Assembly (NCBI GenBank): GCA_013265495.1
Contig: MU058138.1
Span: forward strand, 3,921 to 67,920
Reading direction: 5' to 3'
DNA: 64,000 nucleotides
Source of the DNA: Vicugna vicugna
Lineage: Eukaryota
The number at the start of each line of letters is the position of its first letter. The stretch's first letter is position 1. Shown in pieces: positions 1-64,000 of this stretch. Below the pieces are notes generated by a model. That model saw only the letters and a program-made list of their open reading frames with translations, did no database searches and had not been told where the DNA came from. The position numbers and the translations under genes are program-made.

Positions 1-46
1 TTCTGCCTCAAGGCTACCAGGAGTCAATGTGCTGGGAGTCCTAGAC

Positions 47-160
47 ATGTAGCCAGAAAGCTTGGGACTGAATCCTGGTTTTCCTAATTATTAACTTTAT
101 GATCAATTATTTTAACAATATCAGTTCCCTCACCTGTAAAATGGAACTCACAGTGCCTAA
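47..160 (+). mobile_element. MIR SINE fragment
   Basis: Degenerate MIR core '...tcagttccctcacctgtaaaatggaactcacagtgcc' preceded by 'ctgaatcctggttt'. Confidence 0.65.
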
Positions 161-334
161 GTCAGGGGACAATACTGGGAAGCGCCAATGAGGCAGTTTT
201 GGACTACAGTGTTCACTTGCATCACAAAAACCAGGCATAATGGTTCTTCAGTAAACTGCACAATTGCTTCAACATCGAACTGATCAGAACACAGTGACAC
301 TATCCTAAACTGATGCTTTTTAGGCTCCACAAAT

Positions 335-460
335 TTGACTAAGAGAATCATCTGGGGAGCTTGTTAAACTATAGATTGCTGGATCTCAGTTTTGAAGATT
401 GTGATTTAGGAGGGCTGGCTGTGCCCAAGTGAATCCAAAAATTAGCCAGTTTAGGAACTA
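335..460. mobile_element. MER5-like hAT DNA transposon fragment
   Basis: 'agaatcatctggggagcttgttaaactatagattgctgg' resembles the MER5A core. Confidence 0.5.
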
Positions 461-2288
461 CTGGATGAAATCATTTTTGTCCATATTTATTTTGCCCAGT
501 ATCTGACTAGTGAAAAGTTATTAGGATTATGATTTTCAGAAATGTATCGTAAATGGTATGCACATTGATAATGGCATTAGTGATATTCAGCTTAAAAATA
601 GGTTTTATCTCCCAAATCTTTCTTACAATTAAAATCTATATAGTCACACACACATATGCAGGGACATGAATGGGTGTCTGTGTACATGTGTGTGAATTTC
701 CTGAAGGTATGTGCTGTAATTACCCAGTATTCCGGAACCTCTCATATATCAATTTATCTCTGTAATCTGATCATTTGCTGCAGTCAGGGTATGTCCCATT
801 TCTATTCCCCCACAAAGTTCACTCATGTTTGTAAAATAATTACTTTAGCTAAAAAAGAAGACTTTTTAAATTTCAAAAAGGAAAAAAAGTGACACACAAA
901 GAAAAAAGAAAAAATCGTCAAGGATATGAAACTTACTTTTTAAGGAAGCAATTTAGGGCACTTTTCTACCCTGAAGTCTACCTAGCTCAAACAACCTTGT
1001 GCTGAGAACATAGGCACTCTTAAGAAAGCCCTCAACCCAGAGCATTTTGTCCCTCAACTGGGCAGGGGTCAAAGCAATCAACAGTAGATTAGACTAAACA
1101 GGAAGAAAACCAGCTCAGTTCATGTGGCAGACACACAAATGGTCATCCCATTCAGAAACAACCTAAGTTTGAAAAGAATTTAGGTTGCAATGGTTGGCTT
1201 ATACATGTAGATAAATACCTACACCTTCTGTCTCTTTTAAATGTATTTAGTAAGCACACTCAGCCATTATATTGTGCAGAAGTTTCCCACAGAGACTCCA
1301 TGAAAATCAACTCAATGCCTTTTTTTTAAATTATCCCAGACACTGCTTCTGGTACAGAGGAAACAAAGCATCCCCTTTGCCTGGGCCCCCCCAGTGTAAG
1401 GAAAGCCACTAAGTCTTTCACAGGAGCAGGTTGTTCCAGCTTAATTGAATGAAGTAAACTTGGGGAAACACCTGACATTGCCAACTTGACCTCTGCTAAG
1501 CCTTCTGAACGTCAATCACCGTCCTCCAACACAAAGCCTTCTACTAGGCTTTCAGCCATTTCCCCTGCTTACACAGGTAGCTTATCTTAAGGATTCCATG
1601 GTTTCAGTTATCATTTCTGACCTCATTGTGAAATAAGTATTATTTCCATGCTGGGTTTTATGTCTAAGCCTGCAGAGGTATTTGCAGGTTTGATTGAGTA
1701 AAGAGCATCTCATTTCAGCCTTTTGTCCACCAAGATCCAATAACTTATTTTAAAGGAAAAAAAAGTTTTAATTTATGAGAACATAAGTGAAAAAGCTCAA
1801 AGGAATAACACCGGACAGAAACTGTCCAAAATCATAATTTTTGGTATTTCACAAGAACATTCAAAAATAGTATGCTCAAGAAAACAATTTGTAAAGAGCT
1901 ATCATAATCCTTATTATTATCTTCAATATATTAACATGCAAAATAAGTAATTGTCAGATTCCCTAAATTATATAAAACAATCTAAAAGGTTATTGTGAAG
2001 ACCATATACCTGCTATACTATGCTCGGCTATGATTAGTCTGTATTTCAGTTTGCATTTAAACAATTGTAATACAAAATATTGGAGAAAATTATTGTCATT
2101 GTATTTATTCCAACAGTATTATACAGAATAGAGTAAACATTCATACTGTTTTGTTCCTGGAACTTCTGTCATAAAATATTCGAGGTTAAATGATAAAACA
2201 TGCTTCATAAGATAGATACAGAATTTATTTCAAGTAACTCAGTTTTCCCTATTCTCATCAAAGGGAAGAGTTTTTGTGAATTTGTTAC

Positions 2289-2419
2289 CTGAGTTTTCTA
2301 TTTCCTCTTCAGTCACTTGTTCCAAATCCAGGCTTCACCAATTCTCTTTGGTCCTCGAAGATGAAGGTTTAGTTCAATGAAGGTGAGGCAGGATTTCCAT
2401 CACATCAACCCTCGTGTGA
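2289..2419 (-). other. Candidate 131-nt non-coding exon of a gene lying left of the window
   Basis: Minus strand acceptor tcttctctctgcag (AG at 2421-2420) and donor CAG|gtaac (GT at 2288-2287) in non-repetitive sequence. No transcript evidence. Confidence 0.35.
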
Positions 2420-4619
2420 CTGCAGAGAGAAGATCAGGATACATTTAATCACTTTGTCACGTAAGCATATATCTCTCTGCCTCCACAAGACATGACCATA
2501 TTCTTCAACTTTTATAAACACTTTACAGTTTAAATTATTGAATTATTCAGAGCTGGCTTCAGGAATATATAGTTGATATGACTGATAAGCCATCAAATTT
2601 GAAAGCTGTCACTGAAAATATATATCAAGAACAAATTTAAAGCATTATTATGTTGAACTGACCAAATTAATTGAACAAACCTTTAATAATATTTCAGTCA
2701 ATAATGCAGAGAGCTAAATAATTAAAAAGATAGGTTTTACTTGGGGTATTTTTTAAGCATTTATATGATTATTTTAATATGATTCATGCCTAGGAAAGTA
2801 ATGGTTTATATTTTACATTTTGACCATAACATTACTACTCAAGGAGAAATCTTCCCCCTGGTAAGAGAAGCTATGACTGGGCACTTAATCAACAATGAAC
2901 AGTAAATCACTTCAGAGTTGTTAAAACAGTTTGTCCCCAGGGCTGCTTGTTCAAGATTAAATTCACTGAGGAACCATGCTCTAGAGAACTGAGATCTTCT
3001 GTAAATCCTACCAGCACATTGTATATCTTCAGAGGCTTCTGCTGCCAATCACTTTAGGGGAATTAAGAGGGAAAATTGCATTCTAATACCAAAGAGTAAG
3101 TCATTTATTAAGAGCAAAAACATAAGGTTGTGTAAACAAGAATTTTTATTTTCATTTAACCAGTGTATACTTGAAATCCTCAAAAGCAAGATGGTACTGG
3201 AGAGAAGTAAAAGGCGAAGACTTTGTGTATGGCAGATTTACTGAGGGAGATTATGGCTAATCAACTTAATAAAATTTCAATTTAGCTCAAATAATGTCCA
3301 CATACAAAATTTCAACTCAGAACATTGTCCGAAAGAAAACAATCTTTCTTAAAAAGAAATGCAGAAACAGGTAATTAGGACTTATAATTTGAAAGAGATT
3401 ATTATAAATTAATCTAAGAAGGAAAACTTAAAAGCTAAATTTAGATGTCTTTTATTTAGCTATGGCAGGTCCCTAAATCTGAATGTTTCTACAAACTACC
3501 TAACAAAACACACAACAGCATAGACAATATTCTGTACACATAATCTAATACAATATACAATACAATACAATCGGCACATAAGATCACACATAACTAACAC
3601 ATACAGCATAAATAAGTCACTGAGAATACACAAATTTCAAATTAACCCTAAAGAAATAAACATCAAATTCCAGCAGAGAGATCTCTGGAGCTTATGGTCC
3701 AAGCCTAAGAGGAGAGTGAAGGAAACCTGAAATGGGTGCAGAGAACAGAATAAGGAAGTAACAATCCCAAGGAAGGTAGACCACAGCCCTACTTACATTT
3801 ACTAAAGAGTAAATCACACACAACTTTTAAATCATTAAAGAAAAAGATCTGCGATCTGGCAAGTCAGAGTGTACAGAGAAAGAACTTGACAGTGTGTAGG
3901 AGCTAAGATGATGTTTTCAAAAGAGCATCACTTCTGGGGGAGATGAGGATGAAGAGGAATAGAAGAAGCTAATGTAAAAGATGGTAAAGTAAAAGAAAGA
4001 ATTAAGAAGAAGAAATAGAGATCCTGAGGAAACAAACAAAAATGACAAAAACTAAATTACAACAATGCTTCTTTTCTTATTTAAAAAAATACTATGCTTA
4101 AAAAATAGTCTACTCAGAACTAGAAATTTTGTAAGACACCCAAAACCATCTACTTTTATCCTGTTGACATAGAAGGCTTACTGCAGGACTTCAAAATGAA
4201 GAGAAAGCAAAATCAGTGTAACTCCATATAAAGCTACAGTAAAAATATACCAGAAAATGAGTATCACTACAATTTAACTCATGGTCATTCCAAAAGAACC
4301 AGGAAGAAAAAGAAAACTGTTACAAAATTTTGTGGGTTGGATTTTGTAGGAAATAGTTTCTGACACAAAGATCTGTATGAAGATTTATTGGTGTATGACT
4401 TGGAGAATAACACTTATAACAAAACATTGAAAACGATTGAACAGAGAAAGAAACCAATAAGAAGTGCAGTTGCAACAAATGTCTCAGTCAATATAAGAAG
4501 TGCTAAGGTCAGGACAGTCTCAAAGATGTCCCAAATCAAGGCAAATTGGCTGGAACTTTGTACATTTACATCAACCAATAATTAGGTGCAGGCAAAGATG
4601 AAGCATGTTGTAGCAGCCT

Positions 4620-7600
4620 GTCAAATATGCATAACTTGAATCTAATCATAGGGAATTACCAAATTCAGATTGAGAGTTATCCTACAAAGCAAGTGGGAGA
4701 TAGCCCTCAAAATGTTAATGCAGAAAAAAGTCACAGAAGTTCTGAGGAACAGGTCAAAATAAACTACAGAGAAGTAACAATCAAATTCAATAAATGATCT
4801 AAGATTTGACCTTGGACTAGGAAAAAAAATACTGTAGAGTTCATTAGAATAGTTGGTGCTGTTTGAATATGGGCATATATTTGGCAGTAATATAGTATAA
4901 ATGTTATACTTAATTTGATAATTCTCTGTATATATGCAAGAAAATATCTTTGTTCTTATAGTATATACATGCTGATATATTTAGGAGGAAAGAGTCATGA
5001 TGTTTGATGGAAAGGAGACAGAACATCAAAAACAATCTTGAAAAAGAATTGCCTGGTTTCCTGACTACTACAAAATACAGTCATCAAGATATTGTTACTG
5101 ACATAGGCCAGACAGATGGCTCAGTGGTACAGAATTGAGTCTAGATATAAATCCCTATGCTTATGGTCAATTCATTTTTGACAAGGGTGCCAAGACAAGT
5201 CAAAAGGCGAAAGAATAGTCTTTTCAACAAATGGTTCTAGAACAATTGGATATCCACAGATAGAAGAATGAGACTGGATTCTTACTGCTATGGTCTGAGT
5301 CTCTGTGTCTCCTCAGAATCCATATGTGGAATTCCTAATCCCCAAAGGTGATAGTATTAGTAGGTGGGTCCTCTGAAAGATGGTTACAACATGAGGAAGG
5401 ACCCCTCATGAATGGAATTAGTGCTCTTCTAAACAAGATCCCTCAAAGATTCCTAGTTCCTTCTGCCACATGAGGATACAAATAAAAGTCTGCAGTCTGG
5501 AAAAAAGCATTCACCCAACCATGCTTACACCTTGATCTCAGACTTCCAGCCTCCAGAACTTTGAGAAATCCATTTCTGTTGTTTATAAACTACCCAGTCT
5601 GTGATATTTTGTTACAGCAGCCTTAACAGATTAAGAAACTTACCTTACATCATGTACAGTATTAACTCCAAATGGACTAAAGAAAAAATCTGAGCCAACA
5701 CCACTGATTCTTAGTATAAAATATGAGTAAATATTAATAATCTTGAATTATGCAGTATTTTTTAAGATATGACACCAAAACCATAAACAATAAAAGGAAA
5801 AGTAAATAATTTTAGCTTCATTAAAGCTAAAACTGCTGGGTTTCAAAGGATAAAAATCAGTAAAGTGAAGATAAGCCACAGAATGAGAAAATACATTTGA
5901 AAACCATATATCTGATAAAAGAAGCCTTACAATTCAATCTTTGTTTAACATTTTATAAAAGGATTTGAATAGACATTTCTCTGAAGAAAACATAACAAAA
6001 AAACTAGAAGCATATGAAAAAAAATGTTCAACATCAGTAAATAATAAGAAAATGCAAATCAAAGACCCCAAAATTCTTTGATCTTGAAATCTCTTTGTAA
6101 ATAGTTTTCAGTAGTTCCTTTGAAGAGTGGTATCTGTTCCCGTCAGGACACTGACATACAGGGTGGGGATGATAATTTTTAATGAACACATCCCCATTGA
6201 AGCTAAAAATGAATCAAGATTTCTCTATTCACAGTCATTACCCCATGTTTTCCTATATCAAGTAATATAATGATATATTAAGGAGAAATGTGATATAAAA
6301 TATTTGAAGAAAGTTATTAGAAAGAAAAATCATTAAGATAACATTATCTTTCTAGCAAACCCAAAAGAGTTAACTGAAGATCTTTCATACTAAATAAGAG
6401 TTCAGTAAAGTGGCTGAATTCAAGAGTAAATTGATAAATATTTCTTAGTTATTTTCTTGAATTCTAGCTATAATTATTTAGAAAATAGGATGTGGAAAAA
6501 TATTTTTCATAAGTATAATCCAAATTATAAAATATACATTAAAAAAGAAAGATGTGAACGATCTGTATGATGAAAACAAAGGAATTACTGAAGAATATCA
6601 AAGAAGACCTAAATAAACACAGATATTTTCATATTTCCATGGAGAATGATTCAACGTGAACAAGATATCAATTATTTTCCTAATTAATTAGACATTTAAT
6701 ATATTGTCAGTCAAAATTTTCATAGTTTCTACAACTTCTGAAATTATTCTAACATTTACATGACAAATAATTGTTCAAAACACAAAATCTTGTCTTTAAT
6801 AAGAGTATTGAGTTATAGGTCTCTTAGCAGATATTAAAATCTACTTACAAGAACTAAAAAAGATGGAGTATTGGCTTAGGAATAAGCAACTGGTCAAAGG
6901 AAAATATCCTACAAATAAATACAAAAGCATTTGGACATTAAACATAGTAAACATGACATATCAAATTAGGTAAGTAGGTAAGATTTTTGGAAACTGTGCT
7001 GAAAATTTTGTTTTAAGGTAACAGATAACAATTTGCAAAGTAGATTTAAATTCTTTATACATAGGCACACACACAAACATACACATACATTTTCTCACTT
7101 TCTGTAAAATCTCCCCCACACATGTGTGCACATATGTGTACTTAATGCTTTAAAATACAAAGACATAAGTAAAGTAGAAAAAAATTATAAATTATTATAT
7201 AATATTGAAGTTAAAAGGCAGAAACTCTGATAATAGTGATCAACAACATTAAAAGTATAACACTTCCACACTACCAAAACACTATCTAGGAGAAATTTTT
7301 TGTTTTATACTAAAACATAAAATCTTTCCTAAGTCAATAAAACATTTTGAACATGCCAATTAAATTGGATGAAATATATGAAAAAGCAATTCACAAAAAT
7401 GTACCAATGGCAAAATACTTCACTATTAAGTAAATAAAGCAAATTATTGACATAAAATAAGATATAATTTTGCTTATAAAAAGTTAGAAATATTTATAAA
7501 AATCTATGTTCAGTAATGCTGTGGACTAGAACAAGAATACATAGAAAGGCATTTATTAAAAATATGAAAGAATATTTGTGAATTTTTTCAAATTTTAAGA

Positions 7601-9120
7601 ACCAAATTTAAAGGCCTAATTGGGTGCAGATTTATGCTATATTTGGTGTTGGAAGGGTCAACTGTTAATGGCTTCAATGCAATTTCAATATAAAAATCCC
7701 AATGGCTTTTTTTCAACATGACAAGCTGAATTAAAATGTATGTGGAAACAAGACTTTTTTCACTTCATAAAAAAGATTGAAAGACTTGTCCTATCAGACA
7801 TAAAAACTTATTATAAACTTACATAAATAAACACAAGTTTAGAAAAATTAATCAGTTGACAGTAATAAATAAACCAGAACTAGAATCAGACATAAATGAA
7901 AACTCAATATGTGATAGGATGGATTATTCAATAAGTGGTGCTTAGACAATTGGCTATCTACACTGGAAAAAAAATGAAAAGGGCACTTTACAGCATATAT
8001 ATAAATCAATGTTCAATGGATTAAAGTTGGAAACTAAAAAATGCAAACTTTTGAAATATTTAGAAGACAATATAGATTGACATTTTTCTGGCCATACTGT
8101 AGAAATGATATGATAAGAAAGACATAGAAGTGCTAACTTAAATCCACATAAACACTGAGAAATTTGATTACATTTAGAAGTTCCCATTCATCCAAATATA
8201 TGAAAGAAATGTAGAAAAGAAAAACCACAAACTGGGAAAAGATTTTTGCAATGCATACAAACAAAAAAAGAATTAGTACAGAGAATTCATAAAGAACTCC
8301 AATAAATTTATGATAACAGAAAAACAACCTACTAGAAAAATTGACAAAAGCATGAATACATGTTGAGTAGAACCTGAGAAAAAAATGAATGTTTAATAAA
8401 CATGCAAATATGTTCAAATTCAGTAGCAGTAAGCATTGAAAAATAAAACCATAATACAGTCATAGTCTTATACTCATTAGATTTTCAAAAACATTAAACA
8501 TCTGACAGTATCAAGCGTTGGTTGTGACATGGACTTAACGGATCTGCTTCATATGGCTAACAGGAATTCACCTGACAATACAGGTTTAGAAGAAAATTGC
8601 AACTATCTGTGATTGTGAACTTGTAATACTACTTAACAGAAAGACGATTCTTTCAGGATGTTTATAGCAGCATCATGTGCATTATCAAAAATTGGAAACA
8701 ACCCAAATGACCACTGACTGGATGGTCTATTCAGATATGGAATAACATACAGCAGGGGAAATGGTGGGACTAGAGAAATGTCCAATCACATGAACAAATA
8801 TTAGAAAAGTTAATTGACATTGTTGAGAAAAGATCCAGAAAGCCACATACTACACAGAGTAATTTTAATAAAGAACATGAAACTTCAAATAATATACTTT
8901 AAGAATACATACATCTATAGTTAAACTGTTCTTAACAGTGGTTAACAAAGAGTTCAGCATTGAGATTATCTCTGGGAAGAGGCAGAGGAAGGGAGTCAGG
9001 GCAATATACATTGGTAGTTTCAGTGATATTGATCATATTCTGGGTAAGATACTACAAAACAGATATAAATTGCATATATTAATGGATATGCATGAAAATA
9101 TATAATAAAATTTTTAAGTA
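4620..9120 (+). mobile_element. Patchwork of old, degraded L1 (L1M-type) ORF2/3' fragments
   Basis: L1 ORF2 motifs such as 'tttttgacaagggtgccaagac...gaatagtcttttcaacaaatggt' (5175-5235), 'aaccacaaactgggaaaagatttttgcaatgcata' (8223-8257) and 'ggaaacaacccaaatg' (8694-8709); A-rich strand bias. Confidence 0.75.
5286..5638 (+). mobile_element. MaLR solo LTR (MLT1A/MST-like) nested in L1, with 5-bp TSD
   Basis: Starts TGCTATGG, contains 'ccttgatctcagacttccagcctccagaactttgagaaat', ends 'cagattaagaaa'; flanked by CTTAC at 5281-5285 and 5639-5643; L1 sequence is continuous across it. Confidence 0.85.
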
Positions 9121-10179
9121 AGAAAAATTCTAAAACATTTATTTTAGAAAAGAAAATCCTTAAAAAGCAAGATAACATTCCATAATACAATGAGAGCAAA
9201 TCTATCTTCTTCCTAATTTGAGATATTCCAGAAGGGACTGCACACTGAGAAAAAACCTGATTTTTTTTACATAAAATTGAAAAACAAAATTCTGTTTACA
9301 CAGAAACAAATTATTATTAAGTCTGAAAGTAAAAAGTATTTAAGTTGAATATGACTTTTAGGGAATACACTGCTTATGCAAAATAACACATCTCTTTTCC
9401 ATATCTTCAGTGTCTCCAAGACAAAATAAGAAGTTCTGTCTACTGTTTGAAGAGCAGCAAAAATGCTCAGATAACTAGTGAAGAAGAGCATGAAAATATA
9501 TTGACAATTTGGATTAGTGTGGTTTTCTAGCCTCTAATCAAGAACCAGAATCTGTTTTCATCTCAACCACATCCCATCTAACAAAACAGCTCACTGATCA
9601 TGTCTTTAAATGAACACAATAACTTCTCCCATCTGAATATCCTGCACTACAAACTCAAAGACATTGACCTGAGTAACAGAAGTCATCTTAAAGATGAATG
9701 CATTATGCAGCTACAGAAATTTGCTGTGCCAAAAAAAATAATTTTAACACTTTAAAATTTAAAAACCATTCTTTTGGCCCTCAGAAATTTGTTCTAAATA
9801 TTAGCCCAATTGTTTTCCCAAAAATTTGGGTGAAAGTAAATTTTGAAGGTTAGCTTGTTTTTCACAACTCTCCCTTCTATAGTCCCATTTTAGTATAAAC
9901 TGTGAAAAATAAATTTACAGGGTGAACTTAGTTTATTTTCTCTTGTAATAGGACAAAAACCTGTGTCTCTTATTCATCCTGCAGAACTTGCCTATTAGAT
10001 TGATTCAAGCCTTAAAGGACAGTTTATTCTACTTTTTTGATGCTTTTGTATAAATAAAGAAAAGCATCTCTGTGGAGTCTGTTGAATTGGCTAAATCATC
10101 CATTGTTAGAATGTCCTGCCTGGTCATTGCCTTTAGGATTAGTGACAAATGTGTTCAGTGTGGGTGACACATTCTTATT

Positions 10180-11101
10180 CTACCTAGTTAACTTTTTCTC
10201 CCAGAGTTTTGCCATAGCACTTTTCATCTCTGAGTTTCTCAAGGTGTATATTAAAGGGTTCAACATGGGAGTGATGACAGTATAAACCACAGTTATGGAT
10301 TTATCAATGGGAAAGTTGGAAACAGGTCTCACATACATGAAACTATAGGGAATGAAGAAGAGTTCCACCACTGTGATGTGGGAACTGCAGGTAGACAGGC
10401 CTTTTCACCTCCCTTCCTGACTATGAGTTTTAAGGGAATTTAGGATGACCCCATAGGATGTTAGTAGAAGGATGAATATGACCATACAGATTGCTCCACC
10501 ATTGGCAACCACAGTGAAACCCACACGGTGAGTGTCAGTACAGGCAAGTTCCAACAATGGGTACATGTCACAGATGAAGTGATTAATGACATTGGGGCCA
10601 CAGAAGGGGAGATGTTACACAAAGAGAAGTTGAACCATGGAGTGCAGGCAACCTCCAACCCAGGCCACCACCAGCAACAGGATGCAAACCTGCCAATTCA
10701 TGACGGTCAAGTAGTGCAGGGCCTTTACAGAGGGCCACATAGTGATCATAGGCCATCACCACCAGGCAGAAGACCACAGAGCCCCCAAATAAATGTTCTA
10801 GGAAGAGCTATGCCATGCAAACTGAGAAGGAGATTGTCTTTTTACCACAGAGTAAGTCTCTAATCAATTTGGGTGAAATGACAGTGGAGTAAACTGCATC
10901 CATGAGGGACAGATAAGCAAGGAAGAAGTATGTGGGGGAGCCCAGGGAGGGGCTGGCAAAGACAGTCACCATAATGAGCAGATTACCCACCATCATCACA
11001 ACGTAGATGAGTAACAACAAGACAAATAATGCTTTTTGCCCCTCAGGATTCTGAGTGAGGCCCAGGAGAACAAATTCTGTTAGATTGTTGCTATGTCCCA
11101 T
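10180..11101 (-). pseudogene. Olfactory receptor family 4 pseudogene, OR4A5/OR4A16-like
   Basis: OR motifs [36 protein letters not shown]. Stops at 10808-10810, 10615-10617 and 10405-10407, and a +1 frameshift near 10722. Splice acceptor at 11153-11154. Confidence 0.95.
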
Positions 11102-12509
11102 TTAGTCATCTGTGAGGCCAGTGTCAGGGATGAGAGATCAGGAGACCCAGACCTGTAATGAGATTGTGAACATGACTATGAATATATCTGTTACATTACA
11201 GAGCATATCTGTGTGTCTGTATGTCTACAGTGGTTTGCACACAATAAGCATTTGGTAAATATCTACTGAATTCTTCTTCCAAAAGCCCATCACACCTTCT
11301 CTTGACAGTTCTATTTCTCCTCAGATGATTTTGTTGGGACCACAAATAAGAGGTTATATCTCTATGTCTTAGTGGATCTTCTATAGAGAAGTGTAGTCAA
11401 AGACCCAAGAGGCAGTCATAACTTTAATAGAACCTTATTGAAACTAGGTCAGTTCATGACACAGAAGTCAACAAAGACAAGCAAGTAAGGGTCCCTGCTC
11501 TCTAGAAACTTACTCTTCAGTGGTGACAACAAACTCTAAGTAAATTGGCATAGAGTCAGTCCTTTGAGTTGGCAAAATTTGTAGTGAGTACCTTTACAAT
11601 AGACCCAGGCAGCATCAAAACTAACATCTTTTCTGGATTAACTCCCTTAATACTATGATAGCCAACTCTTAGATATTCAATCCCTCCCATTTCAAAGGCT
11701 GTTTGGTCTTCATGAATCTCTCATTAAAGTCCAAGGCCCTGGAATCTGGACAGTGTCAAATAATTGCAAAATACTTAGCCCGTTGTTCCCTGCAGCAATT
11801 ATGTCATCTCTTTGACTATCAGGTTCTTAAGGAGTTATAATTCTCTTCTTTTAATGTTTACCTATACCACAATGCTTAACACACATACACTACATAGCCA
11901 TATTTCAGAATACATTTTAGAATTGAAATGACTCATGACTACCACCAACTATTACATTGGCAGGTTAACAGCTAGTATTTTTTCTCCAAAACACTTGGGG
12001 TGAGCTAAGTAGTGATGGAGGAGAAAATAGACACTAAAAGGAGAGGCAGAGTACAATGGGATATGGTTTTACTTATAATGCTTATGTACTGAGAGTGCTC
12101 AAAAATAGGATTTCAGTGCCCGGATTCCAAACAGCAGCACACTCAAGGGAAAAATCCAAGCTCAGTGTGAGAAGACATGTGTCTGGGTCATTTTCTAAAT
12201 GTAGTTACAAGTCTGTATCAGTGTGCTCACTGGACGATAGAGATCAAACTAGATGCTCTTAGAACCCTTGTGAGTGTAACCACCTGTGATACTTTTTGTG
12301 TAGTCTTGCCTTATTCTCCTCTGCTGACTTTTATTTCTTCTTTCATATTTTCATAAGTAAACACAATTTCTCACCCTTATCACTGTCACTGGAGAAACAC
12401 TAGCCAGTGGGAATGAGATTTGATAATTACAGAGATCAAAGAGTGATCACAGGTTTATCATTCAGCGTGTTCCTATTTATGATCCCAAGCATCCTTGAAG
12501 AAAGCACAG

Positions 12510-12750
12510 AACACAGCAGTGAACAATGTGAGCTCTGGGGCTGTACTGCCTGTGTTGGAATCCCAGCTTCACCACTGAATGGGTGACCTTGGACAAGTTA
12601 ATAAATCTCTCTGTGCCTCAGTTTCATCATTTTTAGAATTGGGATCTCAACAGTGCCTACTGCTTAGCGCCATCATTTTATTGGAATTAAAGCACCTAGA
12701 ACCCTCCCTGGCACCTCGTACAGGCTCAATAAATGATGGTGATAATTAAT
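12510..12750 (+). mobile_element. MIR SINE
   Basis: 'gggtgaccttggacaagttaataaatctctctgtgcctcagtttcatcatttttagaattggg...gctcaataaatg' matches MIR core and tail. Confidence 0.85.
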
Positions 12751-13567
12751 GTTTTTTAATGCTTTACTATGAACATTGTATCAGAACAAATCATCTGGAT
12801 TTTGTCAATCTGACAAAAAGTATAGACATAGTTCAGGATAAAAAGAATAATATGTTCAAACATGGTTGCCGTGATAATTATAAATATCTGCATATAAAGG
12901 CCCATATCAAGCTGCCAGAACAGAATGGGCACATATTCCTTTATACTGTAGCAAACTTGACATGATCTACAATTTTAAATTATCTAATTTAAAAATATAA
13001 AAGAAATTATAAATATTAACATATCATTTAAAATATAATTAACCCATAATTCAAGATTATCAATCCACAAATTTATTTGTAATATGCTACATTTCTCTTT
13101 GTTGTTTGGGAAAATGGACAATAAATATCTTTCATGTTGTAATACTAACACCAAATACATACAAATATTCCAGCTAATTTCTGTGTTTTTTTCTAGCTTG
13201 ATTTTCTCAACTGAGACTTCATCCAATGAAAATATAAGATATTTAAGATTATAGCTATATTTAACAACATATCAGATGAATTTTCAGTGATTATCCCTTG
13301 TTAATTGTTTCAAGAACCCACCTCTTGGGTTTTTTCCTTTGTCTTTAAAGATTAGTGCTTCTTCCTCTAAGGGTAACTGCAGATACTTCGCGTATCTATG
13401 TGTGATCATAGAACACATAGTATTGTATGGCTGAGCAATGGATCTATAAATCATTTCAAATGGTCACACTTTCTGTACTTCCACACAATCTCCCCATCAC
13501 ATCAGTCTTTCAGGTAAATGTAGAAGCATCTGACATGGATGCCTAGAATATAAAGACACTGAAATAC

Positions 13568-14985
13568 AACAAAAACATCTGCCTTGCAAAGACAGTTGAA
13601 CACTCTCACCTGCTAGAAAAATTTCTGCAAAGAAAAACAAAGCTGCTGTTTGTGTGCATACTGGCCTAATTAGTGGAAATTAACTTGATTGAGCCCACTA
13701 TTGGCTGATATAAAAAAACTCAAAAATTTAAAAACACTGAAATTGGTTATTTGAATGTGTCTGTTCTCAGTTAATTATGGTAAGGTAACCAAAAATTACC
13801 TTACTTTGATAGAGGGTTTAGTCTAATATTCATATCTCTGGCCATTAATCTCTCTCTGCACCTAACAAGAGAAATTCTGGGATTTTTAACTTCTTGGATT
13901 AGCCAATGGCTGAGCATTTCACAGGCAATAGTAGACTCTTTAGGCTTCTGGTCATTGAAATAGCTTTTCCTTAAGGCTGCCTCATCCTTAATTAAAAGCA
14001 TGTTTCTACCTCTCCCCAATTTTATCTCAGAAAATTGGGAACTTCACAAACTTCTCAAACAATAAGTCTATGATGAGAAAATTAGATGTCTGGAAGATTA
14101 GATACCAATTGAGAATAAATTTCAGCCTGGGCAGAAGTTTGGGTTTTCAGAAATCTCCTGGGCTAATCTGTCAGAAAAAATTATTCTTCCATTTATATAT
14201 GCAGACACAGACTCTGACTTTTTTTCGTTACTATTTTATGTGAAAGAGAATATAAGGTCATTATAGATCCATTTATAACAAAAACATCTGCCTTGCAAAG
14301 ACAGTTGAACACTCTCACCTGCTAGAAAAATTTCTGCAAAGAAAAACAAAGCTGCTGTTTGTGTGCATACTGGCCTAATTAGTGGAAATTAACTTGATTG
14401 AGCCCACTATTGGCTGATATAAAAAAACTCAAAAATTTAAAAACACTGAAATTGGTTATTTGAATGTGTCTGTTCTCAGTTAATTATGGTAAGGTAACCA
14501 AAAATTACCTTACTTTGATAGAGGGTTTAGTCTAATATTCATATCTCTGGCCATTAATCTCTCTCTGCACCTAACAAGAGAAATTCTGGGATTTTTAACT
14601 TCTTGGAATAGCCAATGGCTGAGCATTTCACGGGCAATAGTAGACTCTTTAGGCTTCTGGTCATTTAAATAGCTTTTCCTTAAGGCTGCCTCATCCTTAA
14701 TTAAAAGCATGTTTCTACCTCTCCCCAATTTTATCTCAGAAAATTGGGAACTTCACAAACTTCTCAAACAATAAGTCTATGATGAGAAAATTAGATGTCT
14801 GGAAGATTAGATACCAATTGAGAATAAATTTCAGCCTGGGCAGAAGTTTGGGTTTTCAGAAATCTCCTGGGCTAATCTGTCAGAAAAAATTATTCTTCCA
14901 TTTATATATGCAGACACAGACTCTGACTTTTTTTCGTTACTATTTTATGTGAAAGAGAATATAAGGTCATTATAGATCCATTTAT
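13568..14985. repeat. 709-bp direct tandem duplication (13568-14276 and 14277-14985)
   Basis: Copies identical except for 3 substitutions seen by eye; duplicated 72-aa spurious ORFs (13801 and 14510) confirm the 709 offset. Confidence 0.95.
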
Positions 14986-15055
14986 AGACTATCTGGAACA
15001 AATTCAAATGAAGAAACCTCTAGACAGTTTTCTTCTTCAGAATAATCCCTAGAGA

Positions 15056-15137
15056 NNNNNNNNNNNNNNNNNNNNNNNNNNNNNNNNNNNNNNNNNNNNN
15101 NNNNNNNNNNNNNNNNNNNNNNNNNNNNNNNNNNNNN
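15056..15137. other. Assembly gap
   Basis: Run of N. Confidence 1.
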
Positions 15138-17661
15138 AATACATAAAAGTCTGTAATTTAAAAATAAAAAAAAAGTATAGTGAATAATTTATGAATTTCA
15201 TGTTAGGAAATCTTTGGTAAGGCAAATAATATTTCATCTGTAATTAAGAGAGAAACATATCCAACCATATCCTGAACAATGGAGGTTCTTACTGTTAGCT
15301 GTTTGAGCATCTATTCAAGATGCCCTGAGCCTCACAGGCAGAGTGCTTTGGGACTGGGGAAGTTATTGAAGTAGACAGTCAATTCTTGAAATAACAAGTA
15401 ATCACGGTTCTGTGGTTCTGGGTTGAAGCAGACATTGTTGATCAGGCCTAAATCTATGTCAGCTGAAACCATAATGATCTTCAGGTCATTAATTCAGTCC
15501 ATTTATTTCAATTCAGTATCAATTGAGTTACTATTTCTACAAAAAAAGAATTATTTTCCAACAAAAGCCTACTTCTATATAAAACCTCTGGGGGCTTCCA
15601 CTGTTATTTCCTTAGAATGGTTTACAAGGGGCTCCACTGGGCATCTGCATCTCCACATATATTTAGTTTAATGTTGCATTTTCTGGATCATACGGGCCTT
15701 AAAGAGTCATTAAATACCTATCTAAACCAACTGAAGTCTTTACTTTGTGCAGAGTCCCACCAAAGTTTTGGTGGTTTTCAGCTTACCTAATAAATGGATG
15801 AAATCCAACAAATACAAATGTCACACATGGTACTTCTAAGATTTAGAGTACATCTAAGTGCCACTTCCTCTCTTACCAGTAGGGGGAAAAAATGGAGAAT
15901 TTATTTTTCATTTGAAAAAATTATCTGATATGATCCAGATTACTGTGGATTAAATTATGACTCGGAACTGAAGAACTAATATATACATATGTATAATCTC
16001 TGTGTTCCTTTCAGCTGAATGCAAAGAACTACTAATGTTTCCTGCTGTCTGAATTAAGAAAAAGAATTTGCTAGATCAGTGGTGTCTACAAAAGCACAGA
16101 CACTGAATTTCTATGTCTCAATAAATATAATACACTGAAAATATAACTGATATGGATGTTGCTTCAAAATATGTAATAACCCACAGTGATGCTCTGTAAG
16201 CTATGTCAGTCCTAAAACTAGAAAATTAAATATTGGGATAATATTTGTCATCTGGAAAGCAAGAATGGGTTGTTTTGCACCAAATATTTCCATAAGAGCC
16301 ACCAGAGTAGCTAGAAAAATGTAAAATGCATGTGTCTGAAGTCATCAGAAAACTAACAGGGAATCAAGGATGTGTGGGGCCAAAATTTTGAAAAGAAGAG
16401 AAGCCAGAGAGCTAAAACCTGCATTTGATGCCCTCTTTTTGCTAAAGTGGGCTTATTGTAAAAACCACACATGAAAAGCTAAAAAGGTTGAGTGGAAGTT
16501 CCTACAAATGTTTTACCCTGAAGACAATAAATGAGATTCAAATTCCATCAAGAAGAGGACTTTGAAAACAACCAGGCTTTTCTTTGAGACCATGAATAGT
16601 TTTACTCTTGGAGTAAGGGTGACTAAAAAGAGAGTAGTGCTCATAGAAACTCAAGCCCACAATGACTCATCTAATTTCCTGATTAGATTATCTGGGATTT
16701 TTATTTCCCCAAGCCTACCTGTCAGCCAGAAACAAAATGAAATTTTCTGTTAAAGAAGAAAGCATAATAAAAGTCCTTGAATAACTTCTCAACTTTTTAA
16801 ATATAAAATATGCCACAAAAAAACAAATGTAACAAACTATAGACAAATACAAGACCTAATTGAAAAGCAAAAGCTATTAAAATAAATATAGATGATCCAA
16901 AATATGGGAAAAAAAGCATTTCAAAATAAACTTAGTGTGTTCAAACAATTAAAACACAAGGTGGATAATAAATTGAATGAAATAAATTTGAAAGTTAAAA
17001 TACATAAAACTGAAATTTAAAATTTATTTGTGGGGTTTAATAGTAGATTGGATAGATATGGATAGGGAACTAGTAAATGATAAGAGAAATTAGAAGAGAA
17101 TATACAGATGCAAGTAGAAAGAGATAAAAGGATGGACAATGCAGGAAATAGCGTGAAAGGTAAGAGCCTGACAAGATAAACATCTTAAATAACAGAATAA
17201 AAAGTGAAAAAGAGGTAGTGGAATAAATTGCATAAAGTAACCCAGAAAAGGTTCCACAGAAAAGGAGCACTCTTTCTAACATCAGGGAAAAATAATAGAC
17301 TTCTACCTTTATAACATATTTTTAAACTTATTAACCTGAAAGGAATAATAAGTAAATAAGCAATAATAGAGGGAGATAATAGCACAACTCGTGTTAATTG
17401 CATGAGTGTGGACACACCAAAAAATTTATAAAGATATAAAATGTTTAAACATCCTTAACAAATGTGATTGATTGAAACAAGAAACAATGCATCCAACAAT
17501 GGCAAAAAGTGCCCATAGAACATTCTTCAAAAGTAATTATATGCTGAGCCAAAAAGCAATTCCCAAGAAATTTCAAAAATTACAGTCATAAAGTTTGTCT
17601 CTGGACATGAAGAAATTAAATAACCTAGAAAATCAAAACCTAAAAGTAGCCAGAAAATTAC

Positions 17662-18316
17662 TCTAGGAATAGACTTACCATATGACCCAGGAATCCCACT
17701 CCCGGGCTTATATCCAGAAGGAGCCCTACTTCAGGATGACACCTGCACCCCAATGTTCATAGCAGCATTGTTCACAATAGCCAAGACATGGAAACAGCCT
17801 AAATATCTATCAAGAGATGACTGGATAAAGAAGAGGTGGTATATTTATACAATGGAATACTACTCAGCTATAAAAACCAACAACATAATGCCATTTGCAG
17901 CAACATGGATGCTCCTGGAGAATGTCATTTTAAGTGAAGTAAGCCAGAAAGAGAAAGAAAAATATCATATGAGATCGCTCATATGTGGAATCTAAGAAAC
18001 AAACAAACAAACAAAACATACAAAGCATAAATACAAAACAGAAATAGACTCACAGACATAGAATATAAACTTGTGGTTGCCTAGGGGGTGGGGGGGTGGA
18101 AGAGATAGACTGGGATTTCAAAATTGTAGAAATAGATAAACAAGACTATACTGTATAGCACAGGGAAATATATACAAGGTGTAATGGTAACTCACACAGA
18201 AAAAATGTGACAATGAATATATATATGTTCATGTATAACTGAAAAATTGTGCTCTACACTGGAATTTGACACAACATTGTAAAATGATTATAAATCAATA
18301 AAAAATGTTAAAAATA
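17662..18316 (+). mobile_element. 5'-truncated young L1 (ORF2 C-terminus plus 3' UTR), inserted in older L1 sequence
   Basis: ORF 17753-17995 MFIAALFTIAKTWKQPK...YYSAIK is the L1 ORF2 C-terminus; 3' UTR matches the L1 at 57.0-57.4 kb; ends aataaaaaatgttaaaaa. Confidence 0.92.
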
Positions 18317-18599
18317 AACCCAGTGCATTTCTAAATACCCCCTGGGTAAAATGAAACACAACAAAAATTAGAAAACACTTTGAGCTTAATGATAATGAAA
18401 ATACAACATATTAGAGCTTATTAGAGCTTATTAGTGTCAGCTAAATCTTACTTTCATATATTAGAAAATAATAAACCTCAAAAATCCAATGCTTTTGATT
18501 ATAAACATATATTCAAGAATTTATTAATGTAACACAAATATAAAGCCAAAATAATCAGTATGATGGAGGGAATAAAGATACAGACAGGTTTATGAATAC

Positions 18600-19390
18600 A
18601 TCTGCCTAGTACAGCAGCAGCAGCAGCCAAAAGTAGACAATTGCTGCTCTGCAGTTTCACTTGAAGTTGATATTAAATGCTCAAAGTGGGGGAGGGAATG
18701 GTATAGCTCAAGTGGTAGAGCAAATGTTTAGAATGCATGACATCCTGGGTTCAATCCCCAGTACCTCCTCCAAACAGAAATAAATAAATAAACCTAATTA
18801 CCTCCCCCTCATAAAACAAAGGGGAAAAACGCAAAAAATGAAGGCTCAAGGTGAAGAAAAACCCTCCTGATAAGCAGTATTTTGAGCAGTACATATGGCT
18901 TTCATTTTACATGGGAGAAGAAATAGAGAGTAAATACAAATTTGATACACTGTTGAGGAAAAGAGGAAAATGGAAGAATGGATGACAAAGCAATCTGGAG
19001 GTGCTGTATGTAGCTGGATTACTCAGAATGGACCAAACACAAAAATGTCTGTTCATCATATAAAGTACCTATCAGAGAATTTGCTGCAGAGAAAACTGTC
19101 AAATAATCTGGTCGACAAGATGGCCTGTCCTGTGGCTATCAATCAGCATTTTCAACCATTTTGTTGGTCACTGTGGCAGAGATGAATGATCTACACAGGC
19201 TGAGTGAGTAATAGGACCTACCTGTCACTGATCCTGATCTGGCTCCTGTCACTGCTGAATGTTCCAATTCCATTAGTAAAGTTAATCACTGACTCCCTTA
19301 TAAGCCACAATTTTGTAGGGAAACTAGCCAAAACTCTGTGGCAGCTTATGCCTTTAAAACTCCTCAACCTCGTGGAGACAACATTTTGTC
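18600..19390 (+). mobile_element. Degraded ERVL/MaLR internal sequence interrupted by the SINE
   Basis: 'aataatctggtcgacaagatggcctgtcctgtggctatcaatcagc' and neighbouring sequence resemble ERVL pol remnants. Confidence 0.45.
18688..18840 (+). mobile_element. tRNA-derived SINE (camelid Vic-1 type)
   Basis: A box 'tagctcaagtgg', B box 'gggttcaatccc', AT-rich tail; degenerate TSD aatgctcaaagtg / aaggctcaaggtg. Confidence 0.85.
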
Positions 19391-19684
19391 TCCTAGCCAG
19401 CAAACAGACATTACAAGAAATAGAAAAAGAAGTTATTCAGGCTGAAGAAAACAGTATCATACAGAAATCAGAATTTATAGAAAAGGATGAAGAAAGTGGA
19501 AATGATGTACATGAATTAATAGAGAAAAGAAAGAAATTCCTTTTCTAAAGATAAATAATTAGTAATGAAAGATTAATAATATATTCAGAAACTTATAACA
19601 TATGTAGCAGTAAAATATATGACAACAATTTCAAGGTCAGTGGGATGTAATTGGAATTATAATTTGATAAGATATTTAATTGAT

Positions 19685-19935
19685 GTTGAGAAACCAAATC
19701 CTGCCAACAACCATCTGCACAAGCTAAGAAGTGGATCCTTCTTCAGGGGAGCCTTCATGTGAGGCTGCAGCCCCAGCCAGCACCTTGATTGCAGCCTTGT
19801 CAGAGAACCTGAAGTGGAGGAACCAGCTAAGTCACGCTTAGTATGTGGACCTACAGAAACTGTGATATAAGTTTGTGTTTTTTCAAGTCACTAAGTTTTG
19901 AGGTGACTTGCAATGCAGAAATAGACAGCTAACAT
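19685..19935 (+). mobile_element. MaLR LTR 3' half (MLT1-type)
   Basis: 'ccagcaccttgattgcagccttgt...cctacagaaactgtga...ttttcaagtcactaagttttgaggtgacttgcaatgcagaaatagacagctaaca'. Confidence 0.8.
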
Positions 19936-20129
19936 AGATATCTAGAAAAATCTTCCAATTAATCAGAAACTTAGCAATAAATATTTAAAGTAATCATGAA
20001 CCAAAGAAGAAATCTTAATATAATTAACAAATATTTGTAACTACACAATAAAACTGTAACAAAATGGATGGGTTGTGACCAACACAGTACTTAGAAGAAA
20101 ATGTATAGCTTTAAATGCTTATACTAAAA

Positions 20130-20905
20130 TAAAGTATTTGTCTTTCTATTTCTGCTTATTTTACTTAGCATAATGCCCTCAGAGTCCCTCCATATTGTCA
20201 CAGATGGCAGGATTCACTTCTTTTATATAGCTGAATAATATTCCATTGTGTTTCTATATGTATATATTTACATACATACACAATACATATGTATGTATAC
20301 CATGTTTCTTTATCCGTTCATCAATCAGGGGACATTTAGGTTTTACATTAGGCTATTGTGAATAATACTGCCATGAACATGGGAGTATAGATATCTCTTC
20401 AGGTTCCTAATTTTATATTTTTGGATATACACACAGAAGTGGATTGTTGAACCATATGGTAGTTTTATTTTTAATTTTTTTAGAAACCTCCATAATGTTT
20501 CCCATAGTAGCTGAACACATATATATTCCCACCACCTGGATAGTAGAGTTCCCTCTTCTCTACATCCTCACAAGCATTTAATTTCTCCTGTAAATCTCAT
20601 ATAGCCATCCTAAGAGGTGTGAGGTGGTATCTAATTTTTATTATGATTTGCATTTCCCTAATTATTAGTGATGTTGAGCACCTTCTTACATTCCTAGTGA
20701 CAATTTGTATGTCTTCTTTGGAAAAATACCAATTTAAGTCTTTGCCCATTTTAAATTGAGTTTTTTGGTTTTTGGCTCTTGAGTTGTAAAATTCCTTATA
20801 TTTCTCAGATATTAACTCTTACCAGATATAAGATTTGCAACTATTTTCTCCCATTCTATAAGTTACCTTTTATTTTGTTGATTGCTTCTTTGGATGTGAA
20901 GAGCA
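20130..20905 (-). mobile_element. L1 3' fragment, antisense
   Basis: 'cttattttacttagcataatg...gctgaataatattccattgtg...ggctattgtgaataatactgccatgaacatggg'. Confidence 0.85.
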
Positions 20906-20930
20906 GTCTGAATTTAAAACTTGATATCCT

Positions 20931-21070
20931 GGGGGAGGGTATAGCTCAAGTGGTAGAATGCATGCTTAGCATGCATGAGGTCCTGGGTTCAATCCTCATT
21001 ACCTCCAAAGAAAAACCAAATAAATCTAATTACATCCCCCTGCAAAAATAATAATAATAATAGTAATAAT
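20931..21070 (+). mobile_element. tRNA-derived SINE (camelid Vic-1 type) with perfect 15-bp TSD
   Basis: GGGGGAGGGTATAGCTCAAGTGGTAGAATGCATGCTTAGCATGCATGAGGTCCTGGGTTCAATCC, (AAT)n tail; TSD AAAACTTGATATCCT at 20916-20930 and 21071-21085. Confidence 0.92.
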
Positions 21071-21439
21071 AAAACTTGATATCCTGGACTTCAATCTTAT
21101 GTCATGTTGGGATGAGACATAACTGGCCTGATAGCTTTTGTCTCTTCCTTCTCAGAGCCCTGAACTGTCATTTTACAAGTCTGAGAACCTCACTGGGTAG
21201 ACATTGTCTACATTACCCTATATCTACATGGAGAAGAAAGAGACCCAGAAGAGCCCCGTCCTATAGTCATCTCTACCAAGGCTTCATTCATATAAGTGAA
21301 GTCATCTTGGAACCTCCTTAAATGTCCATCAATCAATTGAAGAGTGACCTCAGTCCATGCCACATGAAACAGAATTGTTCCATCAAGTTCTTCCTCAATT
21401 CATATAGTCAGATACAGACTAGTGAATGGCAAGATATAG

Positions 21440-21740
21440 CCCTGTATGTGGACAGATACATGCTCATGTGTGATCATATCAGATACATATGCATATACAT
21501 ACATACATGCAGTCATAACAGTAGTCAAATACTGACCCATGTGTTGTGAGATACAGACCCATGCGTGTTCACATATAAATACATACATGAAATTGTATAC
21601 AGACTTACATATCACTGAATATACACATACAGGTGGTCATACATATTCGCATGAGGTTGGATACAGATCTGAGTGTGTGGTGGGATACAGACGTGTATTG
21701 TTGGATACAGGCCTATAAATGTTTGAGTACAGACATATGC
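21440..21740. repeat. Degenerate (ACAT/ATAC)-rich simple repeat
   Basis: Recurrent 'gatacagac' and 'catacatac' units with alternating purine/pyrimidine character. Confidence 0.6.
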
Positions 21741-22739
21741 TCCTGGCTTTGAGGATTGTGCTGTAATTCACACCAGTGAAAGACATCAAACCCTTTCTGA
21801 CCAGCTCATTGAAAATGTGAATTAAATATAATTAAGAAAGTCCTCATTTTAAGAAAACCAAAAGGCAAGATATACTCTAGAGAGAAGATTACAAATTTTT
21901 ATTGAGACATCAATCAACCCTTCACAATATGTGTCTTATTCTGGATAAGAAAACAAGATATTAAAACATGTCTTCCTCAAAATAAATATGTAGAGTCACA
22001 ACTTTCTAAATTTCTTTTTCTGGGAAGCTTTCAAACTTTGCAGAATAATCCTAAAATTTAGAGGAGGAGGGGAAGTTGAAGGATGAGAAAAAAATGCCCC
22101 AAAATTGAAGCTTCTAGTTGATATAAAACCTGATATATTAAATAGAAAATTTTCAAATTATTACTGAAAGTTGTAATAATATTGTCAGATTAGTTTACCT
22201 GTTGGGGGAAAGAAGGCTTAGATATTTCCTAATCACTAATAAAACTAAATTCTAGATGGGTTAAAGATAAAATGTTTTGAAAAGTTATTTAAAAAAAAAC
22301 AAGAAGTTAAAATTTATAAAATCTGTGGAAGGAAATGGGATTTTCCAAGAGTGACATGATAAAAGAAATCCAAAAGTTAAAGACTATTAAACAACATCTT
22401 TTTATAAAAATAGCCATTATTACAGCATAAATAACATGGTAAGTATTTGTAGAAAATGTCAAAGAAGAGTAAATATTTGTGACAAATATATATATTTAAT
22501 GTAGAAAGAATTAATCAAAGTTTTTCAATAAAAATTTTCACTCCAATAGATGAAGAATTCAAGAAATTGACAGTATATAGAGTGGATTCTATGTCCCACA
22601 TATTATGAGAACATAAAGACAGCTAAAAAAATTTCCCTGACACCAGGGAGTTTATAGACCAGTGAATACAGATAATTAGCAAAATTTTATAGCTCATCAT
22701 TTGACAGAATTATACAAATTTGAAAATTAACTAAATTTC

Positions 22740-23092
22740 TGTCTTAGTCCACTTGGGGAGCTATTTCAGAATACCACAGACTGGATGGCTTTAACAATAA
22801 ACATTTATTTTTCACAGATCTAGAGTCTCAGAACTCCAAGATTAAGGTGTCAGCAGATTCCATGTCTGGTGAGGGTCCCTCCTCAGTTTACAGACAGCTA
22901 TCTGTTGTGTCCTCATGTGGCAGAAGGATCAGGTGAGCTCTCAAAGTTCTCTTATAGGGGCATTAATTCCATCATCAGGGCTCCACATTCATGACATAAT
23001 TATTTCTCAAACAGCCCACCTCCAAATACCACCATATTATAAAGGATTTAACTTATAAATTTGGAGAGGGAAACAAACTTTCAATCTATAGC
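22740..23092 (-). mobile_element. MaLR solo LTR (MLT1A-like), antisense
   Basis: 'tgtcttagtcc...aataccacagactggatggctttaacaataaacatttatt...tccaagattaaggtgtcagcagattccatgtctggtgaggg...tcaatctatagca'. Confidence 0.85.
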
Positions 23093-24502
23093 AACATCCA
23101 AAAGGGGAGGAATTAATTCCGTAAATTCCGATCAAATCAAATGCTTGATATTATTTGATGAATACTATGATGTTTGGAAAGATTTTGGGATAATATAAGA
23201 AATATCCATATAACAACAATAGCAATACAAATCAGAATATGAGGCTTTTCATACAGTGTGATTTACCAGTGAAAAATCACCCACAGCCCCCTAGCCTTAG
23301 CCCCTCATGTATCCAGGATAAATAAGGGAGGTAGAATAGTAAGTTTCTTTGACTGCATGATTTTGACCACTTTAAAGGCAGATAATATTTTGTTTCAAGC
23401 CTTATTCAGAGAAAAAGAAGATTTATTAATGATATCTTGACCAAATAGAACAATGTATTCTGGCTTCTTCCTAATAATCTGTATTTCATTAATAAAAGAG
23501 ATGAGAAAGACATATACTGCAGCATGTCTTTTAACGATATCACTCAAAATATCTGGTGTCAAGTTCTGTAGTGTATATTTGAAGCTGACAGATTATGGTT
23601 TATGATGAATTTACAGATGAAAGGCAGAGCCTGTGTCTCTAAAGAATGCCATGGAACAGTATGAGCAAAAATGGAGATGGGGATAATGAAAACCAGCAGA
23701 AGTATTATCAGATAGTCTAAACTATCTGGGAAGATTAATGAGTCATCTTTATGAAAATGTAACACCAAAAAAAGCTGTTCCAATTGAGGAGATAATATGA
23801 TTTCCCAATTGTAAAAATAAGTAAGATTGGTTATTTCATGTATATACACTTTGTTTATTTAGATTATTTTAATATACTTAGCCTCTTGGTTATTAATGTT
23901 GCATCTCTGAAACATCACTCTTCTTTGATGTTAACATACTGAGCAATATAAGCAAAAGGATATATAAAAATATCTTTCAGATAGAAAAATAAAACACGTG
24001 TTTCAAATATTAATATGGGCTGTTTCTGTGTAGGGAGGAGTGAACCAAGTTTTTATGTCTTATTTCTTACTTTATTTTTCCAAAATCTGTAATGAACCCT
24101 ATTGATTCTGGAAAGATTACATTACTTAAGACATAAACATAAGAAAATCTTCCACTAACTAAAATAAATTTATAGGATTAACTATAGCTTAACTGGCCAT
24201 ATAGAACAGAAATCAGTAGTCTCAACAGAGACATTTTATAACCAAAAACTATACATATTTTCATAGGAAATTTTAAAAATCTTAAAAATATAATTCACAT
24301 AAAATATATGCTTTGAACTGAAAAATTATGAAAATCTTAAAAATATGTTTTGACGTATTCAAGTATTCAAATAATAAATGTTTTTCATCATTCTCAAGTT
24401 ATTAAACCTGAGGAGAAATTTACTACAGCTAAATGATCATTCATGGCTAACTTAGAAAGAGTAACTTTTCATAGAAAATAAGTAATACATTTCCCTGATG
24501 TC

Positions 24503-25420
24503 TCATTTTCTTTTTTTGGTCCAGAGCTTTTTCATGGCATTTTTCATCTTTCCACTTCTCAGAGTATAGATTAGAAGGTTCAACATAGGAGTGATAACAG
24601 TGTAAAACACAGTCAAGGACTTATCAATGGGTAAGGCAGAAGGATGTCTCACATACATAAAGACTCAAGGGACAAAGAAGAGGACCACCACAGTAATGTG
24701 GGAGCCACTGGTGGACAAAGCTTTGCACCTCCCTTCCTGACTAAGATTCTTCAGGGAGTGCAGGATGACCCCATAGGAGATGAGTAAGAGCATAAAGATG
24801 ACCACACAGATTGCCCCATCATTGGCAACCACAGTGAGGCCAATAATGTAGGTATCAGAGCAGGCAAGTTTTAACAAGGGATACATGTCACAGAGGAAGT
24901 GGTCAATGACATTGGGGCCACAGAAGGGAAGGTTGTAAGCCAAGAGCAGTTGAACTACAGCATGCAAAAACCCACCAACCCAAGCCAACAGCAGCAGCAG
25001 AATACACACTCACTTATTCATGATCGTCAAATAATGTAAGGGTTTGCAGATGGCCACATAGCAGTCTTAAGCCATGATCACCAGGAGTAAAATCTCAGCA
25101 CCACCAAATAAGTGCTCTATGAAAAGCTGGGTCATGCAGGCTTGGAATGAAATGATTTTCTTCTCACTGAGTAAGTTTATAATCATATTTGGGGTGATTG
25201 CAGTAGAATAAGCAGCATCCATATATGATAAGTAGCCAAGAAAGAAGCACATGGAGGAATCCAGCGTTGAACTGACCACCACAGTCATGACAATGAGTAT
25301 GTTGCCCACCATTGTCACCATGTAGATGAGCAAGAACACAACAAATAACATTTTCTGACCCTGGGGGCTCTGAGTGAGCCCCAAGAAGACAAACTTGGTT
25401 ACATTGTTCCTTTGCTCCAT
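24503..25420 (-). pseudogene. Olfactory receptor OR4A-type pseudogene (frame intact, three nonsense codons)
   Basis: 918 nt (306 codons) from MEQRNNVT to KLWTKKRK*. In-frame stops at 25067-25069 (Y of MAYD), 25010-25012 and 24665-24667. Acceptor at 25465-25466. Confidence 0.95.
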
Positions 25421-26519
25421 AGATTCTTCTATATGTCTTATTTCAGAGCTCAGGACAAAATTACCTGTAAATATATTTATTATTAGTGACTTCTTGAAAT
25501 CTTAAGATAATTTGTTTATTCAGCCAATAGGCAGTATGGTTTATTATGTTCCAGTACTTTCAGAAATTATAATACAAATCTGATTAAAACATTATCCTTA
25601 ACCTCAACAATCTTATAGGCTAATGGAGAGGCAAGTAATTAGGGACATATATGGGAAAGGGATAAATTAGTATATAAATCACTTGCCACAGTTAACTTTC
25701 CATCAGGAAGCTAATTAAATTGTACATATAGGTAATACTTATTACAAAAATTAAAATTTATTAAAGATTTAATACAAAAGCAAAGCAAGATTTACTTAAT
25801 ATTTACTTTCCAGTTAATAAAAGAGGTAACTTTCTACATTCTAAAGGTGGAAGAATCTTCTTAACCAATCATTAAAATCCCAAATAGATATATTTGACAA
25901 TTTAAAAATTTTGCATAGATTTAGGAAAAGATATAACAATGTCAATATACAAAAGTAGTTTGGAGAAAAGGTTTACATTTTAGAAGTCATATACAGAGTT
26001 AATATCTAAAATAGACAAATATCTCTAAGCAATTAACTGATAAAAGATATAAATAAAAATATAAAATAAATAAAAATATAAACAAACTATTAAAGGAAGG
26101 ATACATCAAAATGGTCCACAAACATATGATAAGATGCTGAAATTAATATGTGAACAGAAAAATAGGAATTGAAGCAACAGCTTACTTACTACAGTATTAC
26201 ATTGGGCTCTTGGAAGTCACTCAGTCACTTTCTACAGATGCTACATCATCTTTTAGTTTTTAACAGAAGATTTTCTTTTGAACTGCTGGAATTTTAAAAA
26301 TGAATGTGAATGCCCTGATACCTAAAGAAATTTGATCTTGATTGTGAACAGAGACTACAAATATTAATTGCTGGCAAAATTTGTTCTCTTAACAAAGAAA
26401 TATTAAACTGACATTTTAATTGGAGAAAAAACTCTAAATTATATTTGGAATGTTTAGATAAAAATGCAATGCTTACAGCACATATTAATTAAAACTACCA
26501 TGAGATTTAGAAGTATCTG

Positions 26520-26718
26520 TTGAGGACAGCTTTCTGTCCTGGGACACGGGGCATGGCCAGAAAGGCAGCCGCCCCCTCACCCATCATGCATCACAGGTTG
26601 TGGGGAACCTGGTGCTAAACCATTGATAGAAGACATGCTTCTGTGTCGGGGTTTCCTAGGTAGCACAGCAGCTCCCTAGCTGTGATCTAGTGGAAGTCAG
26701 CCCTCAACACAAGGGTTT
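26520..26718 (+). pseudogene. Retroposed 3'-terminal fragment of 28S rRNA (about 200 nt)
   Basis: 'gtggggaacctggtgctaaaccatt...tgcttctgtgtcggggtttc...gcagctccctagctgtgatctagtggaagtcagccctcaacacaagggttt' follows the mammalian 28S 3' end with CpG decay; A-rich tail; degenerate TSD tagaagtatctg (26508-26519) / tagaaatatctg (26745-26756). Confidence 0.9.
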
Positions 26719-27727
26719 AAAAAGGGGGGAAATAAAGAATAAGATAGAAATATCTGCCCATTAAATTATTCCCAAATAGTTACACTTGAAATTAGTTTTT
26801 AAAGTATACTTGATGTTAGAGAAGGTAAATTTATTCTAGATCTTTATAATAAGAGGATATCCCAAAAGGTTATTACATAATAGAATTGATTTTCACATAT
26901 TTTAGTGATCACAAAGGATCCCTAACTTTGCTGGTCATGAGAAACAGATAGGGGAACTTCTGAAAGACTGGATTCTCACACCACCAATGTACTTTTGCAA
27001 AATATAAAGTCTAGTTCAGAATCTTGTGTATAAACTTTCCTGGGTTACCTGCATAAGGAGACAGCCATTCAATCCATGAACTGGGCTCTGGTGCCTTCTC
27101 CCTTGTCCTTCATTGACTGATTCCATCTCTGAGAACACAGACAACAGGACACTTACACCATCACTGGACTTTGACCTGTTTCCACATGACCAACTCTTCT
27201 CATGTTGCAGGAAATCTGATTCATCCCAATCTTTTAGAAAAATATATCTTTTTGAACTGTTAGAATTTTCAAAATGAATATGTATGCCCTGATACCTAAA
27301 GAAATTTGAATCTTGATTTTGAACAGAGACTAAAAATATAAATTGCTGGCAAAATTTGTCCTCTTAACAAAGAAATATTAAATCAACATTTTAATTGAAG
27401 AAAAAACTGTAAATTATGCTTAAATTAATTAGATAAAAATTTTGCCATTTTGTGTTTTATACCAGTAAAAATGAAACAGTGAAAAAGCCTTTATCACATT
27501 TTGATTCTCAACCTGTTACACTGTCCTGTCTTCATACAGCACTGTTGAATGTTGGGTTTCCTGAAGGATGAATACTTCATATGCATGCTTTATTATGTTT
27601 TGAGTACATCATTCCATTTTGGGAAGAAGCCTATCACGTGAGTACTAGTACAGACAGATACTCTCTGAGGGTAATGGCAAAGGTCCACAAACACTTTATC
27701 TACATTTGAACTGCAGTACATATTATA

Positions 27728-27786
27728 GAGTCATTCAACTGGTGCATCTCCAAGGGTGATTCTTGTCTAATTAAATTCATTGGGAC
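27728..27786 (-). promoter_or_regulatory. Candidate OR promoter block (homeodomain TAATTA plus O/E-like site) for the 25420 OR
   Basis: Alignable with 36000-36058, 46931-46988 and 52965-53028; TAATTAA followed by TCA(C/T)TGGGA. Confidence 0.5.
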
Positions 27787-28199
27787 ATTAATCATAATTT
27801 TGACAGTACACTTCTTATCTCCAGAGATGCCACCAAGGTAATCACCATGTAGAATAGGCCTTTCAGAACCCTGTCCTCTGAGGGAAAATCCTGAAAGAAC
27901 AACTTGAGGTCATATCTCCAAAAGGGGACAGTCCAGTCTGGGCAGAAGTAGAATATGTAAAAGCTTTCTTGTTTAAATCATGACCTTCAAAGTAGGAAAA
28001 TCTGTTTAAGCTTTGTCTTTGCAGATGACATCTGATCTGATTTCCAGAAGATAATAAATGTTAATTTCAAAAGAAGTCATTTAAATCTTATTTATAATGC
28101 AGATAAAGTTTGTCACATGGTTTCAGAGAGCCAAGTTGAGAGAATCTGTGTTAGTGTGGGAGTAGGGAAAGAGAAAACATTTGTGGGACTGTTCTATTT

Positions 28200-31075
28200 A
28201 TCTCAAAGAACTGCTCATGGAGCATTCATCAAAATAACCAATAAACTGGGCCACAAAAGAATTTGCAATACATTTCAAAGGACTTAATAATATAGAATAT
28301 ATGTATATATTATAAAAATGTAATTCAACAAGAAATTGACAACAAAAATATAACATTTTCCAGTTATATACAAATCAAACAACCCAAGTCTAAATTATTC
28401 ATGAATCTTTGGAAAAATTAATTTTCAATAGAAAGATAATGATACATGTGTAAAAAAAGATGTATTAAAGATATATATGAACTATATATTTAAAAACTAT
28501 AAAAAGAAGATGTAGCTCCAGGAATGGTTAGAGGGAAATGTATAGCTTTAATTTTAAGCATTAGAAAGCAAGAAATGTTATAAGAAATGCTATAAGAAAT
28601 GACCTAAACTTCGATGTTAAGGAGCTAGCAAAGAAAAAGCAAAACTATTACAGAGAACATTGTACAATGGAAATAGTAAATAGAACATTGTACAATGGAA
28701 ATAGTAAATAGAATACAGAAATCACTGAAATAGAAATTGATTGAAAAAATAGAGAAAATATATGAATCCAGAAATTGGTTCTTTGAAAGTCTAGTAAAAT
28801 TGATAAGATCTTAGCAAAAATGAATAAGAAAATTAAGAGAAAAAAATTATCATAATTGAGAATGAAGAGAGGGTCATCACTGTATGAAGAGTCTGCAGAA
28901 CTTAAAAAGATAATAAAAGGATACAATAATTTATGACAGCATACTTGACAACTAAAAGAAAATGGACCACGGTTATGAAAAACACAAATTTCTACATAAA
29001 CACACTAAGAAAAGTAATTAAAAACTGTAATAATCTAACACTCAAGAAAATTATTTCTTTAAAATCCTTCCCAAAATTCCATCCCCATATAGCTTTATCA
29101 GTGAATTCTACATAAAAATCAATCAAGAAATAGTACCAATCCTACATACATACTTTTAGGGATGGGAGGAAATTATACTTCCCAGCTCATCTCCTCGCTG
29201 CATATGCACCCAGCGTGATCCTTATACCAGAATGAAACAAGGTCCTCATAAGAGAAATAATCAGACCAAGATCTCATATTATCACAGACACAAAATTGTG
29301 AGCACAATATTTAGTTTGATTCTTTTAAATGTTTTATTTCTGATTTTTTTCATGCTGTTATGATTTATGAAGCAGATCTGAAGCGGTACTGGGTCTGGGG
29401 CTAAATTACGTCCCACTGCTGATGCAGAATTGTCTTAGTATTTAACTCCCTCTACTGACCCTGTGAACAATGAAGCCTTCCAGCTGCTGAGAATAGGCAT
29501 TATTCCTAGCCCAGTCTGAGCACCAAGCACTCCTCTCTCTAACCTGTGTGGGTAGATCTTTTCCCATCCTCATGTAGTTTCCTGAAGACTATGAATAATT
29601 GAGGGGGATCTCTCCAGATCTCCAACATTGCCTCCCTCAATGCCTCTGAATCTCTCTTTCTCTGCCCCGCAGGTCTATGATCTGCAGTGTTCCACCCTCA
29701 GAAATCTAGCTGCCTCAGTGCCTTGGTCTTCTCAGACCCTCAACTTCATCTCCTCAACTCAGAGTCTACCAGGATCTTTTGAGGGATCCTTCTCTGTACC
29801 ACAATATGGAAACTTTTTAAAGGTAATAAATCAGAACAACCTTAGAGCTTCACTTGTTCATTTCTCATCACTCAGCAATCACTGTCAATCATTATTGACA
29901 TCTGGTGTCTTGAAAATAATTATTTCATATTCTGGCTCTTTGTTTGCCTGACTTTATAAAAACCTATACATGAATATTTGTATCAGTTTTATCCATAATT
30001 TCGAATAGCTGGAAACAATAAAAATATCTCTTAATGGAGAAAAGGATAAATGTCATACAGTTTGGAATAATACTCAGCAATAAAATGAACTATTAACAAA
30101 TGCAATATGCACAAATTTCAAATGCATGATACCAGGACTAAGAAGCCAAGTTTAAAAGACTAGATATTCGACATGATCCTATGTATAGAAGACCTAAAAA
30201 TATTGCACCCCAAACTGTTAGAACAAATAAACAACTTCAATAAATTTGCAGGCTACAAAATCAACATACAAAAATCAGCTGCATTTACATATACTAACAA
30301 TGAGCTATCTAAAAATATTTTATATTAATTTTGAAAATAATCCCATTTACAATGGCATCAAAAATAATAAATTACCTAGATATTCATGAGAGGTAATTGG
30401 TATGTAAATTAGCTTGACTGTGGTATCCATTTTACAGCATATATGTATATGAAATCATGACATTGTATACCTTAAATATAGAAAATTTTGAATTCTCAAT
30501 TATACCTTTACAATGCTGGGAGGAAAAAAAAGACTACATACTGTATGATTCAATTTATAGGACACTGTGGAAAAGACAAAACTATAGGAATGGAAATGGA
30601 TCAGTGTTTTCCAAGACCTGGAGGTGAAGGGAGGATGTGATGCAAAGGAGCACGGGGAAATATTTTTGGTGATGAAACAGTCTGCATATTAATTGATGTG
30701 GTGGTTACATAACTATATATATTTGTCAGTACTTACATAGCTTTGACTTAAAAAGGATGAATGAGGCACTGTAAAGATTTTATATTATGTAAAAATAGAA
30801 AACAAAAAGAATTTTTACATTAAAATATCAGACAATTGGAAAATGTATTAGAACAAAAGATTCTATTTACAATAGTAGCAAAAGAACTCAAAAATACTAA
30901 ATCTATAAAAAATATACCAGATTTATATGAACATAAAAGAAATACCCATGTTTGTGGATAAGAAATCTCAATTCACTAAAGTTATAAACTTTCTCTAAAT
31001 CAAGTCTCATTGAAAATATTAACTAAACTTAGTTTTTGCTACACTAGCTTATTGAATTTTAATTATAAAACAAAT
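28200..31075. mobile_element. Old L1 fragments (mostly +, with a minus-strand 5' piece near 29330-29950)
   Basis: 'gttagagggaaatgtatagcttta', 'gcaggctacaaaatcaacatacaaaaatcagctgcattt', 'tacatactgtatgattcaatttatag'. Confidence 0.7.
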
Positions 31076-31095
31076 ATGCAAGAATAGGCATTTCT

Positions 31096-31211
31096 GTGCT
31101 CACTTCGGCAGCACATATACTAAAATTGGAATGATACAGAGAAGATTAGCTTGGCCCCTGCGCAAGGATGACATGCAAATTCGTGAAGCGTTCCATATTA
31201 AAAAAAAAAAA
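31096..31211 (+). pseudogene. RNU6: Full-length U6 snRNA retrocopy with poly(A) and 16-bp TSD
   Basis: GTGCTCACTTCGGCAGCACATATACTAAAATTGGAATGATACAGAGAAGATTAGC...GTGAAGCGTTCCATATT then poly(A); TSD AAGAATAGGCATTTCT at 31080-31095 and 31212-31227; 4 substitutions against canonical U6 as recalled, 3 of them at CpG. Confidence 0.97.
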
Positions 31212-33017
31212 AAGAATAGGCATTTCTGATAAGGAATAGAAATGAAGGAGTCCTAGGCTTATGAGGTATCAAAGCATATTTTAAATCAAATGTAATCACA
31301 TCATATGCTTAAAAGTCACATGAATCACTGTAAGTTAATAGAGGCCTGATTTTTATCCAAGCACATACCATATTTTAGAATACAAAGTTGAGATATCAAG
31401 TCATGAGGAAAATACTATTGCACCTATAAAAATGACCTTGAATGATTCTTGAAAAATAATTAAAATGCAATCCCTACTTACATGGTTCAAAAATCTAAAT
31501 ATAAAATATAAAACAATAAAAAAATTTAAAAATTAAATGCTGAAAAAATGTGGGATATTTTAGTAATGGTGAAACAAGGAAATTCTTCCTAAACAAGACA
31601 TAAAAGCAAGAAAATATGGATAGATTTAATTATACAAATATAAACATATTTCTACATGGCCAAGAATATTCTGCACAGTATAGAAACAACAAAATCAAAT
31701 AACAAGCTAGAAGATAATTCCACATACATGGAAAAGGAAATCATTTCCTTAGTACATAAATAAATTCTAAAAATTGATACGGAAAAAAATCAGCAATCAA
31801 ATAAAACACATAAATCACTAATAGGCAATTCATGTAAATGAATACAAATCATTTTAAACATTTGAATAGGTACCCAAATTCAATTCTACTTATTTATAAT
31901 TAAAGTATACAAATGAAACACAATTTCCTTAATCAGACTGTTATATACCCAAAATATTTATCAAGCAATGGTTTTTGAGAATTCAGGCAAACAGATATTT
32001 TCCAGAATGAAGAGGGTAGTGAGTTTGATACAAGCTCATGGATGGCATTTTTTCAATAACTATGAACATCAACATTTTAAATACATAAACCAATTGACTC
32101 AACAATTCCACCACTGGGAACTCATACTTAGAAAATTTCAAAAAGACTTAATTGAAGAACTGCTTGTCATGGAGAAAGACTGAAGAAAGCATGAAGAAGA
32201 TGGATACATCAGTGTCACTGTATATTTATAAAGAAGTTAAGCAGTATGAGGAGACTGAGAATGAGGTAGATCTATAGATTGGTATATGAAGACGTCCAGG
32301 AGGCTGAGTATTAAATAGCAAAATTCATACACAGAGACATCATCACAAACACATCTATGAAAATACGCTAATTTTTGCAAAGATTATAACTTGAAGAATC
32401 TTAAGAACAGAGTGACTGCATTTGAAGAAATGGGAGATACTGCTATAGGAGGATTAAGAGATTTATTCTACATATTCCCTTTTGTATCAATTCTATTTTA
32501 ATATTTATTATTATCCACTATTTTCAGTTTCTTATTTTCAAAAGTAGAGTATTACACTAAAAATAGGATATGTAAAGCAAATGAAATTGAATAAAGAGGA
32601 AAGTCTGTACAGTATTAAATATTTTAACAAATATAGGAATGAAGATAAAAGACAGAAATCTGACTGACAACAAAAATAAGAATAAGAAAGTAAAAATAAA
32701 TACAGAAATTAACTAAAAAATAGTGCACCTCTATAATATTCATTGACTAATACATTGCATAACATTTGCTGACTCTCAACTGTAAATGCATTCCACCCTT
32801 CCAGATGCAGTGTTAAATTAGACACTATTAGAGTTTACATTTTAGCAGGGAAACTGTTACCAAATGCACAAGTATATACTTCATTCTTTAATTATAATTA
32901 TCATAAATCTCTTTAGAAAAGGACATTTTACTTCAGATTTATGAAGACTTTTACATTCCAAGGAGATTGGCCTTAATGCTAATTTTATTGCTTCATCATG
33001 GATGAAGCACTTATTTA

Positions 33018-33941
33018 CTACTTGATATGACATATTTTTCTCCAGAGTTTCTTCATAACATTAGTCATCTCAGAATTTCTTGGGCTGTAGATAAATGGGT
33101 TCAGCATGGGGCTTATGACTGTATAAAACACACTTAATGATTTGTCAACAGAGAACGTCTTAGCAGGTCTTGCATACATAAAAATAAAGGGAGCAAAGAA
33201 ACAGACAACCACAGGAATGTGGGAAACACAGGTCTGGAGGGCTTTCTGCCTCCCTTCCTGACTCAGGTTCTTTAGAGAGTGCAAGATGACTCCATAAGAG
33301 ATGAGTAAGAGCAGGAATAAAATACTGCACATCAGTCCTCCATTGGCCACCACTAAGATGCCAGTGACAAAGGTGTCAGTACAGACAAGTTTCAACAAGG
33401 GGAACATATCGCACATAAAGTGATCAATGACATTGGGGCCACAGAATGGGAGCACATAAATAGTACTAAGTTGAATAATTGAGTGCAGAAAACCTCCAAC
33501 ACAGGACACCACCAGCAACACAACACACACCCTTTGCCTCATGATAACCAAATAATGCAAAGGCTTACAAATGGCCATGTAGCAATCATAGGCCATCACC
33601 AACAGAAAAACAATCTCTGACCCACCAAAAAAGTGCTCAGTAAAAAGCTGAGTCATGCAAGATTCAAAGGATATGATGTTTTCCCCAAAGAAGAAGTCTG
33701 AAATAAATCTGGGGGAACTAGAATAGGAATAAATTAGATCTATAAATGATAAGCTAGCAAGAAAAAAGTACATTGGTGCATTGAGGGTCTTACTGACAGT
33801 AATTGTCACCACAATGAGCAGGCTGCCCACCACAGTCAAAATGTAGAAAAGCAAGAACATGACAATAAGGACTTTCTGCTTCTTTGGATTCTGTGTGAGG
33901 CCCAGGGGGATGAAATAAGTTACACTGTTCCTTGGTTCCAT
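33018..33941 (-). CDS. OR4A47: Olfactory receptor, OR4A47-like (open 307-aa single-exon CDS)
   Basis: Uninterrupted 7-[51 protein letters not shown]-terminus MEPRN and MYARPAKTF recall human OR4A47; the symbol denotes likeness, not proven 1:1 orthology. Confidence 0.9.
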
Positions 33942-34669
33942 CTAGTCTGTACAGGAGCTGACTTCACATATTAGAAGCAGTTTAGCTACAAAACAAGGGG
34001 GACAATACTTAAATGCATTGTAAGTATAATCCTTTATTTATCCATTCAATTAAAACAATTTGTATGGAGTATTTGTTTGTATCCAATGGATCATAGACAT
34101 GTGATTACCAAGTTGAATAAGGCAGAGTTTCTTATGCACAGTGATATGATACAAAATAGAGATTAGATCCATGTAATAAGTACCATTGTAAGGATATTCA
34201 CACAACACTAAGGTAACAGTGTAGGAATATATCAATCAAACTAAAATCAAAGAAAGTTTCCCAGAGAAAGGAATGCTTTAACTGAGTTTTAAATGAAAAA
34301 GTGAAAAAACAAAAGAAGATGGGAAGGGAATTCCCTAAAATAGTACACCATTTACAATGTCATAAAAGTGTAATAATTTAACTTCATTTAAGCTAAATTA
34401 CACATTCAGTGTGAGTAGATCAAATTATAAATAGAAGGTAACTGTCCTGAATTGTCTCAAACCACGCAGAAAATTCTTAGGGTTTATAGATGGATATTCC
34501 TCCTTTTCCTGACCAATAAATGCTGAAGCACTTTAATTTTGTGTCCCAATCTTCTATCTTTCCATTTATTTTTAACCTTGTATAGGCAGCATCTCCAATT
34601 TTTGGCATCTACAATTGGATATCAATTTAACCTACATAAAAATAATTTTAAAATTTTCTGTAATAAAAA

Positions 34670-34873
34670 NNNNNNNNNNNNNNNNNNNNNNNNNNNNNNN
34701 NNNNNNNNNNNNNNNNNNNNNNNNNNNNNNNNNNNNNNNNNNNNNNNNNNNNNNNNNNNNNNNNNNNNNNNNNNNNNNNNNNNNNNNNNNNNNNNNNNNN
34801 NNNNNNNNNNNNNNNNNNNNNNNNNNNNNNNNNNNNNNNNNNNNNNNNNNNNNNNNNNNNNNNNNNNNNNNNN
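34670..34873. other. Assembly gap
   Basis: Run of N. Confidence 1.
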
Positions 34874-35607
34874 CCTCCAAAAATCTCTTGAATCCACCCA
34901 TATGATCCTCTTTAAATCTTGCTCTTAATATATCACTATATGTCTCAAAACTCCTATAGTGGATTCCAATGAAGCCCTCACAATTTAATATGTCATATTT
35001 AAATGTTTAATAACCCCCACTTCGTAGTTAAAGAAATTAAGGCTCAGAACATCCAATTAATTTTCCAAGGCCTCACATTTTTAAGTGATAAAACTACAAT
35101 TGAATCTGTTTGATTTATTTCAAAGTAATTTAATTTCTTACATAATGAAGACAGTCACACAATTGTCAAGCCTGGTTCCCAATACTTACTGTTAGACATA
35201 CCTTGTGGAGGCTTGTTCACTATCTGGAGGAAGGCTTTTTAAGTTACTCACAAAGACTTGGAAATCATCCATCATCCAGTTTGAAAACAGAGGACATAGG
35301 CTGCATTATTACTTGAGGATCTCTTTTATTTCATTCAACTTTCTGTCCATTTTCTCTGAGGAGTTTTCTGATTATTCAGAAGATTATTTTTATTTGCACT
35401 ATGAATTATGTAAAAAAATCCCTCAGTGTGTGAGCACACACACGCACATACACACACATGATTTATCACACTGGAAATTTATCACACACACAAAAAAACT
35501 AGCAAATCTTGTGTTTACATAGAAAGACTGCAACCAGTCATTGGACAAGAAAAGGTGTCTCTAGTAACCTTACTCTACTAACTTCAAAATTTAAAAATAA
35601 CTTTCAA

Positions 35608-35705
35608 TGTCATTCTAAGTGAAGAAGCCAGGAAGAGAAAGAAAAATACCATATGAGATTGTTCATATATGGAATCTAAAATAAAATAAAATAAAATAAA
35701 ATAAA
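35608..35705 (+). mobile_element. Short young L1 3' fragment running into a gap
   Basis: 'tgtcattctaagtgaagaagccaggaagagaaagaaaaataccatatgagatt...ggaatctaaa(ataaa)n' matches 17923-17995. Confidence 0.85.
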
Positions 35706-35781
35706 NNNNNNNNNNNNNNNNNNNNNNNNNNNNNNNNNNNNNNNNNNNNNNNNNNNNNNNNNNNNNNNNNNNNNNNNNNNN
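35706..35781. other. Assembly gap
   Basis: Run of N. Confidence 1.
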
Positions 35782-35999
35782 TCAATTGCTCAGTCCTTCT
35801 CACTGTATTATGTTGCAGAGCCAGACTAGCTGGTTGGTTGTGAGAGACATTCTTCTGCTTTTCTTTTTCTAATGCAATGCTTTAATTCTAACAAAGGACC
35901 AACTAAAATGTTCTATCTGTTCTTAAAAACATAGCATCTCTTTCCTGATATTGGCAAAGATCACTGGGCATTTTATCCCTTCTAACCTGATTTATCATT

Positions 36000-36058
36000 G
36001 AGTCTTAGAATTGGAATGTGTCCAAAACTGATCCTCATTTAATTAAACTCACTGTGAT
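36000..36058 (-). promoter_or_regulatory. Candidate OR promoter block for the 33941 OR
   Basis: Conserved block with TAATTAA (36040-36046) and TCACTGTGA. Confidence 0.5.
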
Positions 36059-36714
36059 TTTCCACAAAGTTTTAAAAGTATATCTTTATATAAAGATCCG
36101 ATTAGGTCAAATCATATAACTAGGTCAGGAAAGTGTAATATGGAGAAAAAATAGCTTTAAAAATATTATGATGTTAATGCTAGTGAAAAATATGATACCA
36201 GCCCAGTCATTTTGTTCCAATTAGATTAAATGATCATGTATTTTCCAATCTGTCGCAATAAGATTTTCTTTTCTTTTATTTAATACCAAATTTATTTTGC
36301 CTTGAAGTTTGGTTAGATGTATAAAATATTATCACCAATATAGATATAATAACTAATTAAGTATCCATACTTTATAATTTAAAATACCTATTTAATGCCA
36401 GGAACTGTACTGTGAGTGAAAACACAGCCATTAATAAATAAAACAGGGGAGGAAATCATGTTAAATTTCCTTCCTACATGGATCTCAGATTCTTATTTTA
36501 GAGTCAAAAAATAAAAGAAAATTTAATAAAGTAATGATGGTCTTATGTACTGCTTATAAGACAACAAATAGGGCACTGCAACAGAAATAAGAGGGAGGAT
36601 TCTACTATGTAATCAGAGAAGGCATTACTTAAAAGGTGACAAACTGAGATCCAAAGGATAGGAAGTGGCTACCATTGGAAGCACTGTTACAGAAAGTAAA
36701 GTTAAGGAAAATTT

Positions 36715-37430
36715 AATTAAGTAAATCATATCATCTAGAAGATGACAGGATTTATAGATAGAATACCAAAAATATGTCAAAAGAAAATTTTTGCAGTACT
36801 ATGTTTTTTTAAAAAGTGGTGAGAGTGTTCACTCTTGTCTTGCTCCTGAATTTAATGGAAAAGCTTTCAACCTTCCAAAGTTGAGTCTGATTTGAGCTGT
36901 GGAATGGTCATAAATGGCCTTTATTATGTTGAGATACAGCCCTTCTATTTTTTTAATCATGAATGAATGTTGAATTTCTATACTATAAATGAACAAATCA
37001 AAGACTAAACACTTCCATTTACAGTAGCATCAAAAAGAATAAAAGACTTAAGAATAAATTTATTCAAGTAGGCAAAAGTCTTGCACTCTGAAAACTACAA
37101 AAGATTGCTGAAAGATATTATAGAAGACACACATAAATGGAAAACATTCATGAGTTGGAAAATTTAGCATTACTGAGATGACAATACAACCTAAAGTGAT
37201 ATACACATTCAGTGCAATCCATATTAAAATCCCAAAAATGTTTCTTTGCAGAAATAGAAAAAAAAATCCATCTTAAAACTCATATGAAATTGCAAGGGAT
37301 CCAAACCAAATAGTCAGAACAAACTTGAAAATGTGAATGAATCTGGGGATTTACTATTCCTGATACTAAAACATACTACAAAACTATGATAATCATAGCA
37401 GTGTGGAATTGACATAAAGACAGACATATA
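36715..37430 (+). mobile_element. Old L1 ORF2 fragment with an internal inverted piece (about 36795-36978)
   Basis: Plus-strand 'ccatttacagtagcatcaaaaagaataaaa' next to minus-strand 'ggcctttattatgttgagat'; the same arrangement occurs at 47690-48500. Confidence 0.75.
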
Positions 37431-38680
37431 GGAGGGAATGGCCAACAGGCAGAGTAGGAAGACCCTGAGCTCACTTCCTCCCATGGGGGCACCAAAATTA
37501 CAACTATTTTTAGAGCAGCTACTAATGAGAACATTCTGAATGCTAGAAAAATTTCCTCTACAATAAAAGATATAAATAAGGAACTACAACAAATAGGAAG
37601 ATTGGAGACAGTTCAGTCAAGACCCTTACCCCCAGGTAAGTAACCCATAAAGGGGAGGATAATTACAGTAGCAGAATTTCTCCCTAAGGAGTGAAGATCC
37701 TGAACCCACATCAAGCTCCTCAGCCAAGGAGTCCTGCATTTGAAAGATGAGCCCCCAAGTTTGAAGGCCAGTTTGGTCTACCTTTGGGATAACCAGTAGA
37801 AGACTGTGGGAAGTAGAGACTACAAACAAAAAGAGCTCTTCCAAAAATCACACACACTCCAACACCGAGGGCATAAATAGTCATTTGAAAGGAGCTTGAG
37901 TCAGACTCACTTGCTGATCTTAGAGATCCTCCTGGGGAGGTAAGAAAAATTGGGACTCATGTTAGGGACAAAGACATTGGCAGGAGCCATTTGGGGGAGC
38001 TATCTCATGACAAGAGCACTGATGCTTGCACATTGCATTTTGGAACATTCCCTCTAGTGTTTTAGTGGTTGGGCCCAGCCCAGCCCACCAGCTAGTGTGC
38101 ACCAGACCTAAGAAGCCTCAGACCAAGCAGCAAGGTGGGTGGGGGCATAACCTCACCACCAGAAGGCTGGTTACTGTAGGGAATCCTGAGACCCCAGTCA
38201 CCTTGGAACCATTCTCGTCCACTAGGGGATGGGCATCAGACCGAGGATCCCGTGTCCCCCCACCCCCATGCATGTGCATGCCAGCAGCAGATTCTGAACC
38301 TATAGACCCTGCCACCAGAGACCCCAGGACCTGGCTCCACCCACCAGTGGGAGGACACAAGCCCCACTGGGCAATGGCCTAGAACACCAGTTAGTGGACA
38401 TCAGCCCTGGAAACACCAGTGTCCTTTAGGTATCCATGTCAGGACTCAGACCCACTCACCAAGCAGAAGATGCCAGCCTCAGGACACCCTTTGCCCTAGG
38501 CCCACCAACCAGCAATCCAGCACCAGCTCTGGGACCCCCAGACCCCACAGCCAGAGACCTCGGGACTTAGCTTCATTACCAGTGTACTGACACTAGCCCA
38601 AGTGCCCAGCCTCACCCACTAGGGGCCAGGGGCCAGCCCTGATACCCAACAGGCCCCAGCTACACACCAGGCATGAACTT
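37431..38680 (+). mobile_element. L1 5' UTR (GC-rich, cetartiodactyl type) without ORFs
   Basis: Begins 'ggagggaatggccaacaggcagagtaggaagaccctgagctcacttcctccc...accaaaattacaact', followed by degenerate 'cacccaccagtggg' repeats. Confidence 0.75.
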
Positions 38681-38684
38681 TCAC

Positions 38685-38820
38685 TTATTTTGTTTTATTG
38701 AAGTATAGTTGACTTACAATGTTGTGTTGGTTTCTGGTGAACAGCATAGTTACTCAGTTATACAGATATATGTATATATTCTTTTTGATATTCTTTTTTC
38801 ATTATAGGTTATTATAGATG
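38685..38820 (-). mobile_element. L1 3' end, antisense
   Basis: 'ttttattgaagtatagttgacttacaatgttgtgttggtttctggtg...cagcatagt'. Confidence 0.8.
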
Positions 38821-39879
38821 ATAGTTTCATTTATTTTTAAGTGAAAAAAAAACTCTAGATCTTCTAATCAGAAAAGAAATGAATAGAGTGAATAAAGCAC
38901 TTCCAAATTATGAGAATTGGAGATCATTCATGGATACTGGAGTAGATATGGTTGGGATCAAGGATTAACCACCTATGCTGGAATGTAGGGATGTAGAAAC
39001 CAGATTCAGGATGAATCTCTCCATGTACTTCTAAAATTCCTTGCTGCCCCAAATTTACAAACATAATTTTCTTTAAGCATTTAAAAGTATTTTCCCACAT
39101 TTACATATATCCCCACATAGGGTGTATACATTTTCAGATAAGATGTGAAGTAGAAATACACATTCTTCTTGTCATAAGGATAAATAAATTTTCCTCACAC
39201 ATCTATTGAATAATTATTGTTCCCACTACCATGCAATACCACTACTTTCATATATAAAATATATATATTTACTAACCTATTCCTTATGTTCCTATTTTGT
39301 TCAGTAAGTGTACGTATTGGAGATCAGCAGAGAATCACAATTGGGGACTGCAACCTTAGCAAGCCATATGCCAGCTCTGCATGGCAAAGAAATAAAAATG
39401 TTTTTATGGGGAGGAAAAGAAAGTTGAGAGCGTTATAGTAACCATCTCCTCAACTCAGGAGTCTCCCAAGATCTTCTGAGGTATCCCTCTGTGTACTGCA
39501 GCATGGAAACTTTTCCAAGGATTTCCAAGGTACTGGAAAAACTGTAGAGCTCAAATTTTTGTTTTCAACTGCACATTGATCACTGTCAATTGTTCCTGAC
39601 ATCTACTGTCTTTAAAATAATTGTTTCATATTTTCAGGTTTGTTTGCTTGTTTTTATAAAAACCTATACATGACTATGGCAGTTTTTCTAATGCATTCAA
39701 ATAACTGGAAATAATCAAAATATATTTTAATGAAGAAATGAATAAATAAACTGTGATATAGCCATAAAATTGAATACTATTCAGCAGTAAAATAAATGGG
39801 CTATTGATAAACACAATAATAAGCATAAATCTCAAATGCATGATAATAATAATATCAAGAAGCCAGACTGAAAAGATTA

Positions 39880-41500
39880 GATACTGGACATGATCTTACA
39901 TATAGAAGACATAATAAATTGCACCCCAAATTGTTAGAACTAATAAACAATTCAGCAAAGTTGTAAATACAAAAATAGCATAAAAACAGTTGCATTTATA
40001 TATACAAGAAATGACCTATCAGAAAAAGAATTCAAGGAAATAATCCTATTTACAACAGCATCAGAAAGGATGGAATAATTTGGAATGAATTTAACCAAAG
40101 AGGTGAAAGATTTGTGCACTGAAAATTGTGTGGCATTGATGAAAAAAACTGACACAAATAAATGGAAAGATGTTCCATGTTCATGAATGGAAAAATAAAT
40201 ATTGGTAAAATGTCCACACTATCTAAAGCAATTTACAGATTCAAAATTATCCCCATCAAATTTCCAATGGCATTTTTCAGAGAAATACAAGAAAAAAACT
40301 CATTAAATTCATATAGAACCACATAAGACCCCAAATAGCCAAGCAATTTTGAGAGGGGAAAACAAAGCTTGAGACACTACACTTTCTGATTTCTAAATAT
40401 ATTACAAATCTTTAGTAATCAAAACAGCATGGTAATAGGATAAAAACAGCTACATAGACAAGTGAAACTCAACAGCAAGGTTAGAAATAAACCCACACAT
40501 ATATGGTCAAATGGTCAGTGAAAAGAGAGGCATGAATACACTGTGGGAAAAGGAAAAGGCTCTACTTTGAGTTGGGAAAACTGCTTATCCAAATGCAGAA
40601 GAATGAATCTGTACCCTGTTTATGGTTTGAATGTATATATTCCCCAAAATTCATATGCTGAAATTTGATTGCCCAAGATGATAATGTGAGGCACTAGAGC
40701 ATTTGCAGGGTGATTAAACCAAAAGGGCAAGGCCCTCATTAAAGAAATTAATGTCTTATAAAAGAGGAATGTTTGATGTGGGCATATAAGAATTGGAACC
40801 CTTGTCCTCTGTTGGTGGGAATACAAACTGATGCAAACACCATGGAAAACAGCATGGAGGTTTCTAAAATAATTAAAGATTAAAAATACTATATCATCCC
40901 ACAATTCCACTTCTGGGTATATATCCAAAGGAAATGACAGCAGTATCATCAAAGATATCTGCATTCCCATGTTAAGTGAAGCATTATTCACAACAGCTAA
41001 AATATGAAAACAACCCAAGTGTCTGACAACACACGACAATGCATTGTTTCTATAACAATGGAATATTATTCAACCATAAAAAGAAGACCATGTCTTTTGG
41101 AACATGGATGAACTGGGAAGACACAAAGTGAAATAAACCAGATACAGAGAGAAAAATAATGTATTATCTCACAAACAAGTAGAAACTTGAGGGGAAAAAA
41201 AAGCAAACTCAAAGCAGTAGAGAGTAAATGTTGATTGCCAGGAGTTGGAGGGGAATGAGGATATGTTAGTTCAAAGGTTACAAATTTCCAGTTATAAGAT
41301 GAATAAGTTCTGAGGGTCTAATATACAGCATAATGCTGTATGATATACTGTATTGTATATTTGAAATTTACTAAGAGTAAGGAATGTTTTAATTAGCTCC
41401 ACTGTGGTAATCACTTCAAAGTGTATATGTATGTAAAATCATCACATTGTACATCTGCAATATATACAACTTTAAGTTGTTAACTATACCTCAGTAAAGC
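39880..41500 (+). mobile_element. L1 ORF2/3' UTR fragment with a nested partial MaLR LTR (about 40618-40768)
   Basis: L1 motifs 'aatttaaccaaagaggtgaaagatttgtgcactgaaaa' and 'caattccacttctgggtatatatccaaagg'; LTR 5' end 'tatggtttgaatgtatatattccccaaaattcatatgctgaaat'. Confidence 0.85.
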
Positions 41501-41921
41501 TGGGAGAACAATGTTACATACTATGTGATTCAATTTATATGACATTCTGGGAAAAGACAAAACTCTAGAATTGGAAATGGATCTGTGTTTACTAGGACCT
41601 GGAAGTGAAGGCAAGAGAAGGTTACAGAGGGTCATGGAAACACTTTTGGTGATGAAGCATTCTGCATGTTGATTGTGATAATGATTGCAGAACTTATGCA
41701 TTTATCAGAACTTTTAGAACTTAGACTGAAAAGGATGAATGATATACTGTGAAAACTGTATCTTATCTAAAAAGTTAAAAAAAATTCTATATTGAAAGAA
41801 CAGATACTTGGAAAATGCAATAGATAATAAGATCCTTTTAAAATAACAGCATAAAAAATTCAGAAAGACTAAACTTTATATATACTGGAAACATACTAGA
41901 TATTATTAACATAAAAGATGA

Positions 41922-42611
41922 NNNNNNNNNNNNNNNNNNNNNNNNNNNNNNNNNNNNNNNNNNNNNNNNNNNNNNNNNNNNNNNNNNNNNNNNNNNNNNN
42001 NNNNNNNNNNNNNNNNNNNNNNNNNNNNNNNNNNNNNNNNNNNNNNNNNNNNNNNNNNNNNNNNNNNNNNNNNNNNNNNNNNNNNNNNNNNNNNNNNNNN
42101 NNNNNNNNNNNNNNNNNNNNNNNNNNNNNNNNNNNNNNNNNNNNNNNNNNNNNNNNNNNNNNNNNNNNNNNNNNNNNNNNNNNNNNNNNNNNNNNNNNNN
42201 NNNNNNNNNNNNNNNNNNNNNNNNNNNNNNNNNNNNNNNNNNNNNNNNNNNNNNNNNNNNNNNNNNNNNNNNNNNNNNNNNNNNNNNNNNNNNNNNNNNN
42301 NNNNNNNNNNNNNNNNNNNNNNNNNNNNNNNNNNNNNNNNNNNNNNNNNNNNNNNNNNNNNNNNNNNNNNNNNNNNNNNNNNNNNNNNNNNNNNNNNNNN
42401 NNNNNNNNNNNNNNNNNNNNNNNNNNNNNNNNNNNNNNNNNNNNNNNNNNNNNNNNNNNNNNNNNNNNNNNNNNNNNNNNNNNNNNNNNNNNNNNNNNNN
42501 NNNNNNNNNNNNNNNNNNNNNNNNNNNNNNNNNNNNNNNNNNNNNNNNNNNNNNNNNNNNNNNNNNNNNNNNNNNNNNNNNNNNNNNNNNNNNNNNNNNN
42601 NNNNNNNNNNN
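41922..42611. other. Assembly gap
   Basis: Run of N. Confidence 1.
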
Positions 42612-43691
42612 NTTTCTTTAATCAGACTGAAATACTACAAATGTTTATCAACACTGGCTGTTGAGAATGTCATAAAAAGGTATTCTCCAGAATTAGGAAA
42701 GTAGTGAGTTTGGTACAAACTCATAGATGGCATTTTGTCAATAACTATGAACATCAACATTTTAAATGTATGTATCAATTGACTCAGCAATTCCACCGCT
42801 GGGAACTCAAACTTAAGAAATTTCAAAAAGACTTCATTGCAAAATTATTTGTCATAGAAGACTGAAGAAAACATGAAGGGGACTGGATTCATCGGTGTTA
42901 GTGATCTTTAAAAAGAAATTAAGCAGTTTGAAGAAACTGAGAGTGAGTTAGATCTGTAGACTGGTATATGAAGATGCTCAGGAGGCTGAGTAGTAAATAG
43001 CAAAATTTATACACAGAGACATCATTGTGAACACATATGTAAAAATATACATATTTTTGCAAATATTATTATTGGAAGAAACTTAGAGGATAATGACTGC
43101 ATCTGGAAAAACTGGAAGACTGTAATTTAGGATGAGTAGGAGGTTTATTCCAAGTTATTCCATTTTGCACAGATTTCATTTTTAATATGTATTATCATTA
43201 TTATCTATTAGCTTTCAATTTTTAATTTAGAAAATTAAATATTACACTAAAAATGTTATATTGAATAAAAGAATAATCTGTATAACATTAAACATTCTAA
43301 ATTTACAATAAAAACAATGAAGATAAGTGATAAGAATCTGAGTAACATAAAACTAAGAATGAGAAAGAATTAAAAGTAAATACAGCAATTAAGTAAAAAT
43401 TAATGAAACTCTATAAAATTGCATTGACTACTTTATTACACATCATTTACTGACTCCCTACTGTAAATGCATTCCAAACTTCTAGGTGCACTGATAAACC
43501 AGACATTATAGAGTTTATATTTTAGCAGGAAAGCTAGTATTAATAGCAGAAGGATACAGTTCATTTTTGAATTATAATGATCACAAATTCTTCAGAGAAA
43601 AGGAAAGCTTGCATCAGATTTATGAAGACTTTCATATTCCAAGGAGGCTAGTTCTAGTGCTAAATTCTTTCCTTTATGATGGATAATGTGC

Positions 43692-44620
43692 TTATTTATT
43701 ACTTGATCTCACTTTTTTTCTCCAGAGCTTCTTCATAGCATTAGTCATCTCAGAATTTCTTAGACTGTAGATAAATGGGTTCAGCACGGGGCTTATGACT
43801 GTATAAAACACATTTAAAAATTTGTCAATAGGGAAGGTCTTAGCAGGTCTTGCATACATGAAAATACAAGGAACAAAGAAGCAGACAACCACAGCAATGT
43901 GGGAAACACAGGTCTGGAGGGCTTTCCACCTCCCTTCCTGACTCAGGTTCTTTAGAGAGTGCAAGATGATTACATAAGAGATGAGTAAGAGCAGAAAAAA
44001 ATACTGCACATCAGTCCTCCATTGGCCACCACTAAGATGCCAGTGACAAAGGTGTCAGTACAGATGAGTTTCAACAAGGGGAACATATCACACATAAAAT
44101 GATCAATGACATTGGGGCCACAGAATGGGAGCACATAAATAGTGCCAAGATGAATTACTGAGTGCAGAAAACCTCCAACACAGGACACCACCAGCAACAC
44201 AACACACACCCTTTGCCTCATGATAACCAAATAATGCAAGGGCTTACAGATGGCCACATAGAAATCATAGGCCATCACCAACAGAAGAACAATCTCTGAC
44301 CCACCAAAAAAGTGTTCTGTAAAAAGCTGAGTCATGCAAGATTCAAAGGATATGGTGTTTTCCCCAAAGAAGAAGTCTGAAATCAATCTGGGGGAACTAG
44401 AAGAAGAATAAATTAGATCTATAAATGATAAGCTAGCAAGAAAAATGTACATCGATGAGTTCAGAGTCTTACTGACAGTAATTGTAACGACAATGAGCAG
44501 GTTACCCACCATAGTCAAAATGCTGAAAAGCAAGAACATGACAATAAGGAATTTCTGTTCCTTTGGATTCTGTGTGAGGCCCAAGAGAACAAAGTTAGTT
44601 ACATTTTTCCTTGGTTCCAT
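43692..44620 (-). pseudogene. OR4A47-like gene with a single 1-nt frameshift
   Basis: ORFs 43970-44620 and 43692-44009 join into a 309-aa OR if one base is restored in the A7 run at 43995-44001 (paralog 33311-33322 is one base longer). Confidence 0.88.
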
Positions 44621-45323
44621 TTAGTCTGTACACAAGCTGACTTCACATATTAGAAGCAGTTTACCTACAAAACAATGGGGGGACATTTAAATGCATTATA
44701 AGGTTAATCATTTTATCTACTCAATTAAAAGAATGTGTATGGAGTATTTGTTCATGTCCAATGTGCCATTGACATTGTGAATACCAAGTTGAATAAGGCA
44801 TCGTTCCCCAACGTCAGTGATAGGATACATGACAGGGGATCAGACAATTCCAGACCCATGTAATAAGTACCATTAAAAGGATATTCACACAATGCTAAGA
44901 GTGTAGGAATATGTCAAATAGTCAAAATGCTGAAAAGCAAGAACATGACAATAAGGAATTTCTGTTCCTTTGGATTCTGTGTGAGGCCCAAGAGAACAAA
45001 GTTAGTTACATTTTTCCTTGGTTCCATTTAGTCTGTACACAAGCTGACTTCACATATTAGAAGCAGTTTACCTACAAAACAATGGGGGACATTTAAATGC
45101 ATTATAAGGTTAATTGTTTTATCTATTCAATTAAAAGAATGTGTATGGAGTATTTGTTCATGTCCAATGTGCCATTGACATTGTGAATACCAAGTTGAAT
45201 AAGGCATCGTTCCCCAACGTCAGTGATAGGATACATGACAGGGGATCAGACAATTCCAGACCCATGTAATAAGTACCATTAAAAGGATATTCACACAATG
45301 CTAAGAGTGTAGGAATATGTCAA
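44511..45323. repeat. 407/406-bp direct tandem duplication covering the OR start codon and splice acceptor
   Basis: 44511-44917 versus 44918-45323; 3 substitutions and one G-run indel seen by eye. Confidence 0.95.
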
Positions 45324-46930
45324 TCAAACTGAAATCAGAGAAGGCTTCTTATGTATGTAAAGAAAAATTTAGTTGAGTTTTTTTTTTTAAGTGAAAGAAC
45401 AAGAAAAGATGGGAAAGGAATTTCATGAAAAGGTACACGACTTATAAAGTCACAAAAGTATAATACTTGAGACTCACTTAAGGTGATTTACATTATCAGT
45501 ATGAGTAGATCTAACCATAAATAGGTGTTCTCTATCCTGAATTGTGTCAAACCTCAGTGATAATTCTTCAGGGTCTCTAGGTGGGTATTTCCCTTTTCCT
45601 GAGCAATAAATACTGCAGCAGTCCAATTTTGCATCTCCAGGCTTTCTCTCTCCCCTAATTTTCAAGCCTGTATGTGCAACATCTCTAATTTTGGACATCC
45701 AACTGAATTGAAATTTAGCATTTGTAAAACTAACTTTTAATTGTCCATAATAAACATAAGGATTTCCTATACCTAAAATTTAATAGATATTCCCTATTCA
45801 TCTCATTAAATGGCTATCATTTTCTATGTTATGTTTTTACAAAAAAATTCACAGTGTTCTTCACTGTTGCAACTCTCATACAACTTAAACACATCCTATT
45901 GTCTCTACTTTTGAAATATATCACAAATTTGATCACTCTCTACCCATTAGTTCCTTTTGGGTTCACTGCAATAATCTCCTGACTCCACTTTTATTCTGGC
46001 CTCCAAAAACTGCTTCTCCTGAAGCAGCACAAACTGTCCTTTATAATCTTATTCTGATGACATCACCCTGTTGTTCAAAACTCCTACAGTATATTCCAGT
46101 CACACACACTCATGATTTAATGTATCAATTTAGTATTTACAGTAACAAGAAATGTAATACCCATTTCATAACTGAAGAAACTAAGGCTCAGAACATCTGA
46201 TTAATTTTCCCAAGGCCACCCATTTTTAAGTGATCAATCTAGAATTGGAAACTAAGTTTGATTTATTTCAAAATAATTTAATTTTTTACATAATGAAGAA
46301 GGTCACACAATGGTGAGCCTGGTTCCCACTATTTACAGTTAGATATACCTTGTACAGATTTATTCACAATCTGAAGGTTTTAACTCAGTATGTGGCCCTG
46401 GAATTCTTTCATTGCTAACAGAGGGGGAAAGGTTGCATTATGACTTGGGGATATATTTTATTTCATTTGGCTGGCTGTCCTTTTTCTTGATAGAGTCTTA
46501 TGATTACCTGGAAGGTCATTTTTATGTGCACAATAGATTATTTAAAAGGAATTCCATGTTGTGCACAGAGAAGCAAGTTTATAGTGTTAGGAAATTTATC
46601 AAAAAGACCAGCAAATCCTATATTTACATAGAAAGATAGCAACTAGTCATTTCCTGGGTAAATGTTTCACAAGTAGCTTCTTTCCCATGAATTTCAAAAA
46701 GAAAAATAACATTTGATTGTTTAACCCTTCTCACACCTTCAGTGTAACATGACTAAACTAGTTGACTTGTTATTTTTGAAAGACATTCCTGTGATTTATT
46801 TTATGTCATGCTTTAAGCCTAAGAAAGGAACTCCTAAAAAATTTGTGTAGTTCCTAAGTGGATACTGTCTTCTTCCAGATAGAGGTGAAGATCACGAGAC
46901 TTTTTGTCCCTTCTAAACACATTTCTCATT

Positions 46931-46988
46931 GAGTCTCAGAATTGGAAAGTGTCCAAAACCGATTCTTGCTTAATTAATTCACTGGGAT
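46931..46988 (-). promoter_or_regulatory. Candidate OR promoter block for the 44620 OR
   Basis: TAATTAATTCACTGGGA (46971-46987) within the conserved block. Confidence 0.5.
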
Positions 46989-47689
46989 TTTCAACAAAAT
47001 TTTAAAAGAACATCTATATGTAAAGCTATTACTAGATCAAATCAAGTAATTAGGGTCAGAAAGACATAACATGGAGGAAAAATATAGCTTTAGAGCCCTT
47101 ATGAGACTAATGCCAACCCAGAATAAAATTTAAACCTAGTCATTTTCTTCCAGTGAATTTACTTATTCTGTATTTCCTCACCTGTCATAGCAAGATTTTC
47201 CTTCTTTTTATTTAGTACTCAATGAAATCAGCTAAAAGTTTGGTTAGATATAAAAATTGTATCATCAATTTGGTTAAATATAAAAATTGTATCATCAATT
47301 TAAAAGTAATAATTATTTATCCTACTATTAATTTTTTAAAAAAAATTTAGGGCACCTGTTTTATAACTGTGCCATGAGTGAGGACACAATGATTAATAAA
47401 ACTGGACGGGGGGAATCATATAAAAGGTCTTCCCTGTATGATCTTATATTCTTATATACAAAGTCAAACAATAAAAGGAGATGATTTAATAAAGTAATTA
47501 TAGTTTTATTCACCCCTTAGAAGATAACAAATAGGGTACTGTGACAGAAATAAGAGGGAGAATTCTACCATGGATAATGTAATCAGGGACAATGTTTCTT
47601 AAAATGTGATTAAGCTGAGATCCAAAGGATAGGAAGTGGCTACCACTGAAGCACTGTTACAGACAGTAAAGTTAAGTAAATATTAGTTA

Positions 47690-48780
47690 AGTAAAATTAT
47701 ATCTCTTCAGAGATGGCATGATTTATACGTAGAAAACTCAAAAATTTTTCATAGAAATTTTTAAATTTTGCTACTGAGAGTGTGCACTCTTGTCTTTTCC
47801 AGGTGTTAATGGGAAAGCTTTCCACCTTTCAATGCTGAGGATGGTGTGCACTGTGGATCTGCCATATACAGTGTTTGCTATGTTGAGGTGCTTTTCTTCT
47901 ACACCCAATTTGTTGAGAGGTTTTTCCATGAAATGATGTTGAATTTCTATACTGTTATGAACAACCCAAGGAAAATTAAGAAAATAATTCCACTTACAAA
48001 TAACATCAAAAGAGTAATATAGTTAGGAATAAACTTAAACAAGGAGATAAAAGTCTTGAACATTGAAAACTGCAAAATGTTGCTGAAAGATGTTATAGAA
48101 CACACACATATCGGGAGAGACACATATGAGCTGGAATATTTAGTATTATTAAAATGTTAATACTACCTCAAGTAATCTACAGACTCAATGCAATCCCTAT
48201 CAAAATCCCAAAAATGTTTTTTGCAGAAATAGAAAAATCCATGCTAAAATTCATATGGAATCTCGGGGGGACTCCAAATTGCCAAAACAATATTTGAAAA
48301 CAAAGAAATTGGAGGTCTCATACTTCATGATTCTAAAACATTCTACAAAGATTTGGTAATCACAGAACCGGTATTGAAATAAAGATGGACTTGCAGACTA
48401 ATGGAATAAAATAGACAGCCTAGAAATAAACCTTTGTATATGTGTTTCATAATTTTTGAGGGGGATGCCAAAAGCATTTAATGGGGAAAGGACATTATCC
48501 TAAGTGGGAAAAGGCAGTCACAAAAAAACAAATATCATATAAATCCACTTATATGAGGCACTTAAAGTAGTCAAATTCTAGACAGAAAGCAGAATAGGGG
48601 TTGCCTGGGGCTCAGTGAGTGGGGATTTTTATTTATTGGGTGTGGAGTTTCCACTTGGGAAGGTGGAAAAGTTCTGGAGGTTGGCAGTGGTGATGTTTGT
48701 ATAACAATGTGAATAAAATTTTGAAATTATAAATTTTGTTACTTACATTTAATCGCAAGTTTTAAAATAAATTTAAGAAC
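47690..48780 (+). mobile_element. Old L1 ORF2/3' fragment with an internal inverted piece (about 47770-47945)
   Basis: 'tctacagactcaatgcaatccctatcaaaatccc' and 'ccacttatatgaggcacttaaagtagtcaaattc'; paralogous to 36715-37430. Confidence 0.8.
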
Positions 48781-49184
48781 AAAAGTGACCTTGTCAACTG
48801 GTTTATGATGTGAACATAAACTATGACACGATAGCCCAAAGTATATGCAAAGGTCATTTACATAAGCTACACCAGGGTAATTTGTTTGAGAGGTAAACAC
48901 ATCTTTCCAATAGCAAAATTACTACATTAAAATCTCTAGAACTGTATCCTGAGAATCTGCATTTTACAAGAACCTAATTCTGACAGTAAATTAAACAACC
49001 AATTGAGCAATACATAAATTTAAATAAAAATTTTATAATCGTAGGTAATTCCCTACCTGGACCCTCCTCAAAGCCTAGATGTCAACATCAACATACTTTT
49101 GATAAGCAGTGTTCAGCTGGCCCCAAACCATAAAACTGTCTTCTTTTCTCTTCTCGATTGAAAAGATAAAGTAGTTTTATTTTG

Positions 49185-49592
49185 GTTTGATTTCTCACAC
49201 TCCAGGACTTCTGGATAGCATTTTTCACCTCTAAATTTTGTATGTAGGTTTAAGCTTAGCAAAGGAATTATCATGACATAAATGTAGCCACAGCTTTACC
49301 AGTGAAGAAGGTGGTAGTTGGGTGCAAATATACAAATAATCAGGGCACAAAGACTAAGATGACCACAGTGATGTGAGAGACACATGTGAAGAGGGCTTTG
49401 CACCTCCCTCCAAGCTACAGGTCCTTAGGGAGCACAAGATTATCACACAGAAGACCATCATGAGGAAAAAACTGGGGAGATGAACTCACTATTGTCAGCA
49501 ACATAGAATCCCAGTGTATGTGTCCACACAGACAGTTTCAATAAAGGGTTAAAGTCTCACATGAAGGTTCTATGACATTGGAGCCACAGACT
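49185..49592 (-). pseudogene. Heavily degraded 3'-half OR remnant, OR4C-like (absent from the ORF track)
   Basis: Manual translation across frameshifts: CGSNVI...NPLLKL...HTLGFYVADNS...IILCSLRTCSL...CKALFTCVSHITVVILVFVP*LFVYLHP...EVKNAIQKSW. Confidence 0.85.
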
Positions 49593-50460
49593 TACAAAAT
49601 GACTTGTCACAAAAAAATTTAAGAACGACATGAAAAGAAATGGATGCATTAGTTTTAGTATATATATATATAAGGGAGTATTGTGCAGTATGAGAAAAAC
49701 TAAGAGTTAGATCTAAATGGACTGATATGTAAATACCTTTTAGACATTGCATACAAAAAAAAGTTTACATACACAGAAAAATCACACACATATACTTAGA
49801 TGCAGTTTTATTTATATAGATTATTACCTGATTAATTTTAAGAAACAGATTAAGTGATTCCCTCTGGTAAAGAGGACTGGAGAATTTATGCTGAGACATA
49901 AATAAGAAATCCATTCTACACTTTATCCCATTTTGTATGTTTTTTATTTTGCTCTTTGTTATTATCTAATACACGTTAATTTCTTAAAATTAGAATTATA
50001 CTAAAATTTTTGTGTATAATGCAAATAAAATCTTATTTAAAAAGCCTACATATCATTAAATACTTCAAATATTATTTTAAAAGAATTAAATGACAAGAAT
50101 CTGTCTCAGAAAAAAGTAAAACAAAATGCATAAATTAATTAAAAACCAGTGTAATTATATAAAAATTTTCTTACTAATTAGTTATATATTGTTGACTCCT
50201 CACAATATAGGCATTACATCTTTCTAGGTGAAGTGATAAAAATGACATTATAGACCTTATATTCTACCAGGGAAGGAAACTTACTAACAGCATAATTGTG
50301 TAGTTGTATTTTTTAATTATATAGTTGTATTCTTTAGTTATAATTATCATAAATTCTTTGAAGAAAAGGAAGTCAGCATCAGATTTTAGACTCCTGAATT
50401 CCAAGACAGTGGACCCTGATGTCGTACAACTCTCTTCATGGTGGATGATGCACTTATTTA

Positions 50461-51384
50461 CTATGGGATACAATGAATGTTTCCTCTCCAGAGCTTCTTC
50501 ATGGCATTAGTCATCTCTGAATTTCTGAGTGTAGATTAGAGGGTTCAGCATTGGGGTGATGACTGTATAAAACACACCCAATGATTTGTCAATAGGGAAG
50601 GTCTTAGGAGGTCTTGGATACATGAACATACAAAGGACAAAGAAGCAGATAACCACAGTGATGTGGGAAATACAGGTCTGGAGGGCTTTCCACCTTCCTT
50701 CCTGACTCAGGTTCTTTAGAGAGTGCAAGATGACTCCATACGAGATAAGTAAGAGCAGAAACACAATAGTGCAGATCAGTCCTCCATTCACTGCCACTAA
50801 AAGGCCAGTGATAGAGGTGTCAGTACAAATGAGTTTCAGTAAAGGGTACATATCACACATAAAGTAATCAATAACATTAGGACCACAGAATGGGAGCACG
50901 TAAATAGTGCCAAGTTGAATTACTGAGTGCATGAAACCTCCAACCCAGGACACCAGCAGCAGCACAACACACACTCTTTGCCTCATGGTAACCAAATAAT
51001 GCAAGGGCTTACAGATGGCCATGTAGCAGTCATAGGCCATCACCAACAGAAGGAAGACCTCTGACCCACCAAAAAAGTGCTCAGAAAAGAGCTGTATGAT
51101 ACAAGATTGGAAGGACATGGTATTTCCCCCAAGGAACAAGCTCTAAATCAGTTTGGGAGAAGTAGATGAGGAATAAATGACATCCATTAATGATAAGCTA
51201 GCAAGAAAAAATTCATTGGTGAATTCAGAGTCTTACTGACAGTTACAGTCACCACAATGAGCAAGTTGCCTCCCATGGTCAAAATGTAGAAGAGCAAGAA
51301 CATAATAAAAATAACTTTCTGTTCCTTTGGATTCTGTGTGAGGCCCAGAAGGACAAAGTGAGTCACATTGTTCCTTGGTTCCAT
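50461..51384 (-). pseudogene. OR4A47-like pseudogene
   Basis: MEPRNNVT start; 1-nt deletion near 51210, TAG at 51143-51145 and 2-nt deletion near 50527 in YTLRN; acceptor at 51429-51430. Confidence 0.93.
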
Positions 51385-52964
51385 CTATTCCTTATAGGTG
51401 TTGACTTCAGATATTAGGAACGGTTTACCTATAAATCAAATAAAAGAAAATAACCTTTACATGTATTGTAAGCTTTACCTTTTTTATTCATTCAATCAAA
51501 AATGCACATGGAGAATCCATCTGAGTCAAGCCTGATATAGACAGGATCACCAAGTTGAACAAAATATGGTTCACTATTCTCAGTGATTTGATATATAATG
51601 AGGTGTCAGAGTACAGAGACTAATTTTATTTAAAGTGTACCTATAAATATACTCGTGTGGTAAGGGTTCACAGTTTCAGATCATCTAAATCAACTCTGGA
51701 TCTGTAAATTCCTCCCAAGGAAAGAAATGCTTTAGCTGAGTTTGAAAGGAGGAGAGAACAAGAGTGGAGGGAAAGGGAATTCTATGAAAAGATGCACATG
51801 CATAAAGTCACACAAGTGTGATATTTAGGTGAAGAATCACTTAAGGTAATTTATATATTCAAAGTGGAGAGAACCATTTATGAATGGATCTGTGTATACA
51901 ACTACCTAATTGACACTTTCAAACAGATATCAATTTAATATTTATTAAAATAAATTTAAAATTTTCCACATAAACCTATTGCTTCCTGGGTGTTCTCCAA
52001 TTCATTACATGGTACAAAACAGTTTAATGAAAGGAAATGTTAATACTGTGGAATACCTATCATTTTTATGCAAAACTATATATCAGATGCTATATCCATG
52101 CTTACATAGATGTTTTTATATATACATATATACATACATATGTATGTACAACTATAAACATACATATATTAATAAAATCACATTTAATGTGTAACATTTA
52201 ATCTTTGCTGTAACAAATATTGTTATGCTCATTTTTTAGTTGAAGAAATAAGCTCAGAATATTAAACTCAAAGTCATACATTTTTCAGTGAGAGAAATGG
52301 AATTATACTATGGTTGACTTCAAAATTCCTGTGATCCTAGAAAAAATTTTTCAACTTTTCAATTCTTATAAGTTCAAGTTTGTAATTTCCTACATAATAC
52401 AATAATTTACACAATTCAAAAGCCCGGCTTCCACTATCAACTGTTACAAGGTTACCTTTTGGAGTCTTGTTCACGATCAGCAAGGAGCCTTTTTAACTAT
52501 GTCATAAGGACCTGGAAATATCTCTTCAATCCAAGGACAAAAAACTACATTATTCCTTAAAGACATATTTGATTTCACATGACTATGTCTGTCTATTTTC
52601 TTTGCAGAGTCTTCTAAATATTATAAAAAATTATTATTACTTGCATTGTAGATCTGTTTAAAAGGAATTCCATGATGCAAACAGAAAAACAAAAATTTTT
52701 CATATTGAGTAATTTATCAAAAAGGCAAACAAATCTATGTCACATAAGAAGTTAGTAAATATTTTAAAAGGGAAATAGGTCTCAAGTAACTAACCTATAG
52801 TAACTAAAATAAGGAAAATTTATGGTGCAGTATTTGTGGCCATCTCATTCTATTGTTTTATTGCAACTACTGTATAAGTTAAAACAGTTCTAAAAAGGAT
52901 AGCAACTTCTCCCCAATAGAGGCAAAGATCATAGGACATCCTACACCTTCTAACCAGATATATC

Positions 52965-53028
52965 AAGTCATGCAGTTGGAGTGTATCCAAGACTGATTTG
53001 TCCAAGACTTAATTATATTCACTGCGAT
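52965..53028 (-). promoter_or_regulatory. Candidate OR promoter block for the 51384 OR
   Basis: Conserved block with TAATTA (53010-53015) and TCACTGCGA; internal repeat of TCCAAGACT. Confidence 0.45.
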
Positions 53029-53656
53029 TTTCCATCAGATCTTAAAAGAACATCTCTATGTAAATATACTGTTAAACCAATTGCATAATTGGGGTCAGGA
53101 AGATGTGACAAGGAGAAAAACATAGCCTCAGGACCATTAAGGAACTTTAGCCAGTAGAGAATAAAATATTAACCTTGTCATTTTGTTCCAAGAAAAATGA
53201 ATTTATCACTTATTTCCTCACTTAACCATGGGAAGATTCTTTCTTTTGATCCAATGCATAATGTTTTCTGCCTGTAAGTGTGGGGCTGGGGATGTTAAAT
53301 TTTCATCTCCAGTTTAGATTCAAAGCATTATTTATCCAAATTATTATTTGTTAAAAATTTTACTGAGGGCCTACTTGTTTATCAGGCTCTATGCTGTAAG
53401 CTAGAGAATATAGCAGTTATTAAACAGAAAAAAAATCAGGAAAAAGGTGCTGCCTGCATTGACCCTATAATACAGTCAGACATTTAAAAAGTAAACAACT
53501 TAATAAGATAATTATAATCTGTGATCTTGCTAGTAAAACAAAAAACAGGGCATAATGACAGAAAATAAGAGGAAGCATCTACAGCAGATAATAAGGTAGT
53601 CAGAAAAGGTCTTTAGAAAATGTAACATTATACCTGAGATCCAAAAGATGAAAAGC

Positions 53657-53843
53657 TGTAGAATAGATAAATAAGATTATACTGTATAGCACAGGGAAAT
53701 ATATACAAGATCTTATGGTAGTTCACAGAGGAAAAAATGTGACAATGAATATATATATGTACATGTATAACTGAAAAATTGTGCTCTACATTGGAATTTG
53801 ACACATTGTACAATGATTATAACTCAGTAAAAAATGTTAAAAA
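53657..53843 (+). mobile_element. Short young L1 3' UTR insertion with TSD
   Basis: Matches 18125-18313; TSD aaaagatgaaaagc (53643-53656) / aaaagacaaaaagc (53844-53857); empty sites in paralogs near 36650 and 47620. Confidence 0.92.
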
Positions 53844-54789
53844 AAAAGACAAAAAGCAGCTACCAGGTGAAGCTCTGTTACTTGTGTTAAACTCCAACAT
53901 TGGAAAGAGCTCAGCAAGTTCAAGACACTGAAAAGTCATTGTGCCTGAAGAGAAATAAGAAAGGGAGTGGATAGAACAAACTGAGGTCAAAGAGGTGGAC
54001 AAGATACGATCTCTGCAGAGCACTACAGGTCTTGGTAAAGAATCTGGATTTCACTTAGTGCTCCTTTAAGGTTAGAGTAAGCAAAGTAAGACAAGCAATT
54101 TTTTTAGTTAAGGAAAATATCCATCTCATAAATAGACCTTTTGCCAAAGTTTACATTGTACGTGGCAAAACTAAGATTTGAACTCAGAATTATCTTTTTG
54201 AACACTAAGCTCTTTACCATCATAGTGTACTAAATTTTATCACCTATTCCTCAGCAATGTATGTATGATACATAAAATCCCAATCAACAAAGCAAAACTG
54301 GAAAAAGAGATTTTTAATCCAAATATACGTTTAAGATTATAATAACAATAAGTTTTCCACAAATAATACAGGAAAAACATGGTAGACTTTATATTTCAGA
54401 GGAAGAAATAGAAAATTAGAGAACCAGACAAGATATGCCAGAGTATTAGAAAGGATCAAAAGAGAAATTGGAAAATAAATACTCTAAAATTCCTATTTTC
54501 CCAAAATGCTTTATTTTGCTTTGCAATTTCATAGGTAGTGAACAATTGCATTTTAACAAGAAACAAAACTGGTTCTGATAGTACTTTAACATTTGACTAC
54601 CAAATTGGCAATAAAAACATCTAAATAGGCTATTTTTATAAGGATGATTTCCTGTTAAGGTCTCCTCAGATTGCCTAATGCCAACATCCACATACCTTTG
54701 ACAAATAGTGTGCCCTTGGCCCTGAAAATTAGGAATTATCTTCTTTAACTTGTAACCATTTGAGGGATAAAGTTATTTTACATTGTTTT

Positions 54790-55680
54790 CATTATTTCCC
54801 TGATGAAGTCATCTTTTGACTCAGAACTTCTCCATAGCATTTTTAACCTCTGCACATCTTAGGGTATAATAGAGTTTAACACAAAATTTAGCACAGTATA
54901 AAATATAGCCATGGCTTAATTAATTGAAAAAGTGATAATTTGAGGCAGATACATACATGTGCAAGGTACAAAGAATAAAATGACCAGAGCGATGTGAGAG
55001 GCTTAGGTGGAGTGTACTTTGCACCTACCATCCAAGCTATGAGATTTCAAAGTGTATAGGGTCATGATATAGGAGACCATCAAAAGGAGTAAGTTTAACA
55101 GAAAGATGACCCCTTTGTTGGTAGCAACAAAGAGACAAAAATATGACTGTCCATGTTGATAAGTTTCAACAGAGTTCATGTCACACACAAAGTGATCTAT
55201 GTCACTGGGGCCAAAAAAGGGTGCCAGACTGTGAAGAGGATTTAAACTGCTGGATGGATAAGTCTCCAGCCCAGGTGACTCCCAGAGATGACCACATCTC
55301 TATCAGCTTTTGGTGGTCAGGTAGTACAGATGGACACATAGAAGTCATAGGTCATACCCATCAGCAGAATGATGTCTTTATTCCATTGTGTGTTCTTGCC
55401 TCCTTTGTCGAAGTTTAGTTGACCAAAAATTTGTGGGTTCATTTCTGGGATCTCTATTCTGTTCCATTAGGCCATATATCTGTTTTTGTACCAGTACCAT
55501 ACTGTTTTGATTACTGTAGCTCTATAGTATTGTATGAAGTCTGGGAGAGTTATTCCTCCAGCCTCTTTCAGCAGCACCAAAAGATGTTCAGCAAAGTTTT
55601 AAGTCATGCACTTACTAAAACATGGTTTTCCTTACAGTAAGAGTGTCAGGACCTTGACGGGGTCAGGGAAGAAGAACAGC
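54790..55680 (-). pseudogene. 5'-truncated, degraded OR4C-like remnant interrupted by an L1 segment
   Basis: CMT*NFAEHL..GAA|insert|IILLMGMTYDFY; ATNKGVIFLLNLLLLMVSYIMTLYTLKSHSLDGRCK..ST*ASHIALVILFFVPC; YTLRCAEVKNAMEK. Confidence 0.88.
55373..55569 (-). mobile_element. 197-bp internal L1 ORF2 segment, near-identical to 58388-58584
   Basis: Ungapped match at offset 3015 with 2 mismatches (55450, 55474). Confidence 0.95.
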
Positions 55681-57017
55681 CACTATCTATGACGAATAAG
55701 TAACACATAAACAACATGTAAAGCATTACCAAAGAGTGTACAAAGGACTAAATGAAAACACCTAACTCTCTTCATGGAGAGGAATTCTCAAATCTCTAAA
55801 GATATAAACCCTTCCTAAATTAGTCATCCTAAATAAAAATGCATTGAAAAATAACAGAAATTTTTGTGACTAGCCTAGCTTATTATAAATTTAATTTGAT
55901 GTCCTAAATTTGCAAGAACAGACATAATGCTGGAAAAGAAGAGTAATGAGGGAGTGTTAGACTTATTATTCTAAATGTATTCTAGATGAATTGCAACTAT
56001 ATCATAAATTAAATGGTACATGACTGAAAAGACCAATGGAACTGAGTCCTGAACTGCATTCAAATATTTATGGAAATTTAGAATACAGTAATATGAGGAT
56101 TTCAAATTAGTGGTGAAAGATAATTAAGCAACTACAAAAAAAGGTCATTTAGAAAACAATAAAACACAATCTTCTTTAACTATATATGAAAATGAATTAT
56201 AATTTCTTTAATGAACCTTCTTGTCATATACCAAAAAATATTCACTGGTTGTTGAGAATGGGGACAAGCTGATAGTCTCAGACTATGGGCAGAATTGTAG
56301 GTACAACTTCATGAATGGCATTTTGGCAATAACTATGAATATCAACATTTAAATACATATTCCCTGTTGACCCAAAAGTTCTACTTATAGCAACTGACAT
56401 TTCTAGGAACACATACTTGAGAAGATATATACTTATTGCAGAATTATGTATCATAGAAAAAGATTGAAATGACATGAAAAGTACTGGGTGCATTAATTCA
56501 GGAATATTATAAGGGAACATCACATATTATACAAATAACTGAGCATGAGTTAGATCTATATAGAGTGGTATGAAAAGATGCTCAAGATGTTGAATAGTAA
56601 AATGTAAGTGTTTACATGCAGGCATATATCCACATACACATATGTAAATATGCTTATATGTGCAAAGATTGATACTTGAAACATCTTAAGAAAGAGGCTT
56701 TGCACTAACTCTAGGTAAGAACACTGGGAAACACTAAAAAGGATGAAAAAGAAGTTTGGTTTGGTTTGGTTTTGCAGGATGTTTTACTAAGCTTTCTAGG
56801 CAAAAATCATCCCAATTTTATATGAATACTTTCTCAACTCTTTTTGTAACTTGCCTTTTTACTTTCTTTCAGGTGTTTTTGTTGAACAAAAGTTCTTACT
56901 ATGGTCAAATTTATCATTCTTTCCTTCTTAGTTTGTTTAGAAATATTTTGAAAGGAGATTTATTTTTCACTTGCACCATTTCATATGGTTCCTATTTTTA
57001 TAATCATTATTATTGTA

Positions 57018-60000
57018 TTTTCTTTTTCATTTATTTTTTAAACATTTTTATTGAGTTATAGTCATTTTACAATGTTGTGTCAAATTCCAGTGTAGAGCAC
57101 AATTTTACAGTTATATGTGAACATACATATATTCATTGACACATATTTTTCACTGTGAGCTACCACAAGATCTTGTATATATTTCCCTGTGCTATACAGC
57201 ATAGTCTTGTTTATCTATTCTACATATGCCTATCAATATATACAAATTTTGGACTCATAGTCTATCCCTTTTTACCCCCCTCCTAGGCAACTACAAGTTT
57301 GTATTCTATACCTATGTGTCTTTATGTTTTGCATTTATGTTCTTCTTCTTTTTTTTTTAAGATTCCACATATGAGCAATATCATATGGTATTTTTTTTCT
57401 TTTTCTGGCTTACTTCATTTAGAATGACATATTCCATGAATAACCATGTTGCTGCAAATGGCATAATGTTGTTGGGTTTTATGGCTGAATAGTATTCCAT
57501 TGAATAAACATACCACAACTTCTTAATCCAGTCATCTGTTGATTGACATTAAGGCTGTTTCCATGTCTTGGCTATTGTAAATAGTGCTGCTATGAACATT
57601 GGGGTGCAGGTGTCATCCTGAAGTAGGGTTCCTTCTGGATATATGCCCAGGGTCAGTATTACTGGGTCATATGGTAAGTCTATTCCTAGCCTTTTGAGGA
57701 ATCTCCATACTGTTTTCCACAGTGGCTGCACCAAACTGCATTCCCACCAGCAGTGTAGGAGTGTTCCCCTTTCTCCACAGCATCCCCAGAATTTGTCATT
57801 TGTGGACTTTTGAATGATGGCCATTCTGACTGGTGTGAGGTGATGCCTTCTTCTAATTTTGATTTACATTTCTCTGATAATTAGTGATATTGAGCATTTT
57901 TTCGTGTGAGTATTGATCATTTGTATTTCTTCTTTGGAAAGTTTCTTGTTTAGGTCTTCTGCCCATTTTTGGATTGGGTTGTTTACTTTTTTTTTATTAA
58001 GTCATATGGACTGCTTATATATTCTGGAGATCAAGCCTTTGTCGGTTTCATTTGCAAAAATTTTCTCCCATTCTATAGGTTGTCATTTTGTTTTACTTAT
58101 GGTTTCCTTTGCTGTGCAGAAGCTTGTAAGTTTCATTAGGTCACATTTGTTTATTCTTGCTTTTATTTCTATTGCTAGAGTAGACTGTTCTAGGAGAACA
58201 TTTTTGAAATGTATGTCAGATAATGTTTTGCCTATATTTTCTTTTAGGAGGTTTATTGTATCTTGTCTTATGTTTAAGTCTTTGATCCATTTTGAGTTTA
58301 TTTTTGTGTATGGTGTAAGGGAGTGTTCTGGCTTCATTGATTTACATGCTGCTGTCCAGTTTCCCCAAAACCATTTGCTGAGGAGACTGTCTTTATTCCA
58401 TTGTGTGTTCTTGCCTCCTTTGTCGAAGTTTAGTTGACCAAAAATTTGTGGGTTCATTTCTGGGCTCTCTATTCTGTTCCATTAGGCCTTATATCTGTTT
58501 TTGTACCAGTACCATACTGTTTTGATTACTGTAGCTCTATAGTATTGTATGAAGTCTGGGAGAGTTATTCCTCCAGCCTCTTTCTTTTTCCTCAGTAATA
58601 TTTTGGCAATTCTAGGTTTTTTATGTTTCCACATAAATTTCATTATGGTTTGTTCTAGTTCTGTGAAATATGTCCTGGGTAATTTGGTAGGGATTGCATT
58701 AAATCTGTAGATTGTCTTGGGCAGTATGACCATTTTGACAATATTGATTCTTCCAATCTAGGAGTGTGATATGTCTCCATTTTTTTAAGTCTTCTTTAAT
58801 TTCTTTAATCAGTGTTTTATAGTTTTCCATGTATAAGTCTTTCACCTCCTTGGTTAGATTTATTTCTAGGTGTTTTATTAATTTGGGTGCTATTTTGAAA
58901 GGGATTGTTTCTTTACTTTCTTTTTCTGAGTTAGTGTAATGCAACTGATGTTTGAACTTTATTCTTGTAATCTGCTACATTGCTGAATTCTTCAATCAGC
59001 TCTAGTAGTTTTTGTGTGGAGCTTTTAGGGTTTTCTAGATTTAGTAACATGTCATTGGCATATGGTGACACTTTCATCTCTAGTTTTCAAATTTGGATCC
59101 CATTTATTTCTCTCTCTTGCCTGATTGCTGTGGCTAGGACTTCCAAGACTATGTTGAATAGCAGTGGTGATAGTGGGCATCCTTGTCTTGTTCCAGATTT
59201 TAGTGGGAAGCTTTTGAGTTTTTCACTGTTGAGTACTCTGCTGGCTGTAGGTTTGTCATATATAGCTTTTATGATGTTGAGATATGTTCCCTCTATACCC
59301 ACTTTGGTGAGAGTTTTTAATCATAAGTGGGTGTTGACTTTTATCAAATGCTTTTTCTACATCTATTGAGATGATCATGTGATTTTGTCCTTTCTCTTGT
59401 TGATGTGATGTATTACATTGATTGATTTGCATATGTTGAACCACCCTTATGTCCCTGGGATGAACCCCACTTGGTCATGATGTATAATCTTTTTTATGTG
59501 TTGTAGGATTCTATTTGCTAATATTTTGGTGAGGATTTTGGCATCTATGTTCATCAGTGATATTGACCTATAATTCTCTTTTTTGGTAGTGTCTTTGCCT
59601 GGTTTTGGTATCAGGGCGATGGTGGCTTCATAGAATGAGTTTGGGAGTATTCCATCCTTTTCAATCTTCTGGAAGAGTTTGAGAAGGACTGGTATGAGTT
59701 CTTCTTTGTATGTTTTGTAGAATTCCCCAGTAAAGCTGTCTGGTCCTGGACTTTTATTTGTAGCGAGGCTTTTTATTGCTAATTCAACTTTATTTCTAGT
59801 GATTGGTTTGTTCAAGTGGTCAGTTTCTTCTTGAATCAGTCTTGGTGGACTGTATGTTTCCAGAAATTTGTCCATGTCCTCTAGGTTATCCATTTTGGTC
59901 CGATATAGTTTTTCATAATATTCTCATATGATATTCTATATTTCTATGTTACTTGTAATTTTTTTCATTTTCCTTTCTTATTTTGCTTATTTGTGCTCCC

Positions 60001-63000
60001 TATTTTTTCTTCTTTGTGAGTTTGTCCAGAGGTTTGTCAATTTTATTTACTGTTTCAAAAAAACAGCTTTTGGTTTGATTGATATTTTCTATTGTTTTTT
60101 AATCTCTGTTTTATTTATTTCCTCCCTGATCTTTATTATTTCCTTCCTTCTTCTGACTTTTGGGGGTTTTTTTGCTCTTCTTTTTCTAGTTCTTTAAGCT
60201 GTTGGGTTAGATTGTTTATTTGAGATCGTTCTTCTTTTTTGAGGAAAGCCTATATCACTATAAACTTCCCTCTTGGCACTGCCTTTGCTGTGGCCCATTA
60301 ATTTTGTGTGGTTGTGTTTTCATTTTCATTTTCTCAAGTTATTTTGTTAATTTCAATTTTGATTTCCTCATTGAACCATTGGCTTTTTAATAGCATGTTG
60401 TTTAATCTCCATGCTTTCCTTTTTTTGTCCTTTGTTTCTCTGTAGTTGATTTCTACTTTCATGGCATTGTGATCAGTAAAGACGCTTGAGATAATTTCTA
60501 GCTTCTTAAAATTGTTGAGGCTTCTTTTGTGCCCAAGTACATGATCAATCCTAGAAAATGTTCCATGTGTACTTGAAAAGAATGTGTATCCTATTTTTGG
60601 GAGCTGTGATGCTCTGAAAATATCCACCAACTCTAATTTTTCTATTGTATCATTTAATTTCTCTGTTGCCTTATTTAGTTTCTATCTGGAAGACCTATCT
60701 GGTGATGTCAATGTGGTCTTAAAATCTCCAACAATGATTGTATTCCCATCAATTTCCCCTTTTATCTGTGTTAGTAATTTTTTTTATGAACTTAGGTGCT
60801 CCTATACTGGGTGCATATATATTAATGAGTATAATATCCTCATCTGTATTACTTCTTTAATCATTATAAAATGTCCTTCTCTCTTTCTTTATGTCCTTTC
60901 TTATAAGTCCATTTTGTCTGAAATCAGTACTGCAACACCTGCTTTTTTTGCTTTTCCATTTACATGGAATATCCTTTTCCATCCTTTCACTCTCAATCTA
61001 TATGTGTCCTTCTCCCTAAAGTGGGTCTCTTGTATGCAGCATATTGAAGGTTCTTGCTTTATTATCCAGTCTACCACTCTATGTCTTTTGACTGGCACTT
61101 TTAGTCCATTAACATTTACAGTAATTAATGATAGATGTGTGTTTATTGCCATTTTGAACTTATTTTTGCAGTTGACTTGGTATTTCCTCTCTGTTCCTTT
61201 CTTCTTCCTTTTGTGGTTTGGTAATTTTTCTTTGTATTATCTTGGACTTTATTTAGTTTTTGTGACTCATATGTAAGTTTTTGGCTTGTGGTTTCCCTTT
61301 TGTGCATCTATTAACCCATCACTATAACTGTTTTTATTAAGCAGATAGTAATATAATCTCAAACTCATCCTACCGACAACAAAAAACTTAAAAAAGCAAA
61401 ATAATTACTCTATATTTTCTTGCTTCCCTCTCCACTCTTAATGATTTAGATGTCTTCTACAATTTTGTGTTTATTCTATTTGGAATTCATGATAGTTATC
61501 ACCTTTCCAGTTATGGATTTCTCATTTCTGTAGCATCCTGCTTCTTTTCTATTTAGAGTAGACTTGTCAATATTTCCTTTTAGCATGGGTTTAGTGTTGC
61601 TGAACTCTTGTTGCTGTTTCTTGTCTGTAAAGTTCTTTACCTCTACTTCTATCCTAAAGAATAGCCTTGCTGGATAAAGATATTTAGAGTAGACTTGTCA
61701 ATATTTCTTTTAGCATGGGTTTAGTGTTGCTAAACTCTTGATGTTTCTTGTCTGTAAAATTCTTTACCTCTACTTCTATCCTAAAGGATAGCCTTGCTGG
61801 ATAAAGTATCCTAGGCTGTCTCTTTTTTTCATTCAGGGCTGTGACTATATCTTGCCACTCCCTTCTGGCCTGTAGTGTTTGTGTAGAGAAATCAGCTGAG
61901 AGCCTTATGGGGGTTCTTTTGTAACTCACTCTTTGCTTTTCTCCTGCTACCTTTAGGATCATTTCTTTATCCTTGACTCTGGCCATCTTGATTATGATAT
62001 GTCTTGGATGGTGTGAGTTGAGTTCTTCCTGTTTGGGACCCTCTGAGCTTCCTGTACTTGGATATCTGATTCCTTCTTTAAGTTTGGGTAGTTTTCCGTC
62101 ATGATTTCTTCAAATACCTTTTCAATTCCCTTTGTTCTTTTATCCCATTTTGGAACCCCTATTATGTGTAGATTTGCATGCTTTATATTATCCCATAGGT
62201 CCCTTATATTATTTTCATTATTTTTAATTTGTTTTTCTCTCAGCTGTTCTGATTGATTGCTTTCTGCCATCCTGTCTTCTAGGTCACTTATTTGTTCCTT
62301 TGCATTATCTAGCTTGTTTTGTACAGCCTTTAGATCAGAGTTCATCTCTGCAAATGAGTTTACCAATTCTACTTGACTCTTCTTTATAGCTTCAATTTCA
62401 TTTTTGACATATTTTATATCTCTAAACACTATCTCTCCTTCAATACTTTGATCATTCCTTTTTTGAAATCTTCATCTAGTAGGCTATCAATGTCTATTTC
62501 ATTGATTGTTCTTTCAGGGGATTTCTCTTGTTCTTTTAATTGGGAGTGGTTCCTCTGCTTCTTCATATTGCTCATATCTCTCTGGCACTGTGGCTTATAG
62601 AGTATCAGTTATGTATTGTGGTCCTTAAGGAGTTTATTTATTTATTTATCTAAAGCCTATGCAGGAATAAAACTTTTAAAAAGAGAGAGATTTTTAAAAG
62701 AAGGGAGGAAAAAAGTTTAAAAACAGTATATAATCAATAATAGAAGAGCAACTTGAAGCAGAATAGCAATTGAGTTGATATGTTTTTTAAAACATTAAAA
62801 AAGGAGAAAAAAATAAAAAAACAATAATTGAAACCTGTTTATAATCTATAACAGGAGATCAAAACCAAGAGAAATAAAAATGAAATGAGGTGGCTTTTAA
62901 AAATAATAATAATAAAAAATTTGAAAAGAAAAATTTAAAGGAATTAAAAATGTAGTTATATAGAATTGTTTAAAATGTAAAGATTAAAAAGGCAATAAAA

Positions 63001-64000
63001 AGTAGAACAGATGAAATAAAAGGTTAAAAAAATGTGTTCTCCTGGAGACCATGTGCTCTTGATGATTTTATTGATAGGTCTTTCTGTCTTCACCCTGTTT
63101 CTCAGACTCAGCTTGCTGTTTCCAGAGGCCCTCCATTGGCACTCTCATCTGTGCTGCTTCCAGTGCCTGACGGCAAAGATCACACCCCCTCCCAACACTG
63201 GGTCAGGTGCTGCGCTCCTACATGGTGGGCTGGCAGGTCACTCCCCCTCCTGGTGCTGCAGTCAGATGCTGTGCTCGGGCGAGATAGGCAAGCAGAACAT
63301 GCTCCCTCCCAGCACCATGGTGAGGTGCTGTGTCCCTGCTTGGAAGGCAGGTGGCCGCCTGCCCTCTCCAGGTGCTGGTTGCTCCCATGCTGTATGCAGC
63401 TGCCTGCTCCATCTGGGGTCAGTGCTCTGTAGGTGGGCTCAGGGAAGACCATGAACAGCCCCTCCCCTGCTCTTTGCCAAAACCCTGCTCCTTGTTTGTC
63501 GTGGTGGTGCAAGTTCTCTGAGGTACCAGGGCAGGAAGATCCTATCTTCCCCAGGCTGTAGACAGATCTCAGTCCTGCCTAGGAGGTTGCAGAGCCTCCA
63601 GGTGCAGATTCAGGTCTAGGTCCAGCCCCCGCCCCCGACAGGGCACTGCACCCAGGAGAATATGGTGGCTGTGGCAGCTGTGGCTGTGCCTCTCTTCTCA
63701 TGAGAAGCACCAGTAATGGTGCCGCAGGGCTAAAGAGACAAAGACTATTGTGCCCCTTCCCACAGGGCACATCAGCAGTATCACTTTGCTTTTTTTGTTT
63801 TGTAATTTATGGAGGGCCCAGGTTTTTCTGCTCTGTATCCCCTCCCAGACATGGCATGCAGCACTTTGCTGTCCCCCAGGGATACCTCAGTTCAGCCACC
63901 CCAGTCTTCTGCCTGGCTCGGGCAGCCTGGACTTTCCCCCAGCTTCTGGCTCACATCTCAGGCTGGGTGTCACAGGGACCCTTTGTGCCCATTTAACTTA
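57018..64000 (-). mobile_element. Near full-length inactive LINE-1 (5' UTR runs off the window)
   Basis: 3' UTR and tail about 57018-57357; ORF2 about 57358-61152 ([40 protein letters not shown]-terminal HCWWEC); ORF1 about 61550-62566 (MKKQRNHSQL..., YPARLSF); GC-rich 5' UTR beyond 63030; many stops and frameshifts. Confidence 0.97.
61550..61806. repeat. About 130-bp diverged tandem duplication of the L1 ORF1 3' end
   Basis: 'tatttagagtagacttgtcaatattt...tagccttgctggataaag' at 61550-61679 and 61681-61806, with several substitutions and small indels. Confidence 0.92.

Follow-up and report, generated by a model that had tools for sequence, protein, structure and literature searches.

A pseudogene remnant of the OR4 type of olfactory receptor (OR) gene is interrupted by an internal segment of an L1 element, and the L1 from which this segment appears to have been copied is still present, in decayed form, only a few kilobases away. 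The arrangement is best read as a locally templated insertion, which is a class already described. We hold with middling confidence that it is a real and young insertion of the copy-paste type, made in a single germ-line event wherein end-primed synthesis or a template switch used the nearby L1 as its template and end joining then completed the repair. The coordinates of the features on which this reading depends are collected in Table 1, and 'the window' refers throughout to the whole stretch of 64,000 nucleotides that was analysed.

Table 1. Positions of the insert, its donor, the target pseudogene and the junction features within the window
Feature	Position	Strand or state	Basis
Inserted copy, internal L1 ORF2 segment	55373..55569	minus	195/197 to donor; in frame with donor ORF2, 65 codons
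Donor (template) segment in neighbouring L1	58388..58584	minus	intact; ungapped comparison
Near full-length decayed L1	57030..64000, runs off window edge	minus	3' end near 57030; three-frame translation
Shared in-frame TAA	55467-55469 = 58482-58484	minus	column is Q in 113/120 ORF2 homologues
Difference between copies	55450 A / 58465 C	insert derived, donor ancestral	old L1 paralogue has the donor's base; S in 91/120 homologues
Difference between copies	55474 A / 58489 T	insert ancestral, donor derived	donor K in 0/118 homologues that have a residue in this column; old paralogue has the insert's base
Upstream part of the OR4-type pseudogene remnant, roughly TM2 to the beginning of TM3	55570..55715	minus	alignment to window OR paralogues
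OR4-type pseudogene remnant downstream of insert, TM3 to C-terminus	54811..55372	minus	3-4 stops plus frameshifts
7-bp direct repeat	55361..55367, again 55568-55574	minus	OR codons on both sides
AATAAA hexamer	55377..55382	minus	at most 4 nt from insert 3' end (L1 sense); no poly(A) following

The window is part of an OR cluster of a South American camelid. An intact OR frame of 307 amino acids lies on the minus strand at 33021-33941, resembles OR4A47 and has a Pfam 7tm_4 match. Its protein is 99% identical to an OR4A47-like protein of Vicugna pacos and 91% identical to the closest one of Camelus dromedarius. No other OR reading frame of full length was found in the window, since stops or frameshifts interrupt the remaining OR copies, which are near 10, 24, 44, 49, 50 and 55 kb. 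Among them, the decayed remnant at 49064-49417 is 66% like the insert-bearing one (54662-55039), with its 5' half seemingly missing. An old duplication of the cluster pairs 31924-34235 with 42613-44917 (2.3 kb at 83%), and a third copy is located near 49.9-51.6 kb.

Two tandem pairs in the window are far more similar. The first, at 13565-14986, has a period of 709 bp and 99% identity with 4 differences, and stops about 70 bp before an N gap; either the duplication is very young or two alleles have been falsely placed in tandem. The second, at 44511-45323, has a period of 406-407 bp and 99% identity with 3 substitutions and 1 indel, and takes in upstream DNA as well as the beginning of the OR gene located at 44620; it is either a young duplication or an assembly artefact. 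There are four N gaps in the window, and the one nearest to the insert ends at 42612.

The insert and its template

The insert and the donor segment are on the same strand and 3,015 bp apart, and an ungapped comparison finds 195 of their 197 bases equal without any gap, which is the match that the original prediction had given. Identity ends sharply on both sides, beyond which the flanks are unrelated. When the window was aligned to itself (E<=1e-5), this was the only non-tandem pair of at least 95% identity, two further such pairs being tandem, and a search within the window for the exact 16-mers of the insert found none besides those in the donor. The length of 197 bp that had been claimed for the insertion stands for the matched segment, whereas the net gain is 193 bp, since the larger figure counts junction bases as well.

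Given that the donor segment is intact, the event was of the copy-paste kind, and given a pairwise divergence of just 1.0% (95% interval 0.12-3.7%), the insert is far younger than its donor. The insertion could even be very recent if the donor is polymorphic. The polarity of the two differences was read against an old L1 paralogue near 40.2-40.65 kb of the window, and one derived base falls to each copy, as would be expected after a real duplication. The difference-free runs that reach the junctions are 77 bp and 95 bp long.

The donor L1 retains a GC-rich 5' region and remnants of ORF1 and ORF2 with many stops and frameshifts, including 4-5 stops per ~330 codons in the 3' part of ORF2. Pfam matches were obtained for RVT_1 at 59450-59923 and for L1 ORF1 domains at 61995-62471. 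A 127-bp tandem duplication (61550-61806, 93%) inside this element, at the end of ORF1, predates the insert. Two 5'-truncated copies of the same L1 family are present on the plus strand at 17663-18318 and 53657-53856, and these are 82-90% identical to each other and to the 3' end of the donor.

A three-way alignment of these same-family 3' ends assigns 14 private changes per 197 columns (~7%) to the donor, and 8 and 11 to the other two copies, at a rate measured at the L1 3' end and not in ORF2. Because the donor is privately changed to this extent, a consensus-like source should differ from it at ~14 sites. The chance of two or fewer differences is P ~8e-5 at 7%, the value for such a source, and 7e-11 at 14%, the value for independent copies.

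The in-frame TAA that the original prediction had reported in both copies, in place of a glutamine, is indeed shared and does fall in a Q column. The insert also has in common with the donor the rare residues A88 (in none of 118 ORF2 homologues) and N107 (in none of 120), although the homologues are at most 72% identical and mostly of non-camelid or unspecified origin, such that some residues counted as private may be family-wide. That no stop occurs in the 120 homologues is trivial, because these are open reading frames. The template call therefore draws on the neighbouring residues and on DNA divergence, not on the stop that the homologues lack, and the old L1 paralogue, which carries a third base at 58484, says nothing about the stop.

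On these comparisons it is well supported, within the window, that the template was the neighbouring decayed L1, or else a duplicate made from that element at the DNA level. The proposal that this particular inactivated L1 served as the template is thus upheld by the private changes and the shared rare residues, with the amendment that a duplicate of the same element would also fit.

The target pseudogene and the junctions

The OR remnant is ~35-38% identical to intact OR4A proteins and contains several stops and frameshifts outside the insert. Its upstream part has a stop and frameshifts of its own, as judged from tblastn pieces in different frames, and neither TM1 nor a start codon was recognised there. 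No intact orthologue was found at E<=0.001 among 120 candidates. From this state of decay, the OR gene had presumably been dead long before an insertion with only 1% divergence arrived.

We placed the junctions by pairwise alignment of each flank to the OR paralogues of the window, and both flanks meet at the same codon. Among 120 OR4A proteins examined, the MAYD motif was found in 112, and all but one of these (111) have 12 residues from an H to the motif's M; the remnant shows the same spacing once 193 bp are removed. The OR thus resumes in register on either side of the insert, as originally predicted. Since register is kept, the net insertion amounts to 193 bp, the target having lost 0-1 bp or gained a duplication of at most 2 bp, and the two jumps share a breakpoint within 2 bp.

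The absence of a poly(A) tail, of an L1 3' end and of a long target-site duplication (TSD), which the original prediction had also noted, is evident from our analysis: the insert is an internal ORF2 segment with neither end nor tail, any duplication at the target is of at most 2 bp, and there is no TTTT/A endonuclease site at the target. With no poly(A), no true TSD and no such site, the earlier conclusion that this was not normal target-primed insertion (TPRT) is supported. The 7-bp repeat near the junctions was weighed as a TSD and rejected. It is coded by the OR, whose codon register depends on both copies, and under a TSD reading OR codons would have had to be regenerated from five untemplated bases.

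The microhomology claimed for the junctions fares less well. The proposed TGTC and TC (4+2) would need the target codon GAC, for Asp, whereas the break position in 112 OR4A proteins holds E in 93 cases, G in 18 and S in one, and never D. A GAC codon is therefore unlikely and Glu is likely. The homology comes to 3+1, 2+1 or 2+4 bp depending on the original target codon, and the OR4A residues suggest that it was probably not 4+2 but 3+1 bp, as GAA would give, or 2+1 bp with the loss of one base, as GAG would give. Homologies of the likely 1-3 bp are near the chance level (P ~0.48 for at least 1 bp, ~0.07 for at least 3 bp), and for this reason repair mediated by microhomology, as originally envisaged, is not established.

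Several histories other than one insertion from the neighbouring element can be set against these junctions. The template may have been a near-identical L1 duplicate elsewhere in the OR cluster, conversion by the neighbour may have overwritten an older L1 fragment, or a separate deletion may have come after a tandem duplication of 3 kb. The cluster has undergone local duplication before, as with the 83% pair at 31.9-34.2 and 42.6-44.9 kb, and for one human locus conversion inside such an L1 insertion has been put forward (PMC1920257). However, with identity extending to both junctions, conversion would have had to run from end to end. A separate deletion would have had to strike the duplication breakpoint within 2 bp over a 3-kb span. 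One coupled event is far simpler than duplication plus independent deletion, and we judge this whole set of histories to be highly improbable.

Mechanism, reality of the junctions and significance

We infer a single event that used a DNA template and end-primed synthesis. The present arrangement can be written as A-C-B-C-D: the copying end jumped 3 kb forward, ~190 nt were copied, and the return was to within 2 bp of the start. In the mechanism that we propose, a break or a stalled fork would have occurred inside the already dead OR4 pseudogene, and one DNA end would have switched, via 1-3 matching bases, to the decayed L1 located 3 kb away on the same chromosome. About 190 nt of the L1 would then have been copied before release, and rejoining to the other end would have taken place with 0-2 bp gained or lost. 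The copying may have proceeded by template switch or by end-primed synthesis, with end joining as the finishing step.

A free piece of DNA might have served instead of a tethered template. An over-replicated piece or a long 5' flap of ~190 nt, derived from the neighbouring L1 in the same replicon, would be end-joined into a nearby break without strand invasion. This route is in keeping with the near-chance microhomology, the lack of target loss and the intact donor. Moreover, yeast dna2 mutants accumulate copy-paste insertions with a similar median of 187 bp, for which NHEJ capture of extrachromosomal fragments is one of three mechanisms proposed (PMC11724301). We nonetheless consider it unlikely, since the captured fragments described in that source are genome-wide in origin, and a tethered template switch would explain the 3-kb distance more simply. 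The preference for a primed-synthesis step over capture is a weak one, because the microhomology is near chance, and the repair routes are inseparable from a single locus.

The template could also have been RNA. With the proteins supplied in trans, a transcript of the dead L1, perhaps one that reads into the OR, would undergo reverse transcription at a break, to give a patch of the endonuclease-independent L1 type or of the kind known as class 2 TSI. The L1 and the OR share a strand and the OR is downstream, the GC-rich 5' region of the L1 is present, AATAAA occurs at the 3' end of the insert, and class 2 TSIs of this size have been argued to derive from RNA (PMC5110952). Yet the donor is unable to encode ORF2, and the AATAAA has no poly(A) after it. 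This hexamer is probably there by chance, as it occurs 19 times in 3,700 bp of the donor sense strand, or about once per 195 bp. In addition, TSI templates are described as distant rather than nearby (PMC5110952), and target deletions accompany 18 of 21 non-classical L1 insertions (PMC1920257), compared with the 0-1 bp lost here. Thus, we regard an RNA-templated patch as quite unlikely, and DNA-templated synthesis from the nearby L1 is the reading that we carry forward.

Both junctions are read from the assembly, and we have weighed the prospect that a false join or gap fill placed in the OR some reads that belong to the L1 3 kb distant. The assembly is a gapped draft with N runs, and in the two tandem pairs (709 and 406 bp, 99% identity) alleles may have been falsely duplicated, in which case a divergence of 1% would be at the allelic level. 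However, the two junctions have overlaps of at most 4 bp and restore the OR register exactly, and assemblers that rely on k-mers or overlaps are not known to make pairs of junctions of this kind. No N gap is located within 12 kb of the insert, and the insert carries the ancestral base at one of the two differences, which read error would not predict. An artefact seems improbable to us on balance.

Public sequencing runs bear on the same issue. The region 54500-56300 is present in 20 of the 24 public runs listed (8 studies, three organisms), at shares of 0.89-0.93 of 194 sampled words. The ceiling for an empty site plus the donor is 0.938, each SNP costs 0.0175, and the loss of all words that touch the insert would reduce the share to 0.872. 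That no run exceeds 0.93, a value close to the empty-site ceiling, is mild evidence against a fixed allele and fits a rare allele or an artefact. The same shares could also arise from SNPs, or by L1 words lost in contig simplification or from the index. Logan contigs are simplified with SPAdes-like heuristics (PMC12424806), and this step could drop one of two near-identical paths.

Taken alone, the insertion matters little, in that it is a neutral repair scar without function in an OR copy that had died beforehand. It is of value as a clean example, since the template is an old L1 with private mutations and the source can thus be assigned to a single copy. Repeat annotation would score the insert as an L1 insertion, and a tail-less internal L1 fragment need not stem from retrotransposition. 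If polymorphic, the insertion would provide a presence/absence marker for South American camelids.

A broader interpretation, which we consider doubtful at present, is that the insert is a fossil left in the germ line when DNA was copied between a break and its nearest dead L1, by way of a template switch or of the capture of an over-replicated fragment of Okazaki size that arose in the same replicon. If this were true and such events were common, a considerable fraction of the internal L1 fragments without tails that are currently classed as endonuclease-independent retrotransposition would have been copied locally, at the DNA level, from decayed neighbours. Each such copy would be recognisable by the private mutations of its neighbour, and jointly the copies would record template distance and size in germline break repair across the genome.

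Comparison with known systems

No paper on this locus was among the literature matches listed, and the insertion is compared here with described classes. Classical L1 insertion by TPRT needs a 3' end with poly(A) and a TSD at TTTT/A, and the insert has neither. Microinsertions at human deletion breakpoints were reportedly found by Abyzov et al. in 2015 to have a template distance with a mode of a few kb. The distance of 3,015 bp resembles this, but nothing has been deleted here.

Non-classical L1 insertions (NCLI; Sen et al. 2007, PMC1920257) share several features with the insert, namely a 3'-truncated piece of L1 that lacks poly(A), a TSD and an endonuclease site. They derive, however, from RNA of L1s of young, active subfamilies, whereas the insert bears the private decay of one neighbouring dead copy (PMC1920257). 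In the same source, the NCLI show target deletion in 18 of 21 cases and extra non-L1 DNA in 15 of 21, and the present locus has neither and has kept its register.

Class 2 templated sequence insertions and polymorphisms (TSI/TSIP), as described by Onozawa and Aplan (PMC5110952), are defined by the lack of a TSD of at least 5 bp, of a poly(A) tract and of any polyadenylation signal of the cryptic kind, and have a median length of 191 bp (range 73-414). The insert shares with this class the absence of such a TSD and of poly(A), an intact donor, and a net gain of 193 bp that is close to the median. End-joining junctions are also shared, with 1-4 bp of homology and 0-1 bp of loss here, and partial L1 sequences are among the templates known for the class (PMC5110952). 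In class 1 TSI, the polyadenylation signal is located 10-20 nt from the end, in contrast to the AATAAA at most 4 nt from the end and the missing tail seen here (PMC5110952). One further point separates the insert from class 2, in that the templates of that class are distant, unlike the one 3,015 bp away in our case. The class is polymorphic, with an empty allele, and argued to be RNA-derived (PMC5110952). An empty allele here would be compatible with the word shares in the public runs, as SNPs would be, and the insert has no intron or tail that would mark RNA.

Locally templated insertions have been observed in both human germline and cancer genomes (PMC8421209; PMC7025897). The germline template-switch insertions attributed to MMBIR carry short microhomology (PMC8421209), and here the homology is near chance. 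The local two-jump classes named in one of these studies involve inversions (PMC7025897), whereas this 3-kb jump is in direct orientation. Local copy-paste insertions have also been described together with a model of end-primed synthesis and NHEJ (PMC11724301; PMC7025897). With the templated insertions of the MMBIR/FoSTeS type (PMC8421209) and with the local two-jumps (PMC7025897), the insert has in common a local template, a gain of copy and two tightly grouped junctions.
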